A stretch of DNA of 62,502 nt, filler included. It is 21 parts of 21 records of this genome, joined end to end, with 100 filler letters (N's around TTAATTAATTAA, not from the genome) between each part and the next. Parts side by side here need not be neighbours in the genome. Positions count along the whole stretch, not along the records: positions 59,822 to 62,502 come from SRR36015645_18230; 20 more parts are not named here. The stretch is one strand, 5' to 3'. The notes below the pieces were generated by a model. That model had not been told where the DNA came from. It worked only from the letters and a program-made list of their open reading frames with translations, and made no database searches. Below are positions 1-62,502 of the stretch, piece by piece (the stretch's first letter is position 1; every line of letters starts with the position of its first letter). The position numbers and the translations under genes are program-made.

Positions 1-222
1 TACCACAGTGGAGATAAAGAAGATCCCAACCATCAAGTCTTTTTCACCCCCACCACACATACACGCGATGACGTCATTTTTAGTCGCAACTGTTATTTTA
101 CCTCGTTTGTTTTGTAGTTGCAATATTATTTGAATATTTAAGTCAAGTTTATAACAGACAATTGCTTTTATTTAGCACATATAATTATTTTTTGATACAC
201 ATCCCCTTCAACCTCAGTTAGC

Positions 223-1522
223 CTAGGAGGTTTGAATTCTGTTAATTCTTCGGCTCCAACAAAGACGCAGCAGAAAGTCTATAATCTCAACGAATGTGAA
301 TATTGCTCTTCCGACAAAAATTCCCAGAGCGTCCCCTATGTCGCTCATCATGGTCCAGAAGGTGTAAGCATCGTTTTCCTTAATCTGCTCGTAGTGGTCG
401 CCTGCAATGTAAAGCACCAGTTCTTGGTTCGTCATACCATGTCCGGATGTTTTATTGTCTGACTGTTGCCTTTATGTGACTGTCGAAGAAGCTCTAACTG
501 CATATTCAGTGATCATACACTGGGACAGGCATATAATATGTCTACGCTTAAAGTAAAATTCCTCCATGGCCTTATGTGCACACATTTCAGATTTTAGATC
601 GGGGCATGGTTTTGACTCGCCTATCGTCCAATACAGTGAACAGTTAGCTACAGTTCTTGATCGACAGGTTGTGTATATTTTCCAAGTAGCAACGGTTTTG
701 ACTGTAGTTTCCATCATCATTGCACCACGAATCGCCGATACATTTGACCACCCTTGGCGTGAGAGCTACATCAGTGGATGTGGTTGGGGAAACTATAATC
801 CCTTCGTAAGGGAGGGGTATTATCTTGGGGTGGTGTATCGTCATGATCAAACCCATTGGCTTGTCTTTAGACGGATTAACTGCTACGTAATCAGAATTAT
901 TGATGGAGATAGTCAGAATCATTGTGTACATAAGCCGATCATCGTAGTTTTGAAATCTTAACGGATCGCTCAAATTTCCGTTAACAAGAACGCACTGCCC
1001 ATACCTAAACATGTATATATGTATGAATGTATACTCAAGTGGACTTTGCTGAAAAAACTTACTTTCTTCGATATTCACCACTGGCTTCCAGAATGCATCT
1101 TGGCCCCTTAATTTGGCCACTGGGTTTTCGACGTCGTCAACCAGTGACTTGTTTATCATCGTATTATAATTCGCTTTTAATTGTTGGTATTGAATATATG
1201 CGTCTAGAAGGTTGTGCTCCACCAACCAGGACTTGCTCACCCCGTTCATGTTGCAAATAGTTACAGCGGGAAAGCCGAGTTGGTCAACCGGTATCAGTTT
1301 TACACTGATACTCCTGGGGTGTTCGAGGAAAGTGTTGATACGCTCGCGTACCAAATAAAGCATCGTTGACAGTCCAGCCAGCAGCAGGATGGCCCAGACG
1401 ATTCGGCGGAAGCGATGTAAAGTCGTGTCGAACACTATTCTTGGTCCTATCATGCTGACGTCATTGATGAATTCCGCAAGTAATTCTGCCATTGTTTTGC
1501 TTTTGTCTGTCTCTTCCTTCAT
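223..1522 (-). pseudogene. Intronless DEG/ENaC/ASIC-family channel pseudogene
   Basis: TM1 (RRIVWAILLLAGLSTMLYLV), FPAVTICNMN, YGQC, a Cys-rich thumb and TM2 (SDIGDALGIFVGRAIFTFVEIID) are spread over ORFs 644..1522, 472..720 and 223..435. They are joined by a frameshift near 645-655 and an in-frame TAA at 472-474. Confidence 0.85.
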
Positions 1523-2344
1523 ATTTCCTGCCGTCGTTTGCTATTTTTCTCCAATGTTGATCGATTAACTGTCCTACAGACCTTGAAATTTTTGATTATT
1601 TTGGCCTTGAAATTTCGGTTAGTCAAGCAAAGTTAATTTCTGTGACTATTCCACCAATTTACAAACGTATCAATCAGACTACATCAAGAACACTGTTGGC
1701 GAACTTGGCGGTACCTTCCTCGTTCAGCTAGTCAGCTACAAGCAACAGTGTGGCACGCTTGTAAATGAAAACTGCCTAGGCTAAATCGATATCTGTTAAA
1801 TGACACGTACCAAGTTACAGTTTTGCAAAAATCTAATCAGAAAGCTGAATACTATGACTGTAAACAAATACAGTAAGTGTTAATTTCTGCACTGCCGCAA
1901 TATAACTTCCACCCTCAGGTACGTGTTCCGGGAACTAATAATGTGACGCCGATGACACATGTTGCTATAGTTTCTTTTTAAACAAGCTGTCCAGTGACGT
2001 TATGCACAAATTGTTGCAACAACAGTCTAACCGACTTTTTAAAAGTCACATTTTCAGCCAGACCAGTAGGCTGTCCACCGTTCCTCTCTTTCCCGCCTGT
2101 GCCTGTTTTTTTAGGCTATTTCTCCTTTTTGTCAGAATTCCTTTTTTCGCTTTATGTAAATTGAACGCCGAGTTTTATTAGAAATACTCTTGAAAAAATC
2201 TTCAGATTTGCCCAAATTGCAGCTGAGGGCGACAAAATTTTAAGAAAATTTGCAGGCTCTAGTTGGCAATGGGCCCCTAACTAAGCACGTCTCCTCACTT
2301 GCATGTTTTATTGTTGGTGACCTTTTCAGACCTTTTCATTTGGG

Positions 2345-2695
2345 TCAGATTCGAAAATCAAGAAAAAGATTGCTATAGCAGAAAATGGCTTGGAGCAGGA
2401 AACTTCCAATGGCCACGAAAAGGATAATACTGAAATGCTATGTGGAGTCTATTCTTACCTAAGACCTGGACCATATCAATATAAATGAAAAAACGATTAG
2501 AGGCCTATCGTAGAATGTTGCGAATTTCATGGAAATATCATGTTTTAAATGAAGAAGTGAGCACTACGCAGAGCATCAGCGCAGAAAAACCTATACACTT
2601 GTAAAACATAAGAAGGTGACAAATTGAATTCCAATAGGTCACGTTATGAGAATAGGAGAGATGGAAAATTTGCCAATAACTGGAAAGATCGAAGG
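2345..2695 (+). mobile_element. Degenerate RTE-clade LINE relic (region C-terminal to the RT)
   Basis: Fragmented translations KIAIA, LKCYVESILT, YRRMLRISW, GHVMR and TGKIEG match RTE/BovB ORF2 C-terminal motifs. Multiple frameshifts and stops. Confidence 0.7.
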
Positions 2696-2795
2696 NNNNN
2701 NNNNNNNNNNNNNNNNNNNNNNNNNNNNNNNNNNNNNNNTTAATTAATTAANNNNNNNNNNNNNNNNNNNNNNNNNNNNNNNNNNNNNNNNNNNN
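2696..2795. other. Artificial contig spacer N44-TTAATTAATTAA-N44 (first of 20). Others start at 5231, 8484, 13083, 15687, 18221, 22243, 24360, 28825, 31074, 33684, 35969, 38495, 42060, 44358, 46654, 48768, 51530, 56380 and 59722.
   Basis: Identical 100-nt blocks with a six-frame-stop linker. Confidence 0.99.
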
Positions 2796-3096
2796 AGATG
2801 GGCGACGTGGTGGAGGGACGGCCGATTGGGCCCGCCAGAGCGCCGCCGACGCCCTAAACGTTGGAAATTGGAGCAATTTAAATGTGCTAAATGTGCTGAA
2901 TCACTGTGTGTAAAAACAATACTGGATTTTGCCACACAAATTCATCCAGAAGGGATTCTTTACTGTTAACGAGACGACGGCCTGCCAGGGCCACGGAATG
3001 GATATGGAAAACCCTGGCAGGAATGATAGAACATAGCACAAGAGTAGCGTGCTAGTGGAACTCTTTTAAATGTGAAAAAATACTACAAACACGACT

Positions 3097-4969
3097 ATGG
3101 AAAACCTGCGACGACCTTCGGCAAACGCCGTACAAAGGGAAATCGACCTGGACTTCCGAAAAGTCGTGCAAACGGCTATAACACCATCATCATCGTATAT
3201 CAAAAGAAACTCACCACTTCATCAACAGTTAAAAACAATAACATTAAGAAAGAACCGTCTACGAAAATTTGCATTTAAGGACAGTAACTGTAAGAAACAA
3301 TTATTTTCCTGTATTCGTGAGATACAGAAACTTAAAAGGAAAATTGCCATCAGTGATGTTCAGCAGTCCTTGGATCAGTTCAAAACTCATTTCCAGAATG
3401 TGACACTACAACGACACTAAATCACTTCCGCTCTACATATGAAAAAATTGAACAATCCACCATTCCTGATGAGCTTCTACCGGTACGTACAATCCAATAC
3501 GAATTTGACAACTCGCCAATCACACTGAAAGAAGTCCAGAATGCCATCCGTAGATCCAACATCAAATCAGCACCGGGACAAGACAAAGTTACATACAAAC
3601 ACCTCCGAAATCCAGACATCCCACCAAGTGTTGTCCAACTATTTAACCACATACTTGATAACGCAACACCTCCGACAGACTGGTCATCAGCGATTATCAC
3701 CCTCATCTACAAAAAAGGATTGAAATCTGACCCAAGCAACTACAGACCGATCTCGATTACGTCATGTCTCGCAAGAACATTCCACAGGATTCTAGCCGAC
3801 CGTCTTGAAACATACATCAAACAGAATAACATAATTGACACTGACATACATAAAGGATTCATCAAAAATATTAAAGGAACCATTGACTATCCATTTATAG
3901 TTCATGAACTCATAACAGATACAAAATTTAAGAACAAAACGTTAAATATCACTTTTCTGGATCTGAAGGATGCGTTTGGAAATATTCCACATGATCTGGT
4001 AAGTCAAGCTTTACACAACTTGGGGTTACCTGATAACATTCTCATATATCTCAACACACTATACTCCCGACTATCTGCAAAAGTAAAAGCATGTGATGGG
4101 GTGACAGGGGAGTTCCGTTTCAGAAAGGGGGTATTCCAGGGTGACAGCCTGAGTGCTTTAATTTTTATTATATGTACCGAACTCATCAACAAACGCTTCA
4201 TACAAGAGGCCCAACAACATGCATATAAAATGACTGACGGAACCCCAACATGCTTCCTTGCCTATGTCGATGATACCTGTCTCATCACCGACGACACCAC
4301 TCAACATCAACCTGTAAATCAGCATCCCTAGCCCTCCGCCCTGACAAATGTATAAGCCTGACTGTCCGTAATGGAATAATCTCTCCACTACACACGACCA
4401 TCGCAGGCATACCAACAAAAGTACTAGACAGAACCCCATCAAAGTACCTTGGCAGTATCATGATGACTAACCACATTATAGGCCACTCCTGTCACCTTCT
4501 AAAGAAACTACAAACAGTCATCAACAACATTGACACAACAAAACACCTTAGAGGCCGAGATAGGATCAAAATCCTGCTCAACTATTTCATACCAGCATTA
4601 CATTTCAACCTCATGGTCAATGAACTATCCTATAACGTTCTCAAACAAATGGACAAGACCTGTACAAAAGCCCTAACAAAATGGCGGTCCAATGATCCTA
4701 ACTATCACAAAATGACTACAACCCGGCCCTATATCCCACCAACCACTCTCTACACAGCAATTCAAGCCCAAACATACTTACACAGGCTTTATTCCGATGA
4801 CCGAGTTGTCTCAGCTGTATTTCAGAAATTCGACCGAGAACAAAACCCAGCCCTCCAATTAGCCATGGATATCTTTTTAAAAACGCCTAGTCTGAAAAAA
4901 GCTCTCAAACAACTGAAAACAACTGCAGACCTAAACATAGATCTTGACAATAACTATCCGCCAGCCTGA
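3097..4969 (+). pseudogene. Disrupted non-LTR retrotransposon RT, R2-group (HERO/NeSL-like)
   Basis: The frame open from about 3357 to 4331 reads SAPGQD, YRPISITS, IDTDIHKGF, DLKDAFGNIPH, GVFQGDSLS and AYVDD. KYLG and the thumb follow after a frameshift (4460..4969). No C-terminal RLE domain is visible. Confidence 0.75.
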
Positions 4970-5229
4970 AGCTTTTGGATGAGGGAGGCTCGAGCTTCGT
5001 CGTGGCCGCGCCGTAGCAGCTCGTTTCTTACCGCGTCATTGATTTTGACCGCAGCATGTTTTGTCCCTCCTCGTATACGAATATCAGTCTTTTGTTGCAC
5101 ATATTTATCCCATTCGTCCAGCACATTTTTAAACTCCTGATCTGAGATGGTACCATCTCGCAGAGCTTTGGATATGTGGTCAGCCACCGTAAAAATCTTG
5201 GCCTCTGCCAGAATGCGTAGTTGGTCATG
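4954..5229 (-). CDS. 3' part of a small helical protein resembling a Polinton/Maverick (adintovirus) accessory protein
   Basis: Open from the contig edge: HDQLRILAEAKIFTVADHISKALRDGTISDQEFKNVLDEWDKY. Motif recalled from Polinton-associated ORFs, unverified. Confidence 0.4.
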   Translation of the reverse strand, partial: HDQLRILAEAKIFTVADHISKALRDGTISDQEFKNVLDEWDKYVQQKTDIRIRGGTKHAAVKINDAVRNELLRRGHDEARASLIQKLQAGG

Positions 5230-6122
5230 CNNNNNNNNNNNNNNNNNNNNNNNNNNNNNNNNNNNNNNNNNNNNTTAATTAATTAANNNNNNNNNNNNNN
5301 NNNNNNNNNNNNNNNNNNNNNNNNNNNNNNTTAAATTAAGCGGTTTCTAAGATAAAAACTCTAAATACACAAAGCCGCGGCCATCTTGGCGGTCATATTG
5401 TATTTTTACCATTCCTGGGCATACCACGCCGTTCAAAGTGGTAATTTCGGAAAGCCAATGAGTAAGTACCCATATGCTAGTAATACCATTTGCATATGCT
5501 CTAAATCAAGCGGTTTCTAAGGTCGAAAATAATATTAGAGAGAGTGCAAGTCGCACGAAACATCGCTCTCTGCATTTTTTGTTGTTTTTATCTGTTTACA
5601 GACGTTGTTTTTGGATTAAAATGGATATTTAACCGTATAATAGCCTACAGGTGAGAGAAGTGAAGCGACATGGCCGATAACAGTCATTAACAGCCTAGAT
5701 TTGATGGTTTTGGTGGTTTTCTGATGTACCTGTTGTACTACTGTTTGGACTTAGCCCGGTTTTCACACGTTTCGATGCCGGGTAGCAACAGGACACGGCA
5801 AAATTTTCACGAGGGACTGTAACCAAATACCGAAATTGTTTAATAGATCGAGTGACGTCACAATGGGTTTTGCCATTTAACTACCGAACGTAAACATCTA
5901 TGCAGCTCCCTGTTCGTGTGCTATAGACTGAGTGGTGTACTCGGATACATTGTTTTCTCGCCTCGGGCAAGCTACATGTACCTTACTCATTGAACTGAGA
6001 GTTGCTGTACTCTAGCGTGCCACCGAGCTACCGTAATCACTGGACTAAACGAGCACACGCAGCTTTGTCAAAGTGACGTTGAGTTTTTTACTGCGTTTGA
6101 TTACAGCCTTTTTATCTTTGCG

Positions 6123-7067
6123 ATGGCCGATGCCGCTGCTTCGACAGGTGATAAAGCGAATGACAGTTTTGTGTCAGCGACGTCTGAAAGGAACGAGATG
6201 GAGCTTGCCGACGGGGTAAAGAGGACCCATGACGAGGTATCAGACAGTTCTGTAAATACCACGCCTGATGCGAAGCTGCCTAAATACACAATATACAGGG
6301 CCGACGATCCTGATGCAGACATTGCAAAACTGAAGCGGGCTCTGACGGATCCATCTGTAGTCGATCTGTATGTACAGTCTCAGGCTGAGGCTGTCAAAAA
6401 GCTCATCGCCGCCGATATCGAGGCTTTGATCGAGTTCCGCGTGAAAGAACAGTGCGAAAAGTTCATGGAGACCAAGATAGCTGAGAGATGCGATCTTGTC
6501 GTAGCAGAGAGCCGTCACGAGGTGGAAGTGCTGCGTCGTGACAACGAGAAGCTCCACGCCAAAATTCACGACTTGGAGCAACAGGTCCAAGCTCAGGATG
6601 CTCGAGACGATGAGCTCGAACAATATGGCAGACGAAATGGTGTCCGCATTTGGGGTATCCGTGAGTCAGCGAACGAAAGTACGGATGCCATAGTTGTCCA
6701 GCTGTGTAAGGACCTAAATGTCGATATTCAGCCATGCGACATATCAAGGTCACATCGAGTTGGTAGGCCGTCCTCTGATGCTGCCGCTAAACCAAGGGCT
6801 ATTATTTGTAAGTTCGTCACTTATAATAAACGCCGATTGCTCTACCAAAATCGGTCGAATCTGAGGAAGCAGGAACGCAGCAGAAAGATTTTCATCAGTG
6901 AAGACCTGACAAAGCTAAGATCCCGCCTTTTCTATGAGTGCCGCCAACTCCTCCAGTCCAAGAAGATAGAAGGAACTTGGACATCGGACGGCAGGATCTT
7001 AGTGAAGGACAAGGCTGGGAAAATACTTCAGATGAAGAGTTACGAAGACATTTCCAAACTAAAATAA
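6123..7067 (+). CDS. LINE ORF1-type protein (coiled coil + RRM + CTD, L1-ORF1/Transposase_22-like, CR1/L2-group style)
   Basis: Coiled coil, then ELEQYGRRNGVRIWGI, DISRSHRVG, PRAIICKF, IFISEDLT and WTSDGRILVK. Confidence 0.85.
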   Translation: MADAAASTGDKANDSFVSATSERNEMELADGVKRTHDEVSDSSVNTTPDAKLPKYTIYRADDPDADIAKLKRALTDPSVVDLYVQSQAEAVKKLIAADIEALIEFRVKEQCEKFMETKIAERCDLVVAESRHEVEVLRRDNEKLHAKIHDLEQQVQAQDARDDELEQYGRRNGVRIWGIRESANESTDAIVVQLCKDLNVDIQPCDISRSHRVGRPSSDAAAKPRAIICKFVTYNKRRLLYQNRSNLRKQERSRKIFISEDLTKLRSRLFYECRQLLQSKKIEGTWTSDGRILVKDKAGKILQMKSYEDISKLK

Positions 7068-8655
7068 TTAGCACATCAACTGATCAGAAGCTAAATGGTT
7101 TCAGTAATTCTACATGCTCCCTAGTAGCCTACTCATATTGCCAATTAGTAAAAATGAGTGCCTTTTCGTTTTTTTAACCAGATATTTGAAAAATGTTCCA
7201 CTATAAATTTACATTAATTCCCTGTTGGCACACTTAATGTAGGAGATGACTGTGATCTTTTTAAGGAAAGTGCTTTTTTGCAAAGTATAAAATTTACTTC
7301 GTATGTATACCTTGCGAAATGTTAGAAATGTGTTCGGTACAATCCAAACTAGATTATTATTTTTTCTGTCAACACATGCAAGGTCATTTATTACATAGCT
7401 TCACTGGCAATGACAATATTATTACAGAAAAGTGTGCGCGAATAATTAACACGGTCTTTAGGCTGTAGCAAACAATTGTGTTTAAGTCGTATTAGTCGGA
7501 TACAAAAGTTGTATTTTGTTTATCTATTTTCTGTAGCTCTTATGTGGCAAAATTGATTTGTGGTGCTCCTCCAAAAGCAATTCTATTATACCAATAGCAG
7601 TTTTTTTCGGTACTCGTTATACCCGTTCTGTACATGTATGAGCCGCCCATTTTGAATTTTACAACTTTTTGCTGTAATATCAAAAAATTATCCATACATG
7701 TACATGTACTACAGTATTAAATAATGTTAAAAAATAGCACAGGAACCCGAAACGCTTGCACGGAACTTTTTTTCTGTTCAAAAAGCCTAGATAAAAAACA
7801 AATAAATTGTTTTTGGACCACATACTATGCCACACAGGAATTTGTGATAGTCTTTATTTTGGGAATATGAGAGAACAATATTCTAAGTATGTGACTGCTC
7901 ATCATGCATGTTCTAAAGTTGTAAAATGCTAGTATCCACTGATTACATATAGATGCCGATATTACTTTTGCTTTTGATTTTGCTATGTACCTTGAAATAC
8001 AAATTTCGAAGTGAAATTTGCTTTTATTTTATGTCAAGTGATGCTCTTTTACTGATCGATCAGCACTTGGAATCTGTGTTTACTGATATAGGCCTACCTT
8101 ATTAATATATTTGAGATGTGAAGTATTACTTTGCGTGGAATATATTTCCATGATTTATATGCTCGTTCAGTGTGCGTTTTTAAAATAATAATTTATTTTT
8201 GCTTTACAGTAGATACTCTGCCTAACCACGGATCTCTTAAACGTTAAACAACCGTCAGGGTCATTCTTTATTGATGATGCGTGGCTAACATGATGCTTAT
8301 TCAATGAAAGTGTGTGTTAATAATGAATACCGGTCTAAATTCTCTGGGTATTACCTGCTGATGACACTATGAAGATTTTTTCAGTTTCGTTACTTTTACG
8401 GATTATGCTATGCAGATACAAAAAAAAAACAGACTGTTTACGGTACCGATACTTACATGTATGCTACTCATTGCAGCCTTTTTNNNNNNNNNNNNNNNNN
8501 NNNNNNNNNNNNNNNNNNNNNNNNNNNTTAATTAATTAANNNNNNNNNNNNNNNNNNNNNNNNNNNNNNNNNNNNNNNNNNNNCAGTCTAGTAGTACAGG
8601 AGCTAAGGGTGCGCGTAGTGATGTTAGCTGGGCTACGGCGAGCCAGGCATCCGGT

Positions 8656-10710
8656 GTGGGCCTACAAAGTCGTGACGCAGTAGGTGTGGACTCTGGTGTG
8701 CAGTCTAGTGGTACTGGAACTGGAACTGATTCGGGTGGTAACCAGAAAGTGACTGTAGCATACGCAGACATTATTAAACGGAAACAAGCTGAATATTTTG
8801 TACATAAGCGTACAGCAGTGTCGGTGAGGTTAACAGCAGAAGACCATCGTAACCTTGGGCTAATAACTTGTTCAAATGCCTTTATTGACATAGTCGGGGG
8901 TGATGCAATAACACATGTGTCCAAGGTGAACTCAAAACTTGTTGTTTATGTGAAAACAGTTGAGCAAGCAGAATTTCTGTGTACAACTGGTGTTAACTTT
9001 GGTGGTTACCTTAGGGAAGTTAGAAGATTGCACTCTCCTTATAGCTCTGTTGTTGTATCTAATGTGTTTCCCGAAATACCAAACTCTGTCATTGAGAGCT
9101 ATTTTCGCAGAGCATTTGCTGTTGAAGTAAAGTACATAAAGCAAATCCCCGCAGGGTTCAAGGACCCTAAACTAAAGCACATCATGTCCTTTCGTAGAGA
9201 GGTTAGGTTTCTCAGGCTTGATAATGATGATGGCTTTCACATACCACCAGAAATAATTCTTGAGTACAATGATGAGAAGTACAAAGTGTACTTATCTGAG
9301 CCTGGGAAGCCAATATGTTTCCGGTGTTTTCAGTTTGGTCATATCCAGTCTGTCTGTCCACAAAAACGTGCACAATATAACAGAAATGATAATTATAACA
9401 TGCAAAATAAAGGTGAAAGCCGTACTAGGGAAGGAACTCAGAGAGAAAATCGAGACCAAAATGCTAACCAAAGTTCCATTCCCTCGCGTTCAGAAAATGG
9501 TGTAAGTAAATTAAGCTCTAGTAAAGGCCATTCATCATCTCCAACCATGGCGGCAGGCAAAGATAGTAACGAGATAACAAGCCAGGGACGCAACCAAAAG
9601 GAAAGTGCAGGAAAACCCGAAATAACAGAAAAGGAGAGAAGTAAGGAGGAGGATATGGACACCGAAGGGTTCATTGTCCCGAACAACCGGAGAAGTAAAC
9701 GAAAAATAAACACATCCAACGGCTCAATTGGAAATGACTCTATCAATAACGGCAACATATATAATGCTCTTCTGGAGGCAGATACCGATACGGAAAGCAA
9801 CGATCACGTAACGCAAGGCTTAGTAAAACCACAAGAGCAAGCAAAGTCTACAAAGAAAAAGGCAAGAACAGATGCTAAAGTTTGTGAAATTTCAGGTGAT
9901 GGTACTTCAACGAAGGCTTCATCGACGTCTGTGTCGACAGAAAAAGAACCTCAAAACCGGAATAATGGATCACATGAAGAGGTGACACACAGTGGTGATG
10001 ACAACACAATAACATGTGATGAAAAGAACCGTAACAGTGAGCTGTTCTACAGTGTAAATGAGGAAGGAGTAGATGGTTTGATGAATGACCATGCTAACGG
10101 AAGCCCCATATCTGACTCAGTTTGCATTGAGATACAGACAGATGACGAAAACAATCTAGACACACATCTATCTGGAAGCAATCAACAACCCGGGATAGTA
10201 GCATGCAGCACGCCAATATGCCAACCAAGTAGTGCTACATGTATTTCGTTAACACAAGTGTTGGATGAAGAACAAATGCTGTCCTTCGGTAAGGAATCGG
10301 AGGCTAACAGTGATTCTGGTCATGTAGGCTTACATGAAAAAGTGGAACATCAAAACGCAGATGAAACTGATGAGATGGAGTTACAAACACAGGACTTTCA
10401 TTTGCCTGACACTTCTACTTGGCCATTGTCAAGATCGAAACTAAAAGAGTTGTTGAACGCTACGAAAAACAAGCGCCGTGGTGAGATTACCGAAATAGTA
10501 ACATCGTATACGATAAACATAGAGGGACTGATAAAACAGTTGGAAGCGGAAAAGAAATCAAAAGACAGCCTAGATGATGACAAAAAGAATCTGACGCGTA
10601 GGATGTCTCATCTAATAAACAGGCTCAAATATATCAAAAATGGTAACGTTGATGATGAGGACCCACCGGAAAATGAATTGACAGAAAGGAAACAGAAGTC
10701 ACCAGTCTAA
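8656..10710 (+). CDS. L1/Tx1-like LINE ORF1 (RRM + CCHC knuckle + long disordered tail)
   Basis: VVVSNVFPEIPN, HIMSFRR and CFRCFQFGHIQSVC, located 12 nt upstream of an APE-RT ORF2. Confidence 0.85.
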   Translation: MGLQSRDAVGVDSGVQSSGTGTGTDSGGNQKVTVAYADIIKRKQAEYFVHKRTAVSVRLTAEDHRNLGLITCSNAFIDIVGGDAITHVSKVNSKLVVYVKTVEQAEFLCTTGVNFGGYLREVRRLHSPYSSVVVSNVFPEIPNSVIESYFRRAFAVEVKYIKQIPAGFKDPKLKHIMSFRREVRFLRLDNDDGFHIPPEIILEYNDEKYKVYLSEPGKPICFRCFQFGHIQSVCPQKRAQYNRNDNYNMQNKGESRTREGTQRENRDQNANQSSIPSRSENGVSKLSSSKGHSSSPTMAAGKDSNEITSQGRNQKESAGKPEITEKERSKEEDMDTEGFIVPNNRRSKRKINTSNGSIGNDSINNGNIYNALLEADTDTESNDHVTQGLVKPQEQAKSTKKKARTDAKVCEISGDGTSTKASSTSVSTEKEPQNRNNGSHEEVTHSGDDNTITCDEKNRNSELFYSVNEEGVDGLMNDHANGSPISDSVCIEIQTDDENNLDTHLSGSNQQPGIVACSTPICQPSSATCISLTQVLDEEQMLSFGKESEANSDSGHVGLHEKVEHQNADETDEMELQTQDFHLPDTSTWPLSRSKLKELLNATKNKRRGEITEIVTSYTINIEGLIKQLEAEKKSKDSLDDDKKNLTRRMSHLINRLKYIKNGNVDDEDPPENELTERKQKSPV

Positions 10711-10722
10711 AATAAACTAATT

Positions 10723-13082
10723 ATGGCAGCCTACAATATACTATCACTTAATACACATGGTATGTCACAACTAACAAGGGCAAAACAAATAGTAGACTAC
10801 TTCAAGGTAATGAACGCGGATATTGTATTTATTCAGGAGACAAATCTACAGATGGACAAAATAGATAACCCATTATGGAAGGAAATGGAATATGAATTTC
10901 ATCTTTCGACAGTTCCGCACAAATTTTCTGGAGTAGGAGTCGCAGTTAGAAAAAACAGCTGTGTAAAAATAAAACATTGTGAAGAATTATTTGGCGGCCA
11001 TCTTGCATATGTCAAATACACAGTTGATGACAACGTATGTAACGCATATAACTTATACATGCCACAAGACGACAATCAAGGAATTAGGGTGCTAGAAGCC
11101 TTGCAGCGACATGCCAGTGAACATATAAAAGATCAAGGAAACTATTTTGTAATTGGTGATTTCAACGTAACATTGCAGGCTGCCTTAGATAGGCAAGATG
11201 GTGCTACTGAAAGACGCTCAAGAATACAGAAAGCATTAAAGGAGGCGTGCAATAAATTAAGACTATTAGACCTATGGCGGTCTATGCATGGTAACGAGAG
11301 GCAATTCACCTTTAATTCGCGTCGTGAAAATCGCATAATTAAAGCTAGGCTGGACAGAATATACATATCACGCGATCTGCAGAATAACATAAGCACATGC
11401 GAGATAGAAGCTTGTAGTCTCTCTGACCACGAAGCCTTGCAAATAAAAGTCCAAGGAGTAAAGAAGTTTAACCGCAAAAATCAAGCCAAATGCAATTACT
11501 GGCGATTCAATAACAAATTACTGGAGGACAAAGAATATTGTGAATTAATGAAAGATTTCCTACAGAAATGGGTAGAGCAACAAGTAAACTTCAACGGAAA
11601 CCTTACAAATTGGTGGGAAATCGGTAAAAACAAAATCAAAACAATAACGATTAGTTTTTCTGTTCAGAAAAGCAGGGACGAAATGCAAAATATACGTATC
11701 CTACAAGACGAATTGAATCAAATTATTAAAAGTGGAATGATGAAACCAGAGGACAAAATGGAATATCAAGAGAAGAAAGAAGTATTGAACCAAATGTACA
11801 AGCGGCGTGCCATAGATGCATTAACTAAATCCAAGTTTAAACACATAAATGAAATAGATAAATCAACCAAGTATTTCTACCAGCTTGAGAAAGGGTGTGA
11901 GAATCCGGTAAACAGCGCAATAAAAACTATGCAAATTAACAAGAATGATATTACAGATGATCAGAACGTAATCAGGCAACACATTGTTGATTACTACACA
12001 AGGCTGTATCAGAAAGAGGAAATAGACGAAACGGCAATGGAAGAAATTTTGGCAGAACTACCGCAACTAAGTGAAGTAGAGAAGCAAACTTTAAACAGGC
12101 CGTTTGAGGAAGAGGAGTTTTTGAAAGCCGTAAAACAATCCAAAAACAACACTTCGCCTGGCACTGATGGAATAACCAATGAATTCTACAAAACGTTTTG
12201 GGACATACTTGGAATATATCTAATAGAAGTTTTTAGAGAAATTATACAGAAAGGCGAGCTACCACTATCAATGCGAATAGCCATAATTACACTACTATTA
12301 AAGAAACTAAGTGACCACAGACTGATTAAAAACTACAGACCAATCTCACTACTGAACACCGATCTCAAGTTAATAACTAAGGTGCTAGCAAACAGGCTAA
12401 AAATTGTAATGGGAACTATCATTCACCCCGATCAGACTTGCAGCGTAGATGGCCGCAAAATACACGACAACATTAATTTGCTGAGAGACGTAATTTTCTA
12501 CTCAAAAGATCACAACATGAACCTTGCTTTATTGGCTTTGGATCAAGAAAAGGCATTTGACAGGATCGATCACAGATATCTTACAAAAGTATTGGAAAGA
12601 TTCGGCTTTGGCGAATGGTTTATTGGCTGTATTAAAACAATCTATAGACAGTCGCAAAGCTACATCAAACTATCTGAAGGTCTGGCAGGACCAGTGAATT
12701 TTGATCGTGGCATTAGGCAGGGGGACAGTCTAAGCATGGCCCTATATGTCATTGGAATAGAACCACTACTCAGAATGCTACGAAAGAAATTAAGCAATCA
12801 TGGAGTCAAACTACCAGGATCCGATGAGCGAGTGATTGTATCAGCATATGCTGATGATGTAACGTTACTGTTAACATCAAAACAAGGAATGGACACCGCA
12901 GCAGATGTATACAAAAAGTTTGAAGATGCATCAGGCTCACGGCTCAACAAATCCAAGTCTAAAAGTCTGTGGATTGGCAACTGGCAAGAAGATGAAAAGA
13001 AAGTTGATTTCGCAGAGACAAGTGAAGCCATAGATGTACTTGGAATAACATTCAATACAGAAGGGATTCATAAAGATAATCT
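10723..13082 (+). CDS. L1/Tx1-like LINE ORF2 (APE endonuclease + RT), truncated by contig end
   Basis: SLNTHG, IQET, GDFN, RLDRIY, SDH, YWRFN, SPGTDG, YRPISLLN, DQEKAFDR, GIRQGDSLS and AYADD. Confidence 0.95.
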
Positions 13083-13351
13083 NNNNNNNNNNNNNNNNNN
13101 NNNNNNNNNNNNNNNNNNNNNNNNNNTTAATTAATTAANNNNNNNNNNNNNNNNNNNNNNNNNNNNNNNNNNNNNNNNNNNNTGAATTAATATAATTTAT
13201 GAACACTTTCTGATTTAGTAATCAAATCAAGCTTGCAGTAAACTACTTGTATATCAAAATCTCAATTTACATTAATTTTAAACTAATGGGCAGATTCCCT
13301 AGGGCCTACTCTAAATTTCTGATAGACTTACTAGCATGTGTTACCGGTAGT

Positions 13352-15274
13352 TTATCCGATTCTCTGTTTGTATTTCTGACACAAAGTCTCTATTTGTTTT
13401 CGGGTTTCCAAATTTATACAGTAGGGTACCTTCCCACGCTTGAAGTTTACATTGAAATGTACTGGACCAGCAAATATATTTCTTGGCAGAACTTCATCAA
13501 TATCATCTTTAACCGGCCATCCGTATTCCGTGTTACTTTTTGCTTCCAGATATTTCATTAATAGTCCATATGGCACTTTTTGGATACACAGTCCGATGTA
13601 CCATTTTTTCAGCTTATAATAATACACACAGTACATGCTGTCTTTGGTCACATTACCAGTGCGATAACTTTCAAATACTTCAAGCTGTGTATTCTTTGCG
13701 ACCACGGTAGCACGTTCGATATCAGAGTCATGGTCTGAGAGTGTTGGCGAGTTATTACCGGTATTGTTATCATCTGTACCGGTATCTTCTGTTGAAGAAG
13801 AACTCTCGTCGGCAGACACAGTTTCTCTTCTTCTCTTAGCGACACTAGCACCAGCACTAGCACTAGTACCAGCACTAGTACCGACACAAGCACCAGCAGC
13901 TCTGCTACTGCCACTCGGATTAGCACTAGATCCTGGAATGTCTTCTGAGGTCACCGCTTTGCCAGGAGCAACTTTAGGCCCTCTCTTACGGGTAAGTGAC
14001 ATGCGCGTTGGAGGTGAAATGTGTTCCTTTAGTAACGAGGCCACACTCTCGCCTAATACTTCTTCCACTGACCTGCCTGAAGTATGTGTTTGCGACAGTC
14101 TTTTTAGAACTTGATTGCGGTCACGAGGAACAATACCACAAGCACGAAAGCCCGATATCAAATTGGCAGGTTTCTCTTTCATTGCAGAAACCAATCTCTT
14201 TAGCAAGGAAGGCAGAACCTGCTTTGGTATCGATTGCCTGCTTCGACTTTCTTTCCTCCATTGTGAAACAATTTCTCGCCACACACGTTTGGCTGGTCCA
14301 AACACACTAACGTCCAGGGGCTGTAGCAGATGGGTCGCATTTGGAACTAAGCTCACGAACGCGATACCATTGTCCTCACAAGCCTTTATCACTTTGGGAC
14401 TGAAGTGAGATGGCAGATTGTCGCCAATTATGACCTTCTTGCCTTGCTGATCCTGCACACTTTCGAGAAAGATATCAAAAAACCACTGTTCAAATAGTAG
14501 ACCATCGAACCAGCCACTGGCAGAGTGATTGTAGACAGCCCCTTCAGGTCCATTACGAGTCCATTGGTCATAGAGATTTTGTGCTTTGTAGACGATCATT
14601 GGGGGAAGAAAGTCGCCAATTGCATTGCCGCAAAACATAACGCTTATCGACTGCTTTGAATGTTGCATTTTTCTTTCGACTCTTTTCAGTCCTCGCCGAA
14701 CAATACATTTTTTTGAGCCAGGGTCGTCGAGAACATTAGTTTCATCATAATTGTATATGTTATTGTCTGTAACATCCGCAATTACTTCGTAGAGATTGTC
14801 AAAATATTCGTTTATTGTATCACGATCAATTTCTGCCCGGGTTACTTTCACATTGTCAGATATTCGTTTTGTCAACTTATGCCTTTTTATAAACAGTTGC
14901 ATCCAATCGTATCCTGGTAGATTGTCCACAAATTTTGTTGTGCGTCCCTGTTGGTTTAAGAAGTTTTGCACAACACTGCATACGTCATGTTGTGATAATG
15001 GGAACTTCCATGATGTTAAAGTGTCTATTGCAGTCAATATAGCATTTTCTTCACCTGTCGATAACACGGTTTGTCCTCCAAATTTTCGTTCTTGAACATA
15101 TCCTGGTCGGGATTTCTTGTGCAATGTTCCATACGGTATATTGTACAATTTGCAAGCAGCGTTAATGCTAGTCTCATTGTTTTGCACCTTTTTAATCGCT
15201 ATCTCAAGTGTTTCTCTTGTGTACGTTGTTTCATAAGCACGAGATCCAGGCTTTCGGTTATACGCGCGAGGCAT
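13352..15274 (-). CDS. pogo-family (Tc1/mariner/pogo) DD35D transposase: psq/CENP-B HTH + DDE_1
   Basis: N-terminal HTHs (AACKLYNIPYGTL, PGYDWMQLFIKRH). Catalytic NYDET / IGDN / QPLD, with 35 residues between the second and third D. Confidence 0.92.
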   Translation of the reverse strand: MPRAYNRKPGSRAYETTYTRETLEIAIKKVQNNETSINAACKLYNIPYGTLHKKSRPGYVQERKFGGQTVLSTGEENAILTAIDTLTSWKFPLSQHDVCSVVQNFLNQQGRTTKFVDNLPGYDWMQLFIKRHKLTKRISDNVKVTRAEIDRDTINEYFDNLYEVIADVTDNNIYNYDETNVLDDPGSKKCIVRRGLKRVERKMQHSKQSISVMFCGNAIGDFLPPMIVYKAQNLYDQWTRNGPEGAVYNHSASGWFDGLLFEQWFFDIFLESVQDQQGKKVIIGDNLPSHFSPKVIKACEDNGIAFVSLVPNATHLLQPLDVSVFGPAKRVWREIVSQWRKESRSRQSIPKQVLPSLLKRLVSAMKEKPANLISGFRACGIVPRDRNQVLKRLSQTHTSGRSVEEVLGESVASLLKEHISPPTRMSLTRKRGPKVAPGKAVTSEDIPGSSANPSGSSRAAGACVGTSAGTSASAGASVAKRRRETVSADESSSSTEDTGTDDNNTGNNSPTLSDHDSDIERATVVAKNTQLEVFESYRTGNVTKDSMYCVYYYKLKKWYIGLCIQKVPYGLLMKYLEAKSNTEYGWPVKDDIDEVLPRNIFAGPVHFNVNFKRGKVPYCINLETRKQIETLCQKYKQRIG

Positions 15275-15598
15275 TATTCACAGTATGGTGAAAACTACCT
15301 GTAGACTAATCATTGTTCGATGTAGCCTAAAATATAAGAAAATATGTTAACTAGTGATTTCATCTTTGGCATTTTTCTGACTTATACTATCAATAATAAT
15401 GACCAAAACAAAAAGAGTAAACATTTATTTGCGCGTTTGGGCAGTCGGCAAATAAACGTGAGGTCAAAAGTCACTGGTTAGTATGAGAGACTGCGGTTAG
15501 CTCTCCTTGTGTTTATCGTTTTCTTCCTAATAAATCCAAAATAGCTTTCACATACTCTCTCTTAGATCGTTTATGTTCCTGGAGTGAGTAATGATAAC

Positions 15599-15685
15599 TG
15601 TTGGGGTGACTATGATACCGGCTATCATAGTCACCCCACTATGTCATAGTCACCCCGATTATCATAGTCACCCCAGTTGACGGTA
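15599..15685 (-). repeat. 5' terminal inverted repeat and subterminal repeats of the pogo element, with TA target site
   Basis: Minus strand reads TA|CCGTCAACTGGGGTGACTATGA. GGGGTGACTATGA occurs three times direct (15625, 15644, 15662) and once inverted (15603). Confidence 0.8.
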
Positions 15686-16255
15686 CNNNNNNNNNNNNNN
15701 NNNNNNNNNNNNNNNNNNNNNNNNNNNNNNTTAATTAATTAANNNNNNNNNNNNNNNNNNNNNNNNNNNNNNNNNNNNNNNNNNNNTTGAGTTAGAGTGC
15801 GAAAACGAATTTTACATCAGCAGCCATCTAGGATTTCCAAGATGAAAAGCCGTTCTTGAGTTAGAGTGTGAAACGTAACGAGAAAGTTAGACATAGGTTG
15901 TTGAGCCACAAAAACTATATGCTATTTCTATAGTTTAAAATAATTCTTTATTACAGTATAGTAAAATTTACATTATCACTGAGCAACATTTGCATATAGA
16001 CGCAGCTAAATAAGTTCTACTCTTAAGTGCCGTAATCAATGCTTGCACATATTTAATACTATCTATAATGCTGGCATTTACTGTGTTAATAGCTGACTTC
16101 GCAAACGTTACCAACAACAAGATGGTCGATAATGCCGGAAATTGGTGTTTACCCGCATTTGATTATTATTATTCGAGAACATTTTCAAGAAGGCCAAAAA
16201 GTATAAATACTATAATGCAGCAATGTACCTTATTTACTCGAGTAATACATCCAGT

Positions 16256-18220
16256 CTACCATTTTAAGTAAATGGCCTGATGGTCTGTGTAATAGCAGTC
16301 CACAGTGCCAGCTGTCGTCATGTCAGCCGGAAATCCTTTGTTCGTGTATGCATGATCCAGAAGACCCCCATCTCTGTGAGTTGGTGTTTTAATGTGTTGC
16401 TCAAATCCAAATGTTGTCATAAGCTCTATCAGAGAGTTACTCGTCGAATTGCGGTTCAAAAGGTTGATATTGAAATCACCTGTTACTATGCAAGGAATGT
16501 CATATGCAGTGAGATTTGTTAACAGCGTTTGTAGTGCACTAAAAAATGAAGCGACCGATTGGACTGGAGGCCTATATAGCACAACAACAATTATCGCTTG
16601 ATCAGGAAATGAAACTTTGACAGCCAGTATTTGTAACGGAATCTGTGGTAAAGTCAATCTTTCAGCATGTAGATGATCTTTCAGTAACAGAGCAATACCG
16701 TGGACAGAGTTTTGTAGTATCGTAGTGTATCCATCAATGGTGATGCATGCGGATGTGTGCGTTTCAGTCAAACCAATGACATCAGCACAAGTAAGAATCA
16801 AATGATTTGCGAGATCCTCATGATGAAGTGGAAAAGACCGTATGTTCAAATGGACTATGACATGGGCTGCTTCGGATTGCAGTAATGGGTGTCTCCATTG
16901 AAAAGAACACTCTTTTCTCATTCGATCCATCTCTGCTAGAGCATTTTTGTTTACAGAAATTTTAGTGGAATCAAAGTTCAGTAGATATAATCCTTGCATT
17001 GTACGAGTTCTGCTTAAAGCGACATAAGCCTGACCATTGTTGAAAGACCCTCTATCAAGATGAAAATCAGCCACGATTTTGTCTTTAGTCTGACCCTGAA
17101 CTTTGTGTATGGTCGCAGCCCAACACAGGGTCATAGGATACTGGCATCGATTGATATAAAGGGTAGTACCGCCCCCAATCGAAAATCTTGCAACATGTGC
17201 TTCAATTGGGACTGCTGAGTTGACGTCTTGGATGCTAAAGTCCGATCTATGGGACTTTATCCATGTTCTTTTGGCTTTCTTCCCAATGTCTGGGTGATCA
17301 AATGTAACAAAAATGACGCCTCGCAATGGTCGTAAGGGATCAATATTTATCGCTACAATAACACCTTGTGCCCCATTTACAAGACCATCATCTGTATTGA
17401 TATTGGCAGTAAGAGATATTCTGGCTCCAACGGCTATACGCAGTATAGTGTGTAATCCACCAGTTTTGTGAATGTCATCTGGTACCATCAAATTATTTCG
17501 CCTAAAGTTTTCCACATTGTCTTGAGCAAGAATCTGGATAATATTGGCCAACTCAGTCAATCTGTTCTCATTGAGTTCGCGAACTTTAGCATTTGTAGCG
17601 TAAATATGTAATGCATCTCGAGGAAAATCCGGATCGTCTACGCTTACACATCTTTGTCGAAGAGTCATTAAGTCATCAGCGGTGGGAGCGCCAATCCTTA
17701 TCCTGCTCAGGATGTCAGCAAAGGTTTTATCGCTGCTTTGACGATGCACCTCCGTTAATTCATGCAATTCAAAATTAGATTTCCAGAGCTGAGCAATATC
17801 AGCCAAAACAGGATCCCGGCTGGATTGAAACGCACTTCTATCCAAAACAGGAGGCAACTGCAGTAAGTCGCCAACAGCCAAGATGCACTTTCCACCAAAC
17901 ACCGTGTTGACGGCGTCGAAAGTATCACTGCTATTACCAAAGTCATTGTTAGTGTCGTGAATATGCATTATATCACTTAGTCGCCGTTCAATGTGTAAGA
18001 AGGTGTTAAGTCCAATCATTGAAATTTCGTCGATGATCAGAATTTTCAGGTTCTCAAGTTTTTTCTCTAAGGAACTTAATACGCCGGCAGTCAAGGGAGT
18101 GTACTCTCGGCCTCTAGGTAGTTGCAATGCAGAGTGCACAGTTACTCCTGATATGTTGAATGCAGCGCAACCAGTTGATGCTGTCAAAAGGACGACAGGC
18201 TGCTCCGGATCCTGGCCAGC
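16256..18220 (-). CDS. Helentron (Helitron) RepHel C-terminal part: PIF1 helicase fused to APE/EEP endonuclease, 5' truncated
   Basis: PIF1 motifs TGCAA, IIDEISM, GDLLQLPPV, HRQ, LVNG, TIHKVQG and YVALSR, followed by EEP motifs HLNIRS, LTET, YRPP, GDFN, LDH and TDH. Confidence 0.9.
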   Translation of the reverse strand, partial: AGQDPEQPVVLLTASTGCAAFNISGVTVHSALQLPRGREYTPLTAGVLSSLEKKLENLKILIIDEISMIGLNTFLHIERRLSDIMHIHDTNNDFGNSSDTFDAVNTVFGGKCILAVGDLLQLPPVLDRSAFQSSRDPVLADIAQLWKSNFELHELTEVHRQSSDKTFADILSRIRIGAPTADDLMTLRQRCVSVDDPDFPRDALHIYATNAKVRELNENRLTELANIIQILAQDNVENFRRNNLMVPDDIHKTGGLHTILRIAVGARISLTANINTDDGLVNGAQGVIVAINIDPLRPLRGVIFVTFDHPDIGKKAKRTWIKSHRSDFSIQDVNSAVPIEAHVARFSIGGGTTLYINRCQYPMTLCWAATIHKVQGQTKDKIVADFHLDRGSFNNGQAYVALSRTRTMQGLYLLNFDSTKISVNKNALAEMDRMRKECSFQWRHPLLQSEAAHVIVHLNIRSFPLHHEDLANHLILTCADVIGLTETHTSACITIDGYTTILQNSVHGIALLLKDHLHAERLTLPQIPLQILAVKVSFPDQAIIVVVLYRPPVQSVASFFSALQTLLTNLTAYDIPCIVTGDFNINLLNRNSTSNSLIELMTTFGFEQHIKTPTHRDGGLLDHAYTNKGFPADMTTAGTVDCYYTDHQAIYLKW

Positions 18221-18325
18221 NNNNNNNNNNNNNNNNNNNNNNNNNNNNNNNNNNNNNNNNNNNNTTAATTAATTAANNNNNNNNNNNNNNNNNNNNNNNN
18301 NNNNNNNNNNNNNNNNNNNNTGTAC

Positions 18326-21300
18326 CAGGATGCCCTAAATAGACCTGGTGAGCCAGCCTGCGCGGCTGGCCTACAGACCACTGGATACCATGGTGTGTAT
18401 AATTAACCGTAGTGTACGTAGTCTTATGAGATGTATAGGGAAAATATCATAATCCTGTAGGCCTATGGGCCTATACCGGTAAAGTATTTGGAGTTCTAAT
18501 AAATTATTTCTGGAATAGCTATAATATAATATAAATAATTGCAAATCTGAGTTCATTCTGCAGTAGGGCTAAGGGCATATCTTTTTTCTAAACTTACCTA
18601 TTGCTTTGCCGTTTTGGACTGCAACTTTGATGATTTAATGCGTGCTTTCATCGTCCAATCCTGTGCAGTGTTGATTGTGAACGTCTTCCCCCAATAATTA
18701 AACAAATGGCCAAGAATGCAAACGGTGTTACTATGTCCTGATACACATATTGCTTGCGACAGATTCTCCACAAAAGGTTCCATCTTTATGACACGCAGAA
18801 CAGTGGCAACAAACAGAGACTTGTGATTTTGACCACTTAGGAACACTTTGAGCAATTTTTCATTCATTTTGATGTTTTGCCATACAATGTAGCCAGTAAG
18901 ACAAATCCATAGCGTGTATTCGCTTGGTTGAGTCAAGCCTCCACGACTTGCAAAAGTAACAAAGTCCTGCTCAACAGGTTGGTTTTCATCTGCCAGAATT
19001 TTGACAGGTTCTTCACTTTTCAGTAGCACACCACATTCTTGACATTTCCTTTCACTTGTCACAGTCTTAGCAATGCATCCAGCTATAAACCGTACTGCCT
19101 CAGTCTCTTCCCGAGTGATGTGACTAGTGTCAACAAGGACATCCTCCACACAAGCACATAATATTTCTTCTTGTGATTTGTCTACATTGACACGTGATTC
19201 CGAGTCTAGCAACATAACTTTCTGTAGACTGCGCACATCTAATCCAGTGTGTTTTAACAATGATAGCACACGTATTTTCTTTTCTCCATGTAAAAGTTGC
19301 TGCACCGATATCAAGTAATTTGCACCAGACAATTGTCTGTACCAACCGAAGCGTCGTTCGATGGGATCGCTTTGAAGCTTCCCCAACAAAACATAGTTGA
19401 GGCCACATGTTGTGAGAAGATATCTCGCCAGTTGTGGCAGCGCTGTGCACGTTTGGATAACGGCGCCAAAAGTTTCCTTTGATAGGCCTTTATCCGGGTA
19501 CAAATCCCTCCAGATACTTAGAAACAGAACAAAGTTTTCCAACCATGAAAGTTTTGGATCGTCTACGGACTGGACAGGTTCCATGTCAACACTGCGCTTA
19601 TGCATTCCTTTGTTCGGTGTCTTGACATTCATTATATCCCATGACTTTATAATAATCGATAAAAAGTCCGCCGTACCCTGATACCCAGGTTTATTGTAAA
19701 ACTTCAGGGCATTTCTTGTGCTCTCACTAAAAACAGCGAGTGAGAGTTTCGTATTCGTTCTTTCAAGGTTGTTAGGATTCAGCACTTTTCTTGTTAATCT
19801 TGGGGCCAACTTAGCCGTGTTGGCTTCTTCCAGTTCAAACAATTCAACAACATTATGAAAGTTTGCTGTACTATAGATTTGCTGTGATGAAGACTGGCCA
19901 TCAAATGGAGGATACGAAAAAACTTTCCTTTTCTGAAAATTGTTATAGATGTTCTTCATATTGTGTACTGGATCAAATAACAAAAACAATGGTTCATCTG
20001 GTGACACGGGATTCGGCACACACGGCTTTATTGTTTTGTTATCTACACCACTTAATTTTGCATAGACTGCACGATTTACTGGATGGTTGTCCACGCTAGT
20101 TGCCACAATCGACACGTTGATTGAACTGTGTTTTAGCAGTGTTAAAACTTTGACAGCGTAATCATACAACAATTCCTTATTTAATGTCACAACCGGATAC
20201 AATGATACCATGTCTTTGTAAGAACTACAAACGGACTGGATCATGAAAGAAACAACTGTTTTAGCGGCACTTTCGCTATCTGTTGCCAAGCCGTATATTT
20301 TACCTGCAGCGTACTCTAGCTTTCTAGCCACATATATTTCATCTATGAGTAATAGGCAATTCCTCTCATAGATAGACAAATCCCGCGTCCTTATTGCCAA
20401 GTAGCTAATTATGCTTCTATTACACTCAGTATCCACATTGAGGTCCGTCGAATATTTTCGCAGCAAACTGGGTGACGGCAGAATAAATACAGTTCTAAGT
20501 ACTTCATACAGTTTAGGCGAGTACATGTGCCATATAAAACCAGTAGTCAGAGCTCCAGGAGAATATATGCGTCCATACTTTTTCTTTTCGCTTAACTCCA
20601 GCTGTTCATACAGAAATCTGTAAAGCTCATACTTCCAATTCTCTATGGAGTCATTTACATTATCTAATAACTGCTTTAAACAGTGTAAAGTTTGCTGGAC
20701 ATAAGACTCGTACATGCCGGTGGGTCCCATCTCAAACATGTGTTTAACACGAGCTAGAATATTTTCTAACTGTGTGAATGAAGTAAGTGTCTCTCCCAAA
20801 TCACCTATATCCTTCTTCACCGAAATCCCTCTCACTGTGGCAAAAATCTTCAGCTCCGTATCCACAACTACTGAAGCTTCAAGATGCAAAGTTTCGTTCC
20901 CATCCGAAAGTTTGTAAAAAATAACGCGAGTATCTCCTGGCTTGACCAAGTTTACTGAGAAAAAGTCAAATGTCCTGATCGAATATACCTTAGATGCTAC
21001 TTCAGTAAAATCTTTAATTTTGTCCGCATCCAAAAATTCACTTTCCATTTCTTGCATGCGTAAGTCAAGTTTTTGTCGTCTACCTGCTGCCGTTGCATTT
21101 TCACACCTCTCATGTTGTTTAGGTTTACTCAAATACACAGGACAGTTTGGAAATATAGACGGTGCTGCTGCCTTCTTTAGGCGACGTATTAACAACTCTT
21201 TGTCGTCTCTCTTCCTATGCGGATTACTGTCTTGTGTTTGACAAACAAAGTCACTATTGTGAAAGTGAAGACTACAAACGACTGTGCTATTTGTAACTGT

Positions 21301-22054
21301 CCAATCTTTACGGGGTATTTTATTCACCCAAGCATTTCTCCTCACTGTATCTCTGGGGAAAAGATGAAATGTTGGTTTTAAAACAGCATCTTGTTCTTTA
21401 TTACTTGGATATCCCGAATTACAGTTGGGAACACAACAAGTTCTCACCATGTTTACTTACTGGCTAAATTGAAAGTAGTAATAATGTAGTTCTACCTATA
21501 AGCCTACACCATTTTTATAAGAACACGAGGCTAAAATCTTAAAAAATTACGAACAATACTTTTAGGGTTTGACTTTATACTACATGAAGGTAAACAGCAG
21601 TAGCCAAATTACAATGTACATTTTTAAGAACATGCTTCATAAGAACATTATTTTTAAGGCATAATCTTGAAAAATGTTAAGAACATCGAGACTCAGTTTG
21701 TTACTAATTCTTATAAAAAGGGTGTAGCACATGAAATCCACAATAATCAATCCACCATGGGTAACAATTTTTATACACTAGTCAATTCTCACACAATTCA
21801 AACTGTAGGCCTACTAGTACACAATATTACTTGCACACAGCAACTCAAACACAACTGCACTCTACTCTATGTACAACTGAACTAATCTTAGTACATTTAT
21901 ACATAGTGTTGGGGTGTGGAGGGCAATAAAATGCATGACTTTGTGTAAACAGCTGTGATTCGTTCGCAGCCGACTGGTCCGATTATCCCTTGCTCTGTAT
22001 AAATCTGATGATTTAAATGCCACGGCTGGCGGACCAGGGGTCTAGGTGATCATG
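18326..22054 (-). mobile_element. Putative full-length P-superfamily DNA transposon with imperfect TIRs
   Basis: Left end CAGGATGCCCTAAATAGACCTGGTGAGCCAGCC (18326). Right end, reverse complemented, CATGATCACCTAGACCCCTGGTCCGCCAGCC (22054). They enclose an intact transposase. Confidence 0.6.
18598..21450 (-). CDS. THAP-domain P-element/THAP9-like transposase, intact 950 aa
   Basis: THAP (CCVPNC..FP..W..VCSLHF..AAPSIF), LPSPSLLR, catalytic IDE / VDN / FDPVH / QSDPIERRFG, and C-terminal CQEC..GGLTQPS. Confidence 0.93.
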   Translation of the reverse strand: MVRTCCVPNCNSGYPSNKEQDAVLKPTFHLFPRDTVRRNAWVNKIPRKDWTVTNSTVVCSLHFHNSDFVCQTQDSNPHRKRDDKELLIRRLKKAAAPSIFPNCPVYLSKPKQHERCENATAAGRRQKLDLRMQEMESEFLDADKIKDFTEVASKVYSIRTFDFFSVNLVKPGDTRVIFYKLSDGNETLHLEASVVVDTELKIFATVRGISVKKDIGDLGETLTSFTQLENILARVKHMFEMGPTGMYESYVQQTLHCLKQLLDNVNDSIENWKYELYRFLYEQLELSEKKKYGRIYSPGALTTGFIWHMYSPKLYEVLRTVFILPSPSLLRKYSTDLNVDTECNRSIISYLAIRTRDLSIYERNCLLLIDEIYVARKLEYAAGKIYGLATDSESAAKTVVSFMIQSVCSSYKDMVSLYPVVTLNKELLYDYAVKVLTLLKHSSINVSIVATSVDNHPVNRAVYAKLSGVDNKTIKPCVPNPVSPDEPLFLLFDPVHNMKNIYNNFQKRKVFSYPPFDGQSSSQQIYSTANFHNVVELFELEEANTAKLAPRLTRKVLNPNNLERTNTKLSLAVFSESTRNALKFYNKPGYQGTADFLSIIIKSWDIMNVKTPNKGMHKRSVDMEPVQSVDDPKLSWLENFVLFLSIWRDLYPDKGLSKETFGAVIQTCTALPQLARYLLTTCGLNYVLLGKLQSDPIERRFGWYRQLSGANYLISVQQLLHGEKKIRVLSLLKHTGLDVRSLQKVMLLDSESRVNVDKSQEEILCACVEDVLVDTSHITREETEAVRFIAGCIAKTVTSERKCQECGVLLKSEEPVKILADENQPVEQDFVTFASRGGLTQPSEYTLWICLTGYIVWQNIKMNEKLLKVFLSGQNHKSLFVATVLRVIKMEPFVENLSQAICVSGHSNTVCILGHLFNYWGKTFTINTAQDWTMKARIKSSKLQSKTAKQ

Positions 22055-22342
22055 GCTTAGGTCAAAGGTTACTGAGTCAAAGGTGAAACAGTCAGATCAA
22101 GGATCAAATCTGCAAAAAACATCATGTCTGGGGTATAGCTTCTGGGCGCTGGATAAATGTTGATGAAACTTGGTAAAGGGAAATATTACTTTCAAAAGTG
22201 TCATACGATCTACAATCTGTCTGTCTAGGTACCGTATCCCTGNNNNNNNNNNNNNNNNNNNNNNNNNNNNNNNNNNNNNNNNNNNNTTAATTAATTAANN
22301 NNNNNNNNNNNNNNNNNNNNNNNNNNNNNNNNNNNNNNNNNN

Positions 22343-23311
22343 TGAAGGAAGAATGAAAACATTTCGAAGCTCCTCATATAAGTTTGGCGCTTTCATATGC
22401 CATATAAATGCAGTTTTCAGTATTTCGGGACAATACACCCGAGCGTGCTTAGACTTTGTACTAAGAAGGAGTTGTTGTAATGCGAACGTATACAAACGAA
22501 TTTTTTCAAGTTCAACACTTTCATCACTTAACAAAACACGGAGATGATAGATTGCTGCATCCAAGTGTCTATCCTTCGAGAAAATGTTGGCCGATAAATT
22601 TTCATAAATGTTTTTAACTCGTGCTAGTACGTTCTCAAGCTGAGTTTTTGATGAAATGCAAAGACCGAAGGTTTCTATGTCCTTGAGTACTCTGATGTTT
22701 TTAACTGCTCCTGCAGTTATGTTTAAGTTAGCATCGATCGTAACTGTTGCCTCTACTTGCACATCATCGTCATCAGAAAATTTAAAAAATATAATGCGTG
22801 TGTTCGAGCTAGTATAGTCATAAAAATCAAAAAGCCTGAGTTCAGATAACTTGGCTTTTAAGTCATGAAAACTTTCTATGCGGTCACTGTCCAAGAAAGC
22901 GGATGTTTGGTTTTCCAAGGATTCATTTTCCTTGCACAGCCTGCCCTCAGTAGTAGCATTGTCACTACGCTTTGATTTCTTAGCTTCACTTAAATACACT
23001 GGAGAATTCGGAAATATCGTGGGTATTGCTGTTCGCTTGAGTCGGCGATAAAGTAAATCCTGCTCTGCCCGTTTACGTCTGGGGTTGGAGTCCTGCGATA
23101 CTTCAATAAAATCGTCCGAATCAAAATGCAAACTGCACACAAAACTATTGGATGTAGGCGTCCAGTCTTTTCTACGTATTTTTCTCACCCACTCCTGCAC
23201 TCTTTTTTCGTCCTTTGGAAGCTTATGTAACGTAACTCTCAATTCCGTATCCACTTCTTTGTTGCTGGGATACCCAGACTTACAGTTTGGCACACAGCAA
23301 ATTCTCACCAT
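22343..23311 (-). CDS. Second THAP/P-element transposase (related family), 3' truncated
   Basis: MVRICCVPNCKSGYPSNKE..VCSLHF..AIPTIFPN..FILPS, collinear with 18598..21450. Confidence 0.9.
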
Positions 23312-24459
23312 CGTTTAAGCCTCTATTTAGGAATTATTCACATTTTGAAAACAGTATCCAACAAAGGCATTTACAAACAAAGCGTGTGCGTACATTTACA
23401 CACATTTCTAAATTTTATTCTAGGACTATCTAGAGTTCTAGACTGATACAATTCTGCAATAATTATTGTACGTACAACAGCTTCATGTACTGTAACACAC
23501 AACCTTACACACTGCTGCCTATCACTACACTAACATACCACACATTGTATGAGGCTCCAATTCCTATAGCCCGGTCAAGCAGGCAATAAAGCCCCTTTAT
23601 GTAAACACTATAAAACACAGCTGTTTATGTAAACACTATAAATAACCAGAATAGCCTTACTACTAAGCCCTAACACCCCATGTGAAAACCTATCTAATAA
23701 AATTACTCGAGTTGAGTAAAATAAGTAAAATTGTTTGACACTATGAGTTAAAAGTAGCTAAAATCTAGCCTATCATGGTATTACTGCTGGACAGAATGAT
23801 AATCAGTATTCCCTCCCTTGTACACTTCGCCAAGTTTAAAGCCCACGCTGCATGACCATAATAGTATCTAAGTAGACCTTGTTTAAACACTACATTGTAT
23901 TACATAATACACTAACCACCATTTACTACCAGACACTACGCTAAGGCCTGCAGCTGCGAGGTCGTTTAATGACCTACAGTATAGGCCTATACCAACTAAT
24001 ATCCTGTTGCAGGCCTACTATCTTTGCATGCAGCTAGGCGACAATAATAGAGTGTAATCAACGAGGCTTCATGTCACGTGCAGCCAGCGAAATTAACATT
24101 ATGGTCACCATAAACCTGAGCGGACTGTGTATTTATCACAGAGCTACAGTCATAATAAGCTTTAGCCTATTTATATACAATTAATAATGCGGAGCAACGG
24201 TTTTTATCGACCATTCCACGCAAATAATTACATTGTATAATGTATTATCAAATGCTAACACGTTTTTGTATTGTACATGTATTTGTATTAATTTTACACA
24301 CAGTAGGTTGTATTATATTTATAATGGTAGAACCGCATGAGCAGTTAAAAAGGCAGGACNNNNNNNNNNNNNNNNNNNNNNNNNNNNNNNNNNNNNNNNN
24401 NNNTTAATTAATTAANNNNNNNNNNNNNNNNNNNNNNNNNNNNNNNNNNNNNNNNNNNN

Positions 24460-25124
24460 CCAATAAACCTACCATTCAAAAATCTGAGGCCTGCACTTAT
24501 ACATACATCTATTAATTCATGGCCATGTTTATTTGTTGACGAATCCATATATTTCCTAGGAAGGGGGGTATCGACAATATAATCCTGTGGTAGTGGCAAA
24601 TTTGTGCAATCATCATGTTCTATATAGTCTAATAATTCACCAACTCTACTATTAAAATCTCCAATTAGCAATACTTTTCCTAAGGCAGAAAACCGTGAGA
24701 TTTCGTTGAGCAATGTTTGAAAATTGTCTGTAAAATAACTAGAAGATCGAGGTGGAATATACGTGGCAGCTAGATAAACATCATATTCAAACCCAAAAAA
24801 TGATTTGTTCAGTTTTAACCACAAAGCGCTCTTATTGTTTGTTTTTATAAGTGTGACACCTTTACTAATAGTTCTGGAAATATATACAATGATGCCACCT
24901 GACCCCCTGCGTGCCGCGCTCTTCTTTTTACGCAAAACAGAATAAGCAGTATAACCTGGTATAATGGGTACTGAACTATTTTCATCTATAAAAGTTTCTA
25001 CCAGAGCAATTACATCATTAGTCACAATAGATTTTTGAAAATGTGGTAATTTAAGTTTAGCATCTAGCCCTCCATTTATATTCCATGCTGTAATTGACAA
25101 TAGTTTATTGTAGGTATTGAACAT
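24460..25124 (-). CDS. LINE ORF2 N-terminus (APE endonuclease), RTEX-like, truncated
   Basis: AWNING, LVET, RGSGG, YIPP, GDFNSRVG and LNGR. Confidence 0.9.
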
Positions 25125-25680
25125 TTACTATTGCTTTTTTGCAACAACACAGAGTAAAATGTTATACTGGGAATTTAAAGCACCTTAATAATTGCAATAT
25201 AGGCCTATAGTTGAAAATAAAATACTTTCCGAAGAATATAGTACTATAATGAGTAATTATAAATTGGATGAATGTTCAAATAATTTGCACGGCTTCAACA
25301 CAATAATGATAACTATACCCAACAAAAAGAGGCAACGTACCACACAATTTAAATGTACAACAAAAATGAGAATGCAGCACGCTGCAAGAGCAAAATAACA
25401 AAACAAATGTACCGGTAGGCAAATGTACCGGTATCACAGCACACTATAACACTATATATAAAAAAACAAGCACCAATGCAAGAATTTATAAGGCAAAAAG
25501 GCCTTAACGTCAACACTAATATAGAAAATTACTCTATTACACACACTAGCTACTTTGCACGCAATTTTTGCAGATAACAAGCAAACAACTATATAAAATT
25601 ATTTGAAGACTGCAGGCGTTGATGAACTATGATCCGCTGTTAGTTATGAATGTGATAATATGATCTAAATCCAATTATAT

Positions 25681-25812
25681 AGGTAAAATGATTTAAACTC
25701 AGTTACAGGTAAAATAATTCACAAATCCAGTAACATGTAAAATGACTTAAACTCGGTTACAGGTAAAATGATTTAAATTCAGTTGCAAGTAAGATGAGTT
25801 AAATTCAGTTAC
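25681..25812. repeat. Five ~26-bp tandem repeats in the ORF1-ORF2 spacer
   Basis: Consensus AGGTAAAATGATTTAAACTCAGTTAC. Confidence 0.85.
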
Positions 25813-25941
25813 ATGTGGCATGTAGTTATTAGTAACATACTACGGTATTGGCCACATTAATCGCACCGTGCGTACAAAACGCACGATGCGATCAATTTGG
25901 TCAACAATATTATGGTGGCAAATATAGGTATACATGTACAT

Positions 25942-28464
25942 TCAAAGCATAATACTTAGCGTCTGACTGAGTTTCTCTAATAGGTTTAGGACTGTGGCCT
26001 TATTGTTAGAAGTGCCATTGGCATTCGAACTTCTGTAAACAGATTCATTTACTGTGTTTGCCCACGTCGGCCTAGGTCTAACATCATTGTTCATTACGTA
26101 CTGGTTATCATACGGATAGTCCGGTGGAGTGTTTAATGTAGGATTCGTTTGCTGATCTTGTTGCTGGTAGTGGAATGTAGGCCTGGTTGTGCCAGTATAC
26201 CCTGAGAGAGCAGGCCTACTGGAAACCTGTGTTGGTGTGGTAGGACTACGTGCGCTATGGTATGATGTTGCAGGCCTACCGGAGTTCCACTGACGGTCCT
26301 CATAGCCTTGTTGGTCAGGCCTACGACGGTCATCTCTATGTGCCATTGGTGTTGGCCTTCCGGTGTCGACGTTCCGCGGCACATACTCGTTGTATGGCTT
26401 CATGCCCAGTAAGGGGTTCACACACGTTTTGATGTTGGCGACGAGTGCACCTAATCCTTTAGGTGACAGGTGCTTGTCATCATGATATAATGGGAACCTG
26501 TCATCACTGGTCCAAAACGAGTGATTTCCCATAACGACGATGTCATCATCACGTGCGTAGGCCTCTAGTAGACGACCATTAAACTTCTGTGCTTCGGAAT
26601 TGTATGTTGCGTTATTTCCACCAAGCCTCGGCAGCAGACAACCGAGCACAACTTTAGAATTTGGATAAACACCTCTTAGTGCACGTATCATAGCCGTATA
26701 TTCGCTAAATGTTGCCTCGGCATCTTGATTTCTGGCTAACTCGTTTGACCCTGCTTGGACAAGAAAGCATCCCACACTGGAGTACTCCTTTTTATTTACA
26801 AACTCCAGCACACCAGAAATACAACAATTATCCACTTTTTTAATCACCACACGTTTGTTCTTGTAGAGCTTGTTAGGTACAAGTTTGCCGATAATTGAAG
26901 AGCCCGTGATGACACAGTCCTGGTTTGTGTTTGGCCTAGCAACGGTAGATGGACCTGCAGTTCCTGTTTTCTCCCCATTGCTAATCAGAGACGGAAAGTT
27001 GCTTTCATATATAGGCCTACTGGGATTACGTAACTCACTCGGCGGCTCGTTTACATCACAGCTGTTGTCATTGTTCTCTTCACGGCGGTTCGCGATTTCT
27101 GGGGAATTAATTACGTTCCGCGTTTTCCCACTTTGACCACCTGGGCTTTGTCTGGTCACCTCTGTATCGGGTACCGGTGATAAGTTAGTTGGTGATTGGC
27201 ACCCAACCGAGTTTTGAAGTGCCAGTGAATTGTTTGCACAGATTATTTTATCCAACCGCTCATTTAGCGAACATATATCAACTTTTTGCTCACTTAATGT
27301 TTCTGACTGCGTCGTTTGCACACACCGTAAATCTTCAACTAGCTGCGCTGTAGCAGTACATTCCTTTTTCTTGCATTCTAACGAACTAAGCCTCTGTCTC
27401 AAGTGAACATTATCCGTATCCAATCTTGCGCACATGTCCTTCAATTGTGTGACAGAATCCTGTAGTTCGCTAACTGTCTGAGATAGTTGCTGTACATCGC
27501 TGACTGCAGCTGACAGCCTAGTTTCTACAGATTCTTTAGCGCTTCTCATGGAATTAACGTTCTCTTGTAGATCAATAATGTGACTTTCATTCTGGGTGAT
27601 TGCTGCTTGACATGCACATACCATTCGATATAACTCATCGCTAGGCTTACTAGCATGTCCCACGCTACTTTTCTTCACTGGAGTGCACGCTGACTTAGAC
27701 ACACGCTTCCTTGGCTTCCTGGAAATTGGTGAGCCAGGGGTTACCATACTGTCACTAGCGTCACACGTATCTGTACGTACCGATACCGTCTTTTTACTTT
27801 TTCTCCCTGCAGATCCAGCAATATCCAGAAAGTGTCTACACATTGTATCATTAACTGCTTCCACAGCATTGTCCACGGTACTTTTGAAGGCATTATCGTA
27901 GCAGTTCACATCAATTTCACGCATGTTTGCTTCCTGAGATGCACATATAACGTCAAAAAGTACTGGAAACTCGAGATCAGACCATGTGTGAAAGTACTTC
28001 CCCTGCACATGAATCCGCTCGTTAGTGTGGTATATTTTGAGCACATACACATTAATCCTATTATACGTGACGGTGTATTTTTGCTCTGTTAGGTTCCCAG
28101 CGCTGTCACGTGATTCAGATGATGTGCCACACATATTTGTTAATCCATTGATATCATCTATCCTGTGCTGGATTAACTTCACCCACAAATCAAAACTTCC
28201 ATCTGGCACGGTAAAACTAGATGATAATCCGAGAGGCTTTATGTCCAGCACAGGAGATGTTTCCTTCCTCACATTCCGCTCTGTTGTAGTTGAACATTCT
28301 GCATTATTTGCAGACAGTTCCACAGTTATGTTGTCTAGTACCGGTAAAGTAGATGTGTCCTTTATGATAGTGGTGTCCGTAGTTATCTCATTAACGGTAT
28401 CATAATTACCGTGGTTTGAGTTAGAGTGTTCTGTGTCTGTAGTGACACAAGATGATTCTTCCAT
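25942..28464 (-). CDS. LINE ORF1 with coiled coil and SGNH/GDSL esterase domain
   Basis: SGNH blocks ITGSSI, QAGSNE, LLPR and DDKHLSPKG. Long heptad region. Lies upstream of an APE ORF2. Confidence 0.85.
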   Translation of the reverse strand: MEESSCVTTDTEHSNSNHGNYDTVNEITTDTTIIKDTSTLPVLDNITVELSANNAECSTTTERNVRKETSPVLDIKPLGLSSSFTVPDGSFDLWVKLIQHRIDDINGLTNMCGTSSESRDSAGNLTEQKYTVTYNRINVYVLKIYHTNERIHVQGKYFHTWSDLEFPVLFDVICASQEANMREIDVNCYDNAFKSTVDNAVEAVNDTMCRHFLDIAGSAGRKSKKTVSVRTDTCDASDSMVTPGSPISRKPRKRVSKSACTPVKKSSVGHASKPSDELYRMVCACQAAITQNESHIIDLQENVNSMRSAKESVETRLSAAVSDVQQLSQTVSELQDSVTQLKDMCARLDTDNVHLRQRLSSLECKKKECTATAQLVEDLRCVQTTQSETLSEQKVDICSLNERLDKIICANNSLALQNSVGCQSPTNLSPVPDTEVTRQSPGGQSGKTRNVINSPEIANRREENNDNSCDVNEPPSELRNPSRPIYESNFPSLISNGEKTGTAGPSTVARPNTNQDCVITGSSIIGKLVPNKLYKNKRVVIKKVDNCCISGVLEFVNKKEYSSVGCFLVQAGSNELARNQDAEATFSEYTAMIRALRGVYPNSKVVLGCLLPRLGGNNATYNSEAQKFNGRLLEAYARDDDIVVMGNHSFWTSDDRFPLYHDDKHLSPKGLGALVANIKTCVNPLLGMKPYNEYVPRNVDTGRPTPMAHRDDRRRPDQQGYEDRQWNSGRPATSYHSARSPTTPTQVSSRPALSGYTGTTRPTFHYQQQDQQTNPTLNTPPDYPYDNQYVMNNDVRPRPTWANTVNESVYRSSNANGTSNNKATVLNLLEKLSQTLSIML

Positions 28465-28924
28465 AATGTATGTTAATTAATAACTTTAACAATACTAATA
28501 GCTAACAGCAGATCGTAGTTAAGGTATCGTTTCTACACGTTCATTATTGAAAAATTCTATAGGCGCAATATACGCTATAGCTGATTATAATGTACAGGTA
28601 AATCACAGACCGCGCAGGAGCTCACGTGAAGCACAACCGACCGGTCCGAGAGCGCGCGAGAACATCACGATGTACACGATGGTCTGAAGCGGCATGTGAT
28701 GCTCTTTTGCTGAGTAGCATAACTCATCTATCGGGGAAAGTTGGCAGTGGTTGTGAAGTCTGCAAAACAGTGATTTTTGCATGTAGAAAATATTTGCTGC
28801 GTTGTATAATTGAATTTGTGGAGTNNNNNNNNNNNNNNNNNNNNNNNNNNNNNNNNNNNNNNNNNNNNTTAATTAATTAANNNNNNNNNNNNNNNNNNNN
28901 NNNNNNNNNNNNNNNNNNNNNNNN

Positions 28925-31073
28925 TTCCGTCTTATCCTGATTCTGCTTTGCTCCTGATGCCATTTTGAACTCCTGTAGGTGCTTCGTCAAACAACGAAGA
29001 GAATTTTTGTCCGATATCAGTGCTGTTTTATCGTCCGCATAGCAGGAGATTTTAACTTCTTGCTCATTTGGGAGGGTGATGCCCCTAATGTTTTTGTCAT
29101 CTCGTATCGTGTTATCCAGAGGTTCCGCTGCTAAGATGTACAGCATCATTGACAGAGAACACCCCTGTCTGAGGGAGCGCTCAACAGTTAGTGCTTTAGA
29201 TATGTTTCCGTTAATTAAAAGCTTTGACTGCATGTTGGAGTAAATAATGTCAATCCAATGCAGGAACATTTCTCCAAAGCCATAACTGTGCAGCACCTTT
29301 CTCAGCCAGGAGTGTTCAACTCTGTCGAATGCTTTTTCATTGTCAATACAGACAATGGCTGAACCAATGTCGTTCTCTTCACAGTACTCCACAACGCCTT
29401 GAATTAGCCACAGGTTGTGATAGATGTTTCTGTCCGGAATACCACATGTCTGATTATGATGGATTAGGTGTTTAATTACCTGCCGTAGTCTGTTTGCTAA
29501 AGTTTTGGTGAGGATTTTGTAGTCTGTGTTGAGCAGTGAAATGGGTCTGTAATTTCCTATGATTCGGTGATCTCCTTTCTTGTACAGCAGTGTTATTATT
29601 GCCATTAGTAGCGAATCAGGGAGTTTTCCTATAAGAAAAGCGTTGTTCAGCATCTCTGTTAGATCGTCACCCAACCATGCCCAGTATTCCATATATACTT
29701 CTCTGGGTAAACCATCCTCTCCGGGAGATTTGCCATTAGACATTGATTTTAATGCAGAATACAGTTCTTCTTTCCTCAAGTACCCTTCACAAAGCTCTCT
29801 GTCTGTTTCGGTTAGTTTTGTTGTTATCGTGGCTAGGAATTTATCCTGGATACCCACTTCTGTCGGTTCGCTTTTGTAGAGTTTCTGGTAAAAAGCGTAT
29901 ATTGTATTTTCAACCTCCGATGGTGTTTCGACGAGAACGTTATCTGTGTTATAAACGGCATGTATAAATTTCTTCATCTGTCTCTTCCTCTCCAGTTCTG
30001 AAAAATACTGAGCTGATGTTTCCCCATCCTCGACATACGCAGCTCTTGCTCTGATCTTGCTACCATGCAGCTTTGTATTTGCTATCTCGTTAATCTGATC
30101 TTTGATGCCATTCACTTCTATTTGGAGTTCATTGTTGTAGTTTTTATCCAACTCATCTGTTTGCTGTTTTAATTGTGTTTCCAAGTTGTTTAGTTGTTGC
30201 TTGTTTTCTTTTGCTTTTTCTGCACAGTATTTAATGATAATTTTTTTGATTTTCGACTTGAGCGTATCCCACCACTGCAATGGATCGTTGACTTCGCCTT
30301 TCTTTTTCCTCCATGTTATTATACAGTTTTGTACCTGCGCTTTCAGTTCTGGATGGCGTAGAACCGAAGTGTTACATTTCCAGAGGCATTTCTTACTCTT
30401 GTCAAAGAACGTATCATTAAACCGAATAATACAGCAGTCGTGGTCGCTAATGGCTGTAGGGCATCGAGCAAAGCTTATTACAAATCTGAGAAGACTTTTG
30501 TCTACATAGGCTCTATCCAGCCTAGAGGCACGGCCTCTACTGTCTCTCCAAGTGAACTCTTGTTTGGATGGATTGAGGTTCCGAAAGACATCATGAAGCC
30601 GAAAGTTCTGTTTCAACTCTTGAAACTCATTTGCCCCAGCTTTGCTGTAAGCGTTGTTAAAAGTTTTGCAATCCTGTTCCTCTTCTACCATGTTGAAATC
30701 ACCCACAACAATGGGTATGCCCTGGATTTTCCCATGTTCAGATAGCTTGCTCGAAATGTGTGTATAGAAAGCAAGTCTGTCATTCGGTTGATTGGGTGCA
30801 TAAATGTTTATGATAGTGTACATGTGGTTGTTTAGCTTGAAGGTTACCAGAAGGCATCTGCCTTTGACTATGTGCTCTTCGCGCACAATTTCTATGTTGC
30901 AGTTAGATGCATTAAATATCACCGCTACACCTGCTGACTGAGTAGGGTTTCCATCTACATTGCTAAAGAAAGCAAGATCCCTATCCCAATACTTAAAGAA
31001 TAAATTTTCCTCATAGTTAGACAGGAGATGAACTTCTTGCAGAGCAATAATAGTGGGACATTTACTCTTCAAG
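28925..31073 (-). CDS. L1/Tx1-like LINE ORF2 (APE + RT), both ends truncated
   Basis: LQEVH, NIYAPN, GDFN, SRLDRAY, SDH, WKCN, SPGEDG, DNEKAFDR, LRQGCSLS and YADD. Confidence 0.95.
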
Positions 31074-31173
31074 NNNNNNNNNNNNNNNNNNNNNNNNNNN
31101 NNNNNNNNNNNNNNNNNTTAATTAATTAANNNNNNNNNNNNNNNNNNNNNNNNNNNNNNNNNNNNNNNNNNNN

Positions 31174-32890
31174 GCCTGTATTGGACACGCCCTGCAGCAA
31201 AGCTCCAGATGTAAATCAAGGAACTTCTGCCTTTGTCCCTCGTGATGTGCACAGAAATAAAGAGTTAGTATCACTAGCTACGCGCCTCAAAATGACACCG
31301 GCTCAGCAGGCAGGGTTTACAGAGGGCGTAATTTCTGCATGTGGTGGTGATGTTAGTAAGGTCGCCATATCCTATGCAACAGCTGATAGGGCACGTCGGA
31401 AGGTAGCTAAAGATGTTGCAGAAAACATACGTGGTAACTGGATGCCTCCTAAGCTGTGCACGTTGCACTGGGATAGTAAGCTAACGCCAACTCTTGCAGA
31501 TCAACACCAGTCTGAAGAACGGCTTTCTATTGTGGTTGGTGATACAAAACGTGTAAAGCTGCTTGGAGTGCCAAGCTACACAAAAGCAAGTGACCAGTCA
31601 TGTGGCGAAATAATTTCTAAATTGACAGTCCAGCAATTGCAAGCCTGGCACTGCAGCGACAGAATCGTTAACATGGCATTTGATACAACGAGCTCAAATA
31701 CGGGCCACCTATCAGCAGCGTGCGTGGAAATTCAAGCAAAATTGGGAAGAGCACTGTTGTGGAGCGGCTGTCGCCATCACATTGGTGAAGTTGTCTTGTC
31801 CCATGTGTTTGATGATCTAAAGATAGAGAGCTCAAGATCCCCAGACATTAGTCTCTTTGCTCGGCTCCGTACCAACTGGAATCTAGTAGCACATGACTCA
31901 AAAGATGTTCTCCAGTTGTCGTTGTTAGAGCATGGTCATGAAGCACAAGTACTTTTAACTGAGCTGCAAAAGGAATCAATAACTGTCCTGATTGCTTCTA
32001 CTGAGCTAGCTAGGGACGATTACCTGGAATTTGTAGACCTGGCATTAGTTTACCTTGGTGCAAATGATGGACTTGTTCAGTTTCGACGTCCAGGGGCGCT
32101 ACACAGGGCTCGATGGATGGCTAAGCTTCTGTACTGTTTGAAGATTACGCTAAATGAGGCACGGATTGCTACTTTACCTCCAGGTACAATTACCACCACT
32201 CAGCAAGTGTCGAAAATCCGTGCCTTTGCTACGTTTGTAACTGTTGTGTATGGACCATGGTGGCTAAAATGCACTAGAGCTGTTGATGCCCCATACAACG
32301 ACCTTCAGTGGTACATTACTCTCTTGAAATATGAAGTTGTTAATCACATCATATCTCAGTCGGCAGTCCGAGCATTTCAACGCCATTTTTGGTATCTCAC
32401 TGAGGAGATGGTTCCATTGGCTTTATTCAGCGATAATGTACCAGATCCGGAACTACGGGCAGTAGCTGACGCAATGCTGGAAGCTCAACCATCTGAAGAA
32501 ATCGGTGCACCCCAAAAGCGGCACGGAAAAGGATTTGGAAAGCCAAATTTCCCGGAAGTTAACAAAGATACGCGACTGTGTGATCTTGTTGGTCGTGATT
32601 CGTGGTTCACCATCAGGCACCTGGACATTGACCCCAGTTTGTTAAATCTACCTGTGAAGGACTGGAACACTAACGAGGCATTTATCGCCAGTAAATATAA
32701 TGTTCAGGAAATAAATGTGGTAAATGATGCAGCCGAGAGAGGCGTTAAATTGTCAAGCGATTTTTCTAACACTGCACGCTCAGATGAGCACTTTCAAAAT
32801 GTTTTACAAGTTGCGGAAGAAAATCGCTCTAAAAACCCAAATATCAGAATCAGGCGCAAAAGGAGCTGCGATAAGATGGAAGCAGACTAG
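31174..32890 (+). CDS. hAT-related (hATm-like) DDE transposase, 5' truncated
   Basis: LHWDSK, FDTTSSNTG, CRHH (CxxH), PGALHRARWMAK, RHFWYL and VVNDAAERGVK. Confidence 0.8.
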
Positions 32891-33199
32891 TAAATGACAC
32901 ACAGAGTTCAATTAGAATGTCACAATTAATATGTCTCAGACTTTTCTTTCAGTACTTACGAGCAAATCATTAATATACAAAGCAAGCATGCTTTACAAAT
33001 AATTTGTTCCATTTGTGCAGTATCAGAAAACCAGTATAGTGTTAACTAACAACGAATTAGAATTTTTATTCCAACAATAGACTATTGTGTGATTAAGATT
33101 CAATTACTGATGCTTCATGGCAAAATTTGTACAAAAAAATCACCGTGCGTAAGTGTGCACTTTGGACCGTACGTCTAATTTTTGTCACTAGGGACTCAG

Positions 33200-33650
33200 T
33201 ATGGACGGGTGGTGGGACCTCTAAACCTTCTTCAAAAATTACAAAATTTTACCGGTAGTTTCCTTTAGGCATCTGTATTAAAATTATACCAGGGTGGAAT
33301 GAAATAAACAAACTTCTTACCTTTCTATTCTTATGTTTAGCGAAAAAACAACGAAAAACGACATCGGATAATATTTGACGTAAATGGATGGTGGGACCTC
33401 TAAATATTGTCCAAATCCAACAATATTTGGCATAAGTACTTAATTAGTAAGGTGAAAGATAAACAAAGAAGGGTGGAGTTGAATTAAAAAAAAAAAAAAA
33501 ATCGTATTGAATATGTAAAAAAAAGGCCGGTCGTGTAAATTTTCGGAAGCCCGGTGGGACCTCTAAATCTGGTCTAAAATTTAAAAAAACTTGCCTCAAA
33601 CATTTTTTATATAAATGGAACAAAAATAATAAAAGGTGGATTTAAAATGG
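33200..33650. repeat. Three degenerate ~165-180-bp subterminal repeats
   Basis: GGTGGGACCTCTAAA at 33211, 33390 and 33553, each followed about 80 nt later by GGTGGA. Confidence 0.75.
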
Positions 33651-33783
33651 AAAACTTTATTTTTTACTGTACTTTCGTGATGCNNNNNNNNNNNNNNNNN
33701 NNNNNNNNNNNNNNNNNNNNNNNNNNNTTAATTAATTAANNNNNNNNNNNNNNNNNNNNNNNNNNNNNNNNNNNNNNNNNNNN

Positions 33784-35968
33784 CCTCAAAGACATCTTGG
33801 AGACAATATATGGTGAAAACGCAGTTGTACATATGATGAAAGGAAAAGCTGTCCAACGTGCATTTCGTGGCCATCTTCTAGCCAGTGAGTCACTTACACA
33901 ACAGATAGTTGGGAAGATAATTGATGATGACCCAGAAATTGAGAAAGATGTTCATGAGCTTGAGCAGCTTTACGGGCTGATGAAAGCCAATGAAACTGAC
34001 CTTGATACATTATTGAAGTCCGACTGCATTTCAAGGATGACCAAGGCATTGGATTTAAAAAAGGAGAAGTTATATGCTAGTTCAGAAACTAGCAAACTCT
34101 GGCTTAACTACCAGAGAATGGTAGGACTTGCTCAAGAGCTCATCAAAGCTGATCGCACAGGATCTTGGCAAATACACCTTCACGCAATATCAGAATGCTT
34201 GCCCATATTTGCTGCTGCTGGTCATTCAAACTATCTAAAATCTGCATATCTCTACCTCCAAAAAATGATAGCTCTGGAGAGTGAAAATCCTTTTGTGTTC
34301 CAACAGTTCATGAATGGATTTCATGTCATACGCCGCACTCATCAGTATTGGGCTGGACTGGGCTCTGATTTGGTGATTGAGCAGACTCTAATGCGGTCTC
34401 TAAAGAGCACAGGTGGACTGACCAGAGGAAGCGGTATGACGGAACACCAAAGAGCCCTTTGGACAATGTCTGCTCCAATGTCATCAGCATACAACTATGC
34501 AATGCAGGACTTCAACAACACTGTCTACGCAACAAGTGAGCAGCATAAGGAGGCAGCACCTTCACGCATGGAAAGAGACAAGAATGACTTGGCAAAGCTT
34601 GCAGCCAAGTTTGAACAGCATTCTCCCTTCACAGGAGAAAAGGCCTTGAGAAACATTATTACAGGGATAAATGCTGATGAGGATGTCAATGTACAAGATC
34701 TGTTCCAAGTAGGCAAAGATACAGTCAAACAAATGGAAGGACAAGCTGTCTTTTCTTATAGCTACAAACAGAAAGCTAAAGTCAAGACCCTTGCATCTGC
34801 TCGGGCTGTCAAGGTAACCGATGACCAAACCATCGACCCAGCTCTGTTATTTCAAAGATTCCTGGTAGTATCACAATCTGGAGAACTGTCATTAGATAAT
34901 GTGCTTTGCCATGAACTGTCACCATATCCGCCATCCTTGTTTGAGGCCAAGCATGTTTTACGTAGGCCAGATAAAGCACAATTACTGAAGGCCATTCGCG
35001 AACATGTGTCCTCGTCAGAGGCTGCTGCCCCTGAGACAGTTCCAAAGACTGATCATTATGTTATTGATGGAGGTTCTCTTCTACATCGCTTGAAATGGAC
35101 AGAGGGAAGCACCTATAGTTCCATTGCTGATAATTATGCATCTTTCACAGTTGACCACTATGGCAAAGCATCCGTTGTCTTCGATGGATACACTGGTGAA
35201 CCAAACACAAAAGACAACACACATGAACGTCGCAAAACTAGGATCGCAAATAAGGTAGACATATCGAATGCAACCAAATTTGCTGGGAAAAAAGAAGACT
35301 TTCTCTCAAATGATCTGAACAAACAAGCTCTCATTAAACTAATTGGTGACCGAATGCAACAAAGAGACTGCCACGTAATCCATGCAGAAGGGGATGCAGA
35401 TGTTGATATAGCAAAAACAGCAGTCGCCATGGCATCATTTAAGTCAACAACCCTAATTGGAGAAGACACAGATCTATTGATACTACTTCTCCATTATGCA
35501 GAAGAGGGCTGTTATGACCTTTACTTTCGGTCTGACAAAGACAAGGAGAAAACATATGTGTATGATATCAAGCTTCTGAAGCGCTTATTCAGTGATGACA
35601 TTTGCTCTGATCTGCTGTTTGCCCATGCATTTTCAGGTTGCGATACTACTTCAAGAATATTTGGGGTTGGCAAGAAGTCCGTTTTCCTCAAATTCATCCA
35701 TGGCGACCCTGTGTTACGAGCATGTTCTAGAGTATTTTGTACTCCCAATATGGATCCTGAATCGATAGAAAGTGAAGGCTGCAACGCAATGGTGTCCCTG
35801 TTCAATGGTCAGCAATCGGAGTCTTTGGAATCATTACGCTACAGGTTTCTTTCCAAAAAAGTTTTCACTGCAAAGAGCTTTGTAAAACCTGAAAGACTTC
35901 CACCAACAACCTCTGCTGCAAAACTTCACTCAAGGAGAACTTATTTACAGCTCATGCAGTGGATGTGC
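33784..35968 (+). CDS. Academ (AcademX-type) transposon protein: transposase C-terminal part + XPG/PIN-like nuclease, both ends truncated
   Basis: FAAAGHSNY, SDLVIEQTLMR..GG, IDGGSLLH, VVFDGY, EGDADV, GEDTDL, HAFSGCDTTS..GVGK and LPPT. Confidence 0.78.
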
Positions 35969-36068
35969 NNNNNNNNNNNNNNNNNNNNNNNNNNNNNNNN
36001 NNNNNNNNNNNNTTAATTAATTAANNNNNNNNNNNNNNNNNNNNNNNNNNNNNNNNNNNNNNNNNNNN

Positions 36069-36300
36069 TTTGAAATAGGGCCTATGTTGTAACAAAGGCT
36101 TTTTGTGCATTAGGCTTACAAACATGTAGATTTTGACAATATATACATCTCCATTATATTACTGGTGCACAATCTGAAAATTGGAGTAGGGCCTATGTTG
36201 TAACAAAGGCTTTTTAGTGTATTAGGCTTAGAAACACTGATTTAGATAACTTGACAATACATCTCCATTACTTTAGTGAAACTCATTTTTATGGAGTAGT
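36069..36300. repeat. ~111-bp tandem duplication downstream of the RAG1/Transib-like gene
   Basis: TAGGGCCTATGTTGTAACAAAGGCTTTTT...ATTAGGCTTA...ATACATCTCCATTA occurs twice. Confidence 0.85.
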
Positions 36301-36322
36301 ACACTTACAACAGTTTCTTTTT

Positions 36323-38110
36323 TTATGTTTCGTTACTTTCGTACAACAGTTTCTTTTTTATGTTTCGTATCATACATTTTTTTACATCACCGCCATAAAG
36401 TTGCATACACTTCCTCACAGAAATGTTTGCGTATTCTACACGCTGCTGGTTATAAGCATGTAGCCTTCCATTTGTTGCCCGTATATTCTCTGCGAAGTGG
36501 TACGCAAACATATGAACATAAGGAGTTACCTCCTTTTTGTGATAAATTTCTAAGAATTTACACAGCCATTGTTTACATAATGTTTGTATTTGATGATACA
36601 CATCATCTGAAGCAACATCTTTCGAGAGTTTCGTAACTAACTCATATGTCTCACAAAACGATAGCATGCATTTTGTAATACTTCCTAATTCAGGCATCTT
36701 AGCATCAAGTTCTTTCATTATCTTAACCCTGTCAGTTAGGTTCAAGAACGTTGAGCATGTTACGCCTTCGGATTTGTCACTTACGACTACCTTTCGATTT
36801 AATATTTCACGCAGCGCCCCATTTAATTGAGGGATTTGCTTATTTAGTGCCGCTTTTGCTTTAACATCATTGAAGAGTCTATCAAAGATTCTGAGAATCA
36901 TGTGCATGTCATCAATTAGAATGGTCTCTTGCAAGGAAAAGCTTGTCAGCAATGGGACCCCCTTAACGCTGCATCTTTCGTCTTTAGACAATTTGGTATT
37001 GGATGCAATTAACTGAGCAGTTTGAATTATATCATCCATTGTGCGTGGTGGCCCCATTTGGTACCTGTCCAATTTGTACACTTTGCAGAATATGCAAGCA
37101 TAATCGCTGTTGGCAGAAGCAAGGCCCAAAACAATGAGCAAAAACTTGTAATCAGCGCAGAGATAAAATTTAACTTGGCACTTTATGTTTGGCAAGCCAA
37201 AGTATTTTAAGTGTACAATCTGTCTATCAGCATTTGCTAAAGCATGTTTCAAGTCTTCATTTTCATAACATTCTTGACCATTTATTAATGTTAGAGTTTC
37301 CACATTTGTAACTTTTGGTTCAACCAATTCAATTGTTACATTAATAGCAGTATCTCTTTTCCTATTTACAATAGCCCCATCTGCACTCAACTTGAAACAT
37401 AAACAAACTGACTCATCATCTAAATTAATTTCGCCCGCCTGCTTTAACAAATCTGTGCATATCTCACTCACCGAGCATTCTGCACAATTTTTAGACACAG
37501 TTACGATATGGTCTTCTGCGACAGCAGAGGCATGTTTGCCTCGAGCCTGAATTTTCCGCACACATGGCAACTTGGCTGAAGACACCATGCCACGAAAAGC
37601 ATCATATTGCTTATCCGTCATATTACACTCTAACTTTCTCTTTAGATATTTTGTTGGTGTCTTTTTTGGTGATACAGGTAATATATTCACTTTTCGACGT
37701 TTTTCTTGTTTTTTTGAAACAGTTCCGTCCTTACGCATTTTTTTTGCATTTACGGAATTCTGGAGTTTTTTGCATTTTTTTGTTAAACATGCTTTTTCCT
37801 CCCTTAACTTCTTCACGTTTTCAAGAAGCGAAACAGCAAAAAAACGACAAGTCACTCGCCAAATATATGGCACTCGATTAAGAAAATAATTTTCTTTTTT
37901 CTTGGAACATCTAAGTTGTCGATACTGTGCCTGCCGTGTGTAGATTACCCGTGTCAGTTTTTTTAGTTCATCATTTGTGGGCAATATTTGGCACTTGTAC
38001 GTATTTTCTAAGTCTTTGATAAGGTCATCGACACAATTGCCTGTACATTCGAAGAGCTTTTTAAATGGCAAATTCAACTCCTGCACACTTAACGGCATTG
38101 CGATTTGCAA
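36323..38110 (-). CDS. Transib/RAG1/CMC-like DDE transposase
   Basis: KLSADG (first D), CADYK (second D), CIFC, DDMH, TPYVHMFAYH (HxxxxH) and QQRVE (E). This is the C2C/MH/H4H signature of the Transib-RAG1-CMC group. Confidence 0.75.
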   Translation of the reverse strand: MQIAMPLSVQELNLPFKKLFECTGNCVDDLIKDLENTYKCQILPTNDELKKLTRVIYTRQAQYRQLRCSKKKENYFLNRVPYIWRVTCRFFAVSLLENVKKLREEKACLTKKCKKLQNSVNAKKMRKDGTVSKKQEKRRKVNILPVSPKKTPTKYLKRKLECNMTDKQYDAFRGMVSSAKLPCVRKIQARGKHASAVAEDHIVTVSKNCAECSVSEICTDLLKQAGEINLDDESVCLCFKLSADGAIVNRKRDTAINVTIELVEPKVTNVETLTLINGQECYENEDLKHALANADRQIVHLKYFGLPNIKCQVKFYLCADYKFLLIVLGLASANSDYACIFCKVYKLDRYQMGPPRTMDDIIQTAQLIASNTKLSKDERCSVKGVPLLTSFSLQETILIDDMHMILRIFDRLFNDVKAKAALNKQIPQLNGALREILNRKVVVSDKSEGVTCSTFLNLTDRVKIMKELDAKMPELGSITKCMLSFCETYELVTKLSKDVASDDVYHQIQTLCKQWLCKFLEIYHKKEVTPYVHMFAYHFAENIRATNGRLHAYNQQRVEYANISVRKCMQLYGGDVKKCMIRNIKKKLLYESNET

Positions 38111-38115
38111 ACTAT

Positions 38116-38427
38116 TTACATGCCAGCAAGTTTTTTTCTGTCAAACATCACCTTTAATGAAAAGTAGCATGCACCCACTTTTCTCAGACGCACTTTAAAG
38201 GTTCCTTCTACAATCCGGTTCACGTCCCCTTCGCAGACTACACATTCATCCCAGTTTTCGCCAAGTACAGTGGTCAGCTTTTCGTTCTTATCCAACACGT
38301 ATGTAGCATACTTCGCACTCTCCATTTTTTCAAGAAGAAAATGAACACAATTTTGTTCGGGAACGTTAATACTGAAACTCGCGTGAACGGCTGAACGACG
38401 AAAGCTTTTCAGTTTTTGATGAATCAT
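38116..38427 (-). CDS. Probable N-terminal segment of the Transib/RAG1-like protein, separated by a -1 shift at an A7 run
   Basis: The downstream ORF lacks an early ATG. Its frame opens at 38140 and overlaps this ORF at AGA AAA AAA C. Confidence 0.45.
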   Translation of the reverse strand: MIHQKLKSFRRSAVHASFSINVPEQNCVHFLLEKMESAKYATYVLDKNEKLTTVLGENWDECVVCEGDVNRIVEGTFKVRLRKVGACYFSLKVMFDRKKLAGM

Positions 38428-38660
38428 GGTTTTCAGTTGAAGTGTGATGAAATCGCTGCAATGATTGTCATGGAGTTTCCGTTGCAGAAACTTTNNNNNN
38501 NNNNNNNNNNNNNNNNNNNNNNNNNNNNNNNNNNNNNNTTAATTAATTAANNNNNNNNNNNNNNNNNNNNNNNNNNNNNNNNNNNNNNNNNNNNAAACAA
38601 CAACTACTGGGTCATTCCCAAACACCGGGAGGGTACGAGTCGCCGTGACATGAGTCCAAT

Positions 38661-41600
38661 TCACGGCGAAGTGCTTTGGTAGTCCTTAGGAATTAACAGG
38701 GCAAGACGTTGAACACTCCGGGTCACTATAGTATCCTTTGCCCCTTGATATACGCGAGGCTTGTTACCAACATTGTACTGCTTATAGCGAAGGGTTACCT
38801 TCCTGACCTTTCCATCCGACCCAGGATTAGCTTCCACGACTTCGGCGAGTTTATACTCCCGCTTAAGAGAGTTACTATCAGCTATGAGGACCACGTCTCC
38901 AGGCACGAGGTTCCTGGTGCTGGTGTGCCACTTCGGTTGTATAACTAAAATGGGAGCGACAAGCTCTGTCCACCGTTTCCAAAATTCATCTGTCATGTTT
39001 TGCACAAAAGTGTAGCGAGTATCTAAGGAGGTTGCAGATGTGGCGTCCTGCCAAATACCATCATTACTTGCCTGGTTCCTACCCAACAGCAGGCAGTTAG
39101 GGGTTAGGACACTGATTTCCGAATCAGTCTTGGAAAGAAACCCGATGGGTCGCTCATTAATGAGGTTGGCGGCCTCTGAGAGGACTGTGGTAAACTCTGA
39201 AGGAGTTAAACGTCGATGCTCTACAGCAAATTTAATTGCCTTCTTGGCAACTTTAACTAGCGACTCAACAGCTCCTTGGTGCCACGGACTGTCGGCCGGT
39301 CCAAAAATCCAAGTTGTCCCTTGCTCTGCGGAAGTTGACTTGGCTTGAGCACTTTCTATGCTAGCCCGCAGAGCTTGTAGTTCTCTATCAGCTCCAACTA
39401 GCTGAGAGCCAGGGTCGCTGTAAATTGTAGCAGGCCATCCTCTTATGCTTGCAAAACGTCTCAGTGCTAAGAGGAATGATCCAGTGTCATATCCGAATGC
39501 AGCCTCTATATGAATAGCTCGCATGACAAGGTCAGTGAAGATGATACCATATGCCTTCTGAGAGATGCGCTTCTGTACTTCCCCCCTGACAAGGAAAGGA
39601 CCAAACAAGTCCACCATGGTCTTGTTGAAGGCCATCTCTGGTTTCAGACGATCCAAGGGTAGAGGTGCCATTTTCTGTTCTAACAGTTTGGCCTCGAAAA
39701 GCCTACACTTGAAGCAGTGATGTTTTATTGACTTTGACAGCTTGTCACCATGTGGCGTCCAATATTGTCTCCTAAACAAAGCCAGTGTGGCATCTCTGCC
39801 CCTGTGCCCACTCTCATGAGCTCGCTTCATGAAAAGTCGTGTACCATGGTGGTTGTACGGCAGAATCTTAGGCAAAGTACAGTGAGGAGCCATAGGATTG
39901 TATGCTGACAGTCGTGTTCCAATGACCCAGAAACCATTGCTCTCTTTGGCAGGTGTTAATCTTGCATACTGCCCACCGTTTCTGCCTTTCTTGTCTATTT
40001 TCATTAGTTCATCCTCAATTGTTGCTTGTATGTTTCTAACGACAAATTCTTCTGCATCGCGCAAATCAGATGCGGTGACTAAGTCGCGGCGACCAGCTTT
40101 TAGCGACTTCCCTTTGATAATGTTTTTAACTCTTGCTAATACCCATAACAACTTGTTGATGCTACTATATCTCTTGTAGTCGACAAGTGCTGTAGTCGCA
40201 TTGGCAACATTGGTGGTAAAGAGTTTCTTTTCTCCTGGCAAAGGATCTTTGTCTTCAGAACCGGACTTCAGGCCCCATTCTGCAATGGGACCATAAATAA
40301 TTGATGGCCCATTCCACCACTCGGAATGTTCATCGAGCTTTACAGGTGTGCGCCCACGTGTCAACCAATCGGCAGTGTTGTGTTCACCTGGTAGCCAACA
40401 CCAATCACTCATGTCGCCATTGGTTGCAGACTGGATCTCCCCAATGCGGACCCCTTCGTATACTTTAAACCGTGTGCTGGTTCGATTAATCATCTTGAGC
40501 ACTGTCTCTGAATCTACAATTTGTAACACCCTCTCAAACTGAAATCTCATCTCCTTCTCAATGACCTTCCTACCCCGCTTTGAGAGGACTGCAGCATTGA
40601 GCTCCATTTGCGGAGTTGATAACTTGCGGATGGGTGCAATACGTGACTTCGCCATAATAAGTCTACACCAAAAGGTGCCATCAGCTAATTTCCACCGGAT
40701 GTAGGCGGCAAACCCATAGGCCAAATCACTTGCATCACTGAAGACAACAAGCCAGGGCAGACCAACAGCATTTGGTGGATGAAGTGCACGGGGGAGTACA
40801 AGCTTCTCTAGATCAAACATCGTTGTAAAGAAATAATGCCATTTATCCTTGAGGTCCATGGGAAGTGCATCATCCCACGCAAGATCACGTGTCCAGGTTT
40901 CACGCAAATAAACCTTGGACAAAAGTGTGAAAGGACAAATCAACCCAAGGGGATCGTAGATCTTCATTACCTGTTCCAGTACAATGCGTCTGGTGAGGAC
41001 TGCAGGCAACGAGACAGGCACATCATCCTTTGACAGATTACCTTCTGTCCGAAGACCCCTTTTCTTGGGAGAAAAGTTGAGTGTCACTTGAAACACTATA
41101 ACATCTTGCTCAGGCTTCCAGCCCAGACCCAACACTCTCAAGTTGTCTTCACTGCTTTTCAAAAGCGACAAAGATGTTGCAGTTTCATTACCAGTAGCAT
41201 CAGGTAAAACAGGGGATGCTTCACCACTGAACTGCCAACATTTGACACTGAATCCTCCCTTCTTCAGCATGGCTTCAACTTCACTCGTAACTTTACGGGC
41301 TTGCTCCATGTTGTCAAAGGAATCAATTAGGTCATCGACGTAAGTGGATTTCTCTAAAAGTTCTGCAGCTTCGGGGCTGTCAGGAGAAAACTTGCGGGCT
41401 GTGTGGTAAATAGCCTCTGAGCTAATAGCTGGTGCTGGGGTGTCACCCATGTTAACTCTTTCCATTACATACACATCGGGCTGTTTACTGGGGTCCAGGT
41501 TCCTCCATAGGAAGCGGTGGCAGTGCTGCTCCAGAGGCCTAAGATGAATTGAGTTGAACATCTTTCTGATGTCCCCAACTGCGGCTGCGGGTCCTTCACG

Positions 41601-42059
41601 CCATCGAAGCAGAATCCCCAGTAGACAGTTCATGTAACAATCAGGTCCTTTAGCAAGGCACGAGTTAAGTGAAACCCCTTGGCAGACCTGACTTGAGTTA
41701 AACACTATGCGAACTGGCGTGGATTTGGAGTGGGGATTGACAACTGCCAGATGACTAATGTAATACTTCGGCCCTTTCCAATCGTTCAATTCCTGATCGG
41801 ATAGTTTTCTTGCGACCCCTCTATCTACCATGTCCTTTATTTGAGATTCATACACAGAAGCCCACTCTGGATCCTTTCCGAGTCTTGCTTCTGTGTTTTT
41901 GAGTGTTCCAAAAGCAATAGAGTAATTGTCTGGCAGTGTCCCTGGGTCCACTATCCATGGGTAACTCGTCACCCAGCAAGAGTGCTCTTCATCATAGGTA
42001 AGATTGTCTTTAATTAACTTGAGCTCTTGCTCTTCCTTGAACGAGTAAGTTTGTCCAAC
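38661..42059 (-). CDS. BEL/Pao LTR retrotransposon pol (RT, RNase H, integrase, DUF5641-like tail), 5' truncated
   Basis: GDIRKMF, YVDD, KIYDPLG, FSDAS, MELNAA, NTADWLTRG, HESGH..CFKC, VDLFGP, YSDPG, GAVESLVK and LTPNCLLLG. Confidence 0.95.
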   Translation of the reverse strand, partial: VGQTYSFKEEQELKLIKDNLTYDEEHSCWVTSYPWIVDPGTLPDNYSIAFGTLKNTEARLGKDPEWASVYESQIKDMVDRGVARKLSDQELNDWKGPKYYISHLAVVNPHSKSTPVRIVFNSSQVCQGVSLNSCLAKGPDCYMNCLLGILLRWREGPAAAVGDIRKMFNSIHLRPLEQHCHRFLWRNLDPSKQPDVYVMERVNMGDTPAPAISSEAIYHTARKFSPDSPEAAELLEKSTYVDDLIDSFDNMEQARKVTSEVEAMLKKGGFSVKCWQFSGEASPVLPDATGNETATSLSLLKSSEDNLRVLGLGWKPEQDVIVFQVTLNFSPKKRGLRTEGNLSKDDVPVSLPAVLTRRIVLEQVMKIYDPLGLICPFTLLSKVYLRETWTRDLAWDDALPMDLKDKWHYFFTTMFDLEKLVLPRALHPPNAVGLPWLVVFSDASDLAYGFAAYIRWKLADGTFWCRLIMAKSRIAPIRKLSTPQMELNAAVLSKRGRKVIEKEMRFQFERVLQIVDSETVLKMINRTSTRFKVYEGVRIGEIQSATNGDMSDWCWLPGEHNTADWLTRGRTPVKLDEHSEWWNGPSIIYGPIAEWGLKSGSEDKDPLPGEKKLFTTNVANATTALVDYKRYSSINKLLWVLARVKNIIKGKSLKAGRRDLVTASDLRDAEEFVVRNIQATIEDELMKIDKKGRNGGQYARLTPAKESNGFWVIGTRLSAYNPMAPHCTLPKILPYNHHGTRLFMKRAHESGHRGRDATLALFRRQYWTPHGDKLSKSIKHHCFKCRLFEAKLLEQKMAPLPLDRLKPEMAFNKTMVDLFGPFLVRGEVQKRISQKAYGIIFTDLVMRAIHIEAAFGYDTGSFLLALRRFASIRGWPATIYSDPGSQLVGADRELQALRASIESAQAKSTSAEQGTTWIFGPADSPWHQGAVESLVKVAKKAIKFAVEHRRLTPSEFTTVLSEAANLINERPIGFLSKTDSEISVLTPNCLLLGRNQASNDGIWQDATSATSLDTRYTFVQNMTDEFWKRWTELVAPILVIQPKWHTSTRNLVPGDVVLIADSNSLKREYKLAEVVEANPGSDGKVRKVTLRYKQYNVGNKPRVYQGAKDTIVTRSVQRLALLIPKDYQSTSP

Positions 42060-42159
42060 NNNNNNNNNNNNNNNNNNNNNNNNNNNNNNNNNNNNNNNNN
42101 NNNTTAATTAATTAANNNNNNNNNNNNNNNNNNNNNNNNNNNNNNNNNNNNNNNNNNNN

Positions 42160-42403
42160 CACACTATCCTTTATGGAACCCTTCATGTCACAAGATGGCC
42201 TATGGCATTGGAGGCGAGTAGACAATAAACAGATTGCGTCAAGAAACATGCTGATTATCAAAGATGCCAGTGAAGACACTAAGAAAGAAATAGAAAAGTA
42301 TAGAGTAAAAGATGCCTATTTTCATAAAGGAAGCTTAAGATACTACTGGAGGGCAAGGAGACCCGATAAGAAAACGACATCAATAATACCGTCACTGCAA
42401 TGA
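42160..42403 (+). CDS. Probable 3' end of a LINE ORF1
   Basis: Open from the contig edge, with a stop overlapping the next ORF start (ATGA). No recognisable motif. Confidence 0.35.
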
Positions 42404-44357
42404 ACCAATTAGTCAAACTTCTACTTATCATAATGGCATTAAGCCTTATGTCACTGAATGTGAATGGTATAAAAAACAACGAAAAAAGAACAGAAGTTTT
42501 TGAGTGGCTAAGAAGACAAAAGGCCGACATTATAATGTTACAAGAAACACATTCATCCATACAATCCGAAGAACAATGGAAAATGGAGTGGGGAGGTGAA
42601 GTGTATTTTAGTCATGGATCGTCTCACTCGAGAGGCGTATGCATAATGCTTAAACAACATGAATACAGCATAATAGAAGGACAAGCAGATAATGAAGGAA
42701 GATTAATATGCCTGGACATAAAATGGAATAACGACCACATACGACTATTGAATGCCTACGCTCCTAATATACCCAGTGACAGGAAAAAGTTTATCAAAAC
42801 AGTAGAACAGGCAATGGGAAAGGACGAGGTTATGAATGTGTTGGCGGGAGACATGAATCTGTGTCTCGATCCTCGGAAAGATAGCCTTCATAGAAATTCC
42901 ACACACGATGCTAGCAGATCTACCTTTAAAACTCTTCTGGACGATTTCAACCTACACGATACATGGCGAGATCGTTATCCAGAAACAGGCGGATACACGT
43001 ATCACAATGCATCAAAAACAATTGCAAGTCGAATAGACTACATGTGTGTAGATAATCGCCTAAACACCGCTGTGTCCAACGTAAATTTGACATACTGTCC
43101 ATTTAGTGACCATGATGCTATTTCCATAAGAATTGACTCCCTATTTGGCATTAAGCAAGGACCAGGGAAGTGGGTCTTGAATGATTCCATACTCAGTCAA
43201 ACAGAGTATCAGAACAAAATCATATCATACATTGAAAATTGGAAAACTGCAAAGCCACCCAACATCCGAATGATTGATTGGTGGGACAAATTCAAGAGAA
43301 ATGTCAAAGACATCTCAATAGAATACTGTTATGCAGCCGCAAAGAAAGAAAAACAGCTAAAGAAGAAACTGTTAAAAGATCACAAGCGCCTAACAAAGAA
43401 AATTTATGAAGGGCATAATGAATACTCCGGGCTTCTAGAAAATATAGAAGCTAGAATTAAGGATTTGGAACGGAAACGTACAGAAGGGGACAAGATTCGT
43501 GCGAAAGCGCTTTGGGAACAAGAAGGAGAGCGACCAACAAAATTCTTTGCTGGCCTAGAAAAACAAAGGGCTAAACTGAAGAGCATGTGCAGTATTACAG
43601 GTAGAGATGGCCACCTAAAAACAAACAATCAGAATATTATACAAGAATGCACGGAATTCTATAAATCACTATACACTAGTACACCAATTGACAATGAAAA
43701 AGCGATGCACATTGTAAGCCACTTGGATAAAAGTCTGGATGAAGATCAGAAGGCAATATGCGATCAAGAAATTAACCTCGCTGAATGTGAGATGGCACTT
43801 AAACAGCTAAACGCAGGGAAGACACCAGGGGATGATGGACTCGGTGCACAATTCTTTAAAACTTTCTGGAACTACATCAAGCATGAGTATCTAAAACTAA
43901 TAAATGAGATTTTCCTACTGGAAGATATGTCGGAATCAATGAAAAATGCCCTTATCATTCTGATTTACAAACTAACGGGTATTAAAGAGGAGTTAAAATT
44001 TTGGAGGCCAATCAGTCTTCTAAATAGTGACTATAAAATCCTGGCAAAAATACTGGCTAATAGGTTAAAACATGTGCTTCCGACCATTATCGGTGAAGAA
44101 CAGTCATGTGCGGTTCCAGGAAGAATTATACAGAACAACATATCCATTATGAGGGATGTGATCTCTTATGCAAACAGAGAAAACACCGATATAGGAATTC
44201 TTACTCTAGATGAAGAGAAAGCTTTCGACCGCATTGAATGGCGCTACATTGAAATCTGTCTGGACAAATTCAATTTTGGTCCTGTCTTCAAAAAGTGGAT
44301 CAAGATACTCTACAAAGGGATATCTAGCTCAGTTATGGTCAATGGATGGCAAGGACC
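42400..44357 (+). CDS. L1/Tx1-like LINE ORF2 (APE + RT), 3' truncated. True start may be the ATG at about 42432.
   Basis: SLNVNG, LQETH, NAYAPN, GDMN, SRIDY, SDH, WVLN, TPGDDG, WRPISLLN and DEEKAFDR. Confidence 0.95.
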
Positions 44358-44457
44358 NNNNNNNNNNNNNNNNNNNNNNNNNNNNNNNNNNNNNNNNNNN
44401 NTTAATTAATTAANNNNNNNNNNNNNNNNNNNNNNNNNNNNNNNNNNNNNNNNNNNN

Positions 44458-46653
44458 GCAGCTTGACGACTGATGGAAATGCATGTTTACACTTGATGCA
44501 CTTGAACTGTCCCTTGCGCACATGTATCGGAACATTGCATGGTGCGCTCCCTCGCAGTAGGCCTTGAGGGTTGGCAGGAGTTATGAAGATTGGCAACTCT
44601 GTAGGGCCATGACGTTCATCTACTTCAAGAATGCGCAGGTGCACATTGGGGTGCGAACGAAACTGATGTGATAGCAACGACTTCTTTGCATCGAACTGTT
44701 TCCCGCAAGCCGCACAGATAAATTTGCGAATGTATATTGGTGATAATGGCCCACTTTCTTCCAGACCTTCGACATCTATTTTCAAGCTAGAGACATCAGT
44801 AGTGACTACACCATTCCCATTTTCGGTACTGACACTGCGAGTGATTCTAACTTCCTCACCATTGCCATTCCTTGCCCTAATTTTATAAGCCTCCGATGCT
44901 GTTAGCACAGATTCTTTTGCATTCTTTGAAGCTCCACCATTTTTCGAATCAGCTTGATTTGCTACGCTAGTCTTATCATTACCTGCTGCCTCATGATTGG
45001 CTTTGCCAGCTACTGCTTGTATTCTCAACACACGTTTTGATACCTCCTTGTTATCTCCGTTCTTGCTGCCGGTCTCGACACTCTCAACGTTACTGTCATC
45101 ACCTTTGTCGATCTTCGATACCCGTGACCGACAACGTTTAGTATGTTTTGCATATAAAGACTGCCTGTAGAAAATCCTCTGACATTCCACGCAGCAGAAG
45201 CTTACTGATCGTTTTGCAAGGCTATCTGCCGGTACATTCTTAGCGGCAAAACGAAAATCAGGGGGAAAATTATACTTCTGGAAATGCTTGAAGTTCCGCT
45301 TTTTCTTGTTTTTTGGCGGTGTTTCTGTATATATTCCGTCACTGACCCAGGTCCTGCTATCCGACTCTATGTTGTGGTATCTGCCGTCCAAGTAATTTGC
45401 TAGGTTTTCTACTGTATTCTTGCTGACTCCACACTGGAGAAGCTCGCGAGGGGTGTCAAATGGCTTCTTGCTTGTTAACTGTTGAGCGATACTCGTTTGT
45501 TGGTGTTTGTGTGCCAACCGTCGATGACGGCTCATGTTTACATACTCCATAAAACTCTTGTGGCACACGGTACACGCATATTTATACGATGGATTTTTCA
45601 TTGTCAGGTTACGTTTGAATATGATCTTCGCTTCTTCATTTCGAATTAAAGTAATTCTATTCGATTCGATAGTTTCGTCATGCGTCCATAAGTGATCAGT
45701 GAGAATTGATTCCGTTTCAAAAAACTTACTGCAAAATGCACACAGGTAGAATCGCTCCTTATGTTGTTTGCTGATGTGTTTCTTCAAATCGTTACTTTGC
45801 ACAAACAAGGCAGCGCAATACTTGCATCGATGTGGTTTGCAGTTTTCATGGATGCGCTCGTGTCGTTTTTGATTGGTTGCTGTCGGAAAGCACTTGCTGC
45901 AGTACTTACATGAATATGGCTTGTCACCTGTGTGTGTCAACATGTGCCTCACAAGTCCCTGGCGCTGTTTAAATTTCACGTTGCATAAATCGCAAATGTG
46001 CCCTTTCTTTTTTTGGCTTTTGTGATCGTCCAAATGTGATGTCAGATCTGCGCTGTTGTCAAATAGCTCACCGCAATAGTGACACCTAAACAATCCTGGA
46101 AACTTTTTATTTGATTTTTCCGCTTTGCCTTGCGAATCAAAACCATTAACTTTGGCATTTAAGTTCTTACTACTATCTGGAAAAGCCAAATCAGAAATGG
46201 CACTGCTAACATATGCGGAACAAATATCAGTTTCGAAACTTGTGTCCATGACCAAACATGAATTGCCTTGGGTAGACGTGTATGTGTGATCCGTGTCAAC
46301 CTTGTTTGCTGCTTCCAGAACATCCTTCAACTGTAGTTTGCTAAACAGACGCTCTTTTAGATCGACGGGACTCGGCAAGTTTTTCGGACTCGCCATGCTG
46401 ACACTGATGGCTGGAATTGTTGCAATCGATGTATCACTTCTCGCCGGACTTACCAAGTTTGGAGAATTCAATACAACTGGTGAAGTTGGTGAGTTATCTT
46501 GCAAGTCCTGTGTGTTCACGTTAAGTGGCTGTGATACCTTTATGCTACAGTTAGCTATGTCGGCACTGCACAAGTAGTTACAGTTGATGTGAGTCCTCAA
46601 GTAGTGACGCTTTAAGCTGAACACACTCGTGTAAGCATTCAATTCGCATATAT
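44458..46653 (-). CDS. PRDM2: Large exon of a host C2H2 zinc-finger gene, PRDM2/RIZ-like
   Basis: Multiple C2H2 fingers with a TGDKPY linker. QGLVRHM, CKYC..TNQKRHERIH, VNMSRHRRLAH, SKNTVENLANYLDG and HQFRSHP resemble motifs recalled from PRDM2's large exon. The PR/SET domain is not in view. Confidence 0.55.
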
Positions 46654-48239
46654 NNNNNNNNNNNNNNNNNNNNNNNNNNNNNNNNNNNNNNNNNNNNTTA
46701 ATTAATTAANNNNNNNNNNNNNNNNNNNNNNNNNNNNNNNNNNNNNNNNNNNNATACACATAGGGGGTAGATTTAATTTTAGTTTATTTATAGGTTGTTG
46801 ACTTTGATATAGTCCGATACTAGCTTGCGGTACATCTTGCATCCGGTATAAAATACCATATTCAATCAGTATTGATTAGTAGAATACTATTCACTAATAT
46901 AACTAGGATACCACCCACGCCACAGGATATACATGTAGGCCTTGAATGTTGTCAGCACTGACAAAACACTCTGTTGTAATTGTATAGTTTTTGCAGCACA
47001 CGAGATGTCTTGTTATACCAATTTGTATATTGTCGTATGAAATACAGAATAAACATTTTTCCAAAGTATAATGAGTTCTCAATTCTACCGCAGTGTTTAC
47101 TTGAAGCAGTATTTTAGTTCATGAAACCATTCTCCCATGCTGAATAAATACACTATGCCCAATCAATATACGGAACATTGATTTTATTTTATTTTTTATG
47201 TAGGCTCCTAATTAAGGTTGTCATGATATGACTACACAAAGGTTGTATAGTGTAGTCCGACGCTCCCAGATACATGGCAGAGTTCGTGCCAGAGCATGCG
47301 ACGACGCTCCGGCACAACATTACCGATAACGTGCGCACCCGTTCTTTCGCATGCCTGGCCCAGGCGAAGGCGATAATATTTATACCCTAGACAGCTCTGT
47401 ACTTCTGCCCATTGTGGAATTTGTTACCGTGTTACTAAGCTGGAGTAGGAAACTGGACCAAGTGAAAATCCCATTTTTCATTTCTGGGTAGTATAACCTT
47501 AGAAGTACTGCTCTTAATGATATAGAATTTTCGATGCATGCTTGCTTAATAATATGATATTAACAAAATGCGTAAATTTTCATCTGAATAGTTTCGTTAG
47601 TTTCGGAATTATGGGATAGGAAACAAGATGGTGCCTATGACAATACTGGGTTATGTTACCAAACTAAAAATCTTACAAATGCTTCACAACTTGCCCCAAT
47701 CACGAAAGAAGATGGCGGCGACTGTGCTAGTCGCGGTAAGGTAGCTCCGTTTTAAACAGTGTGTTTTATCTTGTTATTTACCGATTTCTGAGCTGAAAAA
47801 TGGACTAGCTCTGTACAAAGCTGTAGAGGTGAGGTGGTTGACGTATCATGATCATGACCGTTCGTCTAGGCCTATAAACTGATGGACTGTTTGGTGTCGT
47901 ATGATGTCCCATGCTGGTACGTGTGGATGGACTTAGCCCGTTTCAGTACATTTTCGGTGCAACTTGGCAAAGACTCCTCGCATTTTTTCCATCGGGGATC
48001 ATACAATAATGTCGACGAAAACTAGACTAAACAAGGCGGCTGCCATGCAAATTTTCAACGTGCAGCATTGTCACCGCGTCTACGTTCCGCATTTGAGACT
48101 TCTCCACCTGTAATCGCCTACACTTGCCAGGGTGATTCTGTCTCGTAAGGCCATGCCAGTTTTTACATGTGTTTAGTGTGCCGAGTGATTAAATTTTTCA
48201 AGCTGGTGCTGAAATAAGACTGACGTAAATAGCGCAAAT

Positions 48240-48767
48240 ATGTCATTGGAAGAAAAAGACGCGTTTCCGAACGAAAGTACTGACGTAGCTGAAAGTGAAA
48301 TGAGCTATTCTGACTCAGTTAAAAGGAAGCAGATATCGTCTGACAGTTCTTTTTCGTCTACACCGGAGGCTACTCTACCAAAGTACAAGATATCCCGCAC
48401 AGACACTCTGCCGCCCGATGACTACGCGCAGCAGCTGATGCAAACTTTGTTAAACCCGGTGGTGATTGAAGCAAATGCGAACGCCGTAAAAGAGCTTATT
48501 ATGAAAGAAATAAGGAAAGACATTCAGGAAATGATCGAACTGAAGGTGCAGGAGAGGTGTGACGTCATCGTTGAACAGCAAGTTGCCGAGAAATGTGAGA
48601 TTGCTCTTCACGAAACACACCAGGCTATCGAAACATTGCGTGCGGAGAACGAATCATTACGTGCCAAGCTCCTCCAAGTCGAAACCAAAATTCAGGCCCA
48701 TGACGCCCGCGACGACGAGTTGGAGCAATACGGGCGTCGTAACGCCGTACGCATATGGGGCATCCCG
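48240..48767 (+). CDS. LINE ORF1-type protein related to 6123..7067, truncated
   Basis: Shares DSS..TP.A.LPKY.I.R and ARDDELEQYGRRN.VRIWGI. Confidence 0.85.
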
Positions 48768-48867
48768 NNNNNNNNNNNNNNNNNNNNNNNNNNNNNNNNN
48801 NNNNNNNNNNNTTAATTAATTAANNNNNNNNNNNNNNNNNNNNNNNNNNNNNNNNNNNNNNNNNNNN

Positions 48868-50989
48868 AATATCGGTCTCCATTCTTTTGAATCTGCTGAT
48901 CAAATTTAGAAGTATCAAACTTCATTTCAACATTTTCAATTTCAGCAGACTTGATTCCGAATGATTCCAACTCCCAGAAATTCTTCACGATCTTCTCTAG
49001 TTTGGCTGTACTCCTCCCCCTGTCTTTTATATTAGTTAAAAGACAATTGGACGATTTATCAGGACCACGTGTCCTGCCATGTAGCAGCCAACCAAACAGG
49101 GTTTTAAAAGCAACAGGTGCTTCAACAGGCCCTCTTATAATATCCTCGATACAATTCCAATAGTAATCAACGCCAATCAGAAGACTAATTACAATTTCTG
49201 ATTGACTATCAAATACAAATGGAATATTAATTAAATGAGGCCAATTAGAGGCTTCCATGTAAGGATTCAATGTTGGAATTGGTTCACAGATTGAATCTAC
49301 AACTCGTGCTGTCATAGTAAGAGATTTAGTTGGGTCAAATTGATTTGATACGACTAACTCAACTACGTCAGTCTCATTAGAACTTGAGTTCTGAAATGAG
49401 TTCACTTGTTCAGATACCCTATCTACAACCTTCAAATTTAGCTTCTTCACTATGTCTTTAGTAATGTAAGAATAATTGCTACAGTCATCTATAACAATAC
49501 CTACATGAGACCTGTCATGATCTCCAGATATTATAGCTGTAGTTGTTTTCAGCATAGTAGTCATGTTAGGATCATACTGATGCTGATTAACAATTCCAGT
49601 GAAAGAAGTTTTATGCGGATAGTTATCTGCCCTATCAGAGTCGTGGGTCTTTGGCTTACTACTAGTATCAGTAGAACCAGCAGACACATCATGTTTTTTC
49701 TGGAAAGACTGGGAATTACCTCCCCCAGTTTTCAAGTTATCATCATGCAATAAATAGTGATGTATACCATTACAAAACTTACATTTCCATTGAGATTTGC
49801 ATTGTTTGGAAACATGACTTTTAGATAGACATCTAAAACATAAGCCTTGCTTCCAAGCAATATCTCGCCTTTCTTTGGCAGTCATTTGTTTAAATTTATC
49901 GCACTGATAAATTTTATGCTGTCGGTCACAGTACAAGCAGTTAGACTTTATTTTGGACTGAAAGTTCTCTCTGTCTTGTCTGTTATCTGAGCCAGAAGCA
50001 ACATTCAGAGCAGAAGCAGTTCCATACCTAGGATTTTTGGTAGCAGCAGCACTAGGTTCACTTTTTATGTCACGAAAGGCGCGTTCACGGACGACTACTT
50101 CCTCCGTCAAAAATTTCATAAGCTGCGTCACGGTTTTACGCAATAGCGTGTCCTTACGATTCCATTCGATTCGCAAAGCAGGCGGCAGTTTAGACTCAAT
50201 AAGCGGAATAAGAAAGCAAGCATATTTGTCATCCGTTACTTTTAGCGATTTCAACCCGCGCACATTTAATTCAAGATTGTCCAAGAAATGTCGCAATGCT
50301 TTATGTTCTGTATTTTTCGGAACTTCTAAACCAATCAAGTTTTTTATTAAGCATTCAATCTGGATCTCATCATTTCCAAATCTAGCTACCAAAATTTCCT
50401 TAGCTTCTGTATAGTTAGCTTCAGTCAAAGCAAATCCTTCAATGGATACTAATGCTTCACCCCTTAATTGTCCTCTTAAATAGCTAAATTTTTGTACTAA
50501 CGGCAGATCATCATTCTGATCGACAGTCGCACAAAATATTTCCCAAAAGCTGAGCCATTGCAGAGGTTTACCATCAAAGGTTGGCAAACTGATCTTTGGC
50601 AGCCTAATACTCTGATTTTGACCTTTAGAGATCTTAGACATGTTAGATACACTTTCCAATGATTCAGCTTTGTTTACCACACGGTTAGCCTTATCAAGTA
50701 TGTATACAGCATTAGTATTATATTCCTCAACCTTTGTGACTTCTGCATTAATATCTTCCTCAGAAGTGTCTTCTAGAGACATCATAACAGAAATAATTCC
50801 ATTATTCTGGGAACTAAGATGTTCAAATTTAGTTTCTAGAACCCGCTTAAGCCCATGAACCTTCTCAATATCAACCTCTGGCTCTTCAAGCGCTGCCTTT
50901 AAATTATTGATAGCCGTAGTGACTATTCCCCGCTGAGGCGCTCTAAATTTTTTAAGCGTAGTTAAATTTTGCTTAACATCATCACCCAT
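48868..50989 (-). CDS. BEL/Pao gag-protease region (DUF1759-like capsid, three Cys/His knuckles, protease-like region), truncated
   Basis: IRLPKISLPTFDG..W..F, KFSYLR, CLYC..H..C, CFRC..H..C, CKFC..HH.LLH, LLIGVDYYW, FGWLLHG and FWELESFG. Confidence 0.9.
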
Positions 50990-51085
50990 AGTGACTTTAT
51001 AGTGTTGATTACCAGAAGAAAAAAATATCAATACAAGCTGATATTCTCAAAGTTGCCAATATTTAACAAAAAACAATCCAGAAAT

Positions 51086-51135
51086 ATTACCTGACTTTTC
51101 CAGGTCCAAAATTACCTGACTTTTCCAGGTCCAAT
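51086..51135. repeat. 25-bp direct duplication in the BEL 5' leader
   Basis: ATTACCTGACTTTTCCAGGTCCAA occurs twice. Confidence 0.85.
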
Positions 51136-51629
51136 ATCCTCAACTGACAATGGCAACACTAATCATGCTAATCCTAATCAATAGGCCTACAAGGAATTCA
51201 ACACTATTACATTTTCAAATTATCTTTAAACAAGTTAAAATTGGCAAGCAATGTTCCCATAAGTTACTTAATTTACAACAAAAAAATAGCTATATGAAAG
51301 AGCAAACTATTCAACTTTTGTCACAAAAAAATTAGAACAAGAATTATAATGGGTCGACTATGTTTGTGCGTTTTAATCTATCACACAAATAGTCCAAGTA
51401 TTCTTTACGCCTACTTCTTAACCAAACTGTACGCATTCATGTAGCATACAGGTAGTCAGTCTATCAAAAATGTCCTATCATTCCGGGATTACTGTACAAT
51501 ACCAAAATGCATGTTTTAAACTATCATGCNNNNNNNNNNNNNNNNNNNNNNNNNNNNNNNNNNNNNNNNNNNNTTAATTAATTAANNNNNNNNNNNNNNN
51601 NNNNNNNNNNNNNNNNNNNNNNNNNNNNN

Positions 51630-54600
51630 AATCTCGTCTTCAACCATATTTTCCTTGCACATCAAACAGAGTCTTTTATCAGCAGGTATACATGGCTTAG
51701 TGTAGCGTCCAGTTTCTATACTTAACTGATGTGAACTGAGCCTAAATCTGCTAAGTGCGCAAAAATAGTTCTCATACATATTAAGTGAGAGATGAAAACT
51801 ACGTACAAAATCCTCTTTGAACAATATATATGTCCTTAGTTTGGGTTGAGAGATTATCTGGTTTTTCCAAGATACAATGTATTGCTTTTGCAGGAGTTTT
51901 TTAATATTTACAATTGAAATGACGGAACTATCTTGATTACTCCATGCATTTTGTACTTTACATTCCTCAAGTAAATGTCTAATATGTGTCACCCAAGTAA
52001 TGAACCCCAGACTATCTAATTGCTTTAAATGATTATAAACTTTATATAGCGGACTATCTTTATTACTATTTATAATTCTCATCCAGTATTTTATCGCTCT
52101 AGTTTTAAACCGAAGGACCAGCGGAAACCTTTCTAGTTCAGCTAAGACAGCTAGTGTAGGAGTTTGCTTTTTTACTCTCAATGTTTGCTTGTAATACTTT
52201 AATTGAACAGTTTCTAATGTACTTTTTGTGTCATATTTCCACCAAATTTCTGAGTTGTATTCTATAATGGGTAAAACAGTTGTGTCAAACAAAAATAATT
52301 TTAATGATGGAGGAATGGAACCAATACTCTCTGTATAAAATTTTTGGGCAAAAGTAGCCTTTTCTGCCTTTTCTTTAATATATGTGAAGCAGTTAGCAAA
52401 CTGGTTTCGACCACCACTGAAGACTGTGCCAAGGTATTTATAAGAGTCAACAACATCAACTCGCACATTATTGTAGTATAGAGAATAAGCGTTACTATTT
52501 GTGTCACCATACACTAGCAATTTAGTTTTCGTTAAATTAACGATCAATTGCCATTTACTGCAGAATTTGTATAAAGCATCTAAATTTTTCTGCAGCAGTT
52601 CTGGGGAGGGGGCGAGTATAACCAAATCGTCAGCCCATAACAAGTAGGTAACCACAATGTCTCCAACAAGAGCCCCCACGTAGTCTATTAGGTACAACTT
52701 TAAATCTTTGAGAAACTCTTTAAACTCTAAAGGACTAAGAATGCCACCCTGTTGCACTCCTAGCTCATCGTAAATAAACTTAGACAAAAGGCCATCTATA
52801 CATATTGTTGATCTAGACATAGTCATCATCGAAGAAATAATCTTAAAAAATTTACCTTGAATACCCCCCTTCATTAGTTTATATTTCAAAAATGTTCTGT
52901 TCACAGTGTCAAAAGCTTTGCTAAAGTCAATAAAACATACAAATAGTTTTTGATTGAGAGCTATGTGTTTTTCAATTATTCCATTTAAAATAAATATGTT
53001 GTCTGTAGTTCTGCTATCTTTTTTAAACCCTCCCTGAAATACATCCTCCCGATTGGATGACTCGTTTAGAAAATTCCATCTATTTGATAAGGTGCCGTCG
53101 AAAATTTTACTTATGGCTGATAATATTGTGATTTTTCGATAGTTATTTGGGTCCAGTTTTTCATCAGCTTTGTAGATCGGTCGTATAATTCCTTCTGCCC
53201 ACTGATCTGGATATGCACCATTATCAAAAACGTAATTGAATAATAGGCACAATGGATCTATTAGTAAGTCTAACGAGTATTTGAACATCTCAGCAGGGAT
53301 GCCATCTATACCAGTTGCTTTTCTATCCTTCAGATTCTGAATTGTGTTTGCAATTTCTATCCGCGAGATAGGTCCATTAAGTACATCATCAAACATTTCA
53401 TTGCATATAATATCAGCATCAGGTGCATTTTCATACTTTTGCACAAACAGCGTTATTTCCTTTTCGAATTTCTTGTCAAAGGATGAATTCTCTTGAGGCT
53501 TAGCCATCTTAGAATAGTGCTCATAGAACATGTCCAATGATATAGCAGAAGATGATGCCTTGCTCTCCCTCAAGCCTTTCAGCTTAGTCCATATGTCAGC
53601 ACTATTTTTATATATGCTTTCTTGAAGTTCAGAAATTTTTGATGCTTGATACTGCCTCTTCGAGCTCTGTGTAATTTGTTTGTAAGATTTTACCTTGGCC
53701 AAAGCATTGTCACTTATTTTGTTGTTAGCGTCTGATTCTTTAATGGCTGAATGTGCTATTGCCTTTGCTATTTTGCACTCTTCAGTGAACCAAGCATTAC
53801 ATGGAAATTTACGGCGCTTACTAATATTGGTATGCGTCTTACTTGTCTTCTTCAAGAAAGATTTATTTGCTGCACAAGTGATATAGTCCTTTAGTAGATC
53901 CCAAGCTGCGGTTGTTGATATATAGCCTTCTGCTATTTTTTCTTCAAATAAGAAACGGAGATATATGGAATCATCTTGAGTTAAATTGGATAGGAATGTA
54001 TTAGTTTTGTCTATGTCAAAACAAAATTTCGAAAGTTTTCTATCTAGGATATGAATTTGCGGTTGTTCTTCCTTATGCTGTTGAGATGAGAGTGAGAAAG
54101 TAATTGGTCTATGGTCTGTACCAATAAGAAGTTGGCCAACATTAAAATCACTTAGAAGATTTACATTGCTGTAGTGGCATAGTAAGTAATCAATAGTACT
54201 CTTCCCATTTTTTGAAAGGAATGTAAAGTTACCAATATTTTTATCATTAAACAGTCTTCCATTGATTATTTTCAAGAAAGTAGCTTTGCATAGATCTAAT
54301 AATAACTTACCAGAGTTGTTTACAACCATGTCTAGGTTTGCTCGTTTAAGAAACTGGCTTGGAGGAGAAAAATTAACATCGTCAATAATAGTTTTCAAGT
54401 GAAAATCATCTCCTTCTTCAAGCAAAGTATAATCAGGCATATTACCAGTCCGTGCGTTAAAGTCACCAGTAATGAATACTGCCCCAGTACCTAGAAAAGC
54501 ACATACATTCTCTTGAATATCATTAAATATATCGTCAGGTGAAATTCCTTCTTTATAGATATATGAATTAGCTGGCGGGATATACACAAAGCAAATGAAG

Positions 54601-54938
54601 ATTGGTTTTGCTTGAACGTCTAGCTGCTTAATTTTAATCCATATATAATGTTCAGTTTTTAAAATAATTTCAACTATGTTACTAATGGAATGTTTTACCA
54701 AGAGAGCTAATCCTCCAGCGTATCTGATTGCTTTTTTGTGTTTCGACTTCCTTGGAAAACTGTGAAATGCATAGTCAATTTGTAATTTAGGATCATAATC
54801 TGGTTCTAACCAGGTCTCATTAAAAAATATAATATCATGCTCTAAAATAAAGTTGCACACTTCGTCATCTACAATTTTATTTTTGAGCCCATTTATGTTC
54901 CAGCTTGCTATTTTAATTATGTATTCACTAAAAACCAC
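51630..54938 (-). CDS. RTEX-like LINE ORF2 (APE + RT + C-terminal Cys/His), nearly complete, no AUG before the endonuclease
   Basis: SWNING, NETW, YIPP, GDFNARTG, STIDY, TDH, NYRKITI, DFSKAFD, GVQQGGILSP, LWADD, YKYLG and RLSSHQLSIETGRY..CLMC. Confidence 0.93.
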
Positions 54939-55045
54939 TTTTTCTATATTTCCATATTCAATGCCTACCGGTACTTCATTTTCTTCAGTTGTGCTTTTAC
55001 TAGGTTTCGAGAATTCCTTTCTTGCTTTCCAGTGTGACGATACAC

Positions 55046-56379
55046 TTAGATTGGGAGGTGAATTGGAGATTGGTGAAAATTTCCAGGATGTGGAGTTCCA
55101 GCAAAAGAAGTGAGCACTGCCGCTTTCATACTTTTGGTCAGAAGTGATTTACCTGTTTTATTTAAGTGGATCCTGTCATTGTACAGATCGGCATTTATTT
55201 TGCCATCTGCATTTATGAATAAACTCTCGTTATTGATGAAGATAATTCGCTTGCTGTTAGTGGCCTTCTTTTGCATGTGATGGTTAATCTTTATCCTGTC
55301 TTCATTGAATTGATTGCTGTTTAGACGTGGTGGTATGCTGCTGAGAAATATCTTCGCATCTGAAAATGTGCCTAGGGCTTGGTTCGTTAATTTATCTACT
55401 TCCTGTTTAGTTTTTTCGACTGTTTCCGGTTGAGTGCCTGATATATTATTCCCAAACGTTTGTAGGATGATAGCATCATATCTTTTTTCCTCATCACAAT
55501 ACCAATCAAGATTAAAGTTTTGTGATTTAGCTCCTGGATAAGGGTATGTGACTGACTGAATGTTGTTGTCATTTTCTATGTGGGCACCTTGAACTAGAGA
55601 GTTCCCTATAAGACGACAATTAATTTTGTTGCTATCTTGTGCTTCCTGAGTTCTGATCTCTTCAGACATTTCAGTGGCTTGTGTAGGCAAGTTTTGTTGT
55701 GCAGGCTTGTCATGAGTTGAAGTCTGCTTAGGGTAGCCATGGTCTGTGATAGGCAATCTGGCATCACTATTTGCTTTCGCAGGACTTGTTGTACTTAGTT
55801 CATGATGCTGTTGATCAGTTTGTACCATATCACCAGAAATTGTGTCGCAAACCGTAAGAGCTGCATACTGACCTGTGTGAATAAGATTTTGATTATTCTC
55901 GCTGGTTGTTTGCTTCTTTCCATTTTTTTGGTGCGGAATTTGTTGATGAGGTGAAACTGAGAATATCACAGAGTCCATTTTATCGTCAATGGTATCAACT
56001 TTATTCGCAAGAGAATTCAGAGTTCTCGTCAGAGTATCTAATGAAGACATGAGTTTGCCTTGATCACTTTTCATAGTCTCAATCTCGGCTTTTAGTGCCA
56101 TATTTTCAACTCTCGCCTTATTGTTTTCCACTGCCTGGATTTCAGATTTCTTTGAGAGCTTTTGGATTTCAGCTTTCTGTCTTTTGCATACTACACAGTC
56201 AGTGATGCTGATCTTGGCATCTGAATCTTTGTTTTTTCTCTTGTTTTTTATGGGAACCAAATTGTCCCCAACAGGAGCTGGATTGACATCTTGTTGGCCT
56301 TTCTTTCTTTTCTTCTGTCTTTCCTTAGTCTTGTGAACAGGATGAGCATTTATTCCAGCATCTTCACATTGCTGTATAT
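55046..56379 (-). CDS. LINE ORF1 with SGNH esterase domain, 5' truncated
   Basis: Coiled coil, then LIGNSL, PGAK, FGNN, SSIPPR and DRIHLNKTG. Confidence 0.85.
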
Positions 56380-56555
56380 NNNNNNNNNNNNNNNNNNNNN
56401 NNNNNNNNNNNNNNNNNNNNNNNTTAATTAATTAANNNNNNNNNNNNNNNNNNNNNNNNNNNNNNNNNNNNNNNNNNNNAAGGCTGCAGTTAATTTTTTC
56501 TTGATAAGATATCACTAGCGTAAGTTTGCTTAACATACCATACAGGTAGTCAGTC

Positions 56556-57659
56556 ATGTCAGCAGGGGGTGCATCTGGTGGAGATGGAAAACAGATTCCG
56601 CTAAGCGGCAAGGCCAACATGGCCAAGAGTTCGAAGTCAAAAAATGTTAAACCTAAATCGAGGTATAGTGTATCAACACACACGGATGTAATTGACGAAG
56701 TAGGGTATGAATCACCGTTTGACACAGATGGTAACTGTCTAGTTTGTGACAGCCCTGTGTTGGATTTGGAGAAAGGCCTGCAGTGTATGATTTGTGAAAG
56801 ATGGTTTCATATTCAATGTGCGGGTATGGAAGAACCAGTTTACGACACTTTGGTTAACTATAGTTCTGCTAAAAAACTTCATTGGTTCTGCCAAAACTGT
56901 GAATTTGGTTGTAAGAATGTTTTTAAAGCTATTAGTAATATTACGGTCAGGCAGGACAAGTTCGAAAAGGAGCTGGATGTCATGAGAAAGGAAGTTAACT
57001 CTAAATGTGATAAACAGGAGATGCAACAGGTAGTTGAAGTACTGGATGTTGTTCAAACACAAGTTACACAACTGTGTGAGAAAGCTAGCACAAGCTCCGT
57101 AAAATCTGTGATTCAGTCAGAGGTGGGTAATGTTGTCAAAGAGAAAGTGGCAGAGGAGTATGATAGAGAGAGTAGGAAATGCAACATAATTGTTTACAAA
57201 CTAGAGGAGATGGTGGATACTAGTAATAAGAATAAAGGGGTACGTCAGGGTGCTGCTGCTTCGGCAGATAGTGCTAAATCAAATCAACATCTCAGTGATC
57301 TGTCAAAGCTTGCTTCTGTTGGTAAAATAGTAGGTATCGATATGGAAAGTGTAGTTGACAGTTGTACACGTTTAGGGAAAATAGAAAAAGGTGGCCCACC
57401 TAGGCCGCTACTTGTCAGATTCAAGGATTTGTCATCGAAACTTAACTTGCTCAAAAATCTGAATAAGTTAAGCGAATCTGAATATCAGATATTAAGTATT
57501 GAGCAGGACATGTCAAAAAAGGACAGGGAAGCTGCAAAGCAACTTAGGCAAGAGGCCAAGTCCTCAGAAGATAGAGATAAGACGGGGGACTTTATATACA
57601 GAGTCAGGGGCAAACCAGGTTGTCAAAAGATAGTCAAAATGAAAAAGAAAAACCAGTAA
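56556..57659 (+). CDS. CR1 LINE ORF1 with PHD finger
   Basis: CLVC..CMICERWFHIQC..WFCQNC, a coiled coil, RKCNIIVY, RLGK..PRPLLVRF and SIEQD. Confidence 0.9.
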   Translation: MSAGGASGGDGKQIPLSGKANMAKSSKSKNVKPKSRYSVSTHTDVIDEVGYESPFDTDGNCLVCDSPVLDLEKGLQCMICERWFHIQCAGMEEPVYDTLVNYSSAKKLHWFCQNCEFGCKNVFKAISNITVRQDKFEKELDVMRKEVNSKCDKQEMQQVVEVLDVVQTQVTQLCEKASTSSVKSVIQSEVGNVVKEKVAEEYDRESRKCNIIVYKLEEMVDTSNKNKGVRQGAAASADSAKSNQHLSDLSKLASVGKIVGIDMESVVDSCTRLGKIEKGGPPRPLLVRFKDLSSKLNLLKNLNKLSESEYQILSIEQDMSKKDREAAKQLRQEAKSSEDRDKTGDFIYRVRGKPGCQKIVKMKKKNQ

Positions 57660-59721
57660 GTTTATCTTCAGATAGGACTATTATTGTAAATAGTACAATT
57701 GAAACAGCATGTAGTGGTGTTTCAAATACAGCAGTCCCAACTGCAAAGCCAAATATTTTTAATAAGCTTAAAATTTTATACACTAATGCTGATACATACA
57801 TAAACAAGAGACAAGAGTTTATTAGCCGACTTGGTACGTTTGGAGAAGATAAGCCCAATATTATTGCTATAACTGAAGTCAAACCTAAGGGTAAAAGGTA
57901 TGTCATAGAACAGTGTGAATTACAACTACCTGGTTATCACCTTTTTTCTAGAAATATTGCAGATGATTCAGGCAGAGGCATTGTTATGTATTGTGACGAG
58001 CGTCTTACATGTTCTGAAATTGATATTAACACCAGTTTTGATGAAGTCTTGTGTATTGAAATTGAATTGTGCAATTCTGATAAAGCTTTAATTGCTTGTG
58101 TATATCGCAGCCCAAGTAGCACAGACGAAAATAATGAACGCTTGCTAGAAACTTTTAAACAGTTTGATTCTTCAAATAAATACTGTCAAAAACTTGTGCT
58201 TGGAGATTTCAATTTTCCAAAAGTCGACTGGAATGACTGGTGTACTAAATCCTCTGTCAGTATAGATAATAGATTTAAAAATCTGGTGAGAGACTTGTTT
58301 TGGTCACAGCATGTTACTTGTAACACACGGGCTAGGGGAGCGGATAACCCTTCTCTCCTGGATTTAGTGTTAACAGAAGAGGAAGACTCTGTTGATGATG
58401 TTGAATACTATAGCCCGTTAGGCAAAAGCGACCATTCTGTACTATGTTTTAATATGTTATGCAATGTTTGTTTCACTGATACTTCTGCAAATTGTAAAAA
58501 GCAAATTGAAAAGGGGGACTATGATAAATTTAATGAAATTTTGAATAGAGACTGGCAGAAAGAGTTTGATGATTGTCCAGACGATGCACAAGCGCAATGG
58601 GATATTTTTTATTCATATTACAAAAAAGCAGAGAAAGAATGTATACCGTACAGAAAATGTAAAGTTACGAATGGGAACAAAGCCTTTAAATATGCTTTAG
58701 ATAAAAAGTCACTAGCTCTTATCAGGAAAAAACATTGTGTGTGGAAAAGGTTTATGGAAACAAGAGATGGTGAGAAGTACAGGGAGTATGCTGCAATACG
58801 AAATAAAGTGAGAAGTTTAACCAGGAAAGTTCACAGAGATGCAGAGCGGGCAGTGGTGAAGGATGTAAAGAAGAACCCTAAGAAGTTCTGGAGTTTTGTT
58901 AATTCTAAAACCAAATCGAAAGATAAAATTTCTGATCTTGAATACTCAAATGAGAATGGAGTTAAAGCTAAAACTAAAAATAATAACGAGAAAGCTAATG
59001 TATTAAATGCCTTTTTTGGATCTGTCTTTACTAATGAGAATACCAGTGATATTCCAGAGAAACCTACAGTAGAGGGATTGAACGACTCTCTTGCAAACAT
59101 GACTGTCACTGAAGATATGGTGACCAAGAAAATTGACAATTTACAGCAAAACAAATCACCAGGCCCTGATGGTATTCATCCCTATGTAATCAAAAAAGTA
59201 AAAGACAACATCACTGCTCCATTAACAATTATTTTTAACACAACCTTGAGAACAGGTGTGCTGCCATCTTCATGGAAAGAAGCTCACATTACGGCAATCT
59301 ATAAGAGAAAAGGGTTAAAGAAGCTTCCAGACAATTATAGACCAGTGAGCTTAACTAGTATAATTTGTAAAATCATCGAATCAATTATTAGGGATGAAAT
59401 TATTCTTTTCATGAAAAGAAATAAATTATTCAGTAACAAGCAATACGGCTTTATATTTGGACGTTCTACAACTCTACAATTATTGAAGGTTTTAGATAAT
59501 TGGACTCGAATTCTGGATAATGGTGGATGCTTGGATGTAATTTACTTAGACTTCATGAAGGCTTTCGACACCGTGCCTCATAAGAGGCTGATCAAAAAAC
59601 TTGAGTCGTATAACATTCATGGTAACATAAAAAATTGGATAGAAAATTTTCTGTCTAATCGTAAACAAAGAGTAAATGTTAATGGTGAATTTTCAGAATG
59701 GACAACTGTTATTAGTGGTAT
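57620..59721 (+). CDS. CR1 LINE ORF2 (APE + RT), truncated, non-AUG start
   Basis: YTNAD, ITE, YRSP, GDFN, LDLVLT, SDH, KNPKKFW, SPGPDGIHP, NYRPVSLTS and YLDFMKAFDTVPH. Confidence 0.95.
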
Positions 59722-59821
59722 NNNNNNNNNNNNNNNNNNNNNNNNNNNNNNNNNNNNNNNNNNNNTTAATTAATTAANNNNNNNNNNNNNNNNNNNNNNN
59801 NNNNNNNNNNNNNNNNNNNNN

Positions 59822-61051
59822 TTTCCGGCTAGGGCATTGGATGCAGGAGTGATTGGTTCACGTCCTTTTCCACCGAGTCCCTTTGTCGCTCCGTCGACCA
59901 GTGTTTTTACCAGATCTGGTGGCGCCGATAGTGGTGTAGCTGCGTTTCCGTATAGTGCGTCCAGGCCTTGTTACTTCCCGCCTGACCGCTCGGAGTCTGG
60001 TGGCTTCGTTGGTTCTAGGATGATGGAACGTGTTCATGCCGCACCCTGTCTGGTTGGTTCAGCAGCTTCTGTGCCGAGGATCGTGAGTAATCCGTACGTT
60101 ACTACCGTTCAGTCATCCTCCGACCAGTCTCTGCATAGAACAGACGATGACTTAGAGCGGTTGTCCTTGCAAGAATTACAGCATTCTTTACACCTCTTGG
60201 AGGTAGAGGAGCAGAGGCGTTCCTTGATCGGAAAGATTAAAGGCATTAAGAGTCGCCGTGGTCCAGAGAACGTTTCGATGCAAGACCTTGGGCAGTTGAG
60301 GTTGGAGGCTCGGAATATGATGGATAGTGATCCGGTCTTCGGGCGTCCTTCCGTCCATTCGAACATTTCCGGTAGGCATCCTGCATGTTCTAATGTCTGT
60401 TCAGATGATGGCAGGATGAAGTCTGGTATAAATTTAAAATGCGCTGACAATATTAGATACCAGCAGTATTATCCACAGCAGTTTCTGCATTATCTGGATA
60501 GAAATGTCAGTTATTTTGAGCTTACTATGTCCCAGTTTGTGGCAGGCTATATGTCTATCATGTTAGTCAACAGCATTTCGGACGATGAACGCCAAGGGCG
60601 TATGAGGCATTTGGCTAAGCTAATGCATTTTGCGCAAGGCCATCCTTGGTCTGTAATTTTGAACTTGCATAAATCTGTTGTTTATGCCATTGAAATTGGT
60701 CAAAAATCGTGGCTTGATGAATTTGCAGAAATTGAAAATGCTGTTTTGTTGAGCAACGTTAACAATAGACCACAGCCTGCTCAAACTGCGGCAATTCATA
60801 GAGGCCCCACTAGTGCTTCTGAGAGTAGGAGCGTCTTCTGGTGTGCAAACTTTCAAACTGATAAATGTATTGTTAATGCAAACAGTCATTCGCAGCTTAT
60901 TGCTGGCGTGCAACGCCAAGTGCTTCATATTTGTCGCAGGTGTTGGCGAAAGAAACAAGTTAAAACTTGGCATTCAGAACAATCTGCTTCTTGCCCTAGT
61001 AGGGTATCTGTTTATGAGCAGGCGCAGTCCGTTCCTCCTAGTTCTAGCTGA
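59822..61051 (+). CDS. DIRS/Ngaro-type gag-like ORF, 5' truncated, ending in TGA-CTAG
   Basis: LTMSQFVAGY..W..W core and a C-terminal CANFQTDKC..H..HICRRC..H..C zinc finger, directly upstream of a DIRS-type RT. Confidence 0.75.
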   Translation, partial: FPARALDAGVIGSRPFPPSPFVAPSTSVFTRSGGADSGVAAFPYSASRPCYFPPDRSESGGFVGSRMMERVHAAPCLVGSAASVPRIVSNPYVTTVQSSSDQSLHRTDDDLERLSLQELQHSLHLLEVEEQRRSLIGKIKGIKSRRGPENVSMQDLGQLRLEARNMMDSDPVFGRPSVHSNISGRHPACSNVCSDDGRMKSGINLKCADNIRYQQYYPQQFLHYLDRNVSYFELTMSQFVAGYMSIMLVNSISDDERQGRMRHLAKLMHFAQGHPWSVILNLHKSVVYAIEIGQKSWLDEFAEIENAVLLSNVNNRPQPAQTAAIHRGPTSASESRSVFWCANFQTDKCIVNANSHSQLIAGVQRQVLHICRRCWRKKQVKTWHSEQSASCPSRVSVYEQAQSVPPSSS

Positions 61052-62502
61052 CTAGAAAATGAAAAGGCTTCCGAGCCATGTCAATCTGTGGTAGATAATG
61101 CCGTGTGCGTTGAGAAGGACATGAGTGTGCCTAATAGCGATGTTGAGCACACTCACGTGAATTCTTATTTTGGTTCTTCCGCCAGCTTCACTGCAAAGTG
61201 CCCAGATTACAAGTGTATCACTACGTGCATATGGTTTTTAAGCATATTGTATATTTTATTATTACTAACCGTTATTTTCGGTAGTAGGGATTTGTTATGT
61301 CCTTTAGAGGGGGCCACAAACAGCATTGTACGTGCTCCTAGTTATGCACTGGTCACTACTGACAAACGTGACCCTGTTTGTGTTTCTGTGGATAGGCCTA
61401 GTGCTATTGTTGAGAAGTCGTCAACGTACCGGGATGGCTGTGCACGTGATGATTATATTGCATGTGACTTGCAGTCATTGTATAGTTTTGTATATCCGAG
61501 AAAAGAGTGTACGGTGGTTGAAAAAATAGTTAGTTTTTGTAAATTTGATGAGCTGTGTCATATTAATGAATTTTATCCGGATGTAGATCTGCGTGATCGG
61601 TTGCATCTATATGTTGATAAGTCTGATTTTGTCAGTGTTGCAAATGCTATTTTGTGTTCTGGTTTGCCTAATTTTGCTGGTTTGAGGATTCCGGTTAGTA
61701 CCTCACTTAGGATTGGGTCATGGCGTGAGATGCTGCGAGATTATCACGATTATGTAATTTGTGATTATTTGGAATTTGGTTGGCCCATTGGGTTTTCGTA
61801 TGAGCACTTGCCTGTTAATGTAGGTGTTTCTAATTATAATGGCGCCTTGGATTTTAAGGATGCTGTTGATGATTATATTTGTGTAGAATTGCAGCACAAT
61901 AGTGTGGGCGGGCCGTGGGAAATTAATCCGTTCGTTGTTAAGTGCGTGGTTTCTCCATTGAACACAGTGCCCAAGGGTTCTAATAAGCGTCGTACAATTC
62001 TTGACTTAAGTCATGGTAAATCAGGGGACTCGGTTAATGATGCTATTTCCAGAACACACTACTTGGGACAGCGATTTAGTTTAACCTTACCCAGTTTTTC
62101 GGACATGGCTAATCTAGTCGTTTATGCTGGTGTTGACGCATATATGTGGAAAGTGGACTTGGCTAGAAGTTTTCGCCAGTTTCCCATTGATCCACGGGAT
62201 GCACATTTGTTGTGCTTTACATGGAATGGCAAATTGTTTTGCGATAGAGTTTTTCCTATGGGTATGCGTTCTTCTTGCTTAGGCTTGCAGAGAATTACGG
62301 ATGCTGTATGCTATTTGATGTGGAAACGTGGTTTCAAATGTGAAAACTACATTGATGATATTTTTGGTGTGGAGTCTAGTTACGGTCAAGCTTGTGCTGC
62401 ATTTAATACTGTGCATGATATATTGGCTGAACTGGGTATGATGGCTAATCATGATAAAAATGTTGAGCCTACCACTAATTGTGATGTGTTAGGTATTAAT
62501 GT
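61052..62502 (+). CDS. DIRS/Ngaro-type reverse transcriptase (missing from the ORF track), in frame with gag, runs off the window
   Basis: Manual translation without stops: SGLPNF..RIPV, EFGWPIG, SPLNTVPK, RRTILDLS, SVNDAI, KVDLARSFRQFPIDP, FPMGMRSS, NYIDD (Y at 62348) and VLGI. Confidence 0.9.

Follow-up and report, generated by a model that had tools for sequence, protein, structure and literature searches.

In-frame UGA-C at the gag-pol boundary of Ngaro-type retrotransposons: comparative evidence for a proposed stop-codon readthrough into pol

The window analysed here, a stretch of 62,502 nucleotides, is a chain of short contigs, about 21 in number, with N44-TTAATTAATTAA-N44 linkers between them, and the finding described below is confined to one contig of 2681 bases (2.68 kb), positions 59822-62502, that lies behind such a linker. 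A LINE just upstream of 59822 is part of a different contig. The contig holds a gag-like reading frame followed by a reverse transcriptase (RT), and searches of the window by tblastn and blastn found no second copy of the element in it. Its features, with the evidence for each, are:

59722-59821, no strand: assembly linker N44-TTAATTAATTAA-N44; everything upstream is another contig
59822-61048, plus strand: gag-like ORF1 (reading frame, phmmer homologues)
60122-60256, plus strand: long helix or coiled coil of ORF1, residues 96-140 (AlphaFold model; coiled-coil structural matches)
60404-61012, plus strand: conserved gag core, residues 190-392 (homologue comparison)
60842-60994, plus strand: Cys/His tail of gag (alignment of 41 sequences)
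61049-61051, plus strand: TGA that ends gag, where readthrough is proposed (sequence; TGA in 42 of 42 in-frame relatives)
61052-61055, plus strand: CTAG directly 3' of the gag stop, a readthrough-promoting context (sequence)
61052-61660, plus strand: poorly conserved spacer of 203 codons from the stop to the pol core, open in frame
61121-61123, plus strand: first in-frame ATG after the stop (23 codons 3' of it), a rival start for pol
61217-61282, plus strand: hydrophobic 22-residue stretch within the spacer (read by eye)
61661-62500, plus strand: conserved pol core (RT), truncated where the window stops (Pfam, homologues)
61952-61975, plus strand: SPLNTVPK motif of the pol core
62348-62359, plus strand: YIDD motif of the RT

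The frame of ORF1 is already open at 59822, so that its 5' end may be cut off; a TTG stands at 59837, from which ORF1 counts 404 codons, and the first ATG at 60020. An earlier, sequence-only reading of this DNA held that gag ends at the TGA with CTAG right after it, and that the same frame then stays open for about 480 codons and encodes an RT with a YIDD motif. Both statements hold: the junction reads ...agc TGA cta gaa..., the gag frame is open for 483 codons after the TGA, up to 62500 near the window end, and the RT matches Pfam RVT_1 with E=2.3e-8. Since the window ends inside the RT, ahead of any RNase H or recombinase, these two are out of view for this copy, and gag and RT alone are visible. 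Judged from the window alone, a junction that keeps the frame and runs through 23 open codons to its first ATG is unremarkable, with a chance of roughly 1 in 10; the CTAG context contributes a further factor of about 1 in 256.

A phmmer search with ORF1 returned 1078 homologues at E<=1e-3, 478 of them at E<=1e-10, and nearly all of the 150 listed end 0-5 residues past the stretch aligned to residues 388-390, which shows that the position of the gag stop is conserved among homologues. Seven residues of the tail (C336, C344, H351, H364, C366, C369 and H379) are invariant in 41 gag sequences and C386 is present in at least 90%; the tail is probably zinc-knuckle-like, with a putative role in zinc binding. 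The AlphaFold model of the protein has a mean pLDDT of 72.9. With this model Foldseek found no match in the PDB at E<=0.001, the wide search by VIA-align gave coiled-coil matches alone (Z about 5), and a Pfam scan of gag found nothing. Because the structure searches yielded no informative fold match, the gag label is based on position, homologues and the Cys/His tail.

For comparison we used relatives from metagenome contigs, the best 80 of 239 loci, at 35-45% RT identity, which with the window copy make 81 rows and, clustered at 80% RT identity, 62 lineages. In these relatives RVT_1 is followed by RNase H (Pfam RT_RNaseH/RVT_3), and the pol ORFs, of 660-790 residues, show RT and RNase H only, with no methyltransferase domain after the RNase H in the Pfam scans. 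The recombinase ORF (ORF3) begins within tens of bases of the pol stop and carries the tyrosine recombinase motifs RKSN...HSFRRGGA...GDWRSDAY..Y in 15 of 15 aligned sequences, with a weak Pfam Phage_integrase match (E=7.7e-4) in one of five ORF3s scanned; ORF4 is an SGNH hydrolase, matching Lipase_GDSL_2 in all five scanned (E 1.3e-11 to 1.3e-3). Relative L019 also retains split direct repeats, A1 at 2760-2865, B1 at 6805-6926, A2 at 6927-7032 and B2 at 7056-7177, all of them 100% identical, and L022 shows the pattern in part. The order gag, RT/RNase H, tyrosine recombinase and optional SGNH/GDSL hydrolase, the lack of a methyltransferase and the A1...B1-A2-B2 repeats of L019 agree with the Ngaro architecture as described in the available parts of PMC9210276 and PMC3266345. 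In animal Ngaros the hydrolase ORF is present as an optional gene. As the relatives have a tyrosine recombinase, an SGNH hydrolase ORF and split direct repeats and have no methyltransferase, their architecture supports assigning the window element to the Ngaro type and not to the DIRS1 type, which narrows the Ngaro/DIRS membership first proposed for it. Lack of a methyltransferase after the RNase H is what sets Ngaro apart from DIRS1-like elements.

Within this set (the best 80 of 239 relatives plus the window) a gag core lies upstream of the pol core in 60 of the 81 rows, and in 42 of these 60, representing 33 of the 62 lineages, gag and pol share one frame with exactly one stop between them. 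In 42 of 42 such rows, and in 33 of 33 lineages, the stop is TGA with C as the next base, so that in-frame TGA-C is conserved across diverged relatives of the window copy. On an RT tree this type occurs on both sides of the midpoint root. With background frequencies of 39% (TGA) and 23% (C), the 33 lineages with TGA and C at +4 put the pattern, on the comparative data, far beyond what chance would give; as the lineages are related, the figure should not be read as 33 separate events, even though their flanks have been randomised. The only invariant letters at the junction are T, G, A and C (+1 to +4), the flanks holding about 0-0.4 bit. Across the 33 lineages the counts 3' of the stop are C 33 at +4, T 24 at +5, A 16 at +6 and G 17 at +7, and the codon after TGA is most often CTA (13, of which 9 are CTAG), followed by CTG (5), CTC (3), CTT (3) and other C-initial codons (9). 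Conservation of in-frame TGA-CTA(G) among homologues had been named as the check on the original proposal, and it is TGA-C that proves invariant in the in-frame rows, with CTA the commonest continuation. The pol-to-recombinase junction of the same elements served as a control and lacks the TGA-C pattern, with its three frames used 15, 14 and 19 times and its stops divided among TAG (17), TAA (18) and TGA (13); at +4 the most frequent base there is T.

The comparison bears directly on whether the TGA of the window copy is an isolated nonsense mutation (CGA or TGG to TGA, say) in an inactive copy whose element has gag and pol fused in one ORF, a reading that might be entertained from the one copy present in the window. 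Gag homologues (nearly all of the 150 listed) end at the same position, no fused gag-pol protein occurs among matches of 488-1554 residues, and all 42 in-frame relatives have TGA at the site; we reject this explanation, which we hold to be extremely improbable. That UGA is decoded as selenocysteine, or is a sense codon under a variant host genetic code, would fit a stop that is always UGA. Each gag-pol, however, has a single such TGA. Other in-frame stops number 8 in 25,481 codons (4 TGA and 4 TAA, in 5 of the 33 representative copies), which shows that these elements do not use TGA as a sense codon, and the 4 additional TGAs all lie in decayed copies, on which ground the variant-code reading is rejected. 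Rfam gave no match at gathering score, to SECIS or to any other family, in 6 full-length relatives, and C at +4 is a feature of readthrough and not of selenocysteine insertion, so that we consider this explanation, too, to have next to no probability.

A more substantial rival is independent translation of pol, beginning at the ATG at 61121 or at some other internal start; that gag and pol share a frame, and that CTAG follows the stop, would then be incidental. The window copy would allow this, as its ATG is in frame only 23 codons past the stop, and in one clade of relatives (L037, L041, L052, L071 and L075) gag and pol do form separate ORFs: the pol ORF has an ATG within its codons 1-28, and gag ends at something other than TGA-C. 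Against it, in 19 of the 33 TGA-C lineages the frame holds no ATG from the stop as far as the RT core, with spacers of up to 223 codons, and frame 0 is strongly over-represented: 35 of the 46 informative lineages have it, where 1/3 would be expected (P=4e-9). Up to the first ATG or the core, 1734 codons in all are free of stops, against 9.3% stops in the other two frames. Spacer peptides have motifs in common between sister lineages, and in L022 and L063 these lie 5' of the first ATG. Because the missing ATGs, the excess of frame 0 and the invariance of TGA-C amid variable flanks are all unexpected under independent initiation, we regard that explanation as improbable. Of the outcomes that were to count against readthrough, then, a sense codon, another frame or an independent start is not seen in most lineages, though 18 of the 60 rows do depart from the pattern; likewise the doubt over an independent RT start recedes for the 19 lineages and persists for the window copy with its own ATG. 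In the spacers of close relatives the differences by codon position and synonymous class are too few to show purifying selection. The hydrophobic stretch in the spacer of the window copy is an odd feature, and we counted it against the readthrough reading.

The stop could also be bypassed by termination-reinitiation, by splicing or by RNA editing of the UGA. Nothing specific favours these routes, apart from the tightness of the pol-to-recombinase junction in any frame, which implies some non-standard expression elsewhere in the elements. Reinitiation needs no shared frame and does need a start codon, which most lineages lack; the comparison of the 33 lineages found no splice-like motif kept around the stop; and the letters that are conserved are the very ones known for weakening termination (PMC4132726, from its available text). 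Together such routes seem to us quite unlikely. We also looked for RNA structure 3' of the stop and found no excess from +7 to +96, the mean folding z being +0.31 over the 33 lineages against -0.09 in the control, with z below -2 in 1 of the 33.

The reading we prefer, programmed readthrough of the UGA, is strongly supported by the comparison, and the unbroken TGA-C of the in-frame rows backs the claim that a Gag-RT polyprotein is made in this way. The piece is quite probably the 5' half of a Ngaro-type tyrosine-recombinase retrotransposon that would make a Gag-Pol fusion through UGA-CUAG at a set low ratio, as gammaretroviruses do. ORF1, a gag-like protein with a coiled coil, a helical core and the Cys/His tail, would end at the UGA of a leaky UGA-CUAG, where most ribosomes would terminate and release Gag; a minority would place an amino acid at the UGA and go on in frame through the variable spacer into RT/RNase H. 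The signal would consist of the stop codon and its immediate 3' context and not of a downstream RNA structure. As the relatives keep the same UGA-C signal, the pol enzyme is most likely made by readthrough, both the passage of ribosomes through the stop and its rate being predictions.

Elements of this scheme have precedents. Readthrough in the gammaretrovirus MLV uses UAG with a 3' pseudoknot. MLV makes its Gag-Pol fusion by termination suppression (PMC4178896, available in part) and resembles the present elements in that gag and pol share a frame across one stop codon; here, in contrast, the stop is UGA with C(UAG), none of the 42 in-frame rows has UAG as its gag stop, and there is no excess of downstream structure. 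In human genes readthrough at UGA-CUAG has been measured by experiment at 1.5% to about 31% in human cells, and the motif acts through its immediate 3' context, for which about 12 nt are enough (PMC4132726, again from the text available). The motif of the window copy is identical to that given in the accessible sources for alphaviruses and for vertebrate OPRL1, OPRK1, AQP4, MAPK10 and MDH1. It differs from those cases in standing at a retroelement gag-pol junction, and in that across the family UGA-C alone is invariant, with CUA, CUG, CUC, CUU, CAA, CAG and CGG all occurring. The Ty1/copia element Tca2 of Candida likewise has a UGA between gag and pol, and how it is bypassed is called unclear in the abstract of PMC2194720; Tca2, however, belongs to a different order of elements, having LTRs and, putatively, a 3' pseudoknot.

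For Ngaro elements themselves, the accessible portions of the literature describe the ORFs as overlapping in Xenopus (PMC9210276) and as "not usually overlapping" (PMC3266345), and an in-frame leaky stop between gag and pol is absent from the descriptions in those portions; the reviews, so far as available, speak for the DIRS order of overlapping or separate ORFs alone. The sequence-only reading knew of no such strategy in this group, and in agreement with it the full-text literature searched, whose coverage does not extend to the founding Ngaro papers (Goodwin & Poulter 2004, Poulter & Butler 2015), yielded no report of readthrough in Ngaro or DIRS elements. The conserved UGA-C(UAG) junction offers a concrete and cheaply testable mechanism for pol expression in the DIRS order, and would bring an entire order of retroelements into the small set of UGA-CUAG readthrough cases found in nature.

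The 18 gag-bearing rows that are off the pattern have pol in the -1 frame (8), in the +1 frame (4) or are otherwise arranged (6). In a sister clade (the L005 group, L007 and L072) the heptamer A_AAA_AAC stands directly before the gag stop and pol is in the -1 frame; the heptamer lies in the gag frame in 7 loci of 3 lineages, with gag/pol overlaps of 37-55 nt, and the window copy is not of this type. A_AAA_AAC is among the most shift-prone heptamers in mammalian ribosomes (PMC5009743, available in part). The sister clade may reach the same end, a Gag-Pol fusion, by another recoding signal. The same heptamer serves -1 frameshifting in retroviruses such as MMTV and in astroviruses, from which the sister clade differs in that its heptamer abuts the gag stop directly. 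We lean, by a modest degree, towards the view that context-only UGA-C(UAG) readthrough is ancestral for Gag-Pol in a large and widespread Ngaro clade, and that the junction was rebuilt at least twice, once as the A_AAA_AAC frameshift abutting the stop and once as separate ORFs. If this is true, no recoding signal would have been assigned to the DIRS order before these, and they would offer a natural series for following the replacement of one recoding strategy by another. The presence of readthrough, -1 frameshift and separate ORFs at the same junction in one family would suit it to the study of how recoding signals evolve. In annotation, gene callers split these elements at the gag stop.

The window strings together about 21 short contigs of 2-5 kb each through 100-base linkers (N44-TTAATTAATTAA-N44), and features on opposite sides of a linker have no physical linkage. 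At 59822, where the last piece (59822-62502) starts, the gag frame is open already; its first ATG is at 60020. Past the TGA-CTAG at its end the same frame is open for 483 codons, up to 62500, and encodes a YIDD reverse transcriptase (RT), which confirms the sequence-only reading of a gag-RT frame interrupted by this stop.

59837-61051, plus strand: gag-like ORF of 404 codons, from TTG 59837 to the TGA
60842-60994, plus strand: Cys/His tail of gag
61049-61051, plus strand: gag stop TGA
61052-61055, plus strand: CTAG directly 3' of the gag stop
61217-61282, plus strand: hydrophobic stretch of 22 residues within the spacer that separates the stop from the RT core
62348-62359, plus strand: YIDD of the RT

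Only gag and RT are visible in this copy; the downstream (pol) part matches Pfam RVT_1 (E=2.3e-8), and the gag ORF has no Pfam match. The hydrophobic stretch resembles a membrane helix, and no counterpart was seen in the spacers of relatives. The neighbouring LINE-type (non-LTR) ORF at 57620-59721 on the plus strand (Exo_endo_phos_2, E=2.8e-11; RVT_1, E=3.2e-17) lies on a different contig, is cut by the contig end, and is unrelated to the gag-pol junction, for which it provides no context. No second copy of the element was found within the window, and since with only one copy a nonsense mutation arisen by chance cannot be told apart from a programmed signal, homologues were collected.

At the protein level, the pol part has 13 matches at E<=1e-45, with 36-44% identity across the RT region; in these, RVT_1 is accompanied by weak RNase H matches, and a recombinase-like tail is present in one. 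Against 1.84 billion representatives, gag has 1078 matching proteins at E<=1e-3, of which 478 reach E<=1e-10. Among the 150 gag homologues listed, almost every one ends within a few residues of the stretch aligned to window gag residues 388-390, so the position of the gag stop is conserved, which rules out a one-off mutation within a fused gag-pol ORF. In the gag model, residues 96-140 form a long helix alongside a helical core and the Cys/His tail, in which C-X7-C-X6-H-X12-H-X-C-X2-C-X9-H is invariant in 41 homologues and a further C follows 6 residues after the last H in at least 90% of them; compared with solved folds, the model matched nothing beyond coiled coils.

At the DNA level, metagenome contigs scanned with a pol alignment yielded 239 relatives, of which the best 80 were fetched, and profiles of the gag and pol cores were mapped on all frames with stops read as X. 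The gag core lies upstream of the pol core in 60 of the 81 rows (80 loci plus the window copy), the contigs of the remaining 21 being too short to show it there. In 42 of these 60 rows gag and pol share one frame with exactly one intervening stop, and in all 42 that stop is TGA and the next base C. Collapsing near-copies at 80% RT identity left 62 lineages, 33 of them of this TGA-C type, where the following codon is CTA in 13 (CTAG in 9), CTG in 5, CTC and CTT in 3 each, CAA and CAG in 2 each, and CGG, CCG, CCA, CAT and CAC once each. Between positions -18 and +36, invariance is limited to the four letters TGAC at +1 to +4; +5 is T in 24/33 lineages, +6 is A in 16/33 and +7 is G in 17/33, and the remaining positions hold about 0-0.4 bit. 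As background in the same loci, TGA makes up 39% of stop triplets and C follows TGA in 23%. Of the 46 informative lineages, 35 have pol in frame 0 (P=4e-9, where one third would be expected). The pol-to-recombinase junction, used as a control within these elements, shows none of the TGA-C pattern: 48 lineages are spread over the three frames (15/14/19), over the stops TAG (17), TAA (18) and TGA (13), and over T (28), C (10), A (7) and G (3) at +4. There the recombinase ORF begins no more than some tens of bases from the pol stop, whichever the frame or the stop codon (for example L017 4236, L029 3496 and L051 3518), and L051 has its four ORFs in a single frame with one stop between each.

The comparison strongly supports the readthrough interpretation originally offered for the window copy, and Gag-Pol of the whole family, this copy included, is probably made by UGA readthrough. 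A reading of TGA as a sense codon was rejected: across the 33 representatives, 25,481 gag-to-pol codons contain only 8 further in-frame stops (4 TGA, 4 TAA), all of them in 5 decayed copies. Six full-length relatives yielded no SECIS and no match to any other Rfam family. Folding of the 90 nt downstream of the stop is no stronger than that of shuffled sequence (mean z +0.31 versus -0.09 for a control stretch; z < -2 in 1/33 lineages), so the signal would consist of the stop together with its adjacent context, in the manner of the UGA-CUA/CGG readthrough class. In human cells UGA-CUAG has been shown to cause readthrough of between 1.5% and about 31%, and some 12 nt of 3' context are enough (PMC4132726).

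Alternatively, pol of the window copy could start by itself at the in-frame ATG at 61121, an outcome that had been named as refuting readthrough. However, 19 of the 33 TGA-C lineages have no in-frame ATG between the stop and the conserved pol core, with ATG-less spacers as long as 223 codons (L018) and 162 codons (L025), and while the stretches from the stop to the first ATG or core, 1734 codons summed over lineages, are open, their other two frames contain 9.3% stops. Spacer peptide motifs are moreover common to sister lineages, and in L022 and L063 they precede the first ATG; counted by codon position, the substitutions in the spacers of close copies were too few to be informative. For the window copy taken by itself, its own ATG is a possible start.

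Readthrough is not the only arrangement within the family. In a FastTree phylogeny of the 62 RT/RNase H cores, the midpoint root has TGA-C lineages on either side. In one clade (the L005 group, L007 and L072; support 100 together with L079) pol lies in the -1 frame; A_AAA_AAC stands in the gag frame immediately ahead of the gag stop, the overlaps are 37-55 nt long and the flanks differ:

L005, 2152-2161: A_AAA_AAC site
L007, 1461-1470: A_AAA_AAC site
L072, 1470-1479: A_AAA_AAC site

The site also occurs in L023, L026, L027 and L042. This heptamer is among the most shift-prone known (PMC5009743), and the clade likely uses a programmed -1 frameshift instead of readthrough. A second clade of 11 rows is without the TGA-C type; its five informative members (L037, L041, L052, L071 and L075) have gag stops other than TGA-C, gag-pol gaps of 103-235 nt in four and a 5-nt overlap in L037, and, in all five, a pol ORF with an ATG among its codons 1-28, so that gag and pol appear to be separate ORFs. 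L067 and L020, with TGA-C present and pol in the +1 frame without an ATG, and L019, with a second stop, look like damaged copies.

Among the papers reached by a full-text search of the Ngaro/DIRS/tyrosine recombinase literature, none was found that links the group to recoding; PMC8547959, PMC2632668 and PMC6681497 describe three ORFs and pass over the junction without comment. The founding Ngaro papers (Goodwin & Poulter 2004; Poulter & Butler 2015) may already note an in-frame stop, and for this reason we place the Ngaro-type case within a kind already known, UGA-CUAG-context readthrough between gag and pol, and do not regard it as categorically new.

By its motifs ORF3 of the relatives is identified as a tyrosine recombinase: RKSN...HSFRRGGA...GDWRSDAY..Y occurs in 15/15 aligned sequences, and Pfam Phage_integrase matches weakly. 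ORF4 is a GDSL/SGNH hydrolase (matched in 5/5 scanned). Within the pol ORFs there is nothing beyond RT and RNase H, and the recombinase ORF follows directly; therefore these relatives have no methyltransferase. L019 carries split direct repeats (A1 2760-2865, B1 6805-6926, A2 6927-7032, B2 7056-7177). Judged by sequence features, the relatives' architecture is that of Ngaro as described in PMC9210276 and PMC3266345, the window copy being known from gag and RT alone. In L010, two element copies (203-684 and 4268-4771) with 88-93% identity follow each other head to tail at a distance of 4.07 kb, and gag also lies downstream of pol in L004, L008, L027, L028 and L047; tandem arrays seem to be common.
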